Virus record (IMG/VR): IMGVR_UViG_2660238215_000003
Reading direction: 5' to 3' (one strand)
DNA from: a virus
Taxonomy: Duplodnaviria > Heunggongvirae > Uroviricota > Caudoviricetes
DNA length: 26,936 bases
Shown: piece by piece, positions 1 to 26,936 of the stretch
Layout of the letters: every line of letters starts with the position of its first letter
Position numbering within the stretch: position 1 is the first letter of the stretch
Made by a program: the position numbers and the translations under genes
The notes under the pieces: model-generated
Told to the model about the DNA's origin: nothing
The model's input: only the letters and a program-made list of their open reading frames with translations
The model's database searches: none

Positions 1-18
1 ACGAGTATTTTTAGTCAT
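1..18 (-). CDS. 5' end of a minus-strand gene running off the window (M-T-K-N-T-R...), function unknown
   Basis: Reverse complement of 1-18 reads ATG ACT AAA AAT ACT CGT; an AGAGG Shine-Dalgarno sits about 7 nt upstream on the minus strand (plus 24-28). Only 6 codons visible. Confidence 0.3.
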
Positions 19-121
19 CCTGTTTACCTCTTTCTCAGGGAGTTTAGTCTCCAGGATTTCCGGGGCGGTTCAAGTACCAACAGAAACTCAAAGACCTGCG
101 AAATAGCAGAAGTGAGGCCGC

Positions 122-328
122 ATGACGTTCTCAGTAAAAACCATTCCAGACATGCTCGTTGAAGCATACGGAAACCAGACAGAAGTAGCACGCAGACTGA
201 AATGTAGTCGCGGCACGGTCAGAAAATACGTTGATGATAAAGACGGGAAAATGCACGCCATCGTCAACGACGTTCTTATGGTTCATCGCGGATGGAGTGA
301 AAGAGATGCGCTATTACGAAAAAATTGA
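122..328 (+). CDS. ninH: NinH-like small DNA-binding protein (68 aa, helix-turn-helix)
   Basis: ATG start with GTGAGG SD upstream; 68 aa with HTH-like segment [19 protein letters not shown]; lies immediately upstream of a lambda-type phosphatase and Q, as in the lambda nin region. Recognised from memory of lambda NinH, not searched. Confidence 0.75.
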
Positions 329-977
329 TGGCAGCAAATACCGAAATATTTGGGTAGTTGGCGATCTGCACGGATGCTACACGAACCTGATGAAAAAACT
401 GGAGACGATAGGATTCGACACCAAAAAAGACCTGCTTATCTCGGTTGGCGATTTGGTCGATCGCGGTACAGAGAACGTCGAATGTCTGGAATTAATCACA
501 TTCCCCTGGTTCCGAGCTGTACGTGGAAACCATGAGCAAATGATGATTGATGGCTTATCAGAGCGTGGAAACGTCAATCACTGGCTGCTTAATGGCGGTG
601 GCTGGTTCTTTAATCTCGATTACGACAAAGAAATTCTGGCTAAAGCTCTTGCCCATAAAGCAGATGAACTTCCGTTAATCATCGAACTGGTGAGCGAAGG
701 TAAAAAATATGTCATCTGCCACGCCGATTATCCTTGTGACGAATACGAATTTGGAAAGCCAGTTGATCATCAGCAGGTAATCTGGAACCGCGAACGAATC
801 AGCAACTCACAAGACGGGATCGTGAAAGAAATCAAAGGAGCGGACACGTTCATCTTTGGTCATACGCCAGCAGTGAAACCACTCAAGTTTGCCAACCAGA
901 TGTATATCGATACCGGCGCAGTGTTCTGCGGAAACCTCACATTGATTCAGGTACAGGGAGAAGGCGCGTGGGCATAA
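306..977 (+). CDS. Ser/Thr protein phosphatase, lambda ORF221/NinI-type calcineurin-like metallophosphatase
   Basis: Translation from the in-frame ATG at 306 begins [24 protein letters not shown] and contains the metallophosphatase motifs GDLHG, GDLVDRG and GNHE. The 231 start in the ORF track is an upstream extension overlapping ninH. Confidence 0.9.
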
Positions 978-1456
978 GAGAACTAAACCTCACCAAAGAG
1001 CAGCACGAGTGGCTGAATGGCTGGCTTGAACTGTGGGGCGCATGGGTTTATTCAGGTCGTCTGGAAAAGCGCATGAGCAGCGTAATAGCGAAGTTCATGG
1101 AGAGCGTAGAGCCGGGGAGAGTTATGACAAGGCCAATGTGCAATGATGATGATGGAATGTTGATTTCTCAGGTCGTCGATTCCGTCATGTACATTGACAA
1201 GAAAGCCTTTGGCATCCTCCTCAGCTACTACGCTCATGGTTCTTCCAGGCACGCCATTGCATCTTACTATCATCGCGTCGCAAGACCTCGCAAGATGTTA
1301 TGCCGGGGCGGCGGGCGCATTCAAAAACCATCGCTCGCAACCTGTCGACGGGAAGTTGACGAAATCCTTAATGCCTCGTTGTTTATGATTTACCCGGTTC
1401 TGGATAGTGCGTTTAAAAACCGGAAACGTGTAGAGAAAATTAAACATGTAGCATAG
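968..1456 (+). CDS. Q: Late-gene antitermination protein Q (phage 21/82-type Q family)
   Basis: GTG start with GGAGAAGG SD upstream, overlapping the phosphatase stop; conserved N-terminal LELWGAW segment and Cys-rich middle typical of Q-family antiterminators; followed directly by a promoter-like region and terminator. The first in-frame ATG (1073) would remove the conserved N-terminus. Confidence 0.8.
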
Positions 1457-1531
1457 AACGTGTTGACATCATTGAGCAAATGAGCAACACTATTCGCATA
1501 TGCTGCTGCTTTTGCATTCAGCAACCATCAC
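1457..1531 (+). promoter_or_regulatory. Putative late promoter PR' / Q-utilisation (qut) region
   Basis: TTGACA -35 hexamer at 1463-1468 directly after the Q stop; the -10 element is not canonical (candidates AACACT/CACTAT about 17-19 bp downstream). Position between Q and a short-transcript terminator matches lambdoid PR' organisation. Confidence 0.4.
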
Positions 1532-1557
1532 AAGCCCACCTCCTGTGGGCTTTTTTG
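1532..1557 (+). terminator. Intrinsic terminator (tR'-like)
   Basis: 8-bp stem AAGCCCAC / GTGGGCTT with loop CTCCT, followed by a run of six T. Confidence 0.7.
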
Positions 1558-1678
1558 CATTCGCGTGCAATCAAAACAAGAGTCTTAGTGATATGGGCCT
1601 GAGATATGGTGGTGGAAACATCGCTCCGCTCTTGGCTGTCATATCTACGCGAACAGGCTCTATCCCTAAGGTAAAGCG

Positions 1679-2191
1679 ATGAAAGAAATAAAATTAACGC
1701 CAGAAATGGTGCTTTCTGTTGTTGATTACAATCCATCATCAGGCGACTTTCACTGGAAATGGAGGCGGGGGAGAGAGAGGACTACTTTGACATGGAACTC
1801 TCGTTTTGCTTTCAAGAAATGCTCATCAATAAGTTCTGGTGGGTATTTAATGATTATGCTTAATGGTAAAGCATACCCTGCTCACAGACTGGCATGGTTG
1901 ATTGTTTATGGCACCATGCCCGATGGCATTATTGATCACATCAACAGGGTAAGAACAGATAACCGGATATCAAATCTTCGTCTTGTCACTCATTCCGAAA
2001 ATATGCAGAACAGGAAAATTCAGAAGAATAATAAATCTGGGTACCGTGGCGTGTCTTGGGATTCTAAGTACGGGAAATGGAGAGCAAGAATTAATGCGTC
2101 TGGAAAGTGTATTAACCTTGGATACCATGACACAGCAGAACTTGCCGCTGCGGCTTTTGAGGCAGCCAGAATGAAATATCATACCGTTTAA
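1679..2191 (+). CDS. HNH endonuclease with C-terminal AP2-type DNA-binding domain (homing-endonuclease-like)
   Basis: ATG with AAGG SD; HNH-like core HINRVRTDNRISNLRLVTHSENMQN; AP2-like segment YRGVSWDSKYGKWRARINASGKCINLGYHDTAELAAAAFEAA; AT-rich relative to neighbours. Confidence 0.8.
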   Translation: MKEIKLTPEMVLSVVDYNPSSGDFHWKWRRGRERTTLTWNSRFAFKKCSSISSGGYLMIMLNGKAYPAHRLAWLIVYGTMPDGIIDHINRVRTDNRISNLRLVTHSENMQNRKIQKNNKSGYRGVSWDSKYGKWRARINASGKCINLGYHDTAELAAAAFEAARMKYHTV

Positions 2192-2200
2192 AGATGTAAG

Positions 2201-2241
2201 CTGCCGTTAGTGACTCTTAAGTTGCAACGGTGGCTTTTTTT
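2201..2241 (+). terminator. Putative intrinsic terminator after the HNH gene
   Basis: Stem CTGCCGTT / AACGGTGG (two G-U pairs) around a long loop, followed by TTTTTTT at 2235-2241. The long loop lowers confidence. Confidence 0.45.
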
Positions 2242-2245
2242 ATTT

Positions 2246-2320
2246 GGGTCAGTCGTATAAAGGTCATTACGGAAGGCTGTTAACCTTCTTATCGTGGTTC
2301 GAGTCCACGCTGTCCCGCCA
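2246..2320 (+). tRNA. tRNA-Asn (anticodon GTT)-like, with a weak D-arm
   Basis: Manual cloverleaf: acceptor GGGTCAG/CTGTCCC (one mismatch), anticodon stem GAAGG/CCTTC with loop CTGTTAA, T-arm CGTGG-TTCGAGT-CCACG, discriminator G and encoded CCA. The D-stem is only about 3 bp, so it may be a divergent phage copy or pseudo-tRNA. Confidence 0.6.
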
Positions 2321-2325
2321 AATAT

Positions 2326-2401
2326 GCTGGTTTAGCTCCAATGGTAGAGCAGTCGCCTTGTAAGCGAATGGGTAGCGGTTCAAGTCCGTTAACCAGCACC
2401 A
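2326..2401 (+). tRNA. tRNA-Thr (anticodon TGT)-like
   Basis: Manual cloverleaf: acceptor GCTGGTT/AACCAGC, D-arm GCTC-CAATGGTA-GAGC, anticodon loop CTTGTAA, T-arm AGCGG-TTCAAGT-CCGTT, discriminator A and encoded CCA. Confidence 0.65.
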
Positions 2402-2644
2402 TAACTGAGCCGTAGCCACTGGCTATCCTGAATTCATCAGTGATAGTTACGCTGCGGCCTTCTACACATGACCTCGTGAAAGCGGGTGGCAAGAGGTTGC
2501 GCTAACAACCTCATGCCGTTTTGCCCGTGCATATCGGTCACGAACAAATCTGATTACTAAACACAGTAGCCTGGATTTGTTCTATCAGTAATCGACCTTA
2601 TTCCTAATTAAATAGAGCAAATCCCCTCAATGAAGGGGTAGAGC

Positions 2645-2848
2645 ATGTACCGTATGGACAAAATCAGAGAATGGTTCAGTTACAGCTTCGGAGGACTGAC
2701 TGCGATGGGTGGCATTCTCTCCCTGAATGACTGGGCTGTCATCATTGGTATTCTTTGTACTGTCGGCACATTTGGCATCAACTGGTACTACAAGCGCAAA
2801 GAGCGCGAGGACAGATTGAATGGCAATGTCACCGGCACTACGAAATAG
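2645..2848 (+). CDS. Holin (small two-TM lysis protein, phage 21 S-like pinholin class) with dual-start motif
   Basis: 67 aa; begins MYRMDK with two in-frame ATGs (2645 and 2654) separated by a basic residue, the classic antiholin/holin dual start; hydrophobic segments [12 protein letters not shown] and [14 protein letters not shown]; charged C-terminus; overlaps the endolysin start. Confidence 0.75.
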
Positions 2849-3323
2849 CGTAATAGCGGCGATAAGTGGCGGGGCTATTGCTATAGCATCTGTGTTAATC
2901 ACTGGACCGAGTGGTAACGATGGTCTGGAAGGTGTCAGCTACATACCATACAAAGATATTGTTGGTGTATGGACTGTATGTCACGGACACACCGGAAAAG
3001 ACATCATGCTCGGTAAAACGTATACCGAAGCAGAATGCAAAGCCCTCCTGAATAAAGACCTTGCCACGGTCGCCAGACAAATTAACCCGTACATCAAAGT
3101 CGATATACCGGAAACAACGCGCGGCGCTCTTTACTCATTCGTTTACAACGTGGGTGCTGGCAATTTCAGAACATCGACGCTTCTGCGCAAAATCAACCAG
3201 GGCGATATCAAAGGCGCATGTGATCAGCTACGTCGCTGGACATACGCTGGCGGTAAGCAATGGAAAGGTCTGATGACTCGTCGTGAGATTGAGCGTGAAG
3301 TCTGTTTGTGGGGGCAACAATGA
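2820..3323 (+). CDS. SAR endolysin (phage lysozyme with N-terminal signal-anchor-release domain; phage 21 R / P1 Lyz type)
   Basis: GAGGA SD; N-terminal Gly/Ala-rich weakly hydrophobic segment [16 protein letters not shown]; catalytic E-x8-D-x5-T arrangement in [17 protein letters not shown]; position immediately after the holin. Confidence 0.9.
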
Positions 3324-3415
3324 GCATGATTTGCTTTTTCATGGCAGCGTTGCTCGCATTCAATGGCAACGATGCGTGGCCGTGGTTTCTGGCCGTTGGA
3401 GTGTTGATGTCATGA
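3320..3415 (+). CDS. Possible 31-aa hydrophobic peptide between endolysin and Rz ([31 protein letters not shown])
   Basis: ATG overlaps the endolysin TGA (ATGA at 3320-3323) and its TGA overlaps the Rz ATG (ATGA at 3412-3415); G-rich SD-like run upstream. Too short for the ORF track; speculative. Confidence 0.3.
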
Positions 3416-3873
3416 GTCGGTTAACCGCGATTATCTCCGCTCTGGTTATCTGCATCATCGTCTGCCTGTCATGGGCTGTTAATCATTACCGTGATAACGC
3501 AATCGCCTACAAAGAGCAGCGCGATAACAAGGCCAGTGAACTGGAGAAGGCGAACGCCACCATTACTGACATGCAGCAGCGCCAGCGTGATGCTGATGCA
3601 CTCGATGCTAAATACACCGGAGAACTAGCTGATGCGAAAAAGCAGCTTGATGATCTGCAGCGTTGTGTTCGCACTGGCAAGTGTGGGCTGCACTTCAATG
3701 CCCGATGTCCAGCGAGCGGAAAGACCGGCACCGGCAGCTTGGGCGATGCTTCCAGCCCCGGACTTACTGACTCCGCTGAACGGGATTATTTCACCCTCAG
3801 AGAGCGAATCGTCACAGTGACGAAGCAGGTCGGCTACTTGCAGGACTACATCAAAGAGCAGTGTTCAAATTAG
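3412..3873 (+). CDS. Rz: Rz, inner-membrane spanin component (i-spanin)
   Basis: Starts [23 protein letters not shown] (N-terminal TM), followed by a coiled-coil-like charged region; lies after the endolysin and contains an embedded +1-frame lipoprotein ORF. The upstream extension to 3283 in the ORF track overlaps the endolysin and is not hydrophobic. Confidence 0.8.
3632..3820 (+). CDS. Rz1: Rz1, outer-membrane lipoprotein spanin (o-spanin), embedded in Rz in another frame
   Basis: Signal peptide ending in lipobox-like ASVGC followed by TS, then a Pro-rich region and C-terminal [11 protein letters not shown], matching the lambda Rz1 pattern; GGAGA SD; fully contained in Rz. Confidence 0.75.
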
Positions 3874-3931
3874 TGTTAATGAAGAATTTTAAGGGTAATA
3901 TTATCTCTATTTCTCAGGATGGAGGTAATTT

Positions 3932-4339
3932 ATGCAGACCGATCTGGAATACTTGAAGGGAATGTTAGGGGTTTTTATTAAGGCTGGCGGACCATTGATA
4001 TCAGCTAATGACCTTAAAAAAGCTGGATACGAAATAAGCAGCGATAAAGGACTCTTTCATTACTACCAATTGATTGAGAGAGGTTATATCAGTAACCATT
4101 TTCTAGAAATAGGCGATCCTAAGAAATTAGGACTTACTATTGGGCTTAATGAAATCCGTGAATGGCCAGCCAATGTAAGACTCACGTCATCAGGCCAAGA
4201 GTTTGCAGAAACCCTTCAACAAAAGGATGTTTTTGAGAAGCTAAAAACAATTAGCGATCAACCATTATCGGTATTGAAAGATGTTGGTGTAGAGCTTCTA
4301 AAATCCTACGCAAAAAAGAAATTTGGTCTTTCAGATTAA
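3932..4339 (+). CDS. Hypothetical moron protein, DUF2513-like winged-helix protein (function unknown)
   Basis: Strong SD GGAGG 7 nt upstream; AT-rich gene in the lysis-terminase interval; motifs LFHYYQLIERGYISN and a C-terminal helical region resemble, from memory, the DUF2513 family. Not searched. Confidence 0.6.
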   Translation: MQTDLEYLKGMLGVFIKAGGPLISANDLKKAGYEISSDKGLFHYYQLIERGYISNHFLEIGDPKKLGLTIGLNEIREWPANVRLTSSGQEFAETLQQKDVFEKLKTISDQPLSVLKDVGVELLKSYAKKKFGLSD

Positions 4340-4453
4340 CTGCCTATGGGCGGTTTTTATTGCCATTACGATGATTCTCCCCATTGTGATGGCAGTATCC
4401 CCTACAGAGGATAATTAACCATATATCCCCACAAGCAGATAAAGAGGCTCTCA

Positions 4454-4567
4454 ATGTCCGACATCTACCAAACCCAAACAGGCGAAACCTTTACGGGCAA
4501 GACGTCACGACGTCAGCCTGAGCTGGTTAATGGCTTTATGCAGCTGGCTACCGAGACGGGCGAGTAA
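4454..4567 (+). CDS. Possible small ORF (37 aa, MSDIYQTQTGETFTGKTSRRQPELVNGFMQLATETGE)
   Basis: ATG with AAGAGG SD about 8 nt upstream; GC content higher than the surrounding AT-rich DNA; no recognisable family. Confidence 0.25.
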   Translation: MSDIYQTQTGETFTGKTSRRQPELVNGFMQLATETGE

Positions 4568-4655
4568 ATAACTCCATTAGGAGAATGTGGAACCATTACA
4601 CTTTGAGCCGTTAACTGATATTGATAAAGGTAAATAATATCCTGGTTAAGGTTTT

Positions 4656-4928
4656 CTAATAGCCAGCCATTTGCAAAATCACAGTTACAGCAGCAGCGAA
4701 AGCTGCATATGAGTTATATTTAGACTGTAACCGCGCAGTTAAGAAAAATTCGTGAAGATCTACATTTTTTTTGGGATCATCAAATGTAATTGCTACAACG
4801 GTGCTTCTACCTGTTTTGACTTTGGCTGTTGCTGATTTGATCCATAACCCAGCCGATAAAAACCCAAAGAAAATCGATAGTGCATGATGGTCAATTAACC
4901 AGTTTTTAATTAGTAATAAATCACTCAT
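4656..4928 (-). CDS. Hypothetical small membrane protein (about 90 aa, two predicted hydrophobic helices), convergent with the DUF2513-like gene
   Basis: Open minus-strand frame of more than 100 codons in AT-rich DNA (stop-rich composition makes chance ORFs less likely); ATG at complement of 4926-4928 gives MSDLLLIKNW...; hydrophobic segments ALSIFFGFLSAGLWI and AAFAAAVTVILQMAG. Its promoter would have to lie inside terS, and the SD is weak. Confidence 0.4.
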   Translation of the reverse strand: MSDLLLIKNWLIDHHALSIFFGFLSAGLWIKSATAKVKTGRSTVVAITFDDPKKNVDLHEFFLTARLQSKYNSYAAFAAAVTVILQMAGY

Positions 4929-4952
4929 TTTCAATCCAATTGAGACTTTGTC

Positions 4953-5504
4953 ATGGCACTCACCGACAAACAAGAGATGTTCTGTCGCGAGTACCTCATC
5001 GATTTAAACGCCACGCAAGCGGCTATTCGGGCGGGGTACAGCGCAAAGACAGCTAACCGTACCGCATCCGAAAACCTGTCAAAACCTGACATCAAGTTAA
5101 GAATCGCCGAACTGAAAGCGCAACGCAATGATCTTGTTGGTATTAATGCAGGATATGTACTTAATCGCCTTATTGAAATCGACCAGATGGATGTGCTCGA
5201 CATTCTCCTGCAAAACGGTGAGCTAAAGCCCATTAAAGACTGGCCTAAGGTATGGCGCACAACGCTATCAGGAATGGATGTCGTGGAGATGGCATCCGCA
5301 GATAGCGCCGCACTTCTGAAGAAAATCAAATGGCCTGATAAGGTTAAAAACCTTGAGTTGCTCGGGCGTCATGTTTCTGTTCAGGCGTTTAAAGACAATG
5401 TCAAAAATGAAGTGACTGGTGCTGACGGAGGACCAGTCAGAACAGAAATTACCAACTTAACGCCGGAGCAGGTTGCAGAAGCGTATAGAAAAATGATGGG
5501 CTAA
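4953..5504 (+). CDS. Terminase small subunit (P27/Terminase_2-type)
   Basis: N-terminus [30 protein letters not shown] is typical of this small-terminase family; immediately precedes the large terminase. Confidence 0.85.
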
Positions 5505-5508
5505 GAGT

Positions 5509-7131
5509 ATGCCGTTACCATTCCCCTTCGATTTTAAACATCCTGATTACCAGATGGTTTTTGAATGGCGGATGGAACGCCTACAGCGCATTCGCCAGAA
5601 TCCTGAAATATTGCCTGCACTAAAACAGTTTTACCGAACCAATCCGGCTCAGTTCATCATCGACTGGGGCATGACAACGGACCCGCGTAATATTGATTAT
5701 GGCCTGCCGGTGACCATTCCGTTTTTACTCTTCCCTAAGCAGGAGGAGTGGATCCACTGGATTATGGAACGCTGGAGCAATCGGGAGAATGGTATTACCG
5801 AAAAATCCCGTGAAATGGGGCTCAGTTGGACCGCGATCGGACTGGCATGCTCGCTTTGTCTCTTCAACAAAGAAATGGTTATCGGTTTTGGCTCCCGTAA
5901 AGAGGAATACGTCGACAGCACTGGTGACCCGAAAGCATTGTTCTGGAAGGCGCGCAAGTTCGTGGAAACGCTACCTGTAGAGTTTCGCGGTTCGTGGAGT
6001 GAGAAGAAGCACGCGCCATATATGCGTGTTGAGTTTCCTGAAACTGGTGCCGTTATCAAAGGCGAGGCTGGCGATAATATTGGTCGTGGTGACCGTACCA
6101 CGCTTTATCTGGTTGATGAGGCTGCATTCCTTCAGCGTCCTCTGCTGATTGATGCGGCGTTGTCACAAACGACGCGTTGCCGTATCGACCTGAGTTCAGT
6201 TAACGGCATGGCTAACCCGTTCGCTCAGAAGCGTCATGGCGGGAAGATACCGGTATTCACATTCCACTGGCGGGATGATCCTCGCAAGGATGAAGAGTGG
6301 TATCGCAGGGAATGCGAGAAAATCGATAATCCGGTGGTGGTGGCACAGGAACTTGATCTGAACTACAGCGCATCAGCGGAAGGCGTCCTGATTCCATCCG
6401 AATGGGTACAGGCTGCCGTTGATGCGCATATCAAACTGGGTATCCAGCCAACAGGCAAACGACTTGGCGCGATGGATGTCGCCGACGAAGGCAGGGACAA
6501 AAATGCCTTTTCCACCCGTCATGGCTTCCTCCTGGAAAATGTGCGGGAATGGTCCGGTGTGGGCAGCGACATTTATCAGTCCGTCGAGAAGATTTTCGGC
6601 TTTTGCGAACAGGATAACCTCGAAGAGTTTCGCTTTGACGAGGACGGACTGGGCGCTGGAGTTCGCGGCGATGCACGCGCTATCAACGAACTGCGTAACG
6701 CTGCGCGTCGACCGTCAATACTCGCCACACCGTTTCGAGGTAGTGGCGCGGTATTTGATCCGGATGATGAAGCTGTTCGCGGGGACAACGGGCAAGCCGC
6801 ACGTCTGAACAAGGACTTCTTCGCTAACGCCAAAGCCCAGAGCTGGTGGCGGTTACGTAAACTTTTTCAGAATACCTGGCGCGCCGTGGTTGAAGGTATG
6901 GCTTACAACCCGGACGAAATCATCTCAATCAGCAGTAGCATGGCACTCAAAGATAAACTCATCATCGAGCTTTCGCAGCCGACCTATTCCATTAATGGTG
7001 TGGGAAAAATCGTTATTGATAAACAGCCTGATGGAACCCGGTCGCCAAACCTTGCCGACTCGGTGATGATCAACTATGCCCCAATGAATTCAGCCCTGAA
7101 CATCTGGGAGTTGCTAGGGAGACAGGCCTGA
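5509..7131 (+). CDS. Terminase large subunit
   Basis: 540 aa, follows the small subunit after a 4-nt gap; ATPase-like N-terminal half and acidic nuclease-like C-terminal half; its stop overlaps the portal start (TGATG). Confidence 0.85.
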
Positions 7132-8597
7132 TGGCACGAAACAAACAAGCCCTGCGGCGAACTGCGCAGGCCACAGCCGATGGTTATGAGAATTTTATTG
7201 CCCGCGTAGGGATGCAGACACCTAACCAGCACTCAGCATCCACCTACCGGGCTAATTTTACCAGTCGTAACCGCATGCTGGTGGAATGGTCCTATCGTTC
7301 GTCCTGGATTATCGGCGAAGCGGTCGATGCTATCCCGGATGATATGACCCGCAAAGGCATTCGCATCACTTCGGAAATTGATGCAAAAGATCGCGGCATT
7401 CTCGAATCACAACTGGATGAGTTGCAAATCTGGGATGCACTGAACGACGTGCTGAAATGGTCGCGCCTCTATGGCGGCGCGGTGGGTTTCATCATGATTG
7501 AGGGGCAGGCACCAATGACCCCTCTGCGACCCGAAACCATCGGTAAAGGCAAGTTTAAGGGGATTCTCCCGCTCGACCGCTGGATGATTGACCCGGTACT
7601 GACCCGCCGCATTAAAGATATGGGGCCGGACCTGGGTAAACCTGAGTTTTACGATGTGGTGACCACAGCAACGGGAATTCCTGCCTGGCGCATTCATCAC
7701 AGTCGACTGATTCGCTTTGATGGCGTCACGCTGCCATTTCAGCAGAAGATGACCGAGAACGAATGGGGAATGTCGGTTGTAGAGCGTATCTGGGATCGTC
7801 TTACCGCGTTCGACAGCGCTACTGTCGGCGCGGCGCAACTGGTCTACAAAGCGCATTTGCGCACCTACAGCGTGGAGAAGCTACGCGAGCTTATCGCACT
7901 TGGTGGTCCTGCGTATGAAGCGTTGCTGAAGAATATTGACCTGATTCGACAGTTCCAGAGCAATGAAGGCATGACGCTCATGGACTCGCGGGATAAGTTT
8001 GAAACTCATCAGTACAGCTTCAGTGGTCTGGATGACATCCTTTCACAGTTTGCAGAACAGATTAGTGGCGCTGTTGGTATCCCACTGGTGCGGTTGTTCG
8101 GACAGTCCCCGAAAGGATTTTCTACCGGTGATGCAGACCTTGCCAACTATTACGACCGCATCAGTTCGTTGCAGGAGAGACGTTTACGTCTTCCGGTGCG
8201 GCGGATACTGGACATCATGCATCGTTCGGAACTTGGCAAGCCGCTCCCGGATGATTTCACGTTTGAGTTTAACCCGCTCTGGCAAATGTCTGATGTCGAT
8301 CGTTCAACGGTGGCGTTAAACACCACCAACGCAATCAGTACAGCGCTGGGTGATGGCCTGATGACACTGAAAGCCGCTATGACTGATTTGCGCGAAAATT
8401 CTGACGTAACCGGCATCGGGGCATCCATTACCGACGAGGACATCGAGAATGCCGAAGATGAAGCGCCGCCCGGCATCGGCGAACCTGATGACGAACCGCA
8501 GGAACCGTCAGGCGGAAATCCGCTATCGAACCAGCCTACGCAGGATAGCGCGGGGGGTCGGAGACATCGTAAATGGTCGCTACGATGGTTCAAATGA
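7131..8597 (+). CDS. Portal protein
   Basis: 488 aa directly after the large terminase; acidic C-terminal tail (DEDIENAEDEAPPGIGEPDDEPQEP) typical of portal proteins. Confidence 0.8.
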   Translation: MARNKQALRRTAQATADGYENFIARVGMQTPNQHSASTYRANFTSRNRMLVEWSYRSSWIIGEAVDAIPDDMTRKGIRITSEIDAKDRGILESQLDELQIWDALNDVLKWSRLYGGAVGFIMIEGQAPMTPLRPETIGKGKFKGILPLDRWMIDPVLTRRIKDMGPDLGKPEFYDVVTTATGIPAWRIHHSRLIRFDGVTLPFQQKMTENEWGMSVVERIWDRLTAFDSATVGAAQLVYKAHLRTYSVEKLRELIALGGPAYEALLKNIDLIRQFQSNEGMTLMDSRDKFETHQYSFSGLDDILSQFAEQISGAVGIPLVRLFGQSPKGFSTGDADLANYYDRISSLQERRLRLPVRRILDIMHRSELGKPLPDDFTFEFNPLWQMSDVDRSTVALNTTNAISTALGDGLMTLKAAMTDLRENSDVTGIGASITDEDIENAEDEAPPGIGEPDDEPQEPSGGNPLSNQPTQDSAGGRRHRKWSLRWFK

Positions 8598-9222
8598 CAG
8601 TATCACGGAAATTATTGAGGCGCTGGAACGCTACAGTGAAATCATCACCCCCTGGGCGACAAAGGTCGCGGAAAACTTTACTGCGGACCTAACCCGGCAG
8701 AACGAGAAAGTTTGGCGGCAACACAGCAAGAACATCAGTCGCGAGCTCCGCAATCTTGTGGAAAGCGCTCCTGTGGGCCAGGTGATGCAATCCATCATCG
8801 CCGAACAGGTCAAGTACATCAAATCGCTCCCCCTCGAGGCGGCTGACAGGGTGTACGACATCCAGAATCGGGCGATAGAAGCTGTTGTGACCGGTGGGAG
8901 AGCAGAACATTTTGCTAAAGAAATAGCCGCATCGGGTGATATAGCAAAGTCCAGAGCTGACCTGATTGCCCGTACTGAACTTGGACGTGCAACCGGCGCG
9001 CTGGATCAGGCACGTGCGCTGTCAATTGGTTCGAATGGTTATATCTGGCGTACAGCCGAAGATGGTGATGTCAGGCATTCTCATCGGGAAATGGAAGGTA
9101 AATTTGTCGAATGGGGCAAACCTCCAACGCTTGATGGCATGACCGGTCACGCTGGCGAGCTCCCGAATTGTCGCTGTTATAAAGAAATCGTTTTTCCCTC
9201 CTCCCATTCTTATCCCGCCTGA
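8449..9222 (+). CDS. Head morphogenesis protein (Mu gpF / SPP1 gp7 family)
   Basis: C-terminal motifs YIWRTAEDGDVRHSHREMEGK and NCRCY typical of the F-like family; GAGGA SD 8 nt before the 8449 ATG. Start overlaps the portal 3' end by about 150 nt; alternative in-frame ATG at 8488. Confidence 0.8.
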   Translation: MPKMKRRPASANLMTNRRNRQAEIRYRTSLRRIARGVGDIVNGRYDGSNDSITEIIEALERYSEIITPWATKVAENFTADLTRQNEKVWRQHSKNISRELRNLVESAPVGQVMQSIIAEQVKYIKSLPLEAADRVYDIQNRAIEAVVTGGRAEHFAKEIAASGDIAKSRADLIARTELGRATGALDQARALSIGSNGYIWRTAEDGDVRHSHREMEGKFVEWGKPPTLDGMTGHAGELPNCRCYKEIVFPSSHSYPA

Positions 9223-9236
9223 ATCGCAGGTAACAC

Positions 9237-10457
9237 ATGAAATATTTTTTCAATACCCGGCTGGGGGAAACCCGCTATCAGCTGGCTGACGGCTCGTTGC
9301 TGTGCAAAGACGTGCCGATAGGACGAACAGGTAAGCAGCTCTATGGTGCTGATGACCTGCCAAAACTGAAACCCGATAAGTTCGGTGAAATAGTCGTCAC
9401 ACGTTCTCCTGAGCAGGTATTCCATCCGGCCACGCTTGCCTCATTCGAAGGGATGAGCATCACGATCCTGCATCCTGAAGATGAAAACGGGAATGTGCGG
9501 CTGGTAAATCCCGAGAACTGGAAAGAGCTTGCTGTCGGGCACCTCCAGAATGTCCGGCGCGGGACGGGTGAGCAGTCTGATTTGATGCTGGCTGACCTTA
9601 TCGTCAAAGACGAAAGCGCCATTCAGCTTATCGAAGATGGCCTGCGCGAAGTGTCGTGCGGCTATGACGCGGAGTATGAGCAGACCGAGCCAGGTAAAGC
9701 CGAGCAGGTCGATATTACTGGAAACCATGTGGCTCTTGTCCCTAAAGGCAGAGCCGGAAATCGTTGTGCAATTGGAGACAGAGACACAATGGCAAATCAA
9801 AAGAAAAGCTGGTGGAACCGCATGCGTGCAGCCATCAAGACAGGAGATGCCGACACCATGAACGAACTGGTGGAGTCGGCTCCCGCATCGGTTACAGGAG
9901 ATGAGGGGGATTTGCCGCAGGGCGTTAATCTCAACATCAACCTGTCCCCGCAGCAACCACTACCGGACAAAGCACCAGAGATGGGTGGAGGTCCAACCGG
10001 CGACAGTGATGATGACCTCAAAACATTACTGAAAGCCCTGCTGGCTAAGCTGGACGGAAATGCCACGGGCGATAACGACAATAAGCCTGACGATAATCCG
10101 ACCGGTGACGGCGAGGACGATGAAGAGGAAACCACGATTACTGGTGACTCAGCCTGGCGTGCTGAAGTTATCGTTCCGGGTATCGATCTGAGCCGTAAGA
10201 TGAAACCGACCGCGTTCAAACGCGAGGTTCTGTCTTCTGCTGACAAAACGTTGGTTCGCCAGATAGTCGGTGATGCGGATATCCGCAAATTGCCGAAACA
10301 ATCGGTCGACATGGCGTTTAATGCCGTGTCTGAGATTGCCAAAGGGCGAAACACCCGCGCCACCACCGGCGATGCACAGCGCCCAAACATGGGCATGACC
10401 AGTATCGCTTCCCTGAACAAACAAAACGCTGAATTCTGGGCAAACCGTAAAGGGTAA
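9237..10457 (+). CDS. DUF2213-like head protein, putative prohead protease/scaffold fusion
   Basis: 406 aa; globular N-terminal half followed by an acidic low-complexity C-terminal half (GDSDDDLKTLLKALLAKLDG..., DGEDDEEETT) as in scaffolding domains; position between the F-like protein and the capsid gene. Confidence 0.65.
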   Translation: MKYFFNTRLGETRYQLADGSLLCKDVPIGRTGKQLYGADDLPKLKPDKFGEIVVTRSPEQVFHPATLASFEGMSITILHPEDENGNVRLVNPENWKELAVGHLQNVRRGTGEQSDLMLADLIVKDESAIQLIEDGLREVSCGYDAEYEQTEPGKAEQVDITGNHVALVPKGRAGNRCAIGDRDTMANQKKSWWNRMRAAIKTGDADTMNELVESAPASVTGDEGDLPQGVNLNINLSPQQPLPDKAPEMGGGPTGDSDDDLKTLLKALLAKLDGNATGDNDNKPDDNPTGDGEDDEEETTITGDSAWRAEVIVPGIDLSRKMKPTAFKREVLSSADKTLVRQIVGDADIRKLPKQSVDMAFNAVSEIAKGRNTRATTGDAQRPNMGMTSIASLNKQNAEFWANRKG

Positions 10458-10460
10458 AAA

Positions 10461-10967
10461 ATGAATAATGTATTTCTGTACCGGATGCCTGTTGGCATTG
10501 CCGGGGCTGTCTCTCGCCCGCAGGACTTAACCGTCGAACCGGTGGTCCTTAAATCCGATAACGCCTTCGCTGCCTATGGGCTGGCTGGTAAATACGATGA
10601 TGACGGTTTTTTCGTGCCGCTGGCAGATGGTGATACCGCAGACAAGGTGAAGGGGATCTACGTGCGCCCTTATCCGACCACTTCGCAGCCGGACATGGTT
10701 CGCCAGGTGGGGAGTGGCAAGAACTTCCCGGGCGACGCCATGAAGCGTGGCTACGTGACCGTTAATCTCGGTTCTGATTTTGATGCCAGCACCATCAAAA
10801 AAGGCGACCCGGTATACGTTGTCGTCTCCACTGATGAATCCATCAAAGTGCCGCTGGGTGGATTCATGGCCACGTCAGTCAGTGGCAAAAACGTGGTGCT
10901 GACCAACGCTGAATTCACAGGTGCCGGTGATGCTGACGGCAATGCAGAAATTTCCTGGAAGATTTAA
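10461..10967 (+). CDS. Hypothetical head protein (possible decoration/cement protein)
   Basis: 168 aa ORF with AAGGG SD, immediately upstream of the major capsid gene. Confidence 0.55.
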   Translation: MNNVFLYRMPVGIAGAVSRPQDLTVEPVVLKSDNAFAAYGLAGKYDDDGFFVPLADGDTADKVKGIYVRPYPTTSQPDMVRQVGSGKNFPGDAMKRGYVTVNLGSDFDASTIKKGDPVYVVVSTDESIKVPLGGFMATSVSGKNVVLTNAEFTGAGDADGNAEISWKI

Positions 10968-10978
10968 GGAACAGACGA

Positions 10979-11920
10979 ATGATTACTTTTGATCAGGCAA
11001 CCGTTGACAGCTCTGGTGCCTTTCTCATCGGGGAGCTGGAGCGACTCGACCAGACGCTGAACCTGCCACTGGTGGGGTACACCTGGACCCGCGATATCCA
11101 ACTGCGTGAAGATGTCTCCATCGCAGATGACATTTCCAGCTGGACGAATACCAGCTTCGCCGCTGCGGGTACTGGTGCAAATCCGAATGGCAAAAACTGG
11201 GTAGGCAAAGACTCAACCGCTATTGCTGGCGTGAACGTGGATACCGGCAAATCCGGTAACCCGCTGAACCTGTGGGGGATGGAACTTGGCTGGACGGTCA
11301 TAGAATTGCAGGCTGCTCAGCAGGTCGGCCGCCCGATTGATACGCAGAAGTATGACGGGATGCAACTGAAATGGCAGATGGATAACGATGAACAGGTATA
11401 TGTTGGCGATTCCGCATTAAACCTGAAAGGCCTTGTTACCCTGGACGGCGTGCCTGTCAACAACGCTGCCAAAACGTGGGCAACCTCAACACCGGACGAA
11501 ATCCGCGCAAGCATTAACCAGGTGCTGTCTGATGCGTGGGCCGCTTCTGGTTACTCTGTGGTCCCGCGTGATTTGCTGATCCCGCCTGAACAGTTTGCTC
11601 TGTTGTCCAGCATCATCGTTTCATCTGCGGGAAACCAGTCCCTGTTGACGTACCTTCAGACCAACACCATCAGCTATCACCAGAACGGTGTTCCGCTGAA
11701 TATCCGCGCGGTTAAATGGCTGAAAGGCCGTGGTGTGGGGAATAAGGATCGCATGGTTGCGTACACCAACGATAAAAAATACGTCCGCTACCCGCTGGTT
11801 CCGCTTCAGAGCGTGCCGGTGCAGTATCGCGGTCTGTATCAGATCGTCACTTACTACGGCAAGCTGGGTGCAGTCGAGCCAGTGTACAAAGAAACCATTT
11901 CGTACGTTGATGGCATTTAA
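10979..11920 (+). CDS. Major capsid protein (DUF2184-like)
   Basis: 313 aa, AAGGA SD, position after scaffold-like genes; followed by a strong GC hairpin; resembles, from memory, DUF2184 capsid proteins. Confidence 0.75.
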   Translation: MITFDQATVDSSGAFLIGELERLDQTLNLPLVGYTWTRDIQLREDVSIADDISSWTNTSFAAAGTGANPNGKNWVGKDSTAIAGVNVDTGKSGNPLNLWGMELGWTVIELQAAQQVGRPIDTQKYDGMQLKWQMDNDEQVYVGDSALNLKGLVTLDGVPVNNAAKTWATSTPDEIRASINQVLSDAWAASGYSVVPRDLLIPPEQFALLSSIIVSSAGNQSLLTYLQTNTISYHQNGVPLNIRAVKWLKGRGVGNKDRMVAYTNDKKYVRYPLVPLQSVPVQYRGLYQIVTYYGKLGAVEPVYKETISYVDGI

Positions 11921-11927
11921 CAGCCAT

Positions 11928-11948
11928 ATGGCCCCCTGGCGGGGCCAT
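11928..11948 (+). promoter_or_regulatory. GC-rich hairpin after the capsid gene (no U-tract): candidate transcript-stabilising or attenuating element
   Basis: Perfect 8-bp stem ATGGCCCC / GGGGCCAT with 5-nt loop CTGGC, starting 8 nt after the capsid stop; no downstream T-run. Confidence 0.4.
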
Positions 11949-11961
11949 TAAGGATGACCCG

Positions 11962-12183
11962 ATGGCAAAAAATAATGCAGTAATACACGTACATACCCCG
12001 TTTGTGCTCACGCTTCCCGACGGTTCGCGGCGCGAGTTTGTTAAAGGCCGTCATGCTGTGGAGGAAGACGTTGCCACGCACTGGTTCACTCGTGCGCACG
12101 CGGAAGTATCCGTTGGCAAAGCCACAGACGCGCGTAACGAGGTAAAAAATGCCAAAGAATCAAAGTCTGCCAGCGGTAAGTGA
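11962..12183 (+). CDS. Hypothetical small protein (73 aa)
   Basis: ATG with AAGGA SD; overlaps the next gene by 35 nt. Confidence 0.45.
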
Positions 12184-12556
12184 TTTTCGCCGCGACTTCC
12201 CGCAGTTTGCTGACCCTGCCAAATATCCCGAAGCGCAAATCCAGTTTCGTCTGAATCTGGCCGATGAACTGCTGAGCGAAAACGTCACCAGCAAAAAGTT
12301 GTTTCCGTACTTTGCCGGATTGTTCGTTGCACACTACATGACGCTCTGGGCGGCAGACATCCGGGCGATGCTGGCTGGCGGACCGGGCGGTTCAACCAAT
12401 GGTGTTCAGTCCTCAAAGTCCGTGGATAAGGTAAGCGTCAGTTATGACACCAGCGCGACGCTGAATCCTGATGCAGGTTTCTGGAATAACACCCGATATG
12501 GTGCTGAATTTTATCAGTTGATCACGATGTTCGGTGCAGGTGGTCGCCAGCTATGA
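12149..12556 (+). CDS. DUF4054-like head-tail connector/neck protein
   Basis: 135 aa with GAGG SD; position after the capsid; family assignment from memory. Confidence 0.55.
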
Positions 12557-13107
12557 GTTTCAAAAGCGGTGTAACAACGAGGGTGGATAACGCTAAGGCC
12601 ATTCTGGATGCGCTCAGGTCGTTAACCAAAAAAGATGTGCTGGTCGGCATCCCTTCGGAAGACAGCGAGCGGGATGATGTTCCGTTTGGTAATGCGGGCA
12701 TCGGTTACCTCAACGAATACGGCTCACCAGAGCAGAACATCCCGCCACGACCTCACCTGGTCCCCGGCGTTAAATCGGCAGAAGAGCAGACGGTGCCGCA
12801 GCTCAAAGCCGCGGCGCAGGCTGCACTTGATGGTAATGCTGCGGGAGCAGAAAGCGCACTCAACCGTGCCGGAACACTGGCCGCTAATGGCGTCAGGCGT
12901 TACATGACCATTACCGGCTTTACGCCGCTTGCTGACAGTACTGTTGAAGCCCGGGCTCGTCGGGGGCGCAAGGGGGCAACACTGGAACTTGCCCGGCGTG
13001 CTGCTGGCGAATCTCCGGGAACCGAACTGGCGAAACCATTAATTGATACCGGGCAATATCGCAGAGCTATTACCCATGTTGTGAGGGATAAAGATGCCGA
13101 CTCTTGA
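12553..13107 (+). CDS. Hypothetical virion (neck/head completion) protein
   Basis: 184 aa; start overlaps the previous stop (ATGA); in the head-tail joining region. Confidence 0.55.
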
Positions 13108-13483
13108 TGTAACAGATGTGCTTTTTGACCCCGATTTTTGCGACTTCAATTTGTGGGTAACACGCCGTGTGCAAACGGTGGATGAGGACGGGATCGGCAG
13201 CGACAGCGAAGTTAAAAAGCAGTTTGCCGGAGTCGTAACTGTTGATCGCTCTCTGGAAAACCGTCGTATGCAGGCCGGGCAGGTAATCAGTGGTGCAATT
13301 CTGATTGTGACGACTGAGCGACTGACGCAGGGACAGACTGGCCGTGATGCCGATATCGTGACGTATCAGGGCCGTGATTATCGTGTGACTTTCGTCGACC
13401 CGTATACAGCGTATGGTGCCGGATTTGTTCAGGCGCATTGTGAGTTGCTGCCGTTTGATGGGGGAACTCCGGTTGAGCAATAA
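13094..13483 (+). CDS. Hypothetical virion (neck/tail completion) protein
   Basis: 129 aa, GAGGGA SD, short overlap with the upstream gene. Confidence 0.55.
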   Translation: MPTLDVTDVLFDPDFCDFNLWVTRRVQTVDEDGIGSDSEVKKQFAGVVTVDRSLENRRMQAGQVISGAILIVTTERLTQGQTGRDADIVTYQGRDYRVTFVDPYTAYGAGFVQAHCELLPFDGGTPVEQ

Positions 13484-14021
13484 CACCAGTACAGAGCGCG
13501 GATGGTTAATACCAACCAGTGGCGATCCGGATTATGACGAAGCGCTCGACAGGCTGTTAAGCCAGTGGATGCGTAACGTTTCCGGTCTGTCTGCCGGGAT
13601 GGTTCGCCCGCGCTGGCAGAAAGAGCAGCCGCCACTGCTACCGGTTGAAACGAACTGGTGTGCGTTTGGGGTTATCGGATGGTCAGGTGATGACAGTCCG
13701 GCATTCACCAGACAGACCGATGATGGCTCTCAGCTCTGGCGGCATGAAACGATTGAGTGTATGGCTTCGTTTTATGGTCCGGCGGGGATGGTGTATGCGT
13801 CCCGGTTTCGTGACGGTATATCTGTACCGCAGAACAACGCAGCACTGAATGCGCTGGGGCTGTCTCTTGGCGATTACACAGGTCTGACTCCCTTCCCTGA
13901 ACTTATTAATCAGCAATGGGTCCGCCGCTACGATATGACGGTGCGTCTGCGCCGGAAGGTTGTGCGCGAGTACGGTATTAAATCGCTGGTGGAAGCACCA
14001 GTCATCTTTTTCGGAGATTAA
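13458..14021 (+). CDS. Hypothetical virion protein (start uncertain: ATG 13458 or TTG 13473)
   Basis: The 13413 start in the ORF track overlaps the previous gene by 70 nt; TTG at 13473 has a GGGGGA SD 7 nt upstream and the ATG at 13458 has none. Confidence 0.5.
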   Translation: MGELRLSNNTSTERGWLIPTSGDPDYDEALDRLLSQWMRNVSGLSAGMVRPRWQKEQPPLLPVETNWCAFGVIGWSGDDSPAFTRQTDDGSQLWRHETIECMASFYGPAGMVYASRFRDGISVPQNNAALNALGLSLGDYTGLTPFPELINQQWVRRYDMTVRLRRKVVREYGIKSLVEAPVIFFGD

Positions 14022-14024
14022 GCT

Positions 14025-15170
14025 ATGGCACAGGGCTTGCCTGTATCAAACGTTGTTAATGTTGATGTGATCATGTCGCCGCGTGCAGCATCAGGGCGAA
14101 ATTTTGGTGCATTACTCATTCTCGGCCCGTCCACAATCATTCCGGTAAGTGAGCGCATTCGCCGTTATTCTGCCGCGGAAGATATTGGAAAAGATTTTGG
14201 CGTGGAATCACCAGAGTATAAGGCTGCGCAGGTGTTTTTCTCACAATCACCGAAACCTCAGGAGGTTTTTGTTGGTCGTTGGGTGAAAACGAAGGGAGAC
14301 AGCGAACAGGCCACGCCTGAGACGCTGGAGCAGGCTGTGAATGCCATGCTTGATTATACTTCATGGTATGGGCTGGGGATTGCAGACGATGCAGATATTC
14401 CGGATGCAGACTGGCTGAAAGTGGCTGCGGCGATCGAATCCTCTTCTGTAAGCCGTATTCTGGCGATTACGACAAGCGATGAGAAATGCCTGCAGACTGC
14501 ATCCAGCGATGATTTGGCATCAAAACTGAAAACCGCCGGATATTCACGCAGTTTTATTCAGTATTCATCGGGTAATAAATACGCTGCGTTATCTGCATTT
14601 GGCCGGGCATTCACGGTTAATTTCAATGGCAGTAATACCGCGATTACGCTCAAGTTTAAGCAGGAGCCGGGTGTCGGGTATGAAACACTGACAGTCAGCC
14701 AGGCATCGGCACTTGATGCAAAAAACTGCAATGTGTTCGTGTACTACCAGAATGATACAGCTATCCTCCAGCAGGGAGTGATGGCTAACGGCGATTTCTT
14801 TGATGAACGCCACGGCCTGGACTGGTTACAGAATTATGTGCAGACCAACCTCTATAACCTGCTTTATACCAGCACCACGAAGGTTCCCCAGACTGAAGCC
14901 GGTATTACCCGACTGTTATCAAATGTTGAAAAATCACTGGATCAGGCCGTTCAGAATGGACTGATTGCTCCGGGCGTATGGAACGGGGGCGACCTTGGCC
15001 AGTTGTCATCAGGTGACACGCTGCCCAAAGGTTATTACGTATACGCCCAGCCGCTGGATGAACAGGCACAATCAGAACGTGAAGCCCGTAAGGCTCCGGT
15101 GATTCAGGCTGCAATAAAACTTGCAGGCGCGGTTCATTACGCTGACGTACAGATTAACGTTGTTCGCTAA
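14025..15170 (+). CDS. Tail sheath-like protein (DUF3383-like)
   Basis: 381 aa, GGAGA SD, followed by a tube-like gene, chaperone and tape measure, the canonical contractile-tail order; family from memory. Confidence 0.6.
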
Positions 15171-15180
15171 GGGGAAGTGA

Positions 15181-15621
15181 ATGTCTACCTATTCTTTTAT
15201 GGATGTCACTGCGACGCTGACCGGGCCGACCGGTTCGATTGACCTCGGGTACGGTTCTGCAAGTTCTGAAGAGGGGATTGTGGTTGCGATGGGCGGCCCT
15301 AAAAACACCATGACCATCGGTGCTGATGGCGAAGTGATGCACAGTCTCCATGCAGATAAAAGCGGGACGATTACCGTTAACCTTCTGAAGACATCACCGA
15401 CAAATAAAAAATTGTCGCTGGCGTATAACGCACAGAGCCAGTCTTCTGCCACATGGGGGAATAACGTTATTGTGATCCGAAACAAGGTCAGCGGCGACAT
15501 CATCACGGCACGTAGTGTTGCGTTCCAGAAACAACCGGATAATGCCAACGCTAAAACCGGTAATACGATGCCGTGGGTGTTTGACTGCGGCAAGATTGAC
15601 CAGGTTCTCGGGGAGTTTTAA
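15181..15621 (+). CDS. Tail tube-like protein (DUF3277-like)
   Basis: 146 aa, AAGGGGA SD, directly after the sheath-like gene. Confidence 0.6.
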   Translation: MSTYSFMDVTATLTGPTGSIDLGYGSASSEEGIVVAMGGPKNTMTIGADGEVMHSLHADKSGTITVNLLKTSPTNKKLSLAYNAQSQSSATWGNNVIVIRNKVSGDIITARSVAFQKQPDNANAKTGNTMPWVFDCGKIDQVLGEF

Positions 15622-15624
15622 TAC

Positions 15625-16077
15625 ATGGAATTCGAAATCAAAGGCGTGAAATATCGCGCGGCAAAACTCAGCGTTTTTGATCAGCTGAAAGTGACCCGCA
15701 AACTTCTGCCTGTGCTGGCAGGAATGATGTCAGATTTCGGGAGCATTCGCTCCCGTTTGCCTGCTGACGGCAAAATCGACACCGTGAAATTCGAGCAGTT
15801 AAAACCGGTGTTTGAAGCCATGCTCCCGCGTATCGCTGAGGAACTGTCTTCCCTGACTGAAGAAGATACCAACGCGATTATTCATCCTTGCCTGGCCGTA
15901 GTGTCACGTAAGCACATGGACGGATGGACACCGGTATTCAACAGCGGTCAGCTGATGTTCGATGATATCGACCTGCTAACCATGCTGCAGCTGGTGGCGC
16001 GGGTGGTCGCCGATTCACTGGGAAATTTTTTGCCTACACCCCTTACCAGCACGACACAGAGCCTGCAACAGGGCTGA
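15625..16077 (+). CDS. Tail assembly chaperone (gpG-like), zero-frame product
   Basis: 150 aa immediately upstream of the tape measure gene; contains a slippery T TTT TTG heptamer near its 3' end. Confidence 0.6.
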   Translation: MEFEIKGVKYRAAKLSVFDQLKVTRKLLPVLAGMMSDFGSIRSRLPADGKIDTVKFEQLKPVFEAMLPRIAEELSSLTEEDTNAIIHPCLAVVSRKHMDGWTPVFNSGQLMFDDIDLLTMLQLVARVVADSLGNFLPTPLTSTTQSLQQG

Positions 16078-16265
16078 CGTTTAACAGCCTGCCGGACGGG
16101 CTGTCCTACCTTCTCAATCCGGTTGACGCCGGGTTAATTCCTTATACAGCACTTAAAGATGGCTCTGTCGATTTGTACGACATTGCTCTCTTGAATGACC
16201 ATCTGGCGGTAAAAGCGGATAACCAGCGGCGCATTGAGAAATGGAGAGAGGATAATGAACGCTGA
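15625..16265 (+). CDS. Tail assembly chaperone -1 frameshift product (gpGT-like fusion), predicted
   Basis: Slippery heptamer T_TTT_TTG at 16026-16032 in the chaperone frame; the -1 frame is open from 15966 to a TGA at 16263-16265, extending across the chaperone stop into the start of the tape measure gene. Confidence 0.5.
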
Positions 16266-18243
16266 AACTATTAAAGATTTCCTCGTCTCGCTTGGCTTCA
16301 GTGTGGATGATGCAGGAGCGAAAAAGTTCGGTTCTGTCCTCTCCGGTACAACTGCAAATGTCATCAAAATGGGGCTGGCTGTTGAAGGATCTGCGCTGTC
16401 CGTGGTGGCCTTCACGGCTAAGATCGCCTCCGGTCTGGATAATCTCTACTGGGCGTCACAGCGCACCGGCGCGACGGTTCAGGGGATTCAGTCTATTGGC
16501 TATGCGGTTTCGCAGGTTGGCGGCAGCGTGGACGCTGCGCGCGGGTCACTGGAGAGCCTTGCCCGTTTTATCCGTAATAACCCCGGGGCTGAGGGATTTC
16601 TGAATCGTCTGGGGGTACAGACACGGGATGCCAGCGGTAACATGCGTGACATGGCCGCTATTTTTACAGGTGTAGGACAGAAGCTCAGCGGCATGCCGTA
16701 TTACCGGGCTAACCAGTATGCGCAGATGCTGGGCATTGACGAAAATACCCTTATGGCGATGCGCCGGGGTGTGGGTGGTTTCTCCGGGCAGTACAGCGCA
16801 ATGGCGAAAGCTATCGGCTTCAATGCTGACGAGGCGGCCAGAAGCTCCAACAAATTTATGACCTCCCTGCGTGAGTTTGGCGCGATGGCAGGCATGGCCC
16901 GTGACAAAATCGGCTCTAATCTTGCGGGTGGGCTTGCGGGTTCGCTGGACACTCTGCGCCGCCATATCCTGGACAACTTCCCGCGTATCGAGCAGACCCT
17001 GACGAAAGCCATAAAAGGCATTCTGGCGCTCGGGGATATTATCGGGCGGCTGTTCTTCAGACTGATTGAAGGAACATCAGGCCTCATCACCTGGTGGCAA
17101 TCGCTGGATAAGCAAACGCGGGAGCTCATCTCGCTGTTTGGCGCGCTGACGATTGCGCTGCGCATTCTGAACAGTACGTTCTGGATGTCGCCGATTGGCC
17201 TCATTACCGCGCTGGCGGCGGGGATTGCCCTTCTGTGGGAGGACTATCAGACCTGGAAGGAAGGCGGCGACAGCCTGATTGACTGGGGCAAGTGGAAGCC
17301 GGAGGTCGATGCCGCGCTGAAGATGGTTCGTGACCTGAAAGGGTCTGTTAATGAACTGGCGAAAGCGCTGGCGAAACTGCTCAATATTGACCCCAAATCA
17401 TGGTCCCTGAAGTGGGATTTCAGCAACTTCATCGACCAGATGGGCGAATTCAGCAAAATGCTGAACATGATCGCCGACCTGCTCAACGCTATCAAAGATG
17501 GCCGCTGGGCTGATGCAGTCAGCATCAGCAAACAGATACTTAATCAGGGCAGCGAAAATCCGTCAGCGATGCCGATGGTTACAGACAGCGCTAACAGTAC
17601 TGCCGACTGGATTAAAGAGCACTGGGGATTCGATCCTCGCAGCGTGGGCCGGACGGTACGCGGCTGGTTTGGTGATGATGAGCCGGAACAATATGCACAG
17701 GCTACGAAACGAGGAGAACGGAATAACAATCCGGGAAACCTTAATTTTGCTGGTCAGGCAGGGGCTTCTCTTGAACGCCCGGGCGGGCGATTTGCCAGAT
17801 TTGAAACTGCTTTTGATGGATTACGGGCTCTTGCTCGTCAGTTAATGTTGTACGCCGGACGTGGAATAAACAGCGTGGAGAAAATTATCTCTACCTGGGC
17901 ACCTGCGTCTGATAATAACAACACAACTGCGTATATCAGGGCTGTATCGCAACGACTGGGAGTGGATCCCCGGGCTACCCTGAATATGAGCGATCCGCAA
18001 ACCATGTCAGCATTGATGAGCAGTATTATCCAGCATGAAAATGGAAGAAATATCTATTCTCGAGAGCTGATTAATAAGGCTGCCGTGGCAGGAATTAGTG
18101 GCAAAGTGACAGAGGTTAACCAGCAAAATACTTACCACATTTACGGTGGCGGAGATCCGCACGCTGTCGGTAATGAGGTTGCACGTCGGCAACAGTCTGC
18201 AAATGCTCAGGTCATGCGAAGTAATCAGGTGAGGGTGGGTTAG
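16255..18243 (+). CDS. Tail tape measure protein
   Basis: Long ORF after the chaperone pair with hydrophobic central segments; ATG at 16255 with GGAGAGAGG SD (the ORF track starts at an upstream TTG, 16234). Confidence 0.8.
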   Translation: MNAETIKDFLVSLGFSVDDAGAKKFGSVLSGTTANVIKMGLAVEGSALSVVAFTAKIASGLDNLYWASQRTGATVQGIQSIGYAVSQVGGSVDAARGSLESLARFIRNNPGAEGFLNRLGVQTRDASGNMRDMAAIFTGVGQKLSGMPYYRANQYAQMLGIDENTLMAMRRGVGGFSGQYSAMAKAIGFNADEAARSSNKFMTSLREFGAMAGMARDKIGSNLAGGLAGSLDTLRRHILDNFPRIEQTLTKAIKGILALGDIIGRLFFRLIEGTSGLITWWQSLDKQTRELISLFGALTIALRILNSTFWMSPIGLITALAAGIALLWEDYQTWKEGGDSLIDWGKWKPEVDAALKMVRDLKGSVNELAKALAKLLNIDPKSWSLKWDFSNFIDQMGEFSKMLNMIADLLNAIKDGRWADAVSISKQILNQGSENPSAMPMVTDSANSTADWIKEHWGFDPRSVGRTVRGWFGDDEPEQYAQATKRGERNNNPGNLNFAGQAGASLERPGGRFARFETAFDGLRALARQLMLYAGRGINSVEKIISTWAPASDNNNTTAYIRAVSQRLGVDPRATLNMSDPQTMSALMSSIIQHENGRNIYSRELINKAAVAGISGKVTEVNQQNTYHIYGGGDPHAVGNEVARRQQSANAQVMRSNQVRVG

Positions 18244-18830
18244 TGGATATTCTCTCTACACTTTTTCATCAGCAGAGCAGAAAAATAGGAATGATTGTTC
18301 CCAGTGTTGTTATTTCAGAGAAGCATACAGATATGCTTGAAATAACAGAGCATCCGGTAGAGGTCGGGGCCGCTGTCGCTGATCATGCCTATAAAAAACC
18401 GTCAGAAGTGGTGATGGAGGTTGGTTTCGCCGGTGGCGGCGCATTGCTGGATTTTGCCAGTAATCTGACGGCTACCAGCCTGCTCGGCCTGAGTCCTCAG
18501 CAGACGTATCAGGAGCTACTGGATCTGCAGGAAAGCCGTATCCCCTTCGATGTGGTAACCGGTAAACGACTGTACAGCAACATGTTGATCCGGGCGCTGG
18601 AAGTGACGACGGACAAGACAACCGAAAACGTCCTGTCCGCCGTCCTCACCCTGAGGGAGGTCCTTATCTCCCGGACACAGCAGATTACCGTCGCGGATAA
18701 AACCAACATGAAGGAAGGGGCCAGCACGTCGGCGGTACAGAATAGCGGCAACAAAACCACAAAGCCTCCAGATACTTCACTGCTGAAAAGCATCACGGGT
18801 AACGTGGCGTCATTACTGGGAGGCGGCTAA
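18243..18830 (+). CDS. Hypothetical tail protein
   Basis: GTG start overlapping the tape measure stop (TAGTG); 195 aa; in the tail module. Confidence 0.55.
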   Translation: MDILSTLFHQQSRKIGMIVPSVVISEKHTDMLEITEHPVEVGAAVADHAYKKPSEVVMEVGFAGGGALLDFASNLTATSLLGLSPQQTYQELLDLQESRIPFDVVTGKRLYSNMLIRALEVTTDKTTENVLSAVLTLREVLISRTQQITVADKTNMKEGASTSAVQNSGNKTTKPPDTSLLKSITGNVASLLGGG

Positions 18831-19132
18831 TGACAATTCAGGAAATTCCGCTGACAGCGGACAACCAGCAGTTCAGCATCGTCCTGGGTGGTGTCACCTG
18901 GCGGATTAGCATCATATGGCGCGATCCTTACTGGATTATGGACCTGCAGAACGACAGAGGGGAGCCGGTAATCTCCGGTATTCCTCTCGTCACTGGCGCT
19001 GATCTGCTGGCGCAGTACGCCTGTATGGGACTTGGTTTTAAGCTGTTGGTGGTCTGCGATGACAACATACAGGATTATCCCACGAAAACTGACCTGGGCG
19101 GCCGCAGTCATTTACTGGTATCAACGGAGTAA
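18830..19132 (+). CDS. Hypothetical tail protein (100 aa)
   Basis: ATG overlapping the upstream stop (TAATG), GGAGG SD. Confidence 0.55.
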   Translation: MTIQEIPLTADNQQFSIVLGGVTWRISIIWRDPYWIMDLQNDRGEPVISGIPLVTGADLLAQYACMGLGFKLLVVCDDNIQDYPTKTDLGGRSHLLVSTE

Positions 19133-19134
19133 GC

Positions 19135-20199
19135 ATGTCACAGAACTGGATGAGACATTTCGAGCTGCAGCTTGTGGACGGGAACGGTCAGGGAATTGAG
19201 CTAAGTGATTTCAAAGTCACCTTTACGATCGACTGGTTCAACATCAGCAGCGCGTCCCGGGTAGGGACTATCAAAATTTATAACCTCTCGGCAGATACTG
19301 TGAACCGAATCACCGGGAAGGAATTTTCGAAAGTGCGGCTGATTGCCGGTTACGACGGTATCGCGCCGGAGGTGGCGGCAAGCGACGTCGGGACCGTGCG
19401 CGAAGTCGACGCGGCAGATGTGGGCCAGAGTGATGGCCGCAACTACGGGCTGATTTTCAGCGGAGAAATTCGCTACTCGGTCACAGGAAAAGACAGCCCT
19501 ATTGATTCCTATGTCCTGATTCAGGCAGCAGATACGGATCTGGCATTTGCCACCAGTATAACCTCACAGACGCTGGCTGCCGGTTACACGGTCGCTGATG
19601 TGAACCGTGCGCTGATGAAAGACTTCGAAGCCAAAGGCGCGACCGAAGGCCTGACGCCTGAAATGCCTGCTACTGTATTCCCCCGGGGGCGGGTGCTCTT
19701 TGGCATGACGCGGCATCTTATGGATAACGTAGCCGGGCAATGTGGCGCAACATGGCAATTCGTGGACGGTCAACGCCAGATGGTGGCGAATAACGAATAT
19801 GTTCATGAAGCGATTGTGCTCAACAGCGCCACCGGGCTTATCAGCATGCCGCAGCAGACTATCGGCAACGGCGTAAACGTCCGCGCGCTTATTAATCCGA
19901 ACATCCGGGTTAATGGGCTCATTCAACTGGATCAGGCTTCCGTATATCGCACCGCGTTGTCGAACAACGATATTGCGATGGCTGGTGGGCAGATCACCGA
20001 CCAGAACACGGACGGAAATATCACGCTAAGCGGCACCACAGCACAACCTGCCAGCATCGCAACGGATGGCGTTTATATTGTGCGCGGGATTATGTACACT
20101 GGCGATACAAGGGGCCAGGCGTGGTACATGGATATGATGTGCGAAGCGCGTGGCGCGGCGGATCTTCAAAGTCAAGGAGCAATGAATCGGTGGGGATAA
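19135..20199 (+). CDS. Tail/baseplate hub-like protein (Mu gpP-like position)
   Basis: 354 aa, GGAG SD; sits between tape measure-associated genes and the baseplate V-like gene. Confidence 0.55.
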   Translation: MSQNWMRHFELQLVDGNGQGIELSDFKVTFTIDWFNISSASRVGTIKIYNLSADTVNRITGKEFSKVRLIAGYDGIAPEVAASDVGTVREVDAADVGQSDGRNYGLIFSGEIRYSVTGKDSPIDSYVLIQAADTDLAFATSITSQTLAAGYTVADVNRALMKDFEAKGATEGLTPEMPATVFPRGRVLFGMTRHLMDNVAGQCGATWQFVDGQRQMVANNEYVHEAIVLNSATGLISMPQQTIGNGVNVRALINPNIRVNGLIQLDQASVYRTALSNNDIAMAGGQITDQNTDGNITLSGTTAQPASIATDGVYIVRGIMYTGDTRGQAWYMDMMCEARGAADLQSQGAMNRWG

Positions 20200-20201
20200 G
20201 A

Positions 20202-20666
20202 TTGAATAAGAAAGCCATTTTTATTGCAATAAGTTTACTTGTTCCGATGTCGGGATTAGCCGCTCCTGGGAAGTATGAAAAAATGGCTGTTGATTTAATG
20301 GATCAGCAAAAGTTTACGCAGTGGCAACATTACGCCTCTGCTACTCCTTTTTTCGCTATGAATGGTCGCAGATTCGCCATGACCATTGATGATTTCGCGG
20401 ATATAGTCAGCAACTCCTTTCAAGGATGCGAAGATCTGGATGCCTACACCAATCGGAAAGGAACTACGGATGATTGTAAGTCCTATGTTTACAAAGGCAT
20501 AAAGGAGTGGGTAAACCTCTCTCAAGATAAGTCTGTTAGCGATACAGCATGGAAAATGGGCCAGCGCTATGCCTTCAACACACGTAATCCTATTGCCCAT
20601 AAAAACGCATGGGATTTCAATGGGATGGCGGCCGGTATTCGCGTTGCTAAATCTCAAGGTTATTAA
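20202..20666 (+). CDS. Hypothetical secreted (signal-peptide) moron protein, TTG start predicted
   Basis: In-frame TTG at 20202 gives NKKAIFIAISLLVPMSGLAA-P: basic n-region, hydrophobic core, Ala-x-Ala-like cleavage context. The ORF track start at 20121 lies inside the upstream gene. AT-rich; no recognisable virion family. Confidence 0.5.
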   Translation: MNKKAIFIAISLLVPMSGLAAPGKYEKMAVDLMDQQKFTQWQHYASATPFFAMNGRRFAMTIDDFADIVSNSFQGCEDLDAYTNRKGTTDDCKSYVYKGIKEWVNLSQDKSVSDTAWKMGQRYAFNTRNPIAHKNAWDFNGMAAGIRVAKSQGY

Positions 20667-20872
20667 GTCATGGATGCGCCGAAAATCATCGGATCTTTCC
20701 CTTGTAAAAAAGTGGCTGGGTGAAGGTGACCTGAAATTCGTAACGCCTGAAAAACAACAAAATGTGCTCTAAAAACTGTTGTTTTTTGAGACGAGCGATT
20801 ACACTGCACTGACTTTTTGATGGTGGATTGCCATCGATATGCTACTTCATTAAAGCCAGGAATAACTAAAAC

Positions 20873-21604
20873 ATGAGTTTAGCGCAGCCAAAATCAGGAG
20901 AACTGTTAGATCTTCTGACTCCTTCATTAACTAAGGGTGAAAACCTTCTGAGTGAGTTTGAAATCCATCGAATCATTCGTGAAGCGAAGAAACTACCTGA
21001 ACGTTATCAGGGGCTATCAATTGAAGGCTTAGCTAAGCTTGTTCTTGGTGAAATAGATGAAGGATGTTCACTCTGTGAGCGGGGGTTGAGAATAGCGCCT
21101 AACGATCCAGTTTCTTTTTGTAACTATACGATTGCGCTGCGTAACTTAGGTTTGCATGCTCGCCAGTATGTGATGATTCAGAAAGCATCTGATTCACTTA
21201 ATCCAACGATATTGGCTGAGGTTGCTACAATTTCTGCATACTGGGTTGATATCGATTTGCTTGAAAAGGTGATGCCGATGCTAACTGCAATGGAAGTACC
21301 GCGCCCTGAAGATATGGGCAAATGGTATGACACGCTCAATTATCTGCATACCCAAAAAGATCATGCTCAGGAGCTAAAAACTATTGGGCGGCTCATGATG
21401 AACGTTGCAGAAAAGTACCGCGCTCGTCTTGCTGGCGCTCATGCTTTTTATGTAATGTCAGAACTTGATACGCTGTTCGTTGAAGTCAAAACAGACGATC
21501 CAGTGCTTCTTTCGCAGATGAATAATGCCTTGGCTGATGAGATTATTATTGCGGGGCTTGCGGATTCAGAATGCGTCGGATGCTTTGAAGCCGGGGAACT
21601 CTAA
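20873..21604 (+). CDS. Hypothetical protein, gene 1 of a two-gene accessory cassette (243 aa)
   Basis: ATG with AGGAA SD after a ~200 nt non-coding leader; AT-rich; stop overlaps the start of the next gene. Confidence 0.65.
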   Translation: MSLAQPKSGELLDLLTPSLTKGENLLSEFEIHRIIREAKKLPERYQGLSIEGLAKLVLGEIDEGCSLCERGLRIAPNDPVSFCNYTIALRNLGLHARQYVMIQKASDSLNPTILAEVATISAYWVDIDLLEKVMPMLTAMEVPRPEDMGKWYDTLNYLHTQKDHAQELKTIGRLMMNVAEKYRARLAGAHAFYVMSELDTLFVEVKTDDPVLLSQMNNALADEIIIAGLADSECVGCFEAGEL

Positions 21605-22032
21605 TGTCGGTTGAGCATACCTGTTTTCTTGAATTGGCTAAGCATTCCCTGGCTCTAAACGGTGAGATGTGGACGAGAAATGCTATTAGCCGAGCATACT
21701 ATGGTATGTACCATTCCGCCTTACGGATCACCAACAATCTGGTACCGACCGCTACACAAGATGGTGAAAAACTAAAAGGTGGAGTTCACATGCGAGTCTA
21801 TACGGCCTTTTGTAGTGGTGAGGCAGCTGCACTTAACGATGTTGATGTTAACGCAGTAAAGAAAATCGGCGTTAAACTGAAAATGACGCATGCCCAACGT
21901 GTTAATTCTGATTACAAGCTTGAGCGGAAAATCAACCGGATTACCGCGAGAAGTGTAATTCTGGATGCGGAAGAGGTCGATGCAATCGTTAATCAATTAC
22001 TGAAGATTGGTGATGACTCGTTAACTGCATAA
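21604..22032 (+). CDS. Hypothetical protein, gene 2 of the two-gene cassette (142 aa), possible HEPN-like helix
   Basis: ATG overlapping the upstream TAA (TAATG), GGGGA SD; N-terminal helix SRAYYGMYHSALR contains an R-x6-H arrangement; followed by a strong terminator. Confidence 0.65.
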   Translation: MSVEHTCFLELAKHSLALNGEMWTRNAISRAYYGMYHSALRITNNLVPTATQDGEKLKGGVHMRVYTAFCSGEAAALNDVDVNAVKKIGVKLKMTHAQRVNSDYKLERKINRITARSVILDAEEVDAIVNQLLKIGDDSLTA

Positions 22033-22053
22033 GCTGAAATTTCTCAAAATTCA

Positions 22054-22078
22054 AACCCGCCACTTGGCGGGTTTTTTG
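22054..22078 (+). terminator. Intrinsic terminator ending the two-gene cassette
   Basis: Stem AACCCGCC / GGCGGGTT with loop ACTT followed by TTTTTT. Confidence 0.8.
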
Positions 22079-22096
22079 CTTTCTGGAGCCTACTAA

Positions 22097-22849
22097 ATGG
22101 CAGTATCTGACCAGACCCGCAGCGGCGACCTTGCCGAAACATTTAAATCTGAACGGGAAACAACAAAGAACCAGATCCGTGTCGCCTTGCCTGGCATTGT
22201 TCAGTCATTCGCTCCTGATGCGGTGACGGCGGTTGTACAGCCTGCTATCCGTTACGTTGAAATTGATAACGACGGCAACCGCATTACCAAAAATTACCCA
22301 TTGCTGGTGGATGTGCCAGTGGTATTCCCGCGTGGCGGAGGCTGTACGCTAACGTTTCCAGTTAAAGCCGGTGATGAATGTTTGGTGATTTTTGCCGATC
22401 GTTGTATTGATTTCTGGTGGCAGAGTGGCGGGATACAGGAGCCGGTCGATGACAGAATGCATGATTTATCGGATGCGTTTTGTATTGTCGGTCCCCAGTC
22501 GCAGGCAAGGAAGATTAGCGGTATTAATACCAGTGCCACACAGTTGCGTAGTGATGACGGCAGCACCTATTTTGAGCTTAATCCTGATACCAGGAAAATT
22601 AAAATTGTCGCTCCGGGGGGCCTTGATGTGGTTGCCCCTCTGGCTGATTTTTCTGAGAAAGTAACCATTCATGGCCTGTTAACCTGGATGGGAGGCATGG
22701 TGGGGTCTGTTGTTTCTGGTGTGGCTTCAAAAATCACTGGTGCTGTTGAGTTTTTGGGTAGCGTGAAGGCTAACGGCAAGCCAATCGATGATACGCACAC
22801 TCATGGTGGTGTTCAGCGCGGTGGAAGCAATACCGACGGAGTAAACTGA
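22097..22849 (+). CDS. Baseplate assembly protein V-like (spike/hub)
   Basis: 250 aa, GGAG SD; followed by W-, J- and I-like genes in P2/Mu order. Confidence 0.7.
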   Translation: MAVSDQTRSGDLAETFKSERETTKNQIRVALPGIVQSFAPDAVTAVVQPAIRYVEIDNDGNRITKNYPLLVDVPVVFPRGGGCTLTFPVKAGDECLVIFADRCIDFWWQSGGIQEPVDDRMHDLSDAFCIVGPQSQARKISGINTSATQLRSDDGSTYFELNPDTRKIKIVAPGGLDVVAPLADFSEKVTIHGLLTWMGGMVGSVVSGVASKITGAVEFLGSVKANGKPIDDTHTHGGVQRGGSNTDGVN

Positions 22850-23202
22850 TGCGATACAGACGTGAAGACGCCGATGGCGATTACACCTTTGGCAGCGGTG
22901 ATGACACCTGGCTGATTAACTCGCCTGAGGCCGTAGCGCAGGCTGTGAAAACGCGATTCGAATTGTGGTATGGGCAATGGTTTCTTGATACCACAGAGGG
23001 AACACCGTGGATCCAGTCCGTGCTGGGCAGGCAAAAACCAGAAACTTACAACCTGGCGATCCGTAAGCGCATCCTCGAAACGCAGGGCGTTAAATCAATC
23101 CTCTCTTTCAATACGACGGTGGATACCACGACCCGACGTGTCATGTTTTCCGCTGAAATCGACACTCTCTATGGAATAACGACTGTTACATCGGAGGCGT
23201 AA
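22849..23202 (+). CDS. Baseplate wedge protein, gpW/gp25-like
   Basis: 117 aa, size and position between the V-like and J-like genes; start overlaps the upstream stop. Confidence 0.65.
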   Translation: MRYRREDADGDYTFGSGDDTWLINSPEAVAQAVKTRFELWYGQWFLDTTEGTPWIQSVLGRQKPETYNLAIRKRILETQGVKSILSFNTTVDTTTRRVMFSAEIDTLYGITTVTSEA

Positions 23203-24401
23203 TGGCTCTGAACCTTGATTCTCTCGGTTTATCTGCAAAGGTAACCGCGGAGGGGATCAGTGCGCCTGATTATCAGACGATACTCAGCACCCTGATTAGC
23301 TATTTTCAGCAGATTTATGGCAGTGATGCCTACCTCGAACCGGACAGCAAAGACGGCCAGATGGTGGCTCTGATGGCGCTGGCGATTCATGATGCCAATA
23401 ATATGGCGATAACTGTCTACAACTGTTTTTCACCGGCAACCGGCTATGGGGCTGCACTGACCAGTAACGTGAAAATAAATGGTATTTCACGTAAAGGCGC
23501 GACGAACTCTACGGTTGATTTGCTTCTTACAGGAACTGCCGGAACAACCATCATTAATGGCAGCGTGAAAGACAGTAATAATGTGATATGGCGTTTGCCT
23601 GCTTCAGTGGTGGTCGGCGTGGATGGTACAGTGATGGCGACCGCAACATGTTCCGTCAGTGGTGCAGTGGCGGCGCTGGCTGGAACTATCACTGAAATTA
23701 ATACGCCAACCCGTGGCTGGGTTTCGGTAACTAATCCTGCTGCGGCTACTGTTGGCTCTCCGGCAGAAACTGATGCTGAGTTACGTATCCGCCAGTCGCA
23801 AAGTGTTGCGTTGCCATCAATAACCCCATTTGAAGCACTGGATGGTGCTGTTTCTAATGTTACCGGTGTAACCCGCCACAAACTCTATGAAAACGATACT
23901 GGTTCGGAGGACGGTAACGGGTTACCGCCACACTCTGTTGCTGTAATTGTGGATGGCGGTGATGTGACGGATATTGCTCAGGCTATCAGAGGGAATAAAG
24001 GCCAGGGGACAGCCACTCACGGTACAACATCCGTTACGGTTCCGGATAAATACGGCAATCCCCATGTAATCAAATTCTCGCGTTCCAGTGATGTACCTGT
24101 TTATGCCCGGATTAAATTAAAAGTTTTTACGGGTTATACCTCACAGATAGGGCAGCAGATCCAGCAGGCTATTTCCGACTATATCAATAGTCTGATGATT
24201 GGTGATTCGGTCCTTTTAAGTCGCATTTACTCACCGGCGAATCTTGGCGTGGTGAGTGGCGGGAATGCACGCTATTACGATATTCAGGAACTGACGATTG
24301 GGAAATCCCCGGGGGCTTTGTCGTCATCAAACATTGATATCAGATACAACGAATCTGCGTCCTGTACACCGGAAAATATCGTTATAACGGTGGAGTCATG
24401 A
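23202..24401 (+). CDS. Baseplate J-like protein
   Basis: 399 aa, GGAGG SD, position after the gpW-like gene. Confidence 0.7.
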   Translation: MALNLDSLGLSAKVTAEGISAPDYQTILSTLISYFQQIYGSDAYLEPDSKDGQMVALMALAIHDANNMAITVYNCFSPATGYGAALTSNVKINGISRKGATNSTVDLLLTGTAGTTIINGSVKDSNNVIWRLPASVVVGVDGTVMATATCSVSGAVAALAGTITEINTPTRGWVSVTNPAAATVGSPAETDAELRIRQSQSVALPSITPFEALDGAVSNVTGVTRHKLYENDTGSEDGNGLPPHSVAVIVDGGDVTDIAQAIRGNKGQGTATHGTTSVTVPDKYGNPHVIKFSRSSDVPVYARIKLKVFTGYTSQIGQQIQQAISDYINSLMIGDSVLLSRIYSPANLGVVSGGNARYYDIQELTIGKSPGALSSSNIDIRYNESASCTPENIVITVES

Positions 24402-25078
24402 GCAAATACACCGAACTGATCACGAACTACCACGCCACCAAACCTAAATTTCTTGCACATGTTGATCTGATGACCCGGCCGCTTATTGATGTTGCGGCTG
24501 CCACCAGAGGGCTGATTACTGCATTTGATATTGACTCTGCGGTTGGTGTGCAACTTGACATTCTTGGATTGTGGATCGGACGTAGCCGTGTTGTCAGCCA
24601 GCCTATCTCAGGTGTCTATTTCAGCTGGGATACCGACGGGCTTGGATATGATCAGGGTGTATGGCAGGGGCCATACGATCCTGATTCCGGATACATGTAC
24701 CTCAGCGATGAAACTTATCGTGTCATCCTTAAAGCGAAGATTGCGATTAATAACTGGGACGGACGGAATGATTCGCTTCCAGCAATTCTTGACGCGGCGA
24801 CAGCAGGATCCGGACTGCGAATGCAGATAGTCGATAACCAGGACATGACGATATCGGTCTGGCTCTTTCCTGATACTGATATTTCAGATGTATCGCGTGA
24901 GTTAATTGCTGCAATTAAACAGGGATATCTCACAGTAAAAGCCGCCGGGGTTTGGGCGGGTGGCATTGAAACACCTTCGGTGGAAACTCCATCGGAAGGT
25001 TCAAAATTTTTTGGTTTTGATATGGATAACGAATTCATCAGTGGTTTTGATGTAGGGGCATGGGGAGTATTACTCTGA
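24398..25078 (+). CDS. Tail protein I-like (DUF2313/YmfQ-like)
   Basis: 226 aa, 4-nt overlap with the J-like gene; directly precedes the tail fibre gene. Confidence 0.6.
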   Translation: MSKYTELITNYHATKPKFLAHVDLMTRPLIDVAAATRGLITAFDIDSAVGVQLDILGLWIGRSRVVSQPISGVYFSWDTDGLGYDQGVWQGPYDPDSGYMYLSDETYRVILKAKIAINNWDGRNDSLPAILDAATAGSGLRMQIVDNQDMTISVWLFPDTDISDVSRELIAAIKQGYLTVKAAGVWAGGIETPSVETPSEGSKFFGFDMDNEFISGFDVGAWGVLL

Positions 25079-26139
25079 TGGCGAAAAATGACTTTAAAGC
25101 GTTTGCAACTGATCGGAATGCCAATGTTATGTCGCAGGAGGAATGGGAAGCGTTGCCTGCGCTTTTATCCGGATTTACAGCAGGGAAAGCATCCAGTGCG
25201 CAAGTCAATAAGGTTATTCGGCAGGCCAGCTTTATTGCTGCAGCTCTGGCCCAGTTTGTAAGTGACAAAACGCAACGGGATGTGCTTGATAATGGTGATA
25301 TGCCCGGTTTTGTTGAATTGCTGGGATCGGGGTTTGCTGTTGAATACCTGAGCCGCAAGAATCCGTTTGGCGATATCAAATCGGATGGCACGGTGAAAAC
25401 GGCTCTCGAAAACCTTGGTTTATCAGACGTTTTACATAAGGGAAATTTTGGTGTCGGGAGTAGGCTGCAAGGTAGTGCAGCCGGGAATAGCCATGTCGGT
25501 GGATTCATGTATGAACCATATCAGGCGAACAATCTTTACCCGCTAAGTGTGGCTTTAATGCAGGCAGCAGGCCCGACATCGACAGAATGGGCGCAGCTGG
25601 CTGTTTCATATGGTGGGGCATTCAGAGCTTTCCTTGGGCGACAGACTTATAATGGAAATCCTGAAATCAGTGAGTTGTACCATGACCAGCGTAAGCCGTC
25701 TGCGTCGGATGTTGGTGCCCAACCTCTGAATGCAACTCTCACCACTCTTAGTGGAAAAGATGCGGCAGGATTAAGGAGCGTCCTAGGGCTTGGAACAACA
25801 GCCACAAGAAACGTAGGTACGGGAGCGTCACAAATACCTGATATGAGTTCGTTTTTAAGCGGATCTACAGCATCAGCTTTTTGGTACAAACTTCCTGGTG
25901 GCATGGTGGTGATGGGGGGTAATGCATCTGGAATCGCCTCTGGAACTGCAGGTAATGAGGTCTTCTTCCCAATACCATTCCCAAATGCTTGCTCAAGCGT
26001 TGTCGTGACATTAGTCAGCAACGGGTTATATGCCGACACAGTCTCGTTTAATACATATATCCCTGGAACTGACCGTTTTAACGTTTATACGAATACAAGC
26101 GGCACGTACGCTATTTATTACCTGGCGTTTGGGAGTTGA
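25078..26139 (+). CDS. Tail fibre protein
   Basis: ATG overlapping the upstream TGA (TGATG); Gly/Ser/Thr-rich C-terminal half; followed by a tail fibre assembly gene. Confidence 0.7.
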   Translation: MAKNDFKAFATDRNANVMSQEEWEALPALLSGFTAGKASSAQVNKVIRQASFIAAALAQFVSDKTQRDVLDNGDMPGFVELLGSGFAVEYLSRKNPFGDIKSDGTVKTALENLGLSDVLHKGNFGVGSRLQGSAAGNSHVGGFMYEPYQANNLYPLSVALMQAAGPTSTEWAQLAVSYGGAFRAFLGRQTYNGNPEISELYHDQRKPSASDVGAQPLNATLTTLSGKDAAGLRSVLGLGTTATRNVGTGASQIPDMSSFLSGSTASAFWYKLPGGMVVMGGNASGIASGTAGNEVFFPIPFPNACSSVVVTLVSNGLYADTVSFNTYIPGTDRFNVYTNTSGTYAIYYLAFGS

Positions 26140-26140
26140 T

Positions 26141-26557
26141 ATGAACAATTACGTATGGTCAGCATTACATGTTTCATTTTTCCCTAAGGCGATGTTGCAA
26201 GATTATGAATCTGCCGGGCGGGATCTATCTGATATCATTGAAATTGATGATATGGTTTTTCAGACATTTACATCAGCGCCACCTGAAGGTAAACAACTAG
26301 GTGTCGTTAATGGAATGCCTTCTTGGGTAGACAGGTTAGCTCCACCTAATTCTGAACTGAGAAAATCAGCGCTTTCTTCACTTAGCAGCGAATATCAGGA
26401 TGATATTGAGAAACTAAACAGGGTGTGGTTAGCTGCAGCCGTTAATGGTGGTGTTAATGAGACAGCAAAAAAGGACTCCGTCCTAGCACAGATCAATGCA
26501 AGAAAATTGCAGTATGCAAATGACAGGGCTGCGATTATTGCTCAATATCCTGTTTAA
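26141..26557 (+). CDS. Tail fibre assembly protein (Tfa-like chaperone)
   Basis: ATG at 26141 with GGGAG SD, 1 nt after the fibre stop; begins MNNYVWS; AT-rich like exchangeable fibre/tfa modules. The ORF track start at 26030 is an upstream extension. Confidence 0.7.
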   Translation: MNNYVWSALHVSFFPKAMLQDYESAGRDLSDIIEIDDMVFQTFTSAPPEGKQLGVVNGMPSWVDRLAPPNSELRKSALSSLSSEYQDDIEKLNRVWLAAAVNGGVNETAKKDSVLAQINARKLQYANDRAAIIAQYPV

Positions 26558-26568
26558 TGGAGAAAATC

Positions 26569-26730
26569 ATGGCAGATTCTAATGCGTCACCAGAAAACGA
26601 AAACCAGGCGTCAAATCCAGCCTCCGAGATAAGATTTTGCCCCATATGTGGAACGCAAATGTATCAGGGAGAGCGCTACGGCTTCCAATGCTGGATTTGC
26701 CCAGAGTGTGATTTTGATGAGCCAGTGTGA
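26569..26730 (+). CDS. Possible small zinc-ribbon protein (53 aa, CPIC...CWICPEC)
   Basis: ATG with GGAG SD 6 nt upstream; CxxC...CxxC spacing; followed by a strong terminator. Preferred over the antisense 68-aa ORF in the track. Confidence 0.4.
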   Translation: MADSNASPENENQASNPASEIRFCPICGTQMYQGERYGFQCWICPECDFDEPV

Positions 26731-26784
26731 TTATAAATCTGATATGGCATGCTAAATCATGCTGGGTGTTATCTTTCCATCCCA

Positions 26785-26813
26785 AAAGAAAGGGGCTTTT
26801 AGCCCCTTTCTTT
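26785..26813. terminator. Bidirectional intrinsic terminator between convergent genes
   Basis: Perfect 12-bp stem AAAGAAAGGGGC / GCCCCTTTCTTT with loop TTTTA, A-rich upstream and T-rich downstream. Confidence 0.7.
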
Positions 26814-26934
26814 ATAATTTAACTTTCCTGCCAAGATTAATGAATGGCCTTTCTATCAATGCGTAACATAAAGATGAAATCACACAAACCATTCCAAAGC
26901 TGCCAATTAAATAAATAACCCTAAAGTCTTCTGG
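26812..26934 (-). CDS. 3' end of a convergent minus-strand membrane protein gene (possible acyltransferase-3-like C-terminus), partial
   Basis: Only one minus-strand frame is open to the window edge; C-terminal translation ...VIYLIGSFGMVCVISSLCYALIERPFINLGRKVKL ends in the terminator. The S-x-x-Y-x-x-I-E-x-P-F pattern resembles, from memory, the C-terminus of membrane O-acyltransferases. Only 40 codons visible. Confidence 0.35.
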   Translation of the reverse strand, partial: PEDFRVIYLIGSFGMVCVISSLCYALIERPFINLGRKVKL

Positions 26935-26936
26935 CT

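Follow-up and report, generated by a model that had tools for sequence, protein, structure and literature searches.

A divergent DUF2513-superfamily winged-helix gene as accessory cargo between the spanin and terminase genes of a lambdoid prophage

The window, by which we mean the whole stretch of 26,936 nucleotides that was analyzed (IMG/VR record IMGVR_UViG_2660238215_000003), holds the late region of a lambdoid prophage. Its conserved genes frame an interval of 1.08 kb between the spanin gene Rz and the small terminase gene, in which an open reading frame (ORF) for 135 amino acids starts 58 nt behind Rz. The framing genes are the following, with the strand in brackets where it was recorded.

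968-1456, the Q antiterminator.
1679-2191 (+), an ORF with HNH_3 and AP2 domains, homing-endonuclease-like, between Q and the tRNA and holin genes.
2246-2401 (+), tRNA-Asn(GTT) and tRNA-Thr(TGT), between the Q/HNH genes and the holin gene.
2645-3323, holin and endolysin.
3412-3873 (+), the Rz i-spanin (PF03245, E 8.6e-37; phrog_13, E 3.5e-70), which forms the left boundary of the slot and is context rather than cargo.
3632-3820 (+), the Rz1 o-spanin, embedded in Rz, with a lipobox-like LASVGC.
4953-5504 (+), the small terminase, TerS (PF03592, E 2.2e-39; phrog_51), the right boundary of the slot.
5509-7131, the large terminase, TerL.
7131-8597 (+), the portal protein (DUF1073).

Two side observations concern this framework. 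The HNH_3/AP2 ORF is present in some relatives only (L006, L007, L031), and some RefSeq records label the DUF1073 portal gene of near-identical prophages as "anti-CBASS protein Acb1 family protein", which looks like annotation transfer. The slot itself contains the features below.

3894-3907 (+), a left-flank motif, GGTAATATTATCTC, shared with a relative of 89% identity (L017) and present as TAACATTATCTC in phage ENT1, which has different cargo.
3921-3925 (+), a Shine-Dalgarno sequence GGAGG, read from the sequence, 6 nt ahead of the ATG.
3932-4339 (+), the coding sequence of a 135-aa winged-helix protein of the DUF2513 superfamily, with an ATG start and a TAA stop at 4337-4339.
4338-4363 (+), an intrinsic-terminator-like hairpin (AACTGCC-TATG-GGCGGTT followed by a T run; sequence-level evidence) that overlaps the stop codon.
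4358-4397, an imperfect palindrome, TATTGCCATTACGATG / CATTGTGATGGCAGTA, with half-sites CCATYAC, directly after the terminator.
4399-4447, a pair of imperfect direct repeats, TATCCCCTACAGAGGATAA / TATCCCCACAAGCAGATAA, ahead of the start of the phrog_6581 gene.
4455-4568 (+), the remnant of a phrog_6581 gene, a truncated 5' part of 37 codons.
4656-4928 (-), a second low-GC cargo gene (0.37), encoding a 90-aa phrog_14357 protein with two hydrophobic segments.

Homologues of the 135-aa ORF form 44 clusters in Enterobacterales that align from M1 to the C-terminus, and comparison with relatives of 87-90% identity gives a dN/dS of 0.04-0.08, with synonymous sites near saturation. Both observations place the gene under constraint, and judged by them the ORF is a genuine gene and not a chance reading frame. 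A GGAG or AGGAG is found at the same spot as the GGAGG in most homologous loci, in agreement with the strong ribosome-binding site that had been proposed in a sequence-only reading of this DNA. The AT-richness described in that reading is equally clear: the ORF has a GC content of 0.38 (GC3 0.33), compared with values of 0.50 in the window as a whole, 0.53 in Rz and 0.47-0.52 in the terminase genes.

The same reading had noted a resemblance to the DUF2513 family. In a whole-protein Pfam search residues 36-110 match positions 34-96 of the 100-position PF10711 (DUF2513) profile with 15.4 bits (E 0.025), below the curated gathering score of 29.6 bits, so that the protein alone falls short of the family while the resemblance stands at the superfamily level. 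There, 32 of 36 close homologues match PF10711 at E <= 1 (best 3.7e-5) and 72 of 92 distant homologues at E <= 0.01 (best 9e-15). The family profile (A2) retrieves from a large database, at 1e-46 to 1e-41, proteins with a precomputed PF10711 assignment that are named "DUF2513 domain-containing" and are 30-37% identical over 96% of the query. As the profile reaches bona fide PF10711 proteins at about 1e-46 although the protein misses the cut-off, the comparison makes it a divergent member of the DUF2513 superfamily. The profile retrieves 292 representative clusters at 50% identity, a lower bound for a family that is common in prophages and whose members range from Proteobacteria to Acidobacteria and Nitrospirota. 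The motifs LFHYYQL and RLTSSGQEF are present in the window protein, and H43, R83, T85 and G88 are at least 90% conserved in the family alignment. The protein also matches phrog_585, of unknown function, over its full length (E 1.1e-26; residues 1-133 against positions 1-127 of 128). A PADLOC-DB 2.0 search returned no family for the protein or for its relatives P0033 and P0060, and an NCBIfam search of the protein gave no match; its RefSeq name is "hypothetical protein". Literature searches for DUF2513 and PF10711 found no paper, and among the matches listed for "YjcQ" all were unrelated to this protein family.

Structure prediction with AlphaFold gave a pLDDT of 83.9 from 36 sequences and of 97.3 (pTM 0.89) from 92 sequences; in the deeper AF2 model a compact winged helix leads into three C-terminal helices, which agrees with the winged-helix fold claimed earlier. 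The predicted elements are a helix at residues 5-17, a strand at about 23-24, helices at 25-30 and 38-49, an elaborated beta wing at 53-84 and helices at 86-96, 98-105 and 112-130, the last of which is packed confidently on the domain. A membrane-targeting amphipathic role was considered for this C-terminal helix and rejected: its hydrophobic moment is only moderate, it packs on the domain in the AF2 model, and it is kept upstream of fused effector domains in rare relatives. A profile search of PDB sequences found no relative, with only chance-level matches to TUT4 (E 0.3). The family is acidic (median pI 5.3) and its alignment has no conserved basic residue in the putative recognition helix, which weakens the model of a simple DNA-binding repressor.

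How the gene is distributed defines its relation to the phage backbone. It occurs in 10 of 5426 complete E. coli genomes, always at >= 99% identity, whereas the same TerS and TerL genes are found in 312 E. coli genomes. With these terminase genes, the space between spanin and TerS in E. coli is otherwise occupied by a KilA-N gene, by unrelated hypothetical genes or by minus-strand genes. Enterobacter phage ENT1 has the left motif in the form given above, the terminator, the palindrome and the phrog_6581 gene around a gene that is unrelated to the ORF:

2445-2999 in ENT1 (L061), an alternative cargo gene of 184 aa with an N-terminal hydrophobic segment.

In those of the 56 viral-contig loci whose lysis genes are recognizable, relatives with 45-100% identity always follow these genes on the same strand, in most such loci directly after the spanin gene. 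Relatives stand ahead of at least five unrelated terminase modules; more distant ones are located in the nin region, in genomic islands or close to int/xis. Carriers of the gene differ in holin and endolysin types. In lambda, the corresponding region is occupied by bor. The comparison confirms that the interval between spanin and terminase genes is a variable cargo (moron) slot, as had been proposed for the space between Rz/Rz1 and TerS. The composition of the gene is moron-like, and its terminator is conserved. By the same distribution the ORF is optional accessory cargo, built as a single-gene cassette of Shine-Dalgarno sequence, ORF and putative intrinsic terminator, and its occurrence argues that it is dispensable for lysis and packaging.

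The flanks of the cassette indicate how it is exchanged. The last 17 codons (4289-4339, 51 nt) are 96-100% identical as DNA in loci in which the remaining gene is only 33-71% identical, which places a recombination junction inside the 3' end of the gene; evidently, the ORF is moved between phage backbones by recombination in conserved flanks. Reading the C-terminal conservation as proof of a conserved interaction surface has to be tempered, as these 51 nt are a shared recombination flank. The palindrome at 4358-4397 is unique in the window (0 expected by chance) and is found in the same place in 20 of 60 loci. It is part of the conserved right flank and not of the cargo, and a degenerate version is present in ENT1, which lacks the ORF; it may serve as a binding site or a recombination flank, or form a second hairpin. 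As an operator of the ORF protein it was rejected, since ENT1 retains the degenerate copy and the rest of the right flank; a stem-conserving RNA hairpin looks unlikely, with two stem positions mismatched in L014 (by eye). The direct repeat at 4399-4447 is present as a single copy in L014 and L027. The phrog_6581 gene encodes 68-72 aa where intact (e.g. in ENT1 and L027), and the copy in the window has lost 4 codons and stops early; its truncation apparently coincides with the beginning of the low-GC region of the minus-strand gene. Near that gene, minus-strand positions 4954-4927 form a promoter-like site, ATGACA-16-GAAAAT. The gene, at 4656-4928, is found together with the ORF only where relatives are at least 99% identical; it possibly encodes a small membrane protein and looks more like a prophage-expressed moron than the ORF does.

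Whether the ORF has a promoter of its own bears directly on how it would be expressed. Promoter-like AT-rich hexamers had been proposed upstream, with TAATAT near 3896-3901; the hexamer is there, and an overlapping TATTAT at 3899-3904 is the better -10 candidate:

3876-3904 (+), a sigma-70-like promoter candidate, TTAATG-17 nt-TATTAT (TTAATG at 3876-3881, TATTAT at 3899-3904), with a PWM score of 8.79.

In the PWM scan this candidate belongs to the top 5% of 232-nt segments of the window, whereas a consensus scan of the region upstream of the ORF found no promoter on the + strand. In the relatives L014 and L018 (87-90% identity) the -10 is not kept and reads GCTTAT or ACTTAT, and no -35 is conserved among homologous upstream regions. 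Across homologues, 14 of 30 distinct upstream regions score in the top 10% of their own locus and the upstream regions outscore other co-directional gaps (median 8.56 versus 5.77, p = 0.005), an excess that is confounded by AT-richness (GC 0.38 versus 0.47). Both an own promoter and prophage expression independent of late transcription are therefore only suggestive. A CCGCC-loop-GGCGG hairpin with a T run follows the stop codon in most distinct loci (46-100% protein identity), with varying loops. In every prophage locus with identified lysis genes the ORF is downstream of them and co-oriented with the late operon. At the least, the ORF would be transcribed when the late operon, antiterminated by Q, is read through; given its orientation and its short distance behind Rz, this requires no extra assumption. 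A weak promoter of its own may add expression in the lysogen, and the terminator at 4338-4363 would then stop this transcript before the terminase genes.

The strongest competitor of the reading that we prefer builds on the proposal first made for this gene: a classical moron with its own sigma-70 promoter, expressed in the lysogen independently of late transcription. In this version the product would control genes of the host as a transcription factor (lysogenic conversion). The AT-rich DNA, the conserved terminator directly after the stop codon and the variable slot all fit this proposal, as do the rank of TTAATG-17-TATTAT within the window, the scores of the homologous upstream regions and a MarR/PadR-like fold that is typical of regulators. 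The promoter evidence is offset by the consensus scan, by the missing -10 and -35 conservation and by the compositional confounding; the acidic family, with no conserved basic residues in the recognition helix, agrees poorly with a transcription factor, and no target site was identified. We consider this explanation unlikely, while it retains a real share of the probability.

Clues to function come from rare relatives in which the module is joined to other domains, a handful among the 292 representative clusters. P0107 consists of a whole DUF2513-like module and a CAP12/Pycsar-type TIR domain (Pfam E 7.7e-21; PADLOC PDC-S35, PycTIR), P0184 of the module and a PDC-S60-like domain (E 2e-28), and P0142 of the module and an AbiTi-like region (a weak match, E 2.6e-4). 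All three fusions keep the C-terminal helix, and the PADLOC matches are confined to the fused effector parts. In Aeromonas piscicola (L070 4126-6456) a solo copy lies between two Mrr_cat nuclease genes, in a small element with a Phage_GPA replication gene, and one of these Mrr_cat genes matches PDC-S02 and PD-T7-1. In other prophages the post-lysis region that holds the ORF carries genes of a counter-defence type: one with an Acb2/Tad1 hairpin in Klebsiella, and MT-A70 and ParB_N-methyltransferase genes elsewhere. A conserved partner gene was looked for and rejected: the genes that flank 50 genomic homologues are not related among themselves, and the neighbours of viral and genomic homologues cluster only among close relatives.

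The fusions to TIR or other defence-type domains are a weak hint at sensing or regulation in the conflict between phage and host. The winged-helix module would bind nucleic acid or another conserved ligand, and the ORF protein, having no effector, would be a sensor or regulator in conflicts of a phage with its host or with other phages. Because the same module is elsewhere fused to TIR, candidate-defence or Abi domains, or stands beside Mrr-like nucleases, the solo phage copy would modulate or mimic defence-type systems, or repress a conserved target, rather than kill. Against the mechanism speak the rarity of the fusions, the blank PADLOC and NCBIfam searches of the protein itself and the neighbours that are not conserved; moreover, counter-defence usually acts early, and the placement of the ORF in the late operon is not obviously suited to it. 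This mechanism is offered tentatively, as one that may be correct but stays clearly short of an even chance. Taken as a whole, an accessory winged-helix cassette, expressed at least by read-through and carrying a module that may be conflict-related, is probably the best explanation of the locus, with appreciable room for doubt.

In a more far-reaching version, an undescribed modular defence family would comprise DUF2513 with TIR, with PDC-S60-like and with AbiTi-like domains and with neighbouring Mrr-type nucleases, and the DUF2513-like winged helix that stands alone would be its detached sensing or regulating module. The lambdoid prophage copy would then be a decoy or inhibitor (counter-defence), or a trigger-binding protein that protects the lysogen against other phages. 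We regard this extension as speculative and improbable in its full form.

Three further explanations are disfavoured by the distribution of the gene and by purifying selection. An accessory part or regulator of the lysis cassette, such as a cytoplasmic factor that tunes holin or spanin timing, would account for the spanin-adjacent position in so many loci, where relatives directly follow Rz-type spanin genes of several families (c1, c38/phrog_312, c56, c104) on the same strand in most viral loci. However, the ORF is rare in E. coli although the spanin type and lambdoid lysis cassettes are widespread, and an Rz-containing query matches 355 phage records. The upstream holin and endolysin types vary among carriers, unrelated genes fill the slot in sister phages, and more distant relatives occur near int/xis, in the nin region or outside phage contexts; one E. 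coli lineage has the ORF about 1.4 kb away from Rz, with other genes in between. A lysis role is thus quite improbable.

Less probable still is a packaging-associated DNA-binding factor that acts near cos or pac, for example at the palindrome, and aids terminase. The position of the ORF just upstream of the terminase genes and the unique palindrome 20 nt downstream speak for such a factor, which had also been named earlier, in its conserved form, as the finding that would contradict a moron. A packaging role is unlikely because relatives precede at least five terminase types after the spanin gene; most of the 312 genomes with the same TerS and TerL do without the ORF, and ENT1 combines the palindrome and the rest of the right flank with other cargo. 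The distribution thus largely refutes it. Equally remote is the idea that the gene has no function and is a passenger, or a decaying remnant, brought along when the flanks recombine. The truncated phrog_6581 neighbour and the part of the C-terminal "conservation" that is shared flank could be cited in its favour. The purifying selection at saturated synonymous sites argues strongly against it; conservation over the full length, seen in 44 clusters and, across phyla, in 292 representative clusters, and the confident fold prediction also oppose it.

The interpretation first given to the ORF is thus partly supported: it was largely right, and falls short at the Pfam threshold and at expression in the prophage state. 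Neither the place of the ORF nor the fold of its product is unusual for an accessory gene of a phage. Were the conflict-related reading true, the DUF2513 domain would gain a function, and the lambdoid slot between spanin and terminase genes would stand out as a site that takes up defence or counter-defence cargo. The defined recombination flanks of the slot (terminator, palindrome and direct repeat) could serve to mine further cargo genes. If it is false, the locus is one more well-delimited case of lambdoid mosaicism, with a hypothetical gene of clear fold.

When compared with known systems, the gene is a divergent new member of a known, uncharacterized family, in a typical accessory-gene slot. 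The protein is in the same length class (about 134 aa) as PF10711 (DUF2513) and the related YjcQ family PF09639, both uncharacterized. With PF10711 it shares F-x-F-H in helix 3, R-L-T-x-x-G-(H/Q)-x-F at the wing-to-helix junction and the predicted winged-helix fold. Unlike the core of PF10711, it belongs to an Enterobacterales prophage subfamily that is only 30-37% identical to the core family. The PF10711 model stops before the helix at 112-130, which is kept throughout the subfamily and its relatives.

At the level of fold, the protein resembles MarR and PadR regulators and two small winged-helix proteins of viral or plasmid origin, TubR and STIV F93, with TM-scores of only 0.35-0.45. Shared are the order helix, strand, helix, helix, beta wing and further helices, and the LT-x-x-G motif between wing and helix. 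The similarity is limited to the fold, as neither the protein nor 128 homologues match the MarR or PadR Pfam models. In contrast to these proteins, its wing contains a 25-residue insertion, and its AF2 model (a monomer prediction) is compact rather than an extended dimerisation scaffold. The acidic family and a recognition helix with no conserved basic residues further set it apart from MarR and PadR.

Among single-protein defence candidates of the CAP12 type (PADLOC PDC-S35, PycTIR), an N-terminal sensor is combined with a C-terminal TIR domain. P0107 joins a complete module to TIR, which suggests that sensing or regulation in such proteins can be a task of the module. Unlike these, the window protein has no effector domain and no PADLOC match, and no effector gene adjoins the ORF because the terminator directly follows it.

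The closest parallel at the level of the locus is the moron, reportedly in the sense of Juhala and Hendrix, with the morons of HK97 and with bor and lom of lambda as lambdoid examples. The bor gene of lambda encodes a lipoprotein, lies on the opposite strand and has a proven promoter; unlike bor, the ORF is co-oriented with the late operon, has a promoter that is a candidate only and encodes a putative cytoplasmic winged-helix protein. Like these lambdoid morons, it is an optional gene between conserved modules, with a deviant, low GC content and a terminator of its own, carried by a minority of otherwise near-identical prophages.

Follow-up and report, generated by a model that had tools for sequence, protein, structure and literature searches.

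Temperate phages and their satellites, P2 and P4 among them, contain hotspots for accessory and defence genes. In phage lambda, genes of the bor type are expressed from the prophage and are read antisense by the Q-dependent late transcript, bor itself being located at 46459-46752 on the complementary strand. Among exclusion proteins, gp15 of HK97 has a single membrane segment and its gene belongs to the tail operon, and Pfam holds models for the T4 Imm-type, SieB and YebO/gp15 families. Accessory genes termed morons are recognised as extra DNA of deviant base composition that has a promoter and a terminator of its own and is expressed while the prophage is repressed (PMC3594210, after Juhala et al. 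2000). Bor has been described as an outer-membrane lipoprotein of lambda, and HK97 gp15, which is YebO-like, as a prophage-expressed moron product that stops genome entry at the level of the inner membrane (PMC3594210).

Sequence comparisons indicate that the minus strand of positions 4656-4928 of the window (the whole 26,936-nucleotide stretch of viral DNA analysed here) is very probably a real protein-coding gene, a moron-like accessory gene of a lambdoid-type E. coli prophage. Two features of morons are present, since the gene is extra DNA with respect to close relatives and has a deviant base composition, whereas no promoter or terminator of the kind that a moron should have was found. The locus resembles lambda bor, which is likewise absent from close relatives and deviant in composition, in that a single small gene lies opposite to the late operon, between an Rz-type lysis gene and the packaging genes; expression from the prophage may be supposed by analogy. 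Because lambda bor is found in the equivalent position and on the equivalent strand, the site can be regarded as a bor-type accessory slot. The likeness does not extend to the products, Bor being an outer-membrane lipoprotein whereas a two-helix inner-membrane hairpin is predicted here, with no sequence similarity between them.

With HK97 gp15, T4 Imm and P22 SieA/SieB, the protein would share the properties of being small (gp15 and Imm are under 100 aa), phage-encoded, membrane-inserted and stand-alone, but no sequence relationship to them is detectable and no Pfam model reaches threshold; the T4 Imm-type, SieB and YebO/gp15 models, searched at E up to 1, matched neither the protein nor 28 members of its family. 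By analogy, HK97 gp15 and T4 Imm would be its closest functional counterparts. As at the P2/P4 hotspots, the position is fixed, the flanks are conserved and unrelated cargos alternate among near-identical elements, but the cargos of the slot match no defence model, and whereas the P2/P4 hotspots are proximal to the integrase gene or to cos, the slot described here abuts terS. The protein itself was already on record: the coding sequence is annotated as hypothetical (WP_001281633.1) and a PHROG exists (14357), the entries reading 'unknown function' or 'hypothetical protein'.

The reading frame and its coding capacity

Between a TTG at 4973 and the stop codon at 4656-4658, the minus strand offers an uninterrupted frame of 105 codons, as expected from the earlier note, which had drawn attention to an opposite-strand frame of more than 100 codons. 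The first ATG, at 4928 (CAT at 4926-4928 on the plus strand), gives a product of 90 aa plus the stop codon, and an ORF with the coordinates originally proposed. All homologues start at the same Met (MSD, MND, MED or MKE), which identifies the ATG at 4928 as the true start. Initiation at the TTG at 4973 was discarded, given that this codon is not conserved and that the resulting frame would overlap terS. The gene and terS (ATG at 4953) are divergent, their start codons being separated by 24 nt. The ribosome-binding sequence, previously described as weak, consists merely of a GGA at 4937-4935, 6 nt from the ATG. In the homologue of locus L004 (70% identical) the same GGA is found at the same spacing, though the remaining leader differs; this, together with the shared Met, indicates that 4656-4928 corresponds to the real coding sequence (Table 1).

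The AT-richness that had been pointed out is borne out by a GC content of 36.6% in the 90-codon ORF versus 49.9% in the whole window, and by a GC3 of 30.8% versus 56-58% for terL and the portal gene. It had also been stated that no plus-strand ORF of any length covers about 4570-4950. This holds in that none spans the gap, though not to the letter, since two 38-aa ORFs starting with TTG (4771..4887 and 4940..5056), the only ones on that strand, touch it.

Frames of at least 105 codons were found in 48 of 5000 mononucleotide shuffles of 4570-4975 (ca. 1%), and long antisense shadow ORFs are abundant inside real genes of the window, so that length alone is weak evidence for a gene. Elsewhere in the window, every long minus-strand ORF overlaps a longer plus-strand ORF. 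Stronger indications come from the conservation of the frame. The L004 homologue, which lies in an unrelated context, adjoining baseplate genes and a DUF2441 gene, has 70% nucleotide and 69% amino-acid identity to the window over 90 codons, with no indels. The 82 nucleotide differences between the two are distributed as 17, 12 and 53 over codon positions 1, 2 and 3, with a dN of 0.21, a saturated dS and an omega of ca. 0.08, and the remaining five frames contain 3-11 stops in every homologue. Closer homologues, from Klebsiella prophages, rendered omega values of 0.27-0.45 that derive from few changes (0.27 for the comparison with L008). Among seven sequences with identities of 51-100% there is a single one-codon indel, leaving aside the altered C-terminal tail of P0036. 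Conservation of the reading frame, which the earlier note had named as a check, is thus observed as purifying selection in both homologous and non-homologous contexts, and the proposal of a genuine opposite-strand gene was substantiated by the conserved frame and strong purifying selection.

The protein matches phrog_14357 with an E value of 4.3e-62, residues 1-90 aligning with positions 1-90 of the 90-position profile, and in a near-identical E. coli prophage locus PGAP annotates WP_001281633.1 with exactly the same coordinates. The lambdoid prophage of E. coli MS 119-7 is 99.8% identical to the window over 3800-7200 and 100% identical over 4340-5100. Its gene order is nin genes, Q, tRNA-Asn, tRNA-Thr, holin, lysozyme, an Rz-type lysis gene, a 135-aa AT-rich gene, the 90-aa ORF (minus strand), terS, terL, portal and head genes, and the 90-aa ORF is the sole minus-strand feature among the 24 annotated by PGAP in this stretch. 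Shortened or frameshifted variants also exist (P0003, P0004 and P0036), of which P0004 is a 55-aa frameshift variant ending at the A8 run (...DDPKKM), and in the L009-type copy the 3' end has been replaced.

Table 1. Features of the region between the lysis cassette and terS, and minus-strand cargos found in the same slot of other prophages
Feature	Position in the window, or carrier	Strand	Basis or sequence
Convergent spacer, 88 nt, 33% GC, from a 37-aa plus-strand ORF to the minus-strand stop	4568..4655	.
90-aa coding sequence including the stop (4656-4658); ATG 4928-4926	4656..4928	-	MSDLLLIKNWLIDHHALSIFFGFLSAGLWIKSATAKVKTGRSTVVAITFDDPKKNVDLHEFFLTARLQSKYNSYAAFAAAVTVILQMAGY
Second, Ala-rich hydrophobic helix, codons 73-90, to the C-terminus	4659..4712	-	hydropathy, AlphaFold2
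LQSKYN, codons 67-72, most conserved motif of the family; followed by A75 and A76	4713..4730	-	alignment
A8 run in the coding strand (T8 on the plus strand), codons P52-K53-K54-N55	4765..4772	-
First hydrophobic helix, codons 16-32, motif G22..S25-A26..L28-W29	4833..4883	-	hydropathy, alignment, AlphaFold2
Divergent spacer, 24 nt, with weak SD-like GGA (4937-4935, minus strand)	4929..4952	.
terS codons 1-30, near-invariant DNA block; only place for a minus-strand promoter	4953..5042	+
Alternative cargo: 72-aa soluble protein	S1	-
Alternative cargo: 78-aa protein	PD7	-
Alternative cargo: 182-aa phrog_30882 protein	E. coli C, O55:H7	-
Alternative cargo: YodC/DUF2158 + DUF6953 pair	A15, 210205630	-

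The protein family, its predicted structure and its distribution

Exactly this protein is encoded on at least 672 contigs, where it is named 'hypothetical' throughout. A profile search of 1.84 billion representative proteins rendered 30 sequences at E below 1e-3, nearly all of 77-101 aa, and a second search, of a 5.8-billion-cluster set, rendered 37 proteins, all of them unnamed or 'hypothetical'. These searches define a family of proteins of 80-100 residues with two conserved hydrophobic helices, conserved across Proteobacteria and including Pseudomonas and alphaproteobacterial members. The homologues P0002, P0035 and P0036 match phrog_14357 as well, and the Pseudomonas and alphaproteobacterial members match it weakly or not at all (P0046: E 9e-6).

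In the alignment of 28 sequences, the first hydrophobic helix terminates in G.LSA.LW..SA..K and is followed by a variable loop (33-46 residues) and a segment T..LQSK(W/Y)N..AA..AA....LQ that runs into the Ala-rich second hydrophobic helix. Residues Q68, N72, A75 and A76 are invariant in the 28 sequences, and W29 and Q86 nearly so. The two hydrophobic segments that had been noticed are present: they are marginal in this copy, whose best 17-residue Kyte-Doolittle windows score 1.44 (residues 16-33) and 1.50 (residues 73-89), and clearer as family medians (2.0 for helix 1 and 1.71 for helix 2). AlphaFold2 run with three sequences was unusable (pLDDT 54), the 28-sequence alignment being needed to obtain a model with a pLDDT of 92.3 and a pTM of 0.71, which consists of a helix (2-34), a short beta hairpin and a second helix (58-89). 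This confident model of a helical hairpin with two hydrophobic helices upholds the original suggestion of a small membrane protein, and the product is probably a two-helix membrane protein. The loop carries a net positive charge in 20 of the 28 members, which, according to the positive-inside rule, suggests that it is cytoplasmic, and both termini would then probably lie outside.

Scans against Pfam, NCBIfam and PADLOC, which covered the protein, 28 members of its family and the genes around it, gave nothing above threshold, and Pfam searched at E up to 1 with the protein and the 28 family members gave only sub-threshold chance matches (Cas_Csa4, Calmodulin_bind and others). A search of PDB sequences with the family profile produced chance matches only (E above 0.4), fold searches nothing beyond generic helical hairpins, and a literature search no mention of WP_001281633.1, the PHROG identifier or the motif peptides. 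Assignment to known kinds of small protein was also considered. The product was rejected as a Bor homologue, having no cysteine or lipobox and no N-terminal signal peptide, and as a holin or antiholin, because the holin, endolysin and spanin genes run on the other strand, no holin model matches it and it ends with the second hydrophobic helix. A type I toxin of the Hok/Ldr/TisB kind was discarded on account of its 90 aa, two helices and 40-residue polar loop, an uncatalogued antisense RNA being possible.

Close variants come from E. coli, E. marmotae, Salmonella and Klebsiella aerogenes. Among 5426 complete E. coli genomes, 11 carry the gene, as against 372 for the terS type of the window, and the gene was also identified in 24 IMG/VR viral contigs. 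A tblastn search of 50,697 deposited phage genomes detected no copy, which leaves prophages and metagenomic viral contigs as the only known sources of the gene. According to the genes called on the contigs and their strands, in most of the contexts examined the gene occupies an accessory position of a prophage, usually in opposite orientation to the flanking phage genes. Some copies lie between lysis and terminase genes, as in Klebsiella and Pantoea prophages (L007, L008, L013), and others in the early-left region of prophages, those of Pseudomonas among them (L016, L059, L061). An 89-aa subfamily forms a compact cassette of 375-470 bp that is 86-93% identical across very different contexts, including the ends of E. 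coli prophages next to ssrA or icd, where it is convergent with rnlB-rnlA, a Pseudomonas silvicola megaplasmid, and Pseudescherichia and Kalamiella genomes. The subfamily also includes the E. hormaechei copy (L029), which is flanked by queH and an oxidoreductase gene in a remnant that retains just an integrase fragment. A distant Methylovirgula member lies between trpA and trpB with no mobile context.

Some of the neighbours are of defence type: RnlA/RnlB at three different integration sites (L009-12, L063, L064), a putative AbiC directly upstream and on the same strand in L059, a Mrr-type nuclease domain near the L021 copy and a PLDc_2 protein near the L057 copy. Such neighbours are few, and the association with RnlAB may represent one inherited module. 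In PADLOC-DB 2.0, neither the protein and four of its homologues nor the genes next to them had a match. No partner gene, antitoxin or sensor, was found to be conserved across contexts, and the protein therefore probably acts alone.

The slot beside terS and the signals around it

The 90-aa gene sits between the lysis cassette and terS, and prophages whose terS is 96-98% and whose terL is ca. 99% identical to those of the window carry unrelated minus-strand genes in the same slot, which is occupied by other genes in L003, L024, L025, L026, L027 and L028. At least five alternative minus-strand cargos were found, each starting 19-28 nt from the terS ATG (see Table 1 for four of them), and none of the cargos matches a known defence model in PADLOC. 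In the alignment of these regions conservation begins exactly at the terS ATG, the spacer being specific to each cargo gene. The earlier note had raised the alternative that this stretch is a non-coding cos/pac region. Since a recognition site should co-vary with terS, the wholesale replacement of the slot beside near-identical terminase genes argues that no cos or pac site is located there; unrelated DNA fills the slot at these levels of terminase identity, and the cos/pac alternative is rejected. No repeats or structure typical of cos/pac were detected within 4570-4950. A pac site inside the slot was likewise rejected, the slot DNA not being conserved alongside terS.

The beginning of terS itself shows a peculiar pattern of conservation. 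Among terS genes that are just 57-70% identical overall, codons 1-30 are identical in protein and nearly so in DNA, with synonymous differences at 3-6 of 27-28 codons for the same amino acid, as compared with 29 of 53 to 39 of 55 from codon 61 onwards. This block forms an island between unrelated cargo upstream and diverged sequence downstream. It is also found in the Cronobacter phages ES2 and phiES15, with or without a minus-strand gene before terS, and is absent from more distant terS genes (vB_EcoM-683R1, phi297). Where terS is truncated or decayed, or cannot be detected, the small gene is accompanied by stubs of the block of about 80-240 nt (L007/8, L009, L029-L031). The block might serve the divergent cargo as promoter or leader, form part of pac, act as a translation-initiation element of terS or mark a recombination boundary. 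A terS stub travelling with the gene is compatible with an embedded promoter; on the other hand, the block is conserved in phiES15, which has no annotated cargo, so that the minus-strand gene alone does not explain it.

As had been anticipated, any promoter of the gene must sit in the 5' end of terS; no consensus-quality promoter was found there. Two sigma-70-like sites were identified on the minus strand, ATGACA-16-GAAAAT, whose -10 element overlaps the start codon, and TTGACA-15-TACGGT at 5082-5056, ca. 130 nt upstream and with a 15-nt spacer, and neither a promoter scan nor a relaxed scan detected a sigma-70 promoter of usable geometry upstream of the minus-strand ATG. No convincing intrinsic terminator, as would be expected of a moron, was found in 4568-4655 on either strand; the 3' spacer folds no better than shuffled sequences (z of +0.28 for 4555-4665, and of -0.48), and Rfam searched at E up to 1 over 3800-5600 gave no match.

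Possible functions and their implications

The explanation that we favour, with a probability of roughly 0.55, is that of an accessory gene whose product would be an inner-membrane hairpin, expressed mainly in the lysogen and perhaps acting in superinfection exclusion or defence. The 90-aa protein would insert in the inner membrane as a helical hairpin, and would pack or oligomerise through G22xxxA26, A75xxxA79 and A76xxxA80 together with the invariant Q68 and N72. Lying antisense to the Q-dependent late transcript, the gene would be expressed for the most part while the prophage is repressed, and convergent late transcription would silence it after induction. The protein would then act at the membrane against incoming phages, as a superinfection-exclusion protein or a defence effector, and not in virion production. 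Taken by itself, the exclusion or defence role, in which an abortive-infection membrane effector (considered below as a toxin) is included, is a tentative assignment. The classes offered by the earlier note, toxin, exclusion protein and conversion factor, are all conjectural. The genomic neighbourhood alone leans towards exclusion or defence, in view of the RnlAB, AbiC-like, Mrr-type and PLD-type genes. It is more doubtful that the family represents a new class of stand-alone prophage inner-membrane exclusion or abortive-infection proteins with expression signals located in the first ~90 nt of terS. If this were true, the embedded signals would explain why a terS stub accompanies the cassette in Klebsiella prophages and E. 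coli RnlAB islands, and likewise in the E. hormaechei prophage remnant and the Pseudomonas megaplasmid, and minus-strand cargo expressed in lysogens would have a dedicated hotspot next to the terS ATG.

Bor and Lom of lambda and many small membrane proteins of E. coli alter host envelope physiology. It can also be the case, although it appears unlikely, that the protein is a lysogenic-conversion or fitness factor unrelated to phages that acts in this way, affecting stress tolerance, transport or serum/host interaction. The bor-like slot and orientation, the varying gene content of the slot among nearly identical prophages and the persistence of a copy both in the degraded E. hormaechei prophage remnant and at the non-mobile chromosomal site in Methylovirgula would all fit such a role, but the lack of a lipobox, signal peptide or cysteine speaks against a Bor-like chemistry, several members adjoin defence-type genes, and the sequence points to no specific host target.

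Somewhat less likely still is a membrane-damaging toxin, an oligomeric pore or depolariser that would serve as abortive-infection effector, addiction module or lysis-timing modulator and would be restrained by the convergent late transcript or by another antisense RNA. The small-residue packing motifs and the invariant polar residues Q and N, located in the membrane or close to it, are consistent with this possibility, as are the weak SD and the lack of a strong promoter, expected for a product that is harmful when overexpressed, the position antisense to the late operon and, in several phages, close to the lysis cassette; the A8 run and the frameshift variants could reflect counter-selection. 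However, its size (90 aa) and its polar loop of 40 residues set the protein apart from type I toxins, a holin or antiholin would be expected on the other strand, models of holins, Hok and SLATT give no match, no antitoxin or sensor partner is conserved across contexts, and the protein is strongly conserved and widespread (at least 672 contigs) without an obvious immunity gene.

It is improbable that the gene, while real, is silent here, as a promoterless passenger left behind by recombination at the terS boundary and drifting to decay. The promoter and terminator not found, the truncated and frameshifted variants and the L009-type copy with its replaced 3' end would be in line with decay, but near-identical intact copies are present in hundreds of contigs from several species, purifying selection is seen even among close relatives (omega 0.27 versus L008), and the SD-like GGA and its spacing have been kept. 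Finally, a fortuitous ORF in a non-coding cos/pac region, for which the ~1% of shuffles with frames of equal length, the common long antisense ORFs of the window, the promoter and terminator not found and the abnormal DNA conservation of the adjoining first 90 nt of terS, as might be shown by a pac element, could be adduced, is refuted for the ORF itself by the codon-position bias and the omega of ~0.08 against a homologue in an unrelated context, by the conservation of the family across Proteobacteria, by the wholesale replacement of the slot beside near-identical terminase genes and by the absence of cos/pac-typical repeats or structure from 4570-4950.

The question whether 4656-4928 is a gene or a packaging site is therefore settled in favour of a gene, and what is added here to the existing annotation is the proof of coding, the definition of the family, a structural model and a description of its genomic habit. 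The product is an uncharacterised protein of a well-known kind, the small membrane proteins of prophage accessory genes, and an exclusion role, if confirmed, would make it one more small membrane exclusion protein rather than reveal a new principle. An anonymous protein found on hundreds of enterobacterial contigs becomes a defined family with a recognisable motif, a confidently modelled hairpin and consistent genomic contexts, and a cheap candidate for exclusion and defence screens. The cargo hotspot at the terS ATG and the constrained block of 90 nt at the start of terS are possibly of more interest to phage genomicists than the gene itself, since they bear on the mosaic assembly of lambdoid phages and on the location of pac or promoter signals.

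Alternative cargo genes at the terS start codon

The slot abutting the ATG of the packaging gene terS, which in the window holds the minus-strand gene for a 90-aa predicted two-helix membrane protein (the small gene), is a hotspot where different minus-strand cargo genes alternate (see table for equivalent sites). Other cargos found there encode proteins of 72 aa, 78 aa and 182 aa (phrog_30882), or YodC/DUF2158 together with DUF6953, and that of Cronobacter phage ES2 is a 'transcriptional regulator'. Between the start of each cargo gene and the terS ATG lie 19-28 nt, and the terminase genes of the host prophages are near-identical. None of the cargos in the slot matched a PADLOC model.

Features of the window and of compared loci (locus-internal coordinates for L-numbers)
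Feature	Position	Strand	Details
tRNA-Asn(GTT) and tRNA-Thr(TGT) genes	2246-2401		between Q antiterminator gene and lysis cassette
Second AT-rich accessory gene, with the hairpin after it	3932-4355	plus	135 aa, 37.7% GC, phrog_585
ORF	4454-4567	plus	37 aa, phrog_6581
Cargo-slot site	4929-4952		equivalents in L003, L024, L025, L026, L027, L028, L066
Conserved terS block	4953-5042		terS codons 1-30
E. coli 89-aa subfamily gene and rnl regions	L063 5091-6923; L064 5091-5860; L009 6001-7745
Distant family member, Methylovirgula	L018-L020 6001-6297		98 aa

Sequences flanking the slot

Beyond the 3' end of the small gene, the segment 4396-4567 shows ca. 80% identity to Enterobacter phages ENT1, BHUENT3 and BHUENT6, which lack the small gene, and it is retained alongside a different cargo in S1, a prophage with near-identical terS. 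A conserved direct repeat, TATCCCCnACAnnnGATAA (copies at 4396-4414 and 4424-4442), lies ahead of its phrog_6581 ORF. The phrog_585 gene, with a sub-threshold match to DUF2513, is followed by a terminator-like hairpin (4338-4355), the sole one in the scanned region 4300-5300.

On the other side, DNA conservation is much higher in the first 30 codons of terS than in the remainder of the gene: synonymous changes affect 3-6 of 27-28 same-amino-acid codons there, versus more than 50% of such codons from codon 61 onwards. This block is also present in Cronobacter phages ES2 and phiES15, and stubs of it accompany the small gene to sites where terS has been truncated, has decayed or escapes detection. 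Possible identities of the block are promoter, pac element and recombination boundary.

Further into terS, a 10-mer occurs in tandem at 5071-5090 (AAAACCTGTC AAAACCTGAC), encoding ENLSKPDI; the TTGACA of a weak promoter-like site on the minus strand falls within it.

The small-gene family in other settings

On its coding strand, the small gene carries an A8 run (4765-4772), at which a 55-aa database variant ending in ...KKM (P0004) is frameshifted; the run is not kept in the HZ13 or Klebsiella copies. The distant Methylovirgula member stands alone on the opposite strand, with trpA and trpB on either side and no phage genes nearby.

E. coli copies of the 89-aa subfamily gene, one of which (P0036) has its 3' end replaced, are located at prophage ends with three differing flanks (ssrA, icd, and a nudix/HAD/xdh region). 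In every E. coli case the gene is convergent with rnlB, and with rnlA if undisrupted. These genes may constitute a linked module or may simply be co-inherited.

Follow-up and report, generated by a model that had tools for sequence, protein, structure and literature searches.

A predicted −1 ribosomal frameshift fuses a DUF6889 domain to the tail assembly chaperone of an Escherichia coli prophage

The window, a stretch of 26,936 nucleotides, is an E. coli prophage that combines lambdoid early and lysis genes with a contractile tail module of the type known from Salmonella phage SEN34 (Brunovirus). E. coli OkiPb01713 has a 100% identical copy of the 641-nt chaperone locus, and among 5426 complete E. 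coli genomes, 333 carry the locus. The genes of interest follow each other in the order sheath, tube, chaperone, and tape measure (Table 1), with the tube gene directly 5′ of the chaperone gene. A position between the tube and the tape measure gene is one of the criteria by which G/GT-type chaperones are recognized, and this is where the chaperone gene lies. The tube family also carries the precomputed label Phage_Tube_PhiTE. The 150-aa zero-frame product of the chaperone gene, which is the equivalent of “G” or TAC-N, matches the Pfam family Phage_TAC_15 (PF21822) with residues 6–136 (109.9 bits; gathering threshold of 22 bits), and its PHROG match is annotated as “tail assembly chaperone.”

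Table 1. Coordinates of the tail genes and of the elements at the putative frameshift site
Feature	Position	Strand	Basis
Tail sheath gene, 381 aa	14025..15170	+	Pfam DUF3383 5.3e-101; phrog_205 tail sheath 1e-135
Tail tube gene, 146 aa	15181..15621	+	Pfam PF11681 KPP10_Orf10 8.8e-61
Tail assembly chaperone, short zero-frame product, 150 aa	15625..16077	+	PF21822 1.6e-31; phrog_1688 3.5e-62
Shine-Dalgarno-like GGGTGGTC	16001..16008	+	11–17 nt upstream of the heptamers; possible stimulator
Slippery run GGGAAATTTTTTG, three overlapping in-frame heptamers	16020..16032	+	Direct reading; conservation; single-ORF profile
T_TTT, Phe codon 16027–16029 with the preceding T	16026..16029	+	Sole site element kept family-wide
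−1 frame extension, 77 codons + TGA	16032..16265	+	PF21829, phrog_4364, codon-position variation
Tape measure protein gene	16255..18243	+	phrog_2276 tail length tape measure protein 3.5e-281; RefSeq coordinates

Close to the 3′ end of the chaperone gene, the zero frame reads CTG (16018) GGA AAT TTT TTG (16030–16032) CCT. The run GGGAAATTTTTTG at this position comprises three overlapping heptamers, namely G_GGA_AAT (16020–16026), A_AAT_TTT (16023–16029), and T_TTT_TTG (16026–16032). The last of these had been reported in a preliminary description of the window as an in-frame slippery heptamer, which is borne out by direct reading of the codons. The same description had the −1 frame open from 15966 to a stop at 16263–16265 and ending inside the start of the tape measure gene. 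Indeed, the only stops in this frame (frame 3) are found at 15963 and 16263, and the TGA is located 11 nt inside the tape measure ORF, which begins with ATG at 16255. The extension was put at about 78 residues; the addition itself stands, with an exact count of 77. The product of a slip would therefore comprise 213 aa (135 or 136 chaperone residues plus 77), with the junction reading …GNFF/AYTP… for both upstream heptamers and …GNFL/AYTP… for T_TTT_TTG. The extension, which is the “T” or TAC-NC-specific part, consists of a linker from 16032 to ∼16139, followed by a DUF6889 domain (∼16140–16256). Read through in its own frame, it contains neither ATG nor GTG.

We compared this arrangement with all other perfect in-frame heptamers of the window. 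There are 26 of them in the plus-strand ORFs that encode 100 aa or more (33 ORFs, 8203 codons). After these 26 heptamers, the −1 frame stays open for 0–26 codons, and in a single case it passes the stop codon of its gene, by 35 nt. At the chaperone site, the −1 frame remains open for 77–79 codons and extends 188 nt beyond the stop to end at the start of the next gene, indicating that the arrangement exceeds chance.

The −1 extension has the features of a genuine protein. It matches DUF6889 (Pfam PF21829) with 70.6 bits (E value of 8.7e-20; gathering threshold of 23.9) over profile positions 2–40 of 40, corresponding to residues 173–211 of the fusion, and phrog_4364 with an E value of 1.3e-22. 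Among 50 distinct close sequences, the variable columns between 16078 and 16262 are distributed 6/3/36 over the first, second, and third codon positions of the −1 frame, compared with 37/19/94 over the zero-frame positions in the body of the chaperone. Judged by this pattern of substitution, the extension is real coding sequence under purifying selection. All 13 bases of the slippery run are invariant in the same set. The 42 nt from the run to the chaperone stop vary at every codon position among close relatives, indicating that the linker is only loosely constrained in both frames.

AF2 modeled the fused protein with confidence (pLDDT of 88.2, pTM of 0.72). The model shows a helical N-terminal domain, a linker of lower confidence (residues 141–160), and a helical C-terminal domain with a pLDDT of 93–96 across residues 161–210. 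Most of its structural neighbors in BFVD are chaperones of myoviruses, among them the frameshift product of phage Moogle, and the model may also weakly resemble the HK97 chaperone (PDB code 2ob9). When the PDB was searched with a sequence profile, only designed helical proteins came up and no sequence-related solved structure, and NCBIfam contains no model for the fusion.

To follow the frame relation across relatives, we applied an HMM pipeline to the window and 283 fetched loci, which had been gathered by tblastn against phages and by IMG/VR scans with single fusion proteins; 280 loci were scored. In 273 of the 280 loci, the DUF6889 part is encoded in the −1 frame relative to the chaperone. 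The seven exceptions are five natural fusions that were fetched deliberately, a variant with a run of seven T (L008), and a locus with a single-G deletion (L077). In 16 further annotated phage or prophage loci (from Klebsiella, Salmonella, Yersinia, Hafnia, Elizabethkingia, Ralstonia, Burkholderia, Providencia, Acinetobacter, Bordetella, and other E. coli strains), all 16 DUF6889 ORFs are in the −1 frame, overrun the chaperone stop by 167–197 nt, and end at the start of the tape measure gene. Five of these 16 loci have a −1-frame stop 0–6 nt upstream of the run, so that no earlier shift is possible there.

Both single-locus exceptions carry a one-base change. L008 (positions 2478–2490; Logan SRR23924998), a relative of 93% identity, has GGGAAATTTTTTTG, with T7 instead of T6, which fuses the chaperone and DUF6889 in frame into a 213-aa protein (P0001). 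As L008 is a single contig, the additional T could be a homopolymer error, a mutation, or a product of slippage. In L077, an IMG/VR relative, one G is lost from a GGG run within the extension at ∼2973, equivalent to 16097–16099 of the window, which places the DUF6889 part in the +1 frame; this is either a sequencing error or the mark of a decaying prophage.

The slippery signal itself is conserved in a more restricted form. The minor-allele profile along the chaperone gene is dominated by one large clade and is uninformative. The loci were clustered at ∼80% protein identity, giving 49 clusters. In 48 of the 49 clusters, NNT TTT stands at the homologous codon pair, the Bordetella phage having ACT TTC. 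A perfect heptamer containing this Phe codon is found in 44 clusters, where it is of the X_XXT_TTT type only in 18, of the T_TTT_TTN type only in 16, and of both types in 10; four additional clusters retain the T_TTT tetramer without a perfect heptamer. The base preceding T_TTT varies across the PF21822/PF21829 family and can be A, C, G, or T. In the rest of the same genes, 47% of the Phe codons are TTT, and T occupies 21% of third codon positions. Clusters of the Burkholderia type (62–68% G+C) otherwise almost never use TTT, yet have CCT TTT at the site. The complete run GGGAAATTTTTTG is identical in the Klebsiella, Salmonella, Yersinia, Hafnia, and other E. coli relatives.

Two neighboring stretches are also unusually conserved at the nucleotide level. 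The ATGCTGCAGCTGGTGGCGCGGGTGGTCGCCGA block (15981–16033), upstream of the run, is nearly identical among enteric relatives, in which synonymous identity elsewhere is 27–50%, and megablast matches to diverged prophages (H46–H48) stop exactly at 16032/16033. Together, these two observations suggest that the slip site coincides with a mosaic junction or that there is a constraint at the RNA level upstream of it. Straight after the Phe TTT, the 17-nt segment ATTCAAGGGCTGCTTAC is nearly the same in loci of the Acinetobacter type (41% G+C) and the Burkholderia type (65% G+C), as seen in L099, L103, L100, L130, and others. Such conservation is unusual for a dual-coding stretch and could reflect either the constraint of two frames or an RNA element.

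Some relatives encode both parts in one reading frame. Searching 1.8 billion cluster representatives, we found seven distinct fused homologues of 191–210 aa that share 28–33% identity with the fused reference P0001 and are colinear with it across the junction. Four of the seven were examined at the DNA level and are uninterrupted single ORFs. When a profile built from the seven proteins was matched to the locus, the zero frame aligned over nodes 4–124 and the −1 frame over nodes 120–200. The overlap of the profile nodes places the frame switch at 16020–16035, and this placement presupposes nothing about the location of the slip. The single-ORF homologues have TTC at the junction Phe and no heptamer there. 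The T-run thus occurs in genes that require a shift and is missing from those in which the parts are already fused, which, on the level of sequence comparison, is an internal negative control.

In five such distant relatives (L089–L093; 60–66% G+C), the chaperone and DUF6889 form one gene of 208–210 aa, again with TTC as the junction Phe codon. L091–L093 have a second, short PF21822 gene immediately 5′ of the long gene. We considered this short gene as a recent duplicate of the long one and rejected the idea, as BLAST against the long protein gives E values of 0.3–1 (L091 and L093). In L090 and L091–L093, genes of the baseplate type come next instead of the tape measure gene. In L089, the next genes are on the opposite strand, and a 674-aa gene is located upstream.

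The conserved frame relation (273 of 280 loci), the conserved NNT TTT pair (48 of 49 clusters), and the single-ORF homologues support the earlier proposal that this is the conserved chaperone −1 frameshift found upstream of tape measure genes. The heptamer and the open −1 frame are confirmed as described, and comparative evidence speaks strongly for a frameshift.

The three heptamers overlap and are inseparable by sequence alone. The constant of the whole family is T_TTT on the Phe codon, which in the window falls within A_AAT_TTT (16023–16029), and the common denominator is probably the re-pairing of tRNA-Phe from UUU to UUU. Alternatively, the shift may occur solely at T_TTT_TTG, with the Leu-tRNA in the A site, as in phage P2, giving the junction with GNFL. 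This heptamer is invariant in every locus of the Enterobacterales type and is the proven site of P2 E/E+E′ (PMC3091744). Moreover, the 16 clusters in which T_TTT_TTN is the only heptamer at the site show that this register can suffice. However, 18 clusters, including the Acinetobacter and Burkholderia types, lack T_TTT_TTG and have X_XXT_TTT alone, one codon earlier. The U_UUG tetramer performs weakly in E. coli (1.8–3.6 times background), and U_UUU_UUG is missing from the list of the best E. coli heptamers, whereas A_AAU_UUU belongs to the H_HH.U_UU.Y heptamers, which are among the efficient classes (PMC4066793). We therefore regard an exclusive use of T_TTT_TTG as a possible but somewhat doubtful reading. 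The designation of T_TTT_TTG as the slip site in the preliminary description holds in so far as an in-frame heptamer is present, but this heptamer may be neither the sole site nor the main one. In two of the three heptamers, the Asn codon AAT falls in the A or the P site, and the prophage encodes a tRNA-Asn(gtt), next to a tRNA-Thr(tgt), at 2246–2320 and 2326–2401.

Public annotation treats the −1 ORF differently, as an independent small gene with its own start and without any frameshift. In RefSeq and other NCBI records, it (16101–16265; WP_071819661.1 and relatives) is named “DUF6889 family protein” (54 aa; start codon CTG 16101) or “NTP pyrophosphohydrolase,” with non-canonical starts; the latter name found no support in any search that we made and is wrong. 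In hundreds of genomes, PGAP and other pipelines predict a CDS of its own for the ORF. However, the only start candidates in frame are CTG at 16074, 16089, and 16101 and TTG at 16173 and 16191, none of which has a spaced Shine-Dalgarno sequence, and the database versions of the ORF range from 43 to 78 aa, indicating that their starts were arbitrarily chosen. Upstream of the annotated start lie the invariant Pro-157 and the conserved FxYxP and LPDG motifs, and the −1 frame fits the natural-fusion profile from the slippery run on. The maintained −1 relation across the scored loci and the distant single-ORF fusions likewise argue against an independent gene, which we consider very unlikely. Termination–reinitiation at the CTGA overlap (CTG 16074/TGA 16075) was rejected, as relatives have TTA or other non-start codons at this position.

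A fusion could also arise during transcription, if RNA polymerase slipped on the T6 run and added one U, so that some transcripts would encode the fused protein without a ribosomal shift. The run is T6 in the window, and L008, with its T7, demonstrates that one additional T yields exactly this product. Productive transcriptional slippage requires runs of ∼8–9, and T4 is far too short. Because 22 of the 49 clusters (the 18 with X_XXT_TTT only and the four with the tetramer only) have T4 alone at the site, transcriptional slippage is unlikely as the mechanism of the family. Furthermore, the conserved feature is the register of T_TTT with respect to the zero frame, which matters for a ribosome but not for a polymerase, and we give this explanation as little credence as that of an independent gene.

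A coincidence of heptamer and open −1 frame, with the 150-aa chaperone as the sole product, would fit the abundance of in-frame heptamers in the window and the failure to find a stimulatory structure, but is practically negligible given that no other heptamer is followed by more than 26 open codons, that the extension is a conserved domain under purifying selection, and that the T-run is kept against codon usage in phages of 65% G+C and lost exactly where the parts are fused in frame.

A downstream stimulatory structure, the search for which had been suggested as a check, was not found. Single-sequence folds of 16033–16112 and 16020–16160 gave z-scores of −0.78 and −0.28, and the RNAalifold consensus of nine enteric relatives reached −0.51 kcal/mol with two invariant pairs and no covariation. 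For the G/GT class such a structure is optional: it is absent in P2, rare in phages, and not class-defining (PMC3091744). As no structure was found, the efficiency of frameshifting may be low.

On the upstream side, the duplex of GGGTGGTC with the 3′ end of 16S rRNA has a calculated energy of −6.1 kcal/mol, which is within the top 13% of windows in the chaperone gene, and the block that contains it is nucleotide-identical in enteric relatives. Across 48 clusters, complementarity to the anti-Shine-Dalgarno sequence 6–24 nt upstream is weakly enriched (mean of −4.29 versus −3.03 kcal/mol; Wilcoxon p = 0.004, with clusters that are non-independent). Because of this non-independence, and because Val-Val GTG codons generate a Shine-Dalgarno-like motif by themselves, GGGTGGTC may be an upstream stimulator but is only a lead.

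The arrangement resembles known systems in several respects. The E/E+E′ pair of P2, a contractile-tailed E. coli phage, is likewise encoded by a small gene between the tube and the tape measure gene, with a −1 shift at TTTTTTG, no reported downstream structure, and an extension without a start of its own (PMC3091744). The likeness noted here is one of arrangement; the P2 products comprise 91 and 142 aa, as against 150 and 213 aa here. The site in the window has two more overlapping heptamers than that of P2, and relatives without TTTTTTG have their signal one codon upstream. In Pakpunavirus and Andersonviridae, a frameshift between TAC-N and TAC-NC was argued by comparison in 2025 from an invariant GTTTTT (PMC12846349). 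These phages share with the window a related tail module, the tube protein here matching the Pfam family named after Pakpunavirus KPP10, as well as a poly-T motif at the 3′ end of TAC-N and a downstream ORF that is routinely mis-annotated as a separate gene; their motif is GTTTTT, whereas the base before T_TTT is variable here (PMC12846349).

Further precedents are Klebsiella phage Mulock (MN098327) and Burkholderia phage Magia (MT701587), which have the same protein families and gene order and whose ORFs are already joined in GenBank under the name “tape measure chaperone frameshift product,” a prediction at the level of annotation. Mulock has the identical run GGGAAATTTTTTG, whereas Magia has C_CCT_TTT and not T_TTT_TTG. 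The Mulock paper does not mention the frameshift. The mechanism is already known, as are the joined ORFs of Mulock and Magia and the argument made for Pakpunavirus (PMC12846349). The comparative data add an assignment of DUF6889 to the C terminus of the long chaperone isoform. A search of the literature available to us retrieved no mass spectrometry, reporter assay, or genetics for the PF21822/PF21829 family and no paper naming DUF6889, PF21829, or PF21822.

We conclude that the locus very probably encodes a tail assembly chaperone of the G/GT type (TAC-N/TAC-NC) that is expressed by programmed −1 ribosomal frameshifting. Most ribosomes would read 15625–16077 and produce the 150-aa chaperone. 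A slip within GGGAAATTTTTTG (16020–16032) would lead into the −1 frame from 16032 to the TGA at 16263–16265, giving a long form of 213 aa composed of chaperone residues 1–135/136, the linker, and the DUF6889 domain. The slipping tRNA is probably tRNA-Phe on T_TTT. With tRNA-Phe in the A site (A_AAT_TTT), the product would read …GNFFAYTP…, and with tRNA-Phe in the P site (T_TTT_TTG) …GNFLAYTP…; one or both registers may be used. A downstream RNA structure would not be involved, as for P2 E/E+E′, and the upstream Shine-Dalgarno-like sequence may help.

The functional model for the chaperone pair is gpG/gpGT of phage lambda. There, gpG and gpGT attach to the tape measure protein through their G sequence, gpGT contacts the tube protein with its T domain, gpG and gpGT stand in a ratio of ∼30:1, and virions contain neither protein (PMC5009743). 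By analogy, the short and long forms would both be needed for tail assembly and would coat the tape measure protein via their shared N-terminal part, the rare long form would recruit the tube protein via its additional C-terminal domain, and neither form would be part of the final virion.

Considering the PF21822/PF21829 family as a whole, we tentatively suggest that the requirement for both chaperone lengths may have been satisfied by interchangeable solutions: an A-site slip of tRNA-Phe on X_XXT_TTT, a P-site slip on T_TTT_TTN, both stacked as in the window, or an uninterrupted long gene, in some elements beside a separate, short PF21822 gene that is highly diverged. In that case, the family would offer a natural experiment on what keeps recoding in place and what determines the ratio of short to long form, and DUF6889 would gain a function as the tube-recruiting “T” domain.

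A chaperone frameshift upstream of the tape measure gene is textbook phage biology, and the general understanding of it is unchanged; the value of the analysis lies in annotation and, further, in a clear comparative picture of the slippery site. With the extension called as a separate gene in hundreds of enterobacterial genomes, public annotation mostly misses the frameshift. In Pfam, DUF6889 is of unknown function; the comparison places it in the long chaperone isoform as the C-terminal domain. A simple rule for joining the two ORFs is offered by T_TTT on the Phe codon of the conserved L-G-x-F.

A further heptamer of the window, A_AAA_AAG, is located in frame at 4312–4318 within the ORF 3932–4339, 21 nt before the stop of a hypothetical 135-aa gene, and may well be due to chance. 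A −1 slip at this position would add 18 codons and end 35 nt beyond the stop. The gene lies downstream of the lysis genes, and A_AAA_AAG is the most efficient heptamer in E. coli.

Follow-up and report, generated by a model that had tools for sequence, protein, structure and literature searches.

A HEPN and TPR gene pair as a candidate mobile conflict module in a variable slot of a SEN34-like Escherichia coli prophage

Here, we found that the stretch separating the baseplate hub gene from the spike gene in an Escherichia coli prophage holds two overlapping genes. The downstream one (ORF2) encodes an AF0298-like HEPN domain, and the upstream one (ORF1) a TPR solenoid that is non-enzymatic and carries a small α/β domain. 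We hold with moderate confidence that the two genes form a mobile conflict module, which a SEN34-like (Brunovirus-type) E. coli prophage carries as cargo in a variable slot. ORF1 is proposed to serve the HEPN protein as partner, regulator or sensor, we infer for the cassette a function in conflict, and the pair is a credible candidate for a new toxin-antitoxin or anti-phage system. All coordinates refer to the window, i.e. the whole stretch of 26,936 nucleotides that was analysed (IMG/VR record IMGVR_UViG_2660238215_000003).

The cassette and its slot

The two reading frames (Table 1) have exactly the coordinates given in the original prediction of two translationally coupled ORFs, and share one base within the TAATG at 21602-21606. 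The good Shine-Dalgarno sequence claimed for the cassette was found as an AGGA at 20858-20861, 11 nt 5' of ATG1, and the ribosome-binding site of ORF2 is a GGGGA 6 nt 5' of ATG2. Compared with an 88%-identical E. coli variant, dN/dS amounts to 0.087 and 0.084 for the two ORFs; ORF1 and ORF2 are genuine genes and purifying selection acts on the pair (dN/dS ≈ 0.085). The coding part measures 1.16 kb, or about 1.37 kb with the native leader and terminator.

With a GC content of 0.44 and a GC3 of 0.38-0.41, the cassette differs sharply from the four tail genes upstream (GC 0.52-0.55, GC3 0.59-0.63) and more mildly from the baseplate genes downstream (GC 0.48-0.52, GC3 0.42-0.58), so that the earlier description of the DNA as visibly AT-richer holds in full on the upstream side and in weaker form on the other. 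The AT-rich block begins at ~20200 and takes in a third ORF at 20202-20666.

Table 1. Features of the cassette and its slot in the window
Feature	Position	Strand	Remarks
Remnant 3' end of a STY1065/STY2022-family backbone gene	20661..20714	+	ends in MDAPKIIGSFPCKKVAG and a stop; left boundary of the variable slot
Cassette-specific leader	20715..20872	+	common to E. coli WAT; carries the Shine-Dalgarno AGGA
AT-rich hairpin with T-run	20747-20790	+	in leader; -8.6 kcal/mol
Inverted repeat GATGG-N7-CCATC	20819-20835	+	in leader; overlaps the weak -35/-10-like hexamers
Weak -35/-10-like hexamers	TTGATG (20817), 15 nt, TATGCT (20843)	+	in leader; read by eye, below the sigma-70 consensus scan
ORF1	20873..21604	+	243 aa; TPR/HAT-like helical solenoid and C-terminal α-β-β-α-β domain
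ORF2	21604..22032	+	142 aa; HEPN domain of AF0298/UPF0332 (PF05168, HEPN-T) type
Intrinsic terminator	22053..22082	+	AAACCCGCC-ACTT-GGCGGGTTT and T-tract; right slot boundary, about 20 nt 5' of the spike gene

The leader had been described as ~200 nt long. Its first ~50 nt turned out to be the 3' remnant of the displaced backbone gene, and the remainder is cassette-specific. The promoter-like hexamers claimed for it did not stand up to a sigma-70 consensus scan, which found no promoter in the leader and one match across 2.4 kb, fewer than in shuffles. Between 20748 and 20872, the leader of variants with 88% identical coding DNA shows an identity of 90-92%, a gap too small to serve as a sign of a regulatory element, and we rejected it as such.

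The remnant on the left boundary can be aligned to the 3' ends of its counterparts in SEN34, E. coli WAT, RIVM_C040348 and HZ13, and homology to most E. coli prophages starts at ~20669. The hub gene upstream of the slot matches phrog_196 (E 1e-87), and the spike gene downstream matches PF18352 (E 4e-43) and carries the apex motif. In an identical RefSeq prophage, the genes after the spike are annotated as W-like, J/gp47 and wedge proteins. Up to this point the P2/Mu-like tail order proposed earlier is confirmed, whereas the expected fibre place is taken by a truncated pseudogene CDS followed by a gp53-like domain protein; the SEN34 record lists, at the equivalent positions, a tail fibre and a tail-fibre assembly protein.

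The right boundary is a strong hairpin with a 9-bp stem (6 GC pairs), a 4-nt loop and a T-tract, with a folding energy of -15.7 kcal/mol. The same hairpin is kept ahead of the spike gene in SEN34-like prophages with unrelated cargo. Thus, the terminator is a property of the slot and not of the cassette: the structure predicted at this place exists, but it is not the cassette's own, and for the SEN34-like backbone we rejected it as a cassette part, the hairpin being common to all cargoes. Klebsiella lambdoid prophages and phage ST405-OXA48phi1.3 have a near-identical hairpin 3' of the HEPN gene; common ancestry could account for it, as could convergence towards a common terminator sequence. Other prophages hold unrelated cargo in the same hub-spike slot, and SEN34 itself carries two ORFs there, both unrelated to ORF2; it is therefore the slot that is conserved rather than its genes. 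Among the alternative slot cargoes seen, there was no known defence system.

Distribution of the pair

Are ORF1 and ORF2 parts of the baseplate or cargo within it? Of 5426 complete E. coli genomes, 33 contain the pair, while the adjacent spike and baseplate genes are found in 256-316. Together with the unrelated cargo of the slot elsewhere, these counts uphold the claim that the cassette is dispensable inside the baseplate module. A role of both proteins as structural or assembly components of the baseplate has in its favour their position between the hub and spike genes and nothing else. We consider it highly improbable and rejected it on presence/absence and on the non-tail contexts described below: of the E. 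coli prophages that share these hub, spike and baseplate genes, about 90% are without the pair, as is phage SEN34, the pair occurs in non-tail and non-phage surroundings, and the folds are those of HEPN and TPR proteins. Indeed, the earlier view that neither product is a virion protein agrees with its absence from most prophages of the same baseplate type and its presence in contexts away from tails. Presence and absence among collinear relatives and a foreign composition are both what is expected of a moron. The cassette likewise resembles known moron and hotspot cargo of temperate phages (P2/P4, Rousset 2022; the lambdoid nin region and lysis-terminase gap) in its variable slot with conserved flanks, its foreign composition, the downstream terminator and the existence of alternative cargoes.

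The two genes travel together. In all 36 distinct adjacent pairs recovered, ORF1 comes before ORF2 and the stop of the one abuts or overlaps the start of the other, and a search by the HEPN protein alone retrieved the pair in 28 of 34 species-level loci. The arrangement is that of a generic type II-like system, namely a pair of small genes that overlap, share their orientation and are transferred together. Among the more remote HEPN relatives, several (L054-L057) lack the partner, which counts against our main reading. The distances of ORF1 and ORF2 correlate with a Pearson r of 0.73 (Mantel 0/2000) and a Spearman coefficient of 0.08, so that the co-evolution signal is limited to close relatives; as the long-range signal is absent, we dropped it as evidence. 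The HEPN gene of a divergent copy of the pair is left unannotated in at least one RefSeq prophage.

The pair recurs in at least six distinct prophage slots. Besides the hub-spike slot of the SEN34-like baseplate in the window, it lies in the nin region of Klebsiella lambdoid prophages, in the gap that separates lysis from terminase genes in Yersinia, in a P2-like Vibrio phage between the genes for late control and replication A, next to the tape-measure module of a Klebsiella phage and, in more distant family members, beside the integrase of P2/186-like prophages of Yersinia and Serratia. Distant Proteobacteria and one Bacteroidota genome also have the pair, in the form of small islands. Azonexus, Pararobbsia and a Pseudomonadales MAG carry it as a two-gene island set among housekeeping genes, and a Gallionella copy is located beside conjugation and integrase genes. 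Among sequenced phage isolates, 3 of 50,697 records carry the pair.

These contexts also bear on counter-defence or host takeover during lytic growth, in which the TPR protein would sequester a host immune component or the HEPN RNase would degrade transcripts of the host or of competitors. The window encodes a Q antiterminator and the pair sits inside the Q-dependent late operon, and would therefore be transcribed late in infection by read-through; the Yersinia copy, too, lies between lysis and terminase genes. However, the copies beside the integrase of P2-like prophages, in the nin region and in chromosomes without nearby phage genes argue for a function independent of any single phage's programme, and the rarity of the pair in phage isolates suggests a link to lysogens and not to virulent phages. 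We regard this explanation as improbable.

The HEPN protein and its partner

The profile of the ORF2 family, searched against 5.8 billion sequences, retrieves PF05168 carriers (P0104, P0120, P0128 and P0132) with E-values of 1e-9 to 2e-5. The window ORF2 itself stays below the Pfam and NCBIfam thresholds; 4 of 25 close relatives match PF05168, weakly (E ≥ 0.11), and several family members bear the JGI label UPF0332. Single ORF1 and ORF2 sequences matched nothing in PDB searches, and the ORF2 profile aligned to 2hsb weakly (E 0.16) with both signature motifs in register. ORF2 has the four-helix up-and-down HEPN fold, with helices at 21-43, 61-71 (short) and 82-104 and a non-helical segment at 44-60. 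The HEPN-like nature proposed for gene 2 is thus borne out by the fold and by the profile link to PF05168 proteins, whereas R30-x6-H37 does not hold as the HEPN RNase motif, since both residues sit in helix 2.

At the end of helix 3, where HEPN RNases carry the canonical Rx4-6H, ORF2 reads R99-V-N-S-D103-Y104. The RxxxDY pattern is found in 96 of 96 relatives, while Rx4-6H occurs in the C-terminal half of just 11 of the 96, which is chance level; the canonical catalytic histidine is absent and D103 stands in its place. A second histidine, H62, is invariant in the 96 sequences and starts the short helix that follows the non-helical segment, i.e. it belongs to the insert that separates helix 2 from helix 3, as in AF0298-like proteins. 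Helix 2 contributes the conserved polar residues E21, R25, R30 and H37 to those of the helix 3 end (R99, D103, Y104) and of the insert, and R25, R30, H62, R99, D103 and Y104 are invariant across about 25% sequence identity. An aspartate for the histidine of the motif and an alternative conserved histidine in the helix 2-3 insert have been described for AF0298-like HEPN-T proteins (PMC3710099), and, as far as sequence can tell, the polar residues of ORF2 would fit the 'alternative active site' of this subfamily. Because of the universal RxxxDY, the invariant H62 and the PF05168 profile matches, we identify ORF2 by the signatures of the HEPNs of PF05168, the 'class II' HEPN/MNT toxins (PMC7641770).

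Class II HEPN/MNT modules (PF05168 with PF01909, AF0298-type HEPN-T) share with our pair the HEPN fold, the sRAYYxxxH of helix 2, the RxxxDY where helix 3 ends and the insert histidine, as well as a gene order in which a small partner lies upstream of an overlapping HEPN gene. We know of no class II (PF05168, non-Rx4H) HEPN with demonstrated RNase activity or toxicity. The class II modules differ from our pair in the partner, a nucleotidyltransferase in class II, and in their range, as class II modules occur in archaea and thermophiles and the pair mainly in Enterobacterales prophages.

ORF1 is built of a solenoid of helix-turn-helix repeats with TPR profile matches (residues ~7-160) and a C-terminal domain (162-243), an architecture unlike that of the class II MNT. 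Pfam and NCBIfam scans of the window ORF1 gave no significant match, no NTP_transf match was found for it or its 80 relatives, including NTP_transf_2 for ORF1, and G[SG]x8-14[DE]x[DE] appears in 9 of the 81 family members, without positional conservation. With motif and Pfam match absent and a different fold, ORF1 was rejected as an MNT; the adjacent nucleotidyltransferase with GSx10DxD that defines HEPN/MNT modules is missing here. Since ORF1 is not a nucleotidyltransferase, neutralisation by AMPylation in the manner of type VII HepT/MntA is not expected, and that system differs further in its DUF86 HEPN of another subfamily, whose Rx4HxY is lacking in the C-terminal half of ORF2. No HTH, RHH or AbrB domain was detected in ORF1. 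It thus lacks the DNA-binding domain usual for type II antitoxins, which counts against our main reading.

The same residues bear on a non-catalytic HEPN adaptor, in which ORF2 would have lost nuclease activity, would bind RNA or nucleotides and would form with the TPR protein a regulatory or scaffolding complex without killing, to the benefit of the phage or lysogen, e.g. by modulating host RNA metabolism or lysogeny. Asp replaces the canonical Rx4-6H histidine in every one of the 96 family members, HEPNs without the canonical motif may bind RNA without cutting it (PMC3710099), ORF1 has no enzymatic motif and defence models are unmatched. Nevertheless, the six invariant residues are all kept, as PMC3710099 predicts for the alternative active site, such a charged and polar set is unlike the pattern of an inert scaffold, and a toxin-antitoxin-like gene order, overlapping genes and promiscuous mobility are what one typically sees in selfish or defensive modules rather than in dedicated regulators. 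We therefore judge the adaptor rather unlikely.

Relation to known systems and possible function

PADLOC-DB v2.0 gave no significant match (best: HEPN_IX for ORF2, E 0.0094, 14 bits; PDC-M71B for ORF1, E 0.037). Of the defence- or toxin-antitoxin-like system originally predicted, the behaviour as a mobile unit is supported, while this check of the proteins against defence models came back empty. A full-text keyword search of the literature did not find the pair described, and for PF05168 with defence it yielded nothing beyond PMC3710099 and PMC7641770; nor did we come upon any account of a defence hotspot in the hub-spike slot of SEN34-like myovirus tails. WP_000050470 and WP_000110002 were not found in the searchable parts of the supplements of DefensePredictor (PMC13092281) and Rousset 2022 (PMC9122126), and the signature peptides not in the searchable parts of the former. 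The 'HEPN-TPR' of Rousset 2022 is a single gene (pFR83) among the 'additional tested systems' (PMC9122126), and we rejected it and DS-28 of DefensePredictor as relatives, both having the canonical R-x4-H and unrelated sequences. HEPN families coupled to α-solenoid repeat proteins show the same pairing of HEPN and solenoid and were earlier proposed to act in conflict or abortive-infection systems, but they keep the canonical Rx4-6H, whereas ORF2 belongs to the HEPN-T clade.

How could a conflict module of this kind work? In the lysogen, we speculate that a putative weak promoter within the leader would drive the pair, and the terminator at 22053 would prevent this transcription from reaching the tail genes; when the phage grows lytically, Q-modified polymerase would read through it. 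By translational coupling, ORF1 would be made in fixed proportion to ORF2, a candidate RNase or RNA-binding toxin, and would bind it and hold it inactive in place of the MNT antitoxin of classical HEPN/MNT modules. A phage-derived cue may then bind, titrate or destabilise the TPR protein, and the freed HEPN would cut or block cellular and phage RNA, so that the infection is aborted. Alternatively, without a phage, the pair may act as a plain addiction module.

A broader version of this proposal, which we advance only tentatively, is that the TPR-αβ protein and the AF0298-like HEPN represent an unrecognised, widespread class of HEPN immune or toxin-antitoxin systems, in which a repeat-protein sensor without enzymatic activity replaces the MNT, and phage proteins captured by it release the non-canonical R99/H62 RNase. 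The C-terminal domain of ORF1 may then be a decayed nucleotidyltransferase-like fold. The class would span prophages of Enterobacterales and Vibrio, Beta- and Gammaproteobacteria and one Bacteroidota genome, and would act as prophage-borne abortive infection.

Few predicted toxin-antitoxin systems are as abundant as HEPN/MNT modules, and the pair is a compact E. coli example that couples the PF05168 class II branch to a wholly different partner. It allows direct cloning and tests of toxicity, neutralisation, phage exclusion and the reality of the R99/H62 alternative active site. Its recurrence in at least six prophage slots also makes it a good marker for cargo hotspots, the hub-spike junction included. 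If the pair is merely an addiction module or an inert adaptor, it is an ordinary moron of modest interest. If it defends, it would be one more system missed by PADLOC models, and, if the immune-module reading is true, SEN34-like prophages would have a new defence hotspot at their hub-spike junction.

Setting of the cassette in a variable slot

We found that the window corresponds to the late region in a temperate phage genome and encodes a Q antiterminator, an HNH endonuclease, lysis proteins, terminase, head proteins and a contractile tail. Its genes are collinear with those of Salmonella phage SEN34 (Brunovirus), and over positions 20150-22150 it matches a prophage of E. coli OkiPb01713 with 100% identity. 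The two ORFs of the cassette were computed exactly where the original prediction had placed them, and they have one base in common at the TAATG overlap that it had described. The GC content is 0.44 in the cassette (GC3 0.38-0.41), 0.52-0.55 in the four tail genes upstream (GC3 0.59-0.63) and 0.48-0.52 in the baseplate genes downstream. Against an E. coli variant of 88% identity, dN/dS was 0.087 for ORF1 and 0.084 for ORF2; both therefore count as real genes that are under selection. The promoter-like hexamers proposed for the leader found no support, as a sigma-70 consensus scan of the leader returned no promoter.

Features of the cassette and its surroundings (window coordinates)
Feature	Position	Strand	Description
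Q antiterminator gene	968-1456		
HNH ORF	1679-2191	+	HNH_3 and AP2 domains
Lysis-terminase ORF	3932-4339	+	135 aa
Third ORF	20202-20666	+	154 aa, GC 0.43, N-terminal signal peptide (MNKKAIFIAISLLVPMSGLAAPG…)
STY1065-like gene remnant	20661-20714		last ~18 codons only
Best by-eye promoter candidate of the leader	20817-20843		TTGATG-15 nt-TATGCT
ORF1	20873-21604		243 aa
ORF2	21604-22032		142 aa
Hairpin and T-tract	22053-22082		9-bp GC-rich stem, folding energy -15.7 kcal/mol
Zinc-ribbon ORF	26557-26730	+	57 aa, TFIIB-type zinc ribbon (E 9e-6)

In relatives, a ~110-aa gene of the STY1065/STY2022 family comes directly after the hub gene; variable cargo follows, and then a conserved terminator precedes the spike gene. 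SEN34 has a 139-aa membrane protein as its cargo, while a DUF2335 protein, a 184-aa and a 56-aa protein together, and a DUF4282 protein each occupy the slot in another prophage. E. coli RIVM_C040348 carries there a divergent copy of the pair formed by ORF1 (TPR solenoid and α/β domain) and ORF2 (HEPN), with profile E 2e-19 and 3e-27 (L018:3286-4441; L-numbers denote loci from other genomes, with local coordinates). Its HEPN ORF is intact (131 aa, L018:4046-4441, motif R-N-E-A-D-Y) and absent from the RefSeq annotation. We regard it as extremely improbable that the pair is a virion component. Of 5426 complete E. coli genomes, 33 carry the cassette and 316 the adjoining spike and W genes (256 at ≥80% coverage), so that the cassette is present in about 1 in 8 to 10 such prophages.

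The original prediction had also given the cassette its own terminator. The hairpin (ACCCGCC…GGCGGGTTTTTT) is real, but it belongs to the slot rather than to the cassette, because it is conserved, together with the next ~20 nt to the spike ATG, whatever cargo precedes it (all slot cargoes compared, including L002 and L018-L021). As these ~20 nt leave no space for a promoter, transcription of the spike gene would have to come from read-through; the strong terminator lying midway in the tail operon is presumably overcome by Q-modified polymerase, which fits the Q antiterminator of this phage. A near-identical hairpin (ACCCGCC-N3-4-GGCGGGTTTTT) lies 7-19 nt 3' of the HEPN gene in Klebsiella lambdoid prophages (L004-L007:6430) and likewise 3' of that of Klebsiella phage ST405-OXA48phi1.3 (L023:3915), on unrelated backbones. 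It may reflect a terminator co-travelling with such cassettes, a recombination junction or convergence.

At the left boundary, the STY1065/STY2022-family gene, normally next after the hub gene, is reduced to its 3' end, and a third AT-rich ORF takes the place of the remainder. This arrangement was found in 3 of 5426 E. coli genomes. The third ORF had no match in Pfam, NCBIfam or PADLOC and is perhaps an independent gene for lysogenic conversion or exclusion.

Elsewhere in the window, an ORF between the Q antiterminator and lysis genes combines HNH_3 and AP2 domains, as is typical of homing endonucleases. The most AT-rich stretch (3800-5000, GC 0.37-0.43), between the Rz and small terminase genes, contains an ORF with no Pfam match, in the slot that holds the TPR/HEPN pair in Yersinia prophages. 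Immediately 3' of the tail-fibre assembly gene, where the tail module ends in AT-rich DNA, lies the zinc-ribbon ORF.

The HEPN protein and its partner

ORF2 had no direct match to any curated Pfam or NCBIfam model; weak leads were PADLOC HEPN_IX (E 0.0094) and the JGI label "UPF0332" of its relatives. A profile of close relatives aligned with both signature stretches of AF0298 (2hsb), a HEPN-T protein, at E 0.16, and the family profile, searched against 5.8 billion proteins, reached genuine PF05168 HEPN proteins with E-values of 1e-9 to 2e-5. Among 96 family sequences, down to ~25% identity, R25, R30, Y32, Y33, H62, R99, D103 and Y104 are invariant, and E21 and H37 nearly so. Helix 3 (82-104) ends in R99-x3-D103-Y104. 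Between it and helix 2 (21-43) lies H62, where a non-helical stretch (44-60) gives way to a short helix (61-71). According to Anantharaman et al. 2013 (PMC3710099), helix 3 of AF0298-like HEPN-T proteins typically ends without the His of Rx4-6H, often with Asp in its place, and a second His, strongly conserved and contributed by the helix 2-3 insert, may provide an alternative active site. Judged from its sequence, the residue pattern of ORF2 is exactly the one described there. The R30-x6-H37 arrangement, originally likened to HEPN-type RNase motifs, is conserved in 93 of the 96 sequences, but it sits in helix 2 and is a family signature, not the catalytic motif; it matches the AF0298 stretch STAYYAMFHAA, where the Arg is absent.

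Clustered at 50% identity, the ORF1 family (phrog_22649; proteins of 240-270 aa) forms a few dozen clusters among 1.8 billion representatives, and N84, N217 and F238 are its only strongly conserved residues. We sought a nucleotidyltransferase motif in this family and found none; ORF1 is therefore not an MNT nucleotidyltransferase. It looks like a binding protein.

The closest relatives of the pair are the class II HEPN/MNT toxin-antitoxin modules, in which PF05168 HEPNs without RX4HXY are encoded beside MNT genes (Yao et al. 2020, PMC7641770). The HEPN subfamily and the gene order are common to both, but the MNT partner that defines those modules is missing here, so we do not class the pair as a HEPN/MNT system. 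HEPNs are also associated with repeat proteins, LA2681 with TPR and AbiU2 with Sel1 (PMC3710099). Those HEPNs, however, belong to canonical-motif families, whereas ORF2 is without the canonical His. The pair matched no PADLOC model, and neither protein nor an equivalent system was found in the literature and supplements open to search.

A mobile two-gene unit

Does the pair occur beyond this slot? A search with the HEPN alone, run on one genome for each species, yielded 34 loci; 28 of them have an ORF1-family gene directly upstream, and one further locus has an ORF1 match at the contig edge. All loci compared yielded 36 distinct adjacent pairs, always in the order ORF1-ORF2, abutting or overlapping. 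Klebsiella lambdoid prophages carry the pair in the nin region, Yersinia prophages between lysis genes and terminase, and a P2-like Vibrio phage between its late-control gene and replication gene A. It also lies near the tape-measure gene in a Klebsiella phage, and adjoins TrbL and an integrase in Gallionella. In P2/186-like prophages of Yersinia and Serratia it lies at the prophage end, adjoining the integrase (ORF1 partner by hhalign, probability 99.7). Outside phages, it stands as an island of two genes flanked by housekeeping genes, namely TetR/oxidoreductase and YidB in Azonexus, MFS and MutS in Pararobbsia, LolA-like and OpuAC in a Pseudomonadales MAG. To move so widely as a fixed pair is how toxin-antitoxin and defence cassettes behave. 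A co-evolution test of the two ORFs was uninformative (Pearson r 0.73, Spearman 0.08).

In the P2/186-like prophages, the integrase-to-pair interval holds an extra unannotated gene of 219 or 268 aa (L011-L014:3486-4166) with no Pfam match, which might belong to the system as a third component or be cargo of its own. In ST405-OXA48phi1.3, one intact HEPN-family ORF (L023:3501-3896, profile E 1e-33) appears in GenBank as two short CDS (3553-3684 and 3681-3896), probably a mis-annotation.

Possible function of the pair

Fold and motif assignments, synteny, mobility, selection and accessory status are established for the TPR/HEPN pair, which is a real, well-delimited and uncharacterised candidate whose function we can only infer. 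A role as a non-catalytic adaptor pair would fit the missing canonical His, and we are aware of no nuclease activity demonstrated for a class II HEPN; we consider this reading rather unlikely. A counter-defence or takeover function appears improbable. The chances that the pair is a conflict module, for abortive infection or addiction, seem about even. As such a module, the HEPN would be an RNase or RNA-blocking toxin, held inactive by the TPR protein, which would be produced in step through translational coupling. A phage-derived cue would then lift this inhibition and lead to abortive infection; alternatively, the pair may act simply as an addiction module.

Follow-up and report, generated by a model that had tools for sequence, protein, structure and literature searches.

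The 3' end of an Oac/OacB-type acyltransferase gene at the edge of an Escherichia coli prophage sequence, most probably a pseudogene in its lineage

The last 125 bases of the DNA stretch analysed here (26,936 nt from a member of the Caudoviricetes, hereafter referred to as the window) are, judging from sequence comparison, the 3' end of a prophage-carried gene for an AT3-only membrane acyltransferase of the Oac/OacB type. The reading that we favour, with a probability of roughly three in four, is a joint one: the fragment is the 3' end of an AT3 moron of this type, the intact enzyme would probably acylate the O-antigen, and the gene is most probably a pseudogene in the lineage of the window. 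The fragment would thus most likely represent an untranslated pseudogene remnant and not an active conversion gene. The features at the right end of the window to which the evidence refers are the following.

25060–26139, plus strand: tail fibre, 359 aa, with a gp53-like C-terminal domain (Pfam Gp53-like_C, 44 bits)
26141–26557, plus strand: ORF in the Tfa position, 138 aa, whose matches elsewhere are annotated 'tail assembly chaperone'
26557–26730, plus strand: Zn-ribbon ORF, 57 aa (Pfam Zn_ribbon_TFIIB, 25.5 bits), annotated as zf-TFIIB in several genomes
26785–26813, no strand assigned: palindromic intrinsic-terminator hairpin, 13-bp perfect stem and 3-nt loop (folding and plus-strand scan)
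26812–26936, minus strand: 3' end of the AT3 acyltransferase gene (translation; 100% DNA identity to E. coli genes annotated 'acyltransferase family protein')
26824–26919, minus strand: predicted last transmembrane helix, TMH10 of the AT3 core, residues 341–372 (AlphaFold2 model of the homologue P0001; hydropathy)
26842–26877, minus strand: conserved C-terminal motif SSLCYALIERPF (S355–F366), containing the invariant Glu363

Translation of the three minus-strand frames from the edge of the window left a single one open, exactly as a preliminary description of this DNA had stated, both for the coordinates and for the C-terminus that it quoted. This frame runs for 40 codons (26934–26815), encodes PEDFRVIYLIGSFGMVCVISSLCYALIERPFINLGRKVKL and ends at a stop codon at 26814–26812, the remaining two frames meeting stops after 9 and 4 codons. 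The open run is weak evidence by itself, since 40 open codons at the edge were reached in 1746 of 20000 shuffles (8.7%) of the 33% GC fragment. Moreover, a Pfam search with the 40-aa fragment alone returned no match, because the Pfam Acyl_transf_3 model stops at about residue 359. These two observations would favour a chance ORF in AT-rich intergenic DNA past the terminator, a reading that we credit with hardly any probability. Against it, an HMM built only from homologues no more than 43% identical recognised the 40-aa peptide with 30.0 bits (E 7.8e-9) at the correct C-terminal positions of the profile (350–382 of 392), the runner-up among 761 six-frame segments of the window reaching E 0.82, and genes annotated as AT3 have 3' ends identical to this DNA. 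By this comparison the edge peptide is clearly homologous to AT3 proteins; the chance-ORF reading was rejected on the HMM result together with the locus alignment over the deletion site and the 18-sequence family alignment, both described below.

For the final 1.5 kb of the window, megablast found no match among 50,697 phage records, and the same segment matched 19 of 5,426 complete E. coli genomes, 12 of them over its full length. The frame extends into a gene of 375 aa in strains NT1F10 (L003) and X14-3 (L004), and RefSeq lists its product as 'acyltransferase family protein' (WP_062896641.1). Window codons 26815–26934 correspond to residues 336–375 of this intact protein, and the last 2 nt of the window belong to codon 335. 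The assignment to the acyltransferase-3 family, originally made from the C-terminus, was borne out when the Acyl_transf_3 profile (PF01757) was run on full-length relatives of identical DNA: the intact 375-aa protein reached 102.4 bits (cut-off 31) over residues 37–354 and profile positions 2–322 of 326. PHROG 3333 'O-acetyltransferase' was matched as well (E 1.2e-46). A search of 5.8 billion proteins returned PF01757 proteins only, the nearest of which are from Enterobacter (90% and 81% identity, both 375 aa), and the best phage relative, by tblastn against the 50,697 phage records, is Sf101 OacB (30% identity, 91% coverage, E 1e-30). With the full-length protein, no family model was retrieved from NCBIfam and no match by phmmer from the PDB sequences, and Foldseek against BFVD gave a single unnamed and uninformative match (E 4.7e-4). 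Protein, phage-record and literature searches found no experimental data on the 375-aa protein or on relatives above 30% identity.

Conservation was evaluated on an alignment of 18 sequences (the protein, 15 homologues, Sf101 OacB and Sf6 Oac) and on a second one of 71 homologues. Arg44 and His55, forming the R-X10-H motif of TMH1, are invariant in both; they are located outside the window and were seen in the full-length relatives. The same holds for the invariance of Phe86 and Phe87, within FFMITAF, the counterpart of the FFXISG motif. Invariant is also R113-L-F-R116, the RXXR motif after TMH3, which aligns with R116/R119 of OacB and with R73/R76 of Sf6 Oac. Among the AT3 motifs previously described, an R/K-X10-H motif in TMH1 is a feature of the family and RXXR after TMH3 is essential in Oac, OafA and OafB (PMC7448272, PMC9833829). 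In OacB, mutation of R47, H58, W71, F98, R116, R119 or S146 abolishes activity (PMC8952252), and all seven of these activity-critical residues (7/7) are conserved here, as R44, H55, W68, F94, R113, R116 and S142.

Glu363 (codon 26851–26853) is the only feature of the AT3 family that falls inside the window. The S-x-x-Y-x-x-I-E-x-P-F signature, which the preliminary description had pointed out for the C-terminus, proved to be real, this Glu being invariant in the 18- as well as in the 71-sequence alignment, OacB and Sf6 Oac included. The equivalent residue has been reported as important in OafB and OatA (PMC9833829), and the OafA E325A mutant has 4.8% of activity left (PMC7448272). Hydropathy peaks at residues 339–363, and the AlphaFold2 model of P0001 (90% identical; pLDDT 94.3, pTM 0.92) places a helix at 341–372. 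Altogether the model contains 11 long helices, ten of the core plus one N-terminal, in agreement with the ten-helix TmAT fold.

The stem of the hairpin at 26785–26813 overlaps the stop codon of the acyltransferase gene and separates the latter from the convergent tail-fibre operon. The hairpin folds with a dG of −19.7 kcal/mol (z −3.15), and 0 of 200 shuffles folded equally well. As regards its earlier designation as a bidirectional terminator, the structure is well supported by these values, whereas termination in both directions is plausible, because the arms are symmetric in A-tract/T-tract, and the terminator pattern scan marked the hairpin on the plus strand only. The last plus-strand gene of the operon before the terminator is the Zn-ribbon ORF, which accompanies the Tfa and acyltransferase module both in E. 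coli and in Enterobacter (L023). Just past this ORF, about 20 nt before the main hairpin, a second and weaker terminator-like hairpin lies on the plus strand (26745–26764). A Pfam search of the 138-aa ORF in the Tfa position (26141–26557) gave no match. The 359-aa tail-fibre ORF is uninterrupted in the window; for the identical sequence of L001, PGAP annotates a partial pseudogene and a separate 210-aa gp53-like CDS, which is probably an annotation difference due to a mosaic junction at about 25400–25500.

The window covers a prophage late region, with a NinI-like phosphatase, Q, an HNH endonuclease, lysozyme, Rz and TerS, and in its relatives the annotation includes TerL, baseplate J/gp47 and further baseplate genes. 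Past the acyltransferase gene, the relatives carry an S24/UmuD-like gene (a remnant of it in L003, L008 and L009), followed by intS, tRNA-Arg, yfdC and mlaA in L003, L004, L008 and L009 or, in the alternative arrangement of L001 and L010, by dacD and sbmC. The layout of L003, L008 and L009 is tail fibre (+), terminator, AT3 (−), IntS (−) and tRNA-Arg. An opposite orientation right after the tail fibre and tfa genes had been proposed as typical of conversion cargo, and this view is sustained by the same order being found in Sf6 and Sf101. The acyltransferase gene has a GC content of 33–35%, against 46–59% in its flanks, and a promoter-like site (TAGACT-18-TATAAT) is present upstream of it; because of the low GC, the promoter-like site of its own and the 3' hairpin, the gene looks like a self-contained moron. 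As for the homologues, P0001 occupies the same int-yfdC-mlaA site in Enterobacter, P0004 (53% identity) adjoins a second AT3 gene and a gtrA/gtrB/gtrC-like operon, and P0008 (42%) lies in a P22-like prophage, where its gene converges on an ORF of 734 aa.

The tip of the tail fibre, Tfa, the Zn-ribbon ORF and the acyltransferase gene behave as a mosaic module, equivalent to about 25400–26936 and beyond (L001–L004, L008–L010). It is joined to at least three prophage backbones, of gp47/gp53-type baseplate, of GpV/GP46/StfP type and of an IS1-truncated HK97-like type, and it has two chromosomal locations, one at argW-intS and the other beside dacD-sbmC. At the opposite end of the window, positions 1–72 match, in reverse orientation and with 100% identity, the terminal part of an IS3-family transposase element located elsewhere in strain OkiPb01713 (L001 15263–15334), and this left end inside an IS may be a contig boundary. 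For positions 73–2351 the best match among complete E. coli genomes was only 98.8%. Between the Q antiterminator and the lysis genes, an ORF of 170 aa (1679–2191) encodes an endonuclease with HNH_3 and AP2 domains, in a slot that holds tRNA genes in the matching genomes.

Alignment of the loci beyond the window revealed a 1-nt deletion (T) located 19 nt past the edge, changing CGTATG to CGATG. Just beyond 26936 the deletion allele reads CTCGATGCATCC, and the intact allele reads CTCGTATGCATCC. The deletion shifts the frame at codon 329, Thr329 being replaced by Arg-Val-Ile-stop, thus leading to a product of 331 aa that is devoid of the loop after TMH9, of TMH10 and of Glu363. In the deletion allele the 40 codons of the window are out of frame with the enzyme: the main ORF ends 7–9 nt past the edge in another frame, and the frame of the window extends 23 codons further upstream, up to an in-frame stop 71–73 nt past the edge. 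Closure of the frame shortly beyond the window, which the preliminary description had named as an argument against its own proposal, is therefore what is found in the lineage of the window.

Among the complete genomes, that of strain OkiPb01713 (L001) alone matches the end of the window exactly (0 mismatches over 9,537 nt), and its gene is annotated by PGAP with 331 aa, ending at window-equivalent 26943. When 16 loci were compared with the window, the deletion was found in L001, L009, L010, L011 and L013, all 100% identical to its last 6 kb, in L016, identical over 2.3 kb, in L015 (one mismatch) and in L006, L008 and L014 (99.46% identical). Intact-frame loci all differ from the window, L002–L004 at 26219 and L012 at 26823, the latter being its one difference in the last 879 nt; L005 and L007, two intact loci from IMG/VR, are only about 95.5% identical. 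The exact Tfa protein of the window retrieves 25 contigs belonging to its haplotype, with the frameshift allele at 8 of the 9 places shown. Contigs recorded with the 331-aa product number 132, compared with 221 for the intact 375-aa product, and the frameshift allele carries no extra mutations downstream of the deletion. A sequencing artefact was considered and rejected, as the deletion does not lie in a homopolymer and is present in complete genomes, in IMG/VR and on the 132 contigs. The frameshift is a real and common allele.

As the deletion site falls 19 nt outside the window, there is no direct reading of the allele that the window itself carries; from haplotype identity, we consider it very likely that the copy of the window is frameshifted too. 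Of the proposed acyltransferase-type lysogenic-conversion gene, the family and the cargo slot are thus retained, whereas the full-enzyme reading frame is not intact in the loci identical to the window, where the product has 331 aa, nor, most probably, in the window itself.

Further observations concern the integrity of the gene and of the contigs that contain it. In strain MS 119-7 (L002 10193–12291) the 5' end of the acyltransferase gene is truncated by an IS21-family element (ISEc62 istA/istB); together with the 1-nt deletion, the gene has therefore been disrupted in at least two independent ways. The draft contigs L011–L016 end inside the 33% GC acyltransferase gene at differing positions (window-equivalent 27013–28907), and no foreign sequence was found at their breaks, which suggests a coverage drop-out and not an insertion. 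A similar drop-out may explain where the window stops. That the window ends at an IS inserted in the gene was also considered and received no support, the draft contigs breaking without foreign sequence.

The main alternative for the window is that it carries the 375-aa allele in intact form, coding for an active O-acetyltransferase of surface glycans. The 221 contigs with the intact protein, the intact frame of L012 with its single differing base and the fact that the window stops short of the diagnostic site would all be compatible with it. On the other side, the six loci with zero mismatches carry the deletion without exception (6/6), the five intact-frame loci compared base by base have at least one difference each, the two intact IMG/VR loci reach only about 95.5% identity and the exact Tfa protein is accompanied by the frameshift at nearly all places shown; an intact copy is therefore considered unlikely. 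Much less probable still is a frameshifted allele that works, either because the 331-aa protein would be active without TMH10 or because the split pieces would reassemble by means of a TTG-initiated ORF of 50 codons. Such an ORF does span the C-terminal piece in L001 (TTG start, MDASSNIINEPEDF...), and both the frequency of the allele and the unmutated sequence downstream of the deletion could be taken in its favour. However, direct reading showed no Shine-Dalgarno-like sequence before the TTG, the invariant Glu after TMH10 is functionally important, as the residual activity of the OafA mutant indicates (PMC7448272), and no split AT3 enzyme was found in the AT3 literature consulted for comparison. 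The absence of TMH10 and Glu363 leads us to infer that the 331-aa form has lost its function. A different question is whether the allele reflects neutral decay. Its presence on at least 132 contigs, in differing SNP backgrounds and at two chromosomal sites, could follow from a selected loss of glycan acetylation, e.g. as an escape from antibody or from a phage needing an acetylated receptor, or the 331-aa protein might have an altered activity; we regard these possibilities as quite improbable.

Independently of the allele, the acceptor of the intact enzyme is most probably the O-antigen, by analogy with the relatives that have been characterised. Another acceptor, such as ECA, capsule, LPS core or periplasmic glucans, seems rather unlikely to us, and with it the conclusion that the gene would fall outside serotype conversion as strictly defined. 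This alternative draws on the diversity of substrates among AT3-only enzymes, with WecH acting on ECA and OpgC on periplasmic glucans (PMC9558356), on the identity to OacB of just 30% and on the lack of an NCBIfam equivalog. It is opposed by the prophage slot between tail fibre and integrase, which is that of the Sf6 oac gene, by the nearest characterised relative being the O-antigen enzyme OacB, by the gtrABC-like O-antigen glucosylation operon adjoining the 53% identical homologue and by WecH and OpgC being, according to the same review, chromosomal housekeeping genes.

In the explanation that we propose, and which for the enzyme is drawn from its family (PMC9833829, PMC7448272, PMC9558356), the intact 375-aa protein would use cytoplasmic acyl-CoA as the donor of an acyl group, probably acetyl. 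This group would pass a pore lined by Arg44/His55 of R-X10-H and Arg113/Arg116 of RXXR, with Glu363 predicted at the cytoplasmic end of the last helix, and would end up on a glycan of the periplasm or the surface, most probably the O-antigen. The acylated O-antigen could alter the serotype and block the adsorption of phages using that glycan, as with Sf6 Oac. The gene would apparently be expressed in the lysogen from its own predicted promoter and would end at the hairpin that it has in common with the convergent tail-fibre operon. In the lineage of the window, the single-base deletion would have shifted the frame at codon 329, with a 331-aa product lacking TMH10 and Glu363, so that the 40 codons of the window would no longer be translated as part of the enzyme and would persist as a pseudogene remnant.

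The 375-aa protein, still uncharacterised, shares no more than 30% identity with any enzyme studied so far. It is nevertheless an ordinary representative of a well-described class, in a genomic slot that is also well described; RefSeq already annotates it at the family level. An intact allele with activity would represent a further prophage-borne determinant of surface-antigen variation in E. coli and Enterobacter, with a bearing on serotyping, vaccine epitopes and phage host range. Prophage modification of surface antigens is an established theme (Sf6 Oac, Sf101 OacB, PhiV10, BTP1 OafB), and a new member adds little conceptually. A family call that is right from a tail of 40 residues can still concern a dead gene, the decisive base here lying 19 nt outside the window.

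Among the known systems, the closest is Sf101 OacB, which performs 3/4-O-acetylation of rhamnose III and 6-O-acetylation of GlcNAc in Shigella flexneri. Both OacB and the 375-aa protein are AT3-only membrane proteins of about 375–390 aa, 30% identical over 91%, with 11 predicted helices each (PMC8952252 for OacB). The oacB gene is likewise prophage cargo, convergent with a tail gene and close to the integrase, being placed between the tailspike gene and the integrase gene. The identity of 30% is too low for the acceptor sugar to be transferred from one to the other, and the systems differ in their hosts (E. coli and Enterobacter here, Shigella flexneri for OacB) and in the carrier, a contractile-tail prophage with a gp53-like fibre here and a P22-like podovirus with a tailspike in the case of Sf101. 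Unlike OacB, the gene is frameshifted in the lineage of the window.

Sf6 Oac (OacA) has an identical gene order, with tailspike (+), an annotated terminator, oac (−) and IntS (−), and has in common with the 375-aa protein the R-X10-H and RXXR motifs and the C-terminal L-(I/V)-E. It is about 20% identical, was missed by tblastn at E 1e-5, and is shorter (333 aa), without the extra N-terminal helix of the 375-aa protein. According to a review, acetylation by Sf6 Oac confers immunity to Sf6 superinfection (PMC9558356). As for the insertion sites, argW or thrW is used by the serotype-converting phages of Shigella, and sbcB by Sf101 (PMC4159516). The literature, searched for a prophage-borne acetyltransferase at argW of E. 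coli, yielded only other systems (e.g. Kapi1, oac1b).

The AT3 motifs are also common to OafA and OafB of Salmonella, whose Glu after TMH10 (OafA E325, OafB E334; PMC7448272, PMC9833829) corresponds to the Glu encoded in the window. These two are AT3-SGNH fusions, in which an 11th helix and a periplasmic SGNH domain follow; the 375-aa protein ends 12 residues after Glu363 and is for this reason classed as AT3-only. With regard to the chromosomal site, L003, L004, L008 and L009 have the position and the integrase name (intS, tRNA-Arg, yfdC, mlaA) of what we take to be CPS-53/KpLE1 at argW of E. coli K-12, where intS is presumably accompanied by yfdGHI, a gtr-like O-antigen modification cargo next to the integrase. 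The cargo differs, being an acetyltransferase here and a glucosylation operon there, and in L001 and L010 the module instead adjoins dacD-sbmC.
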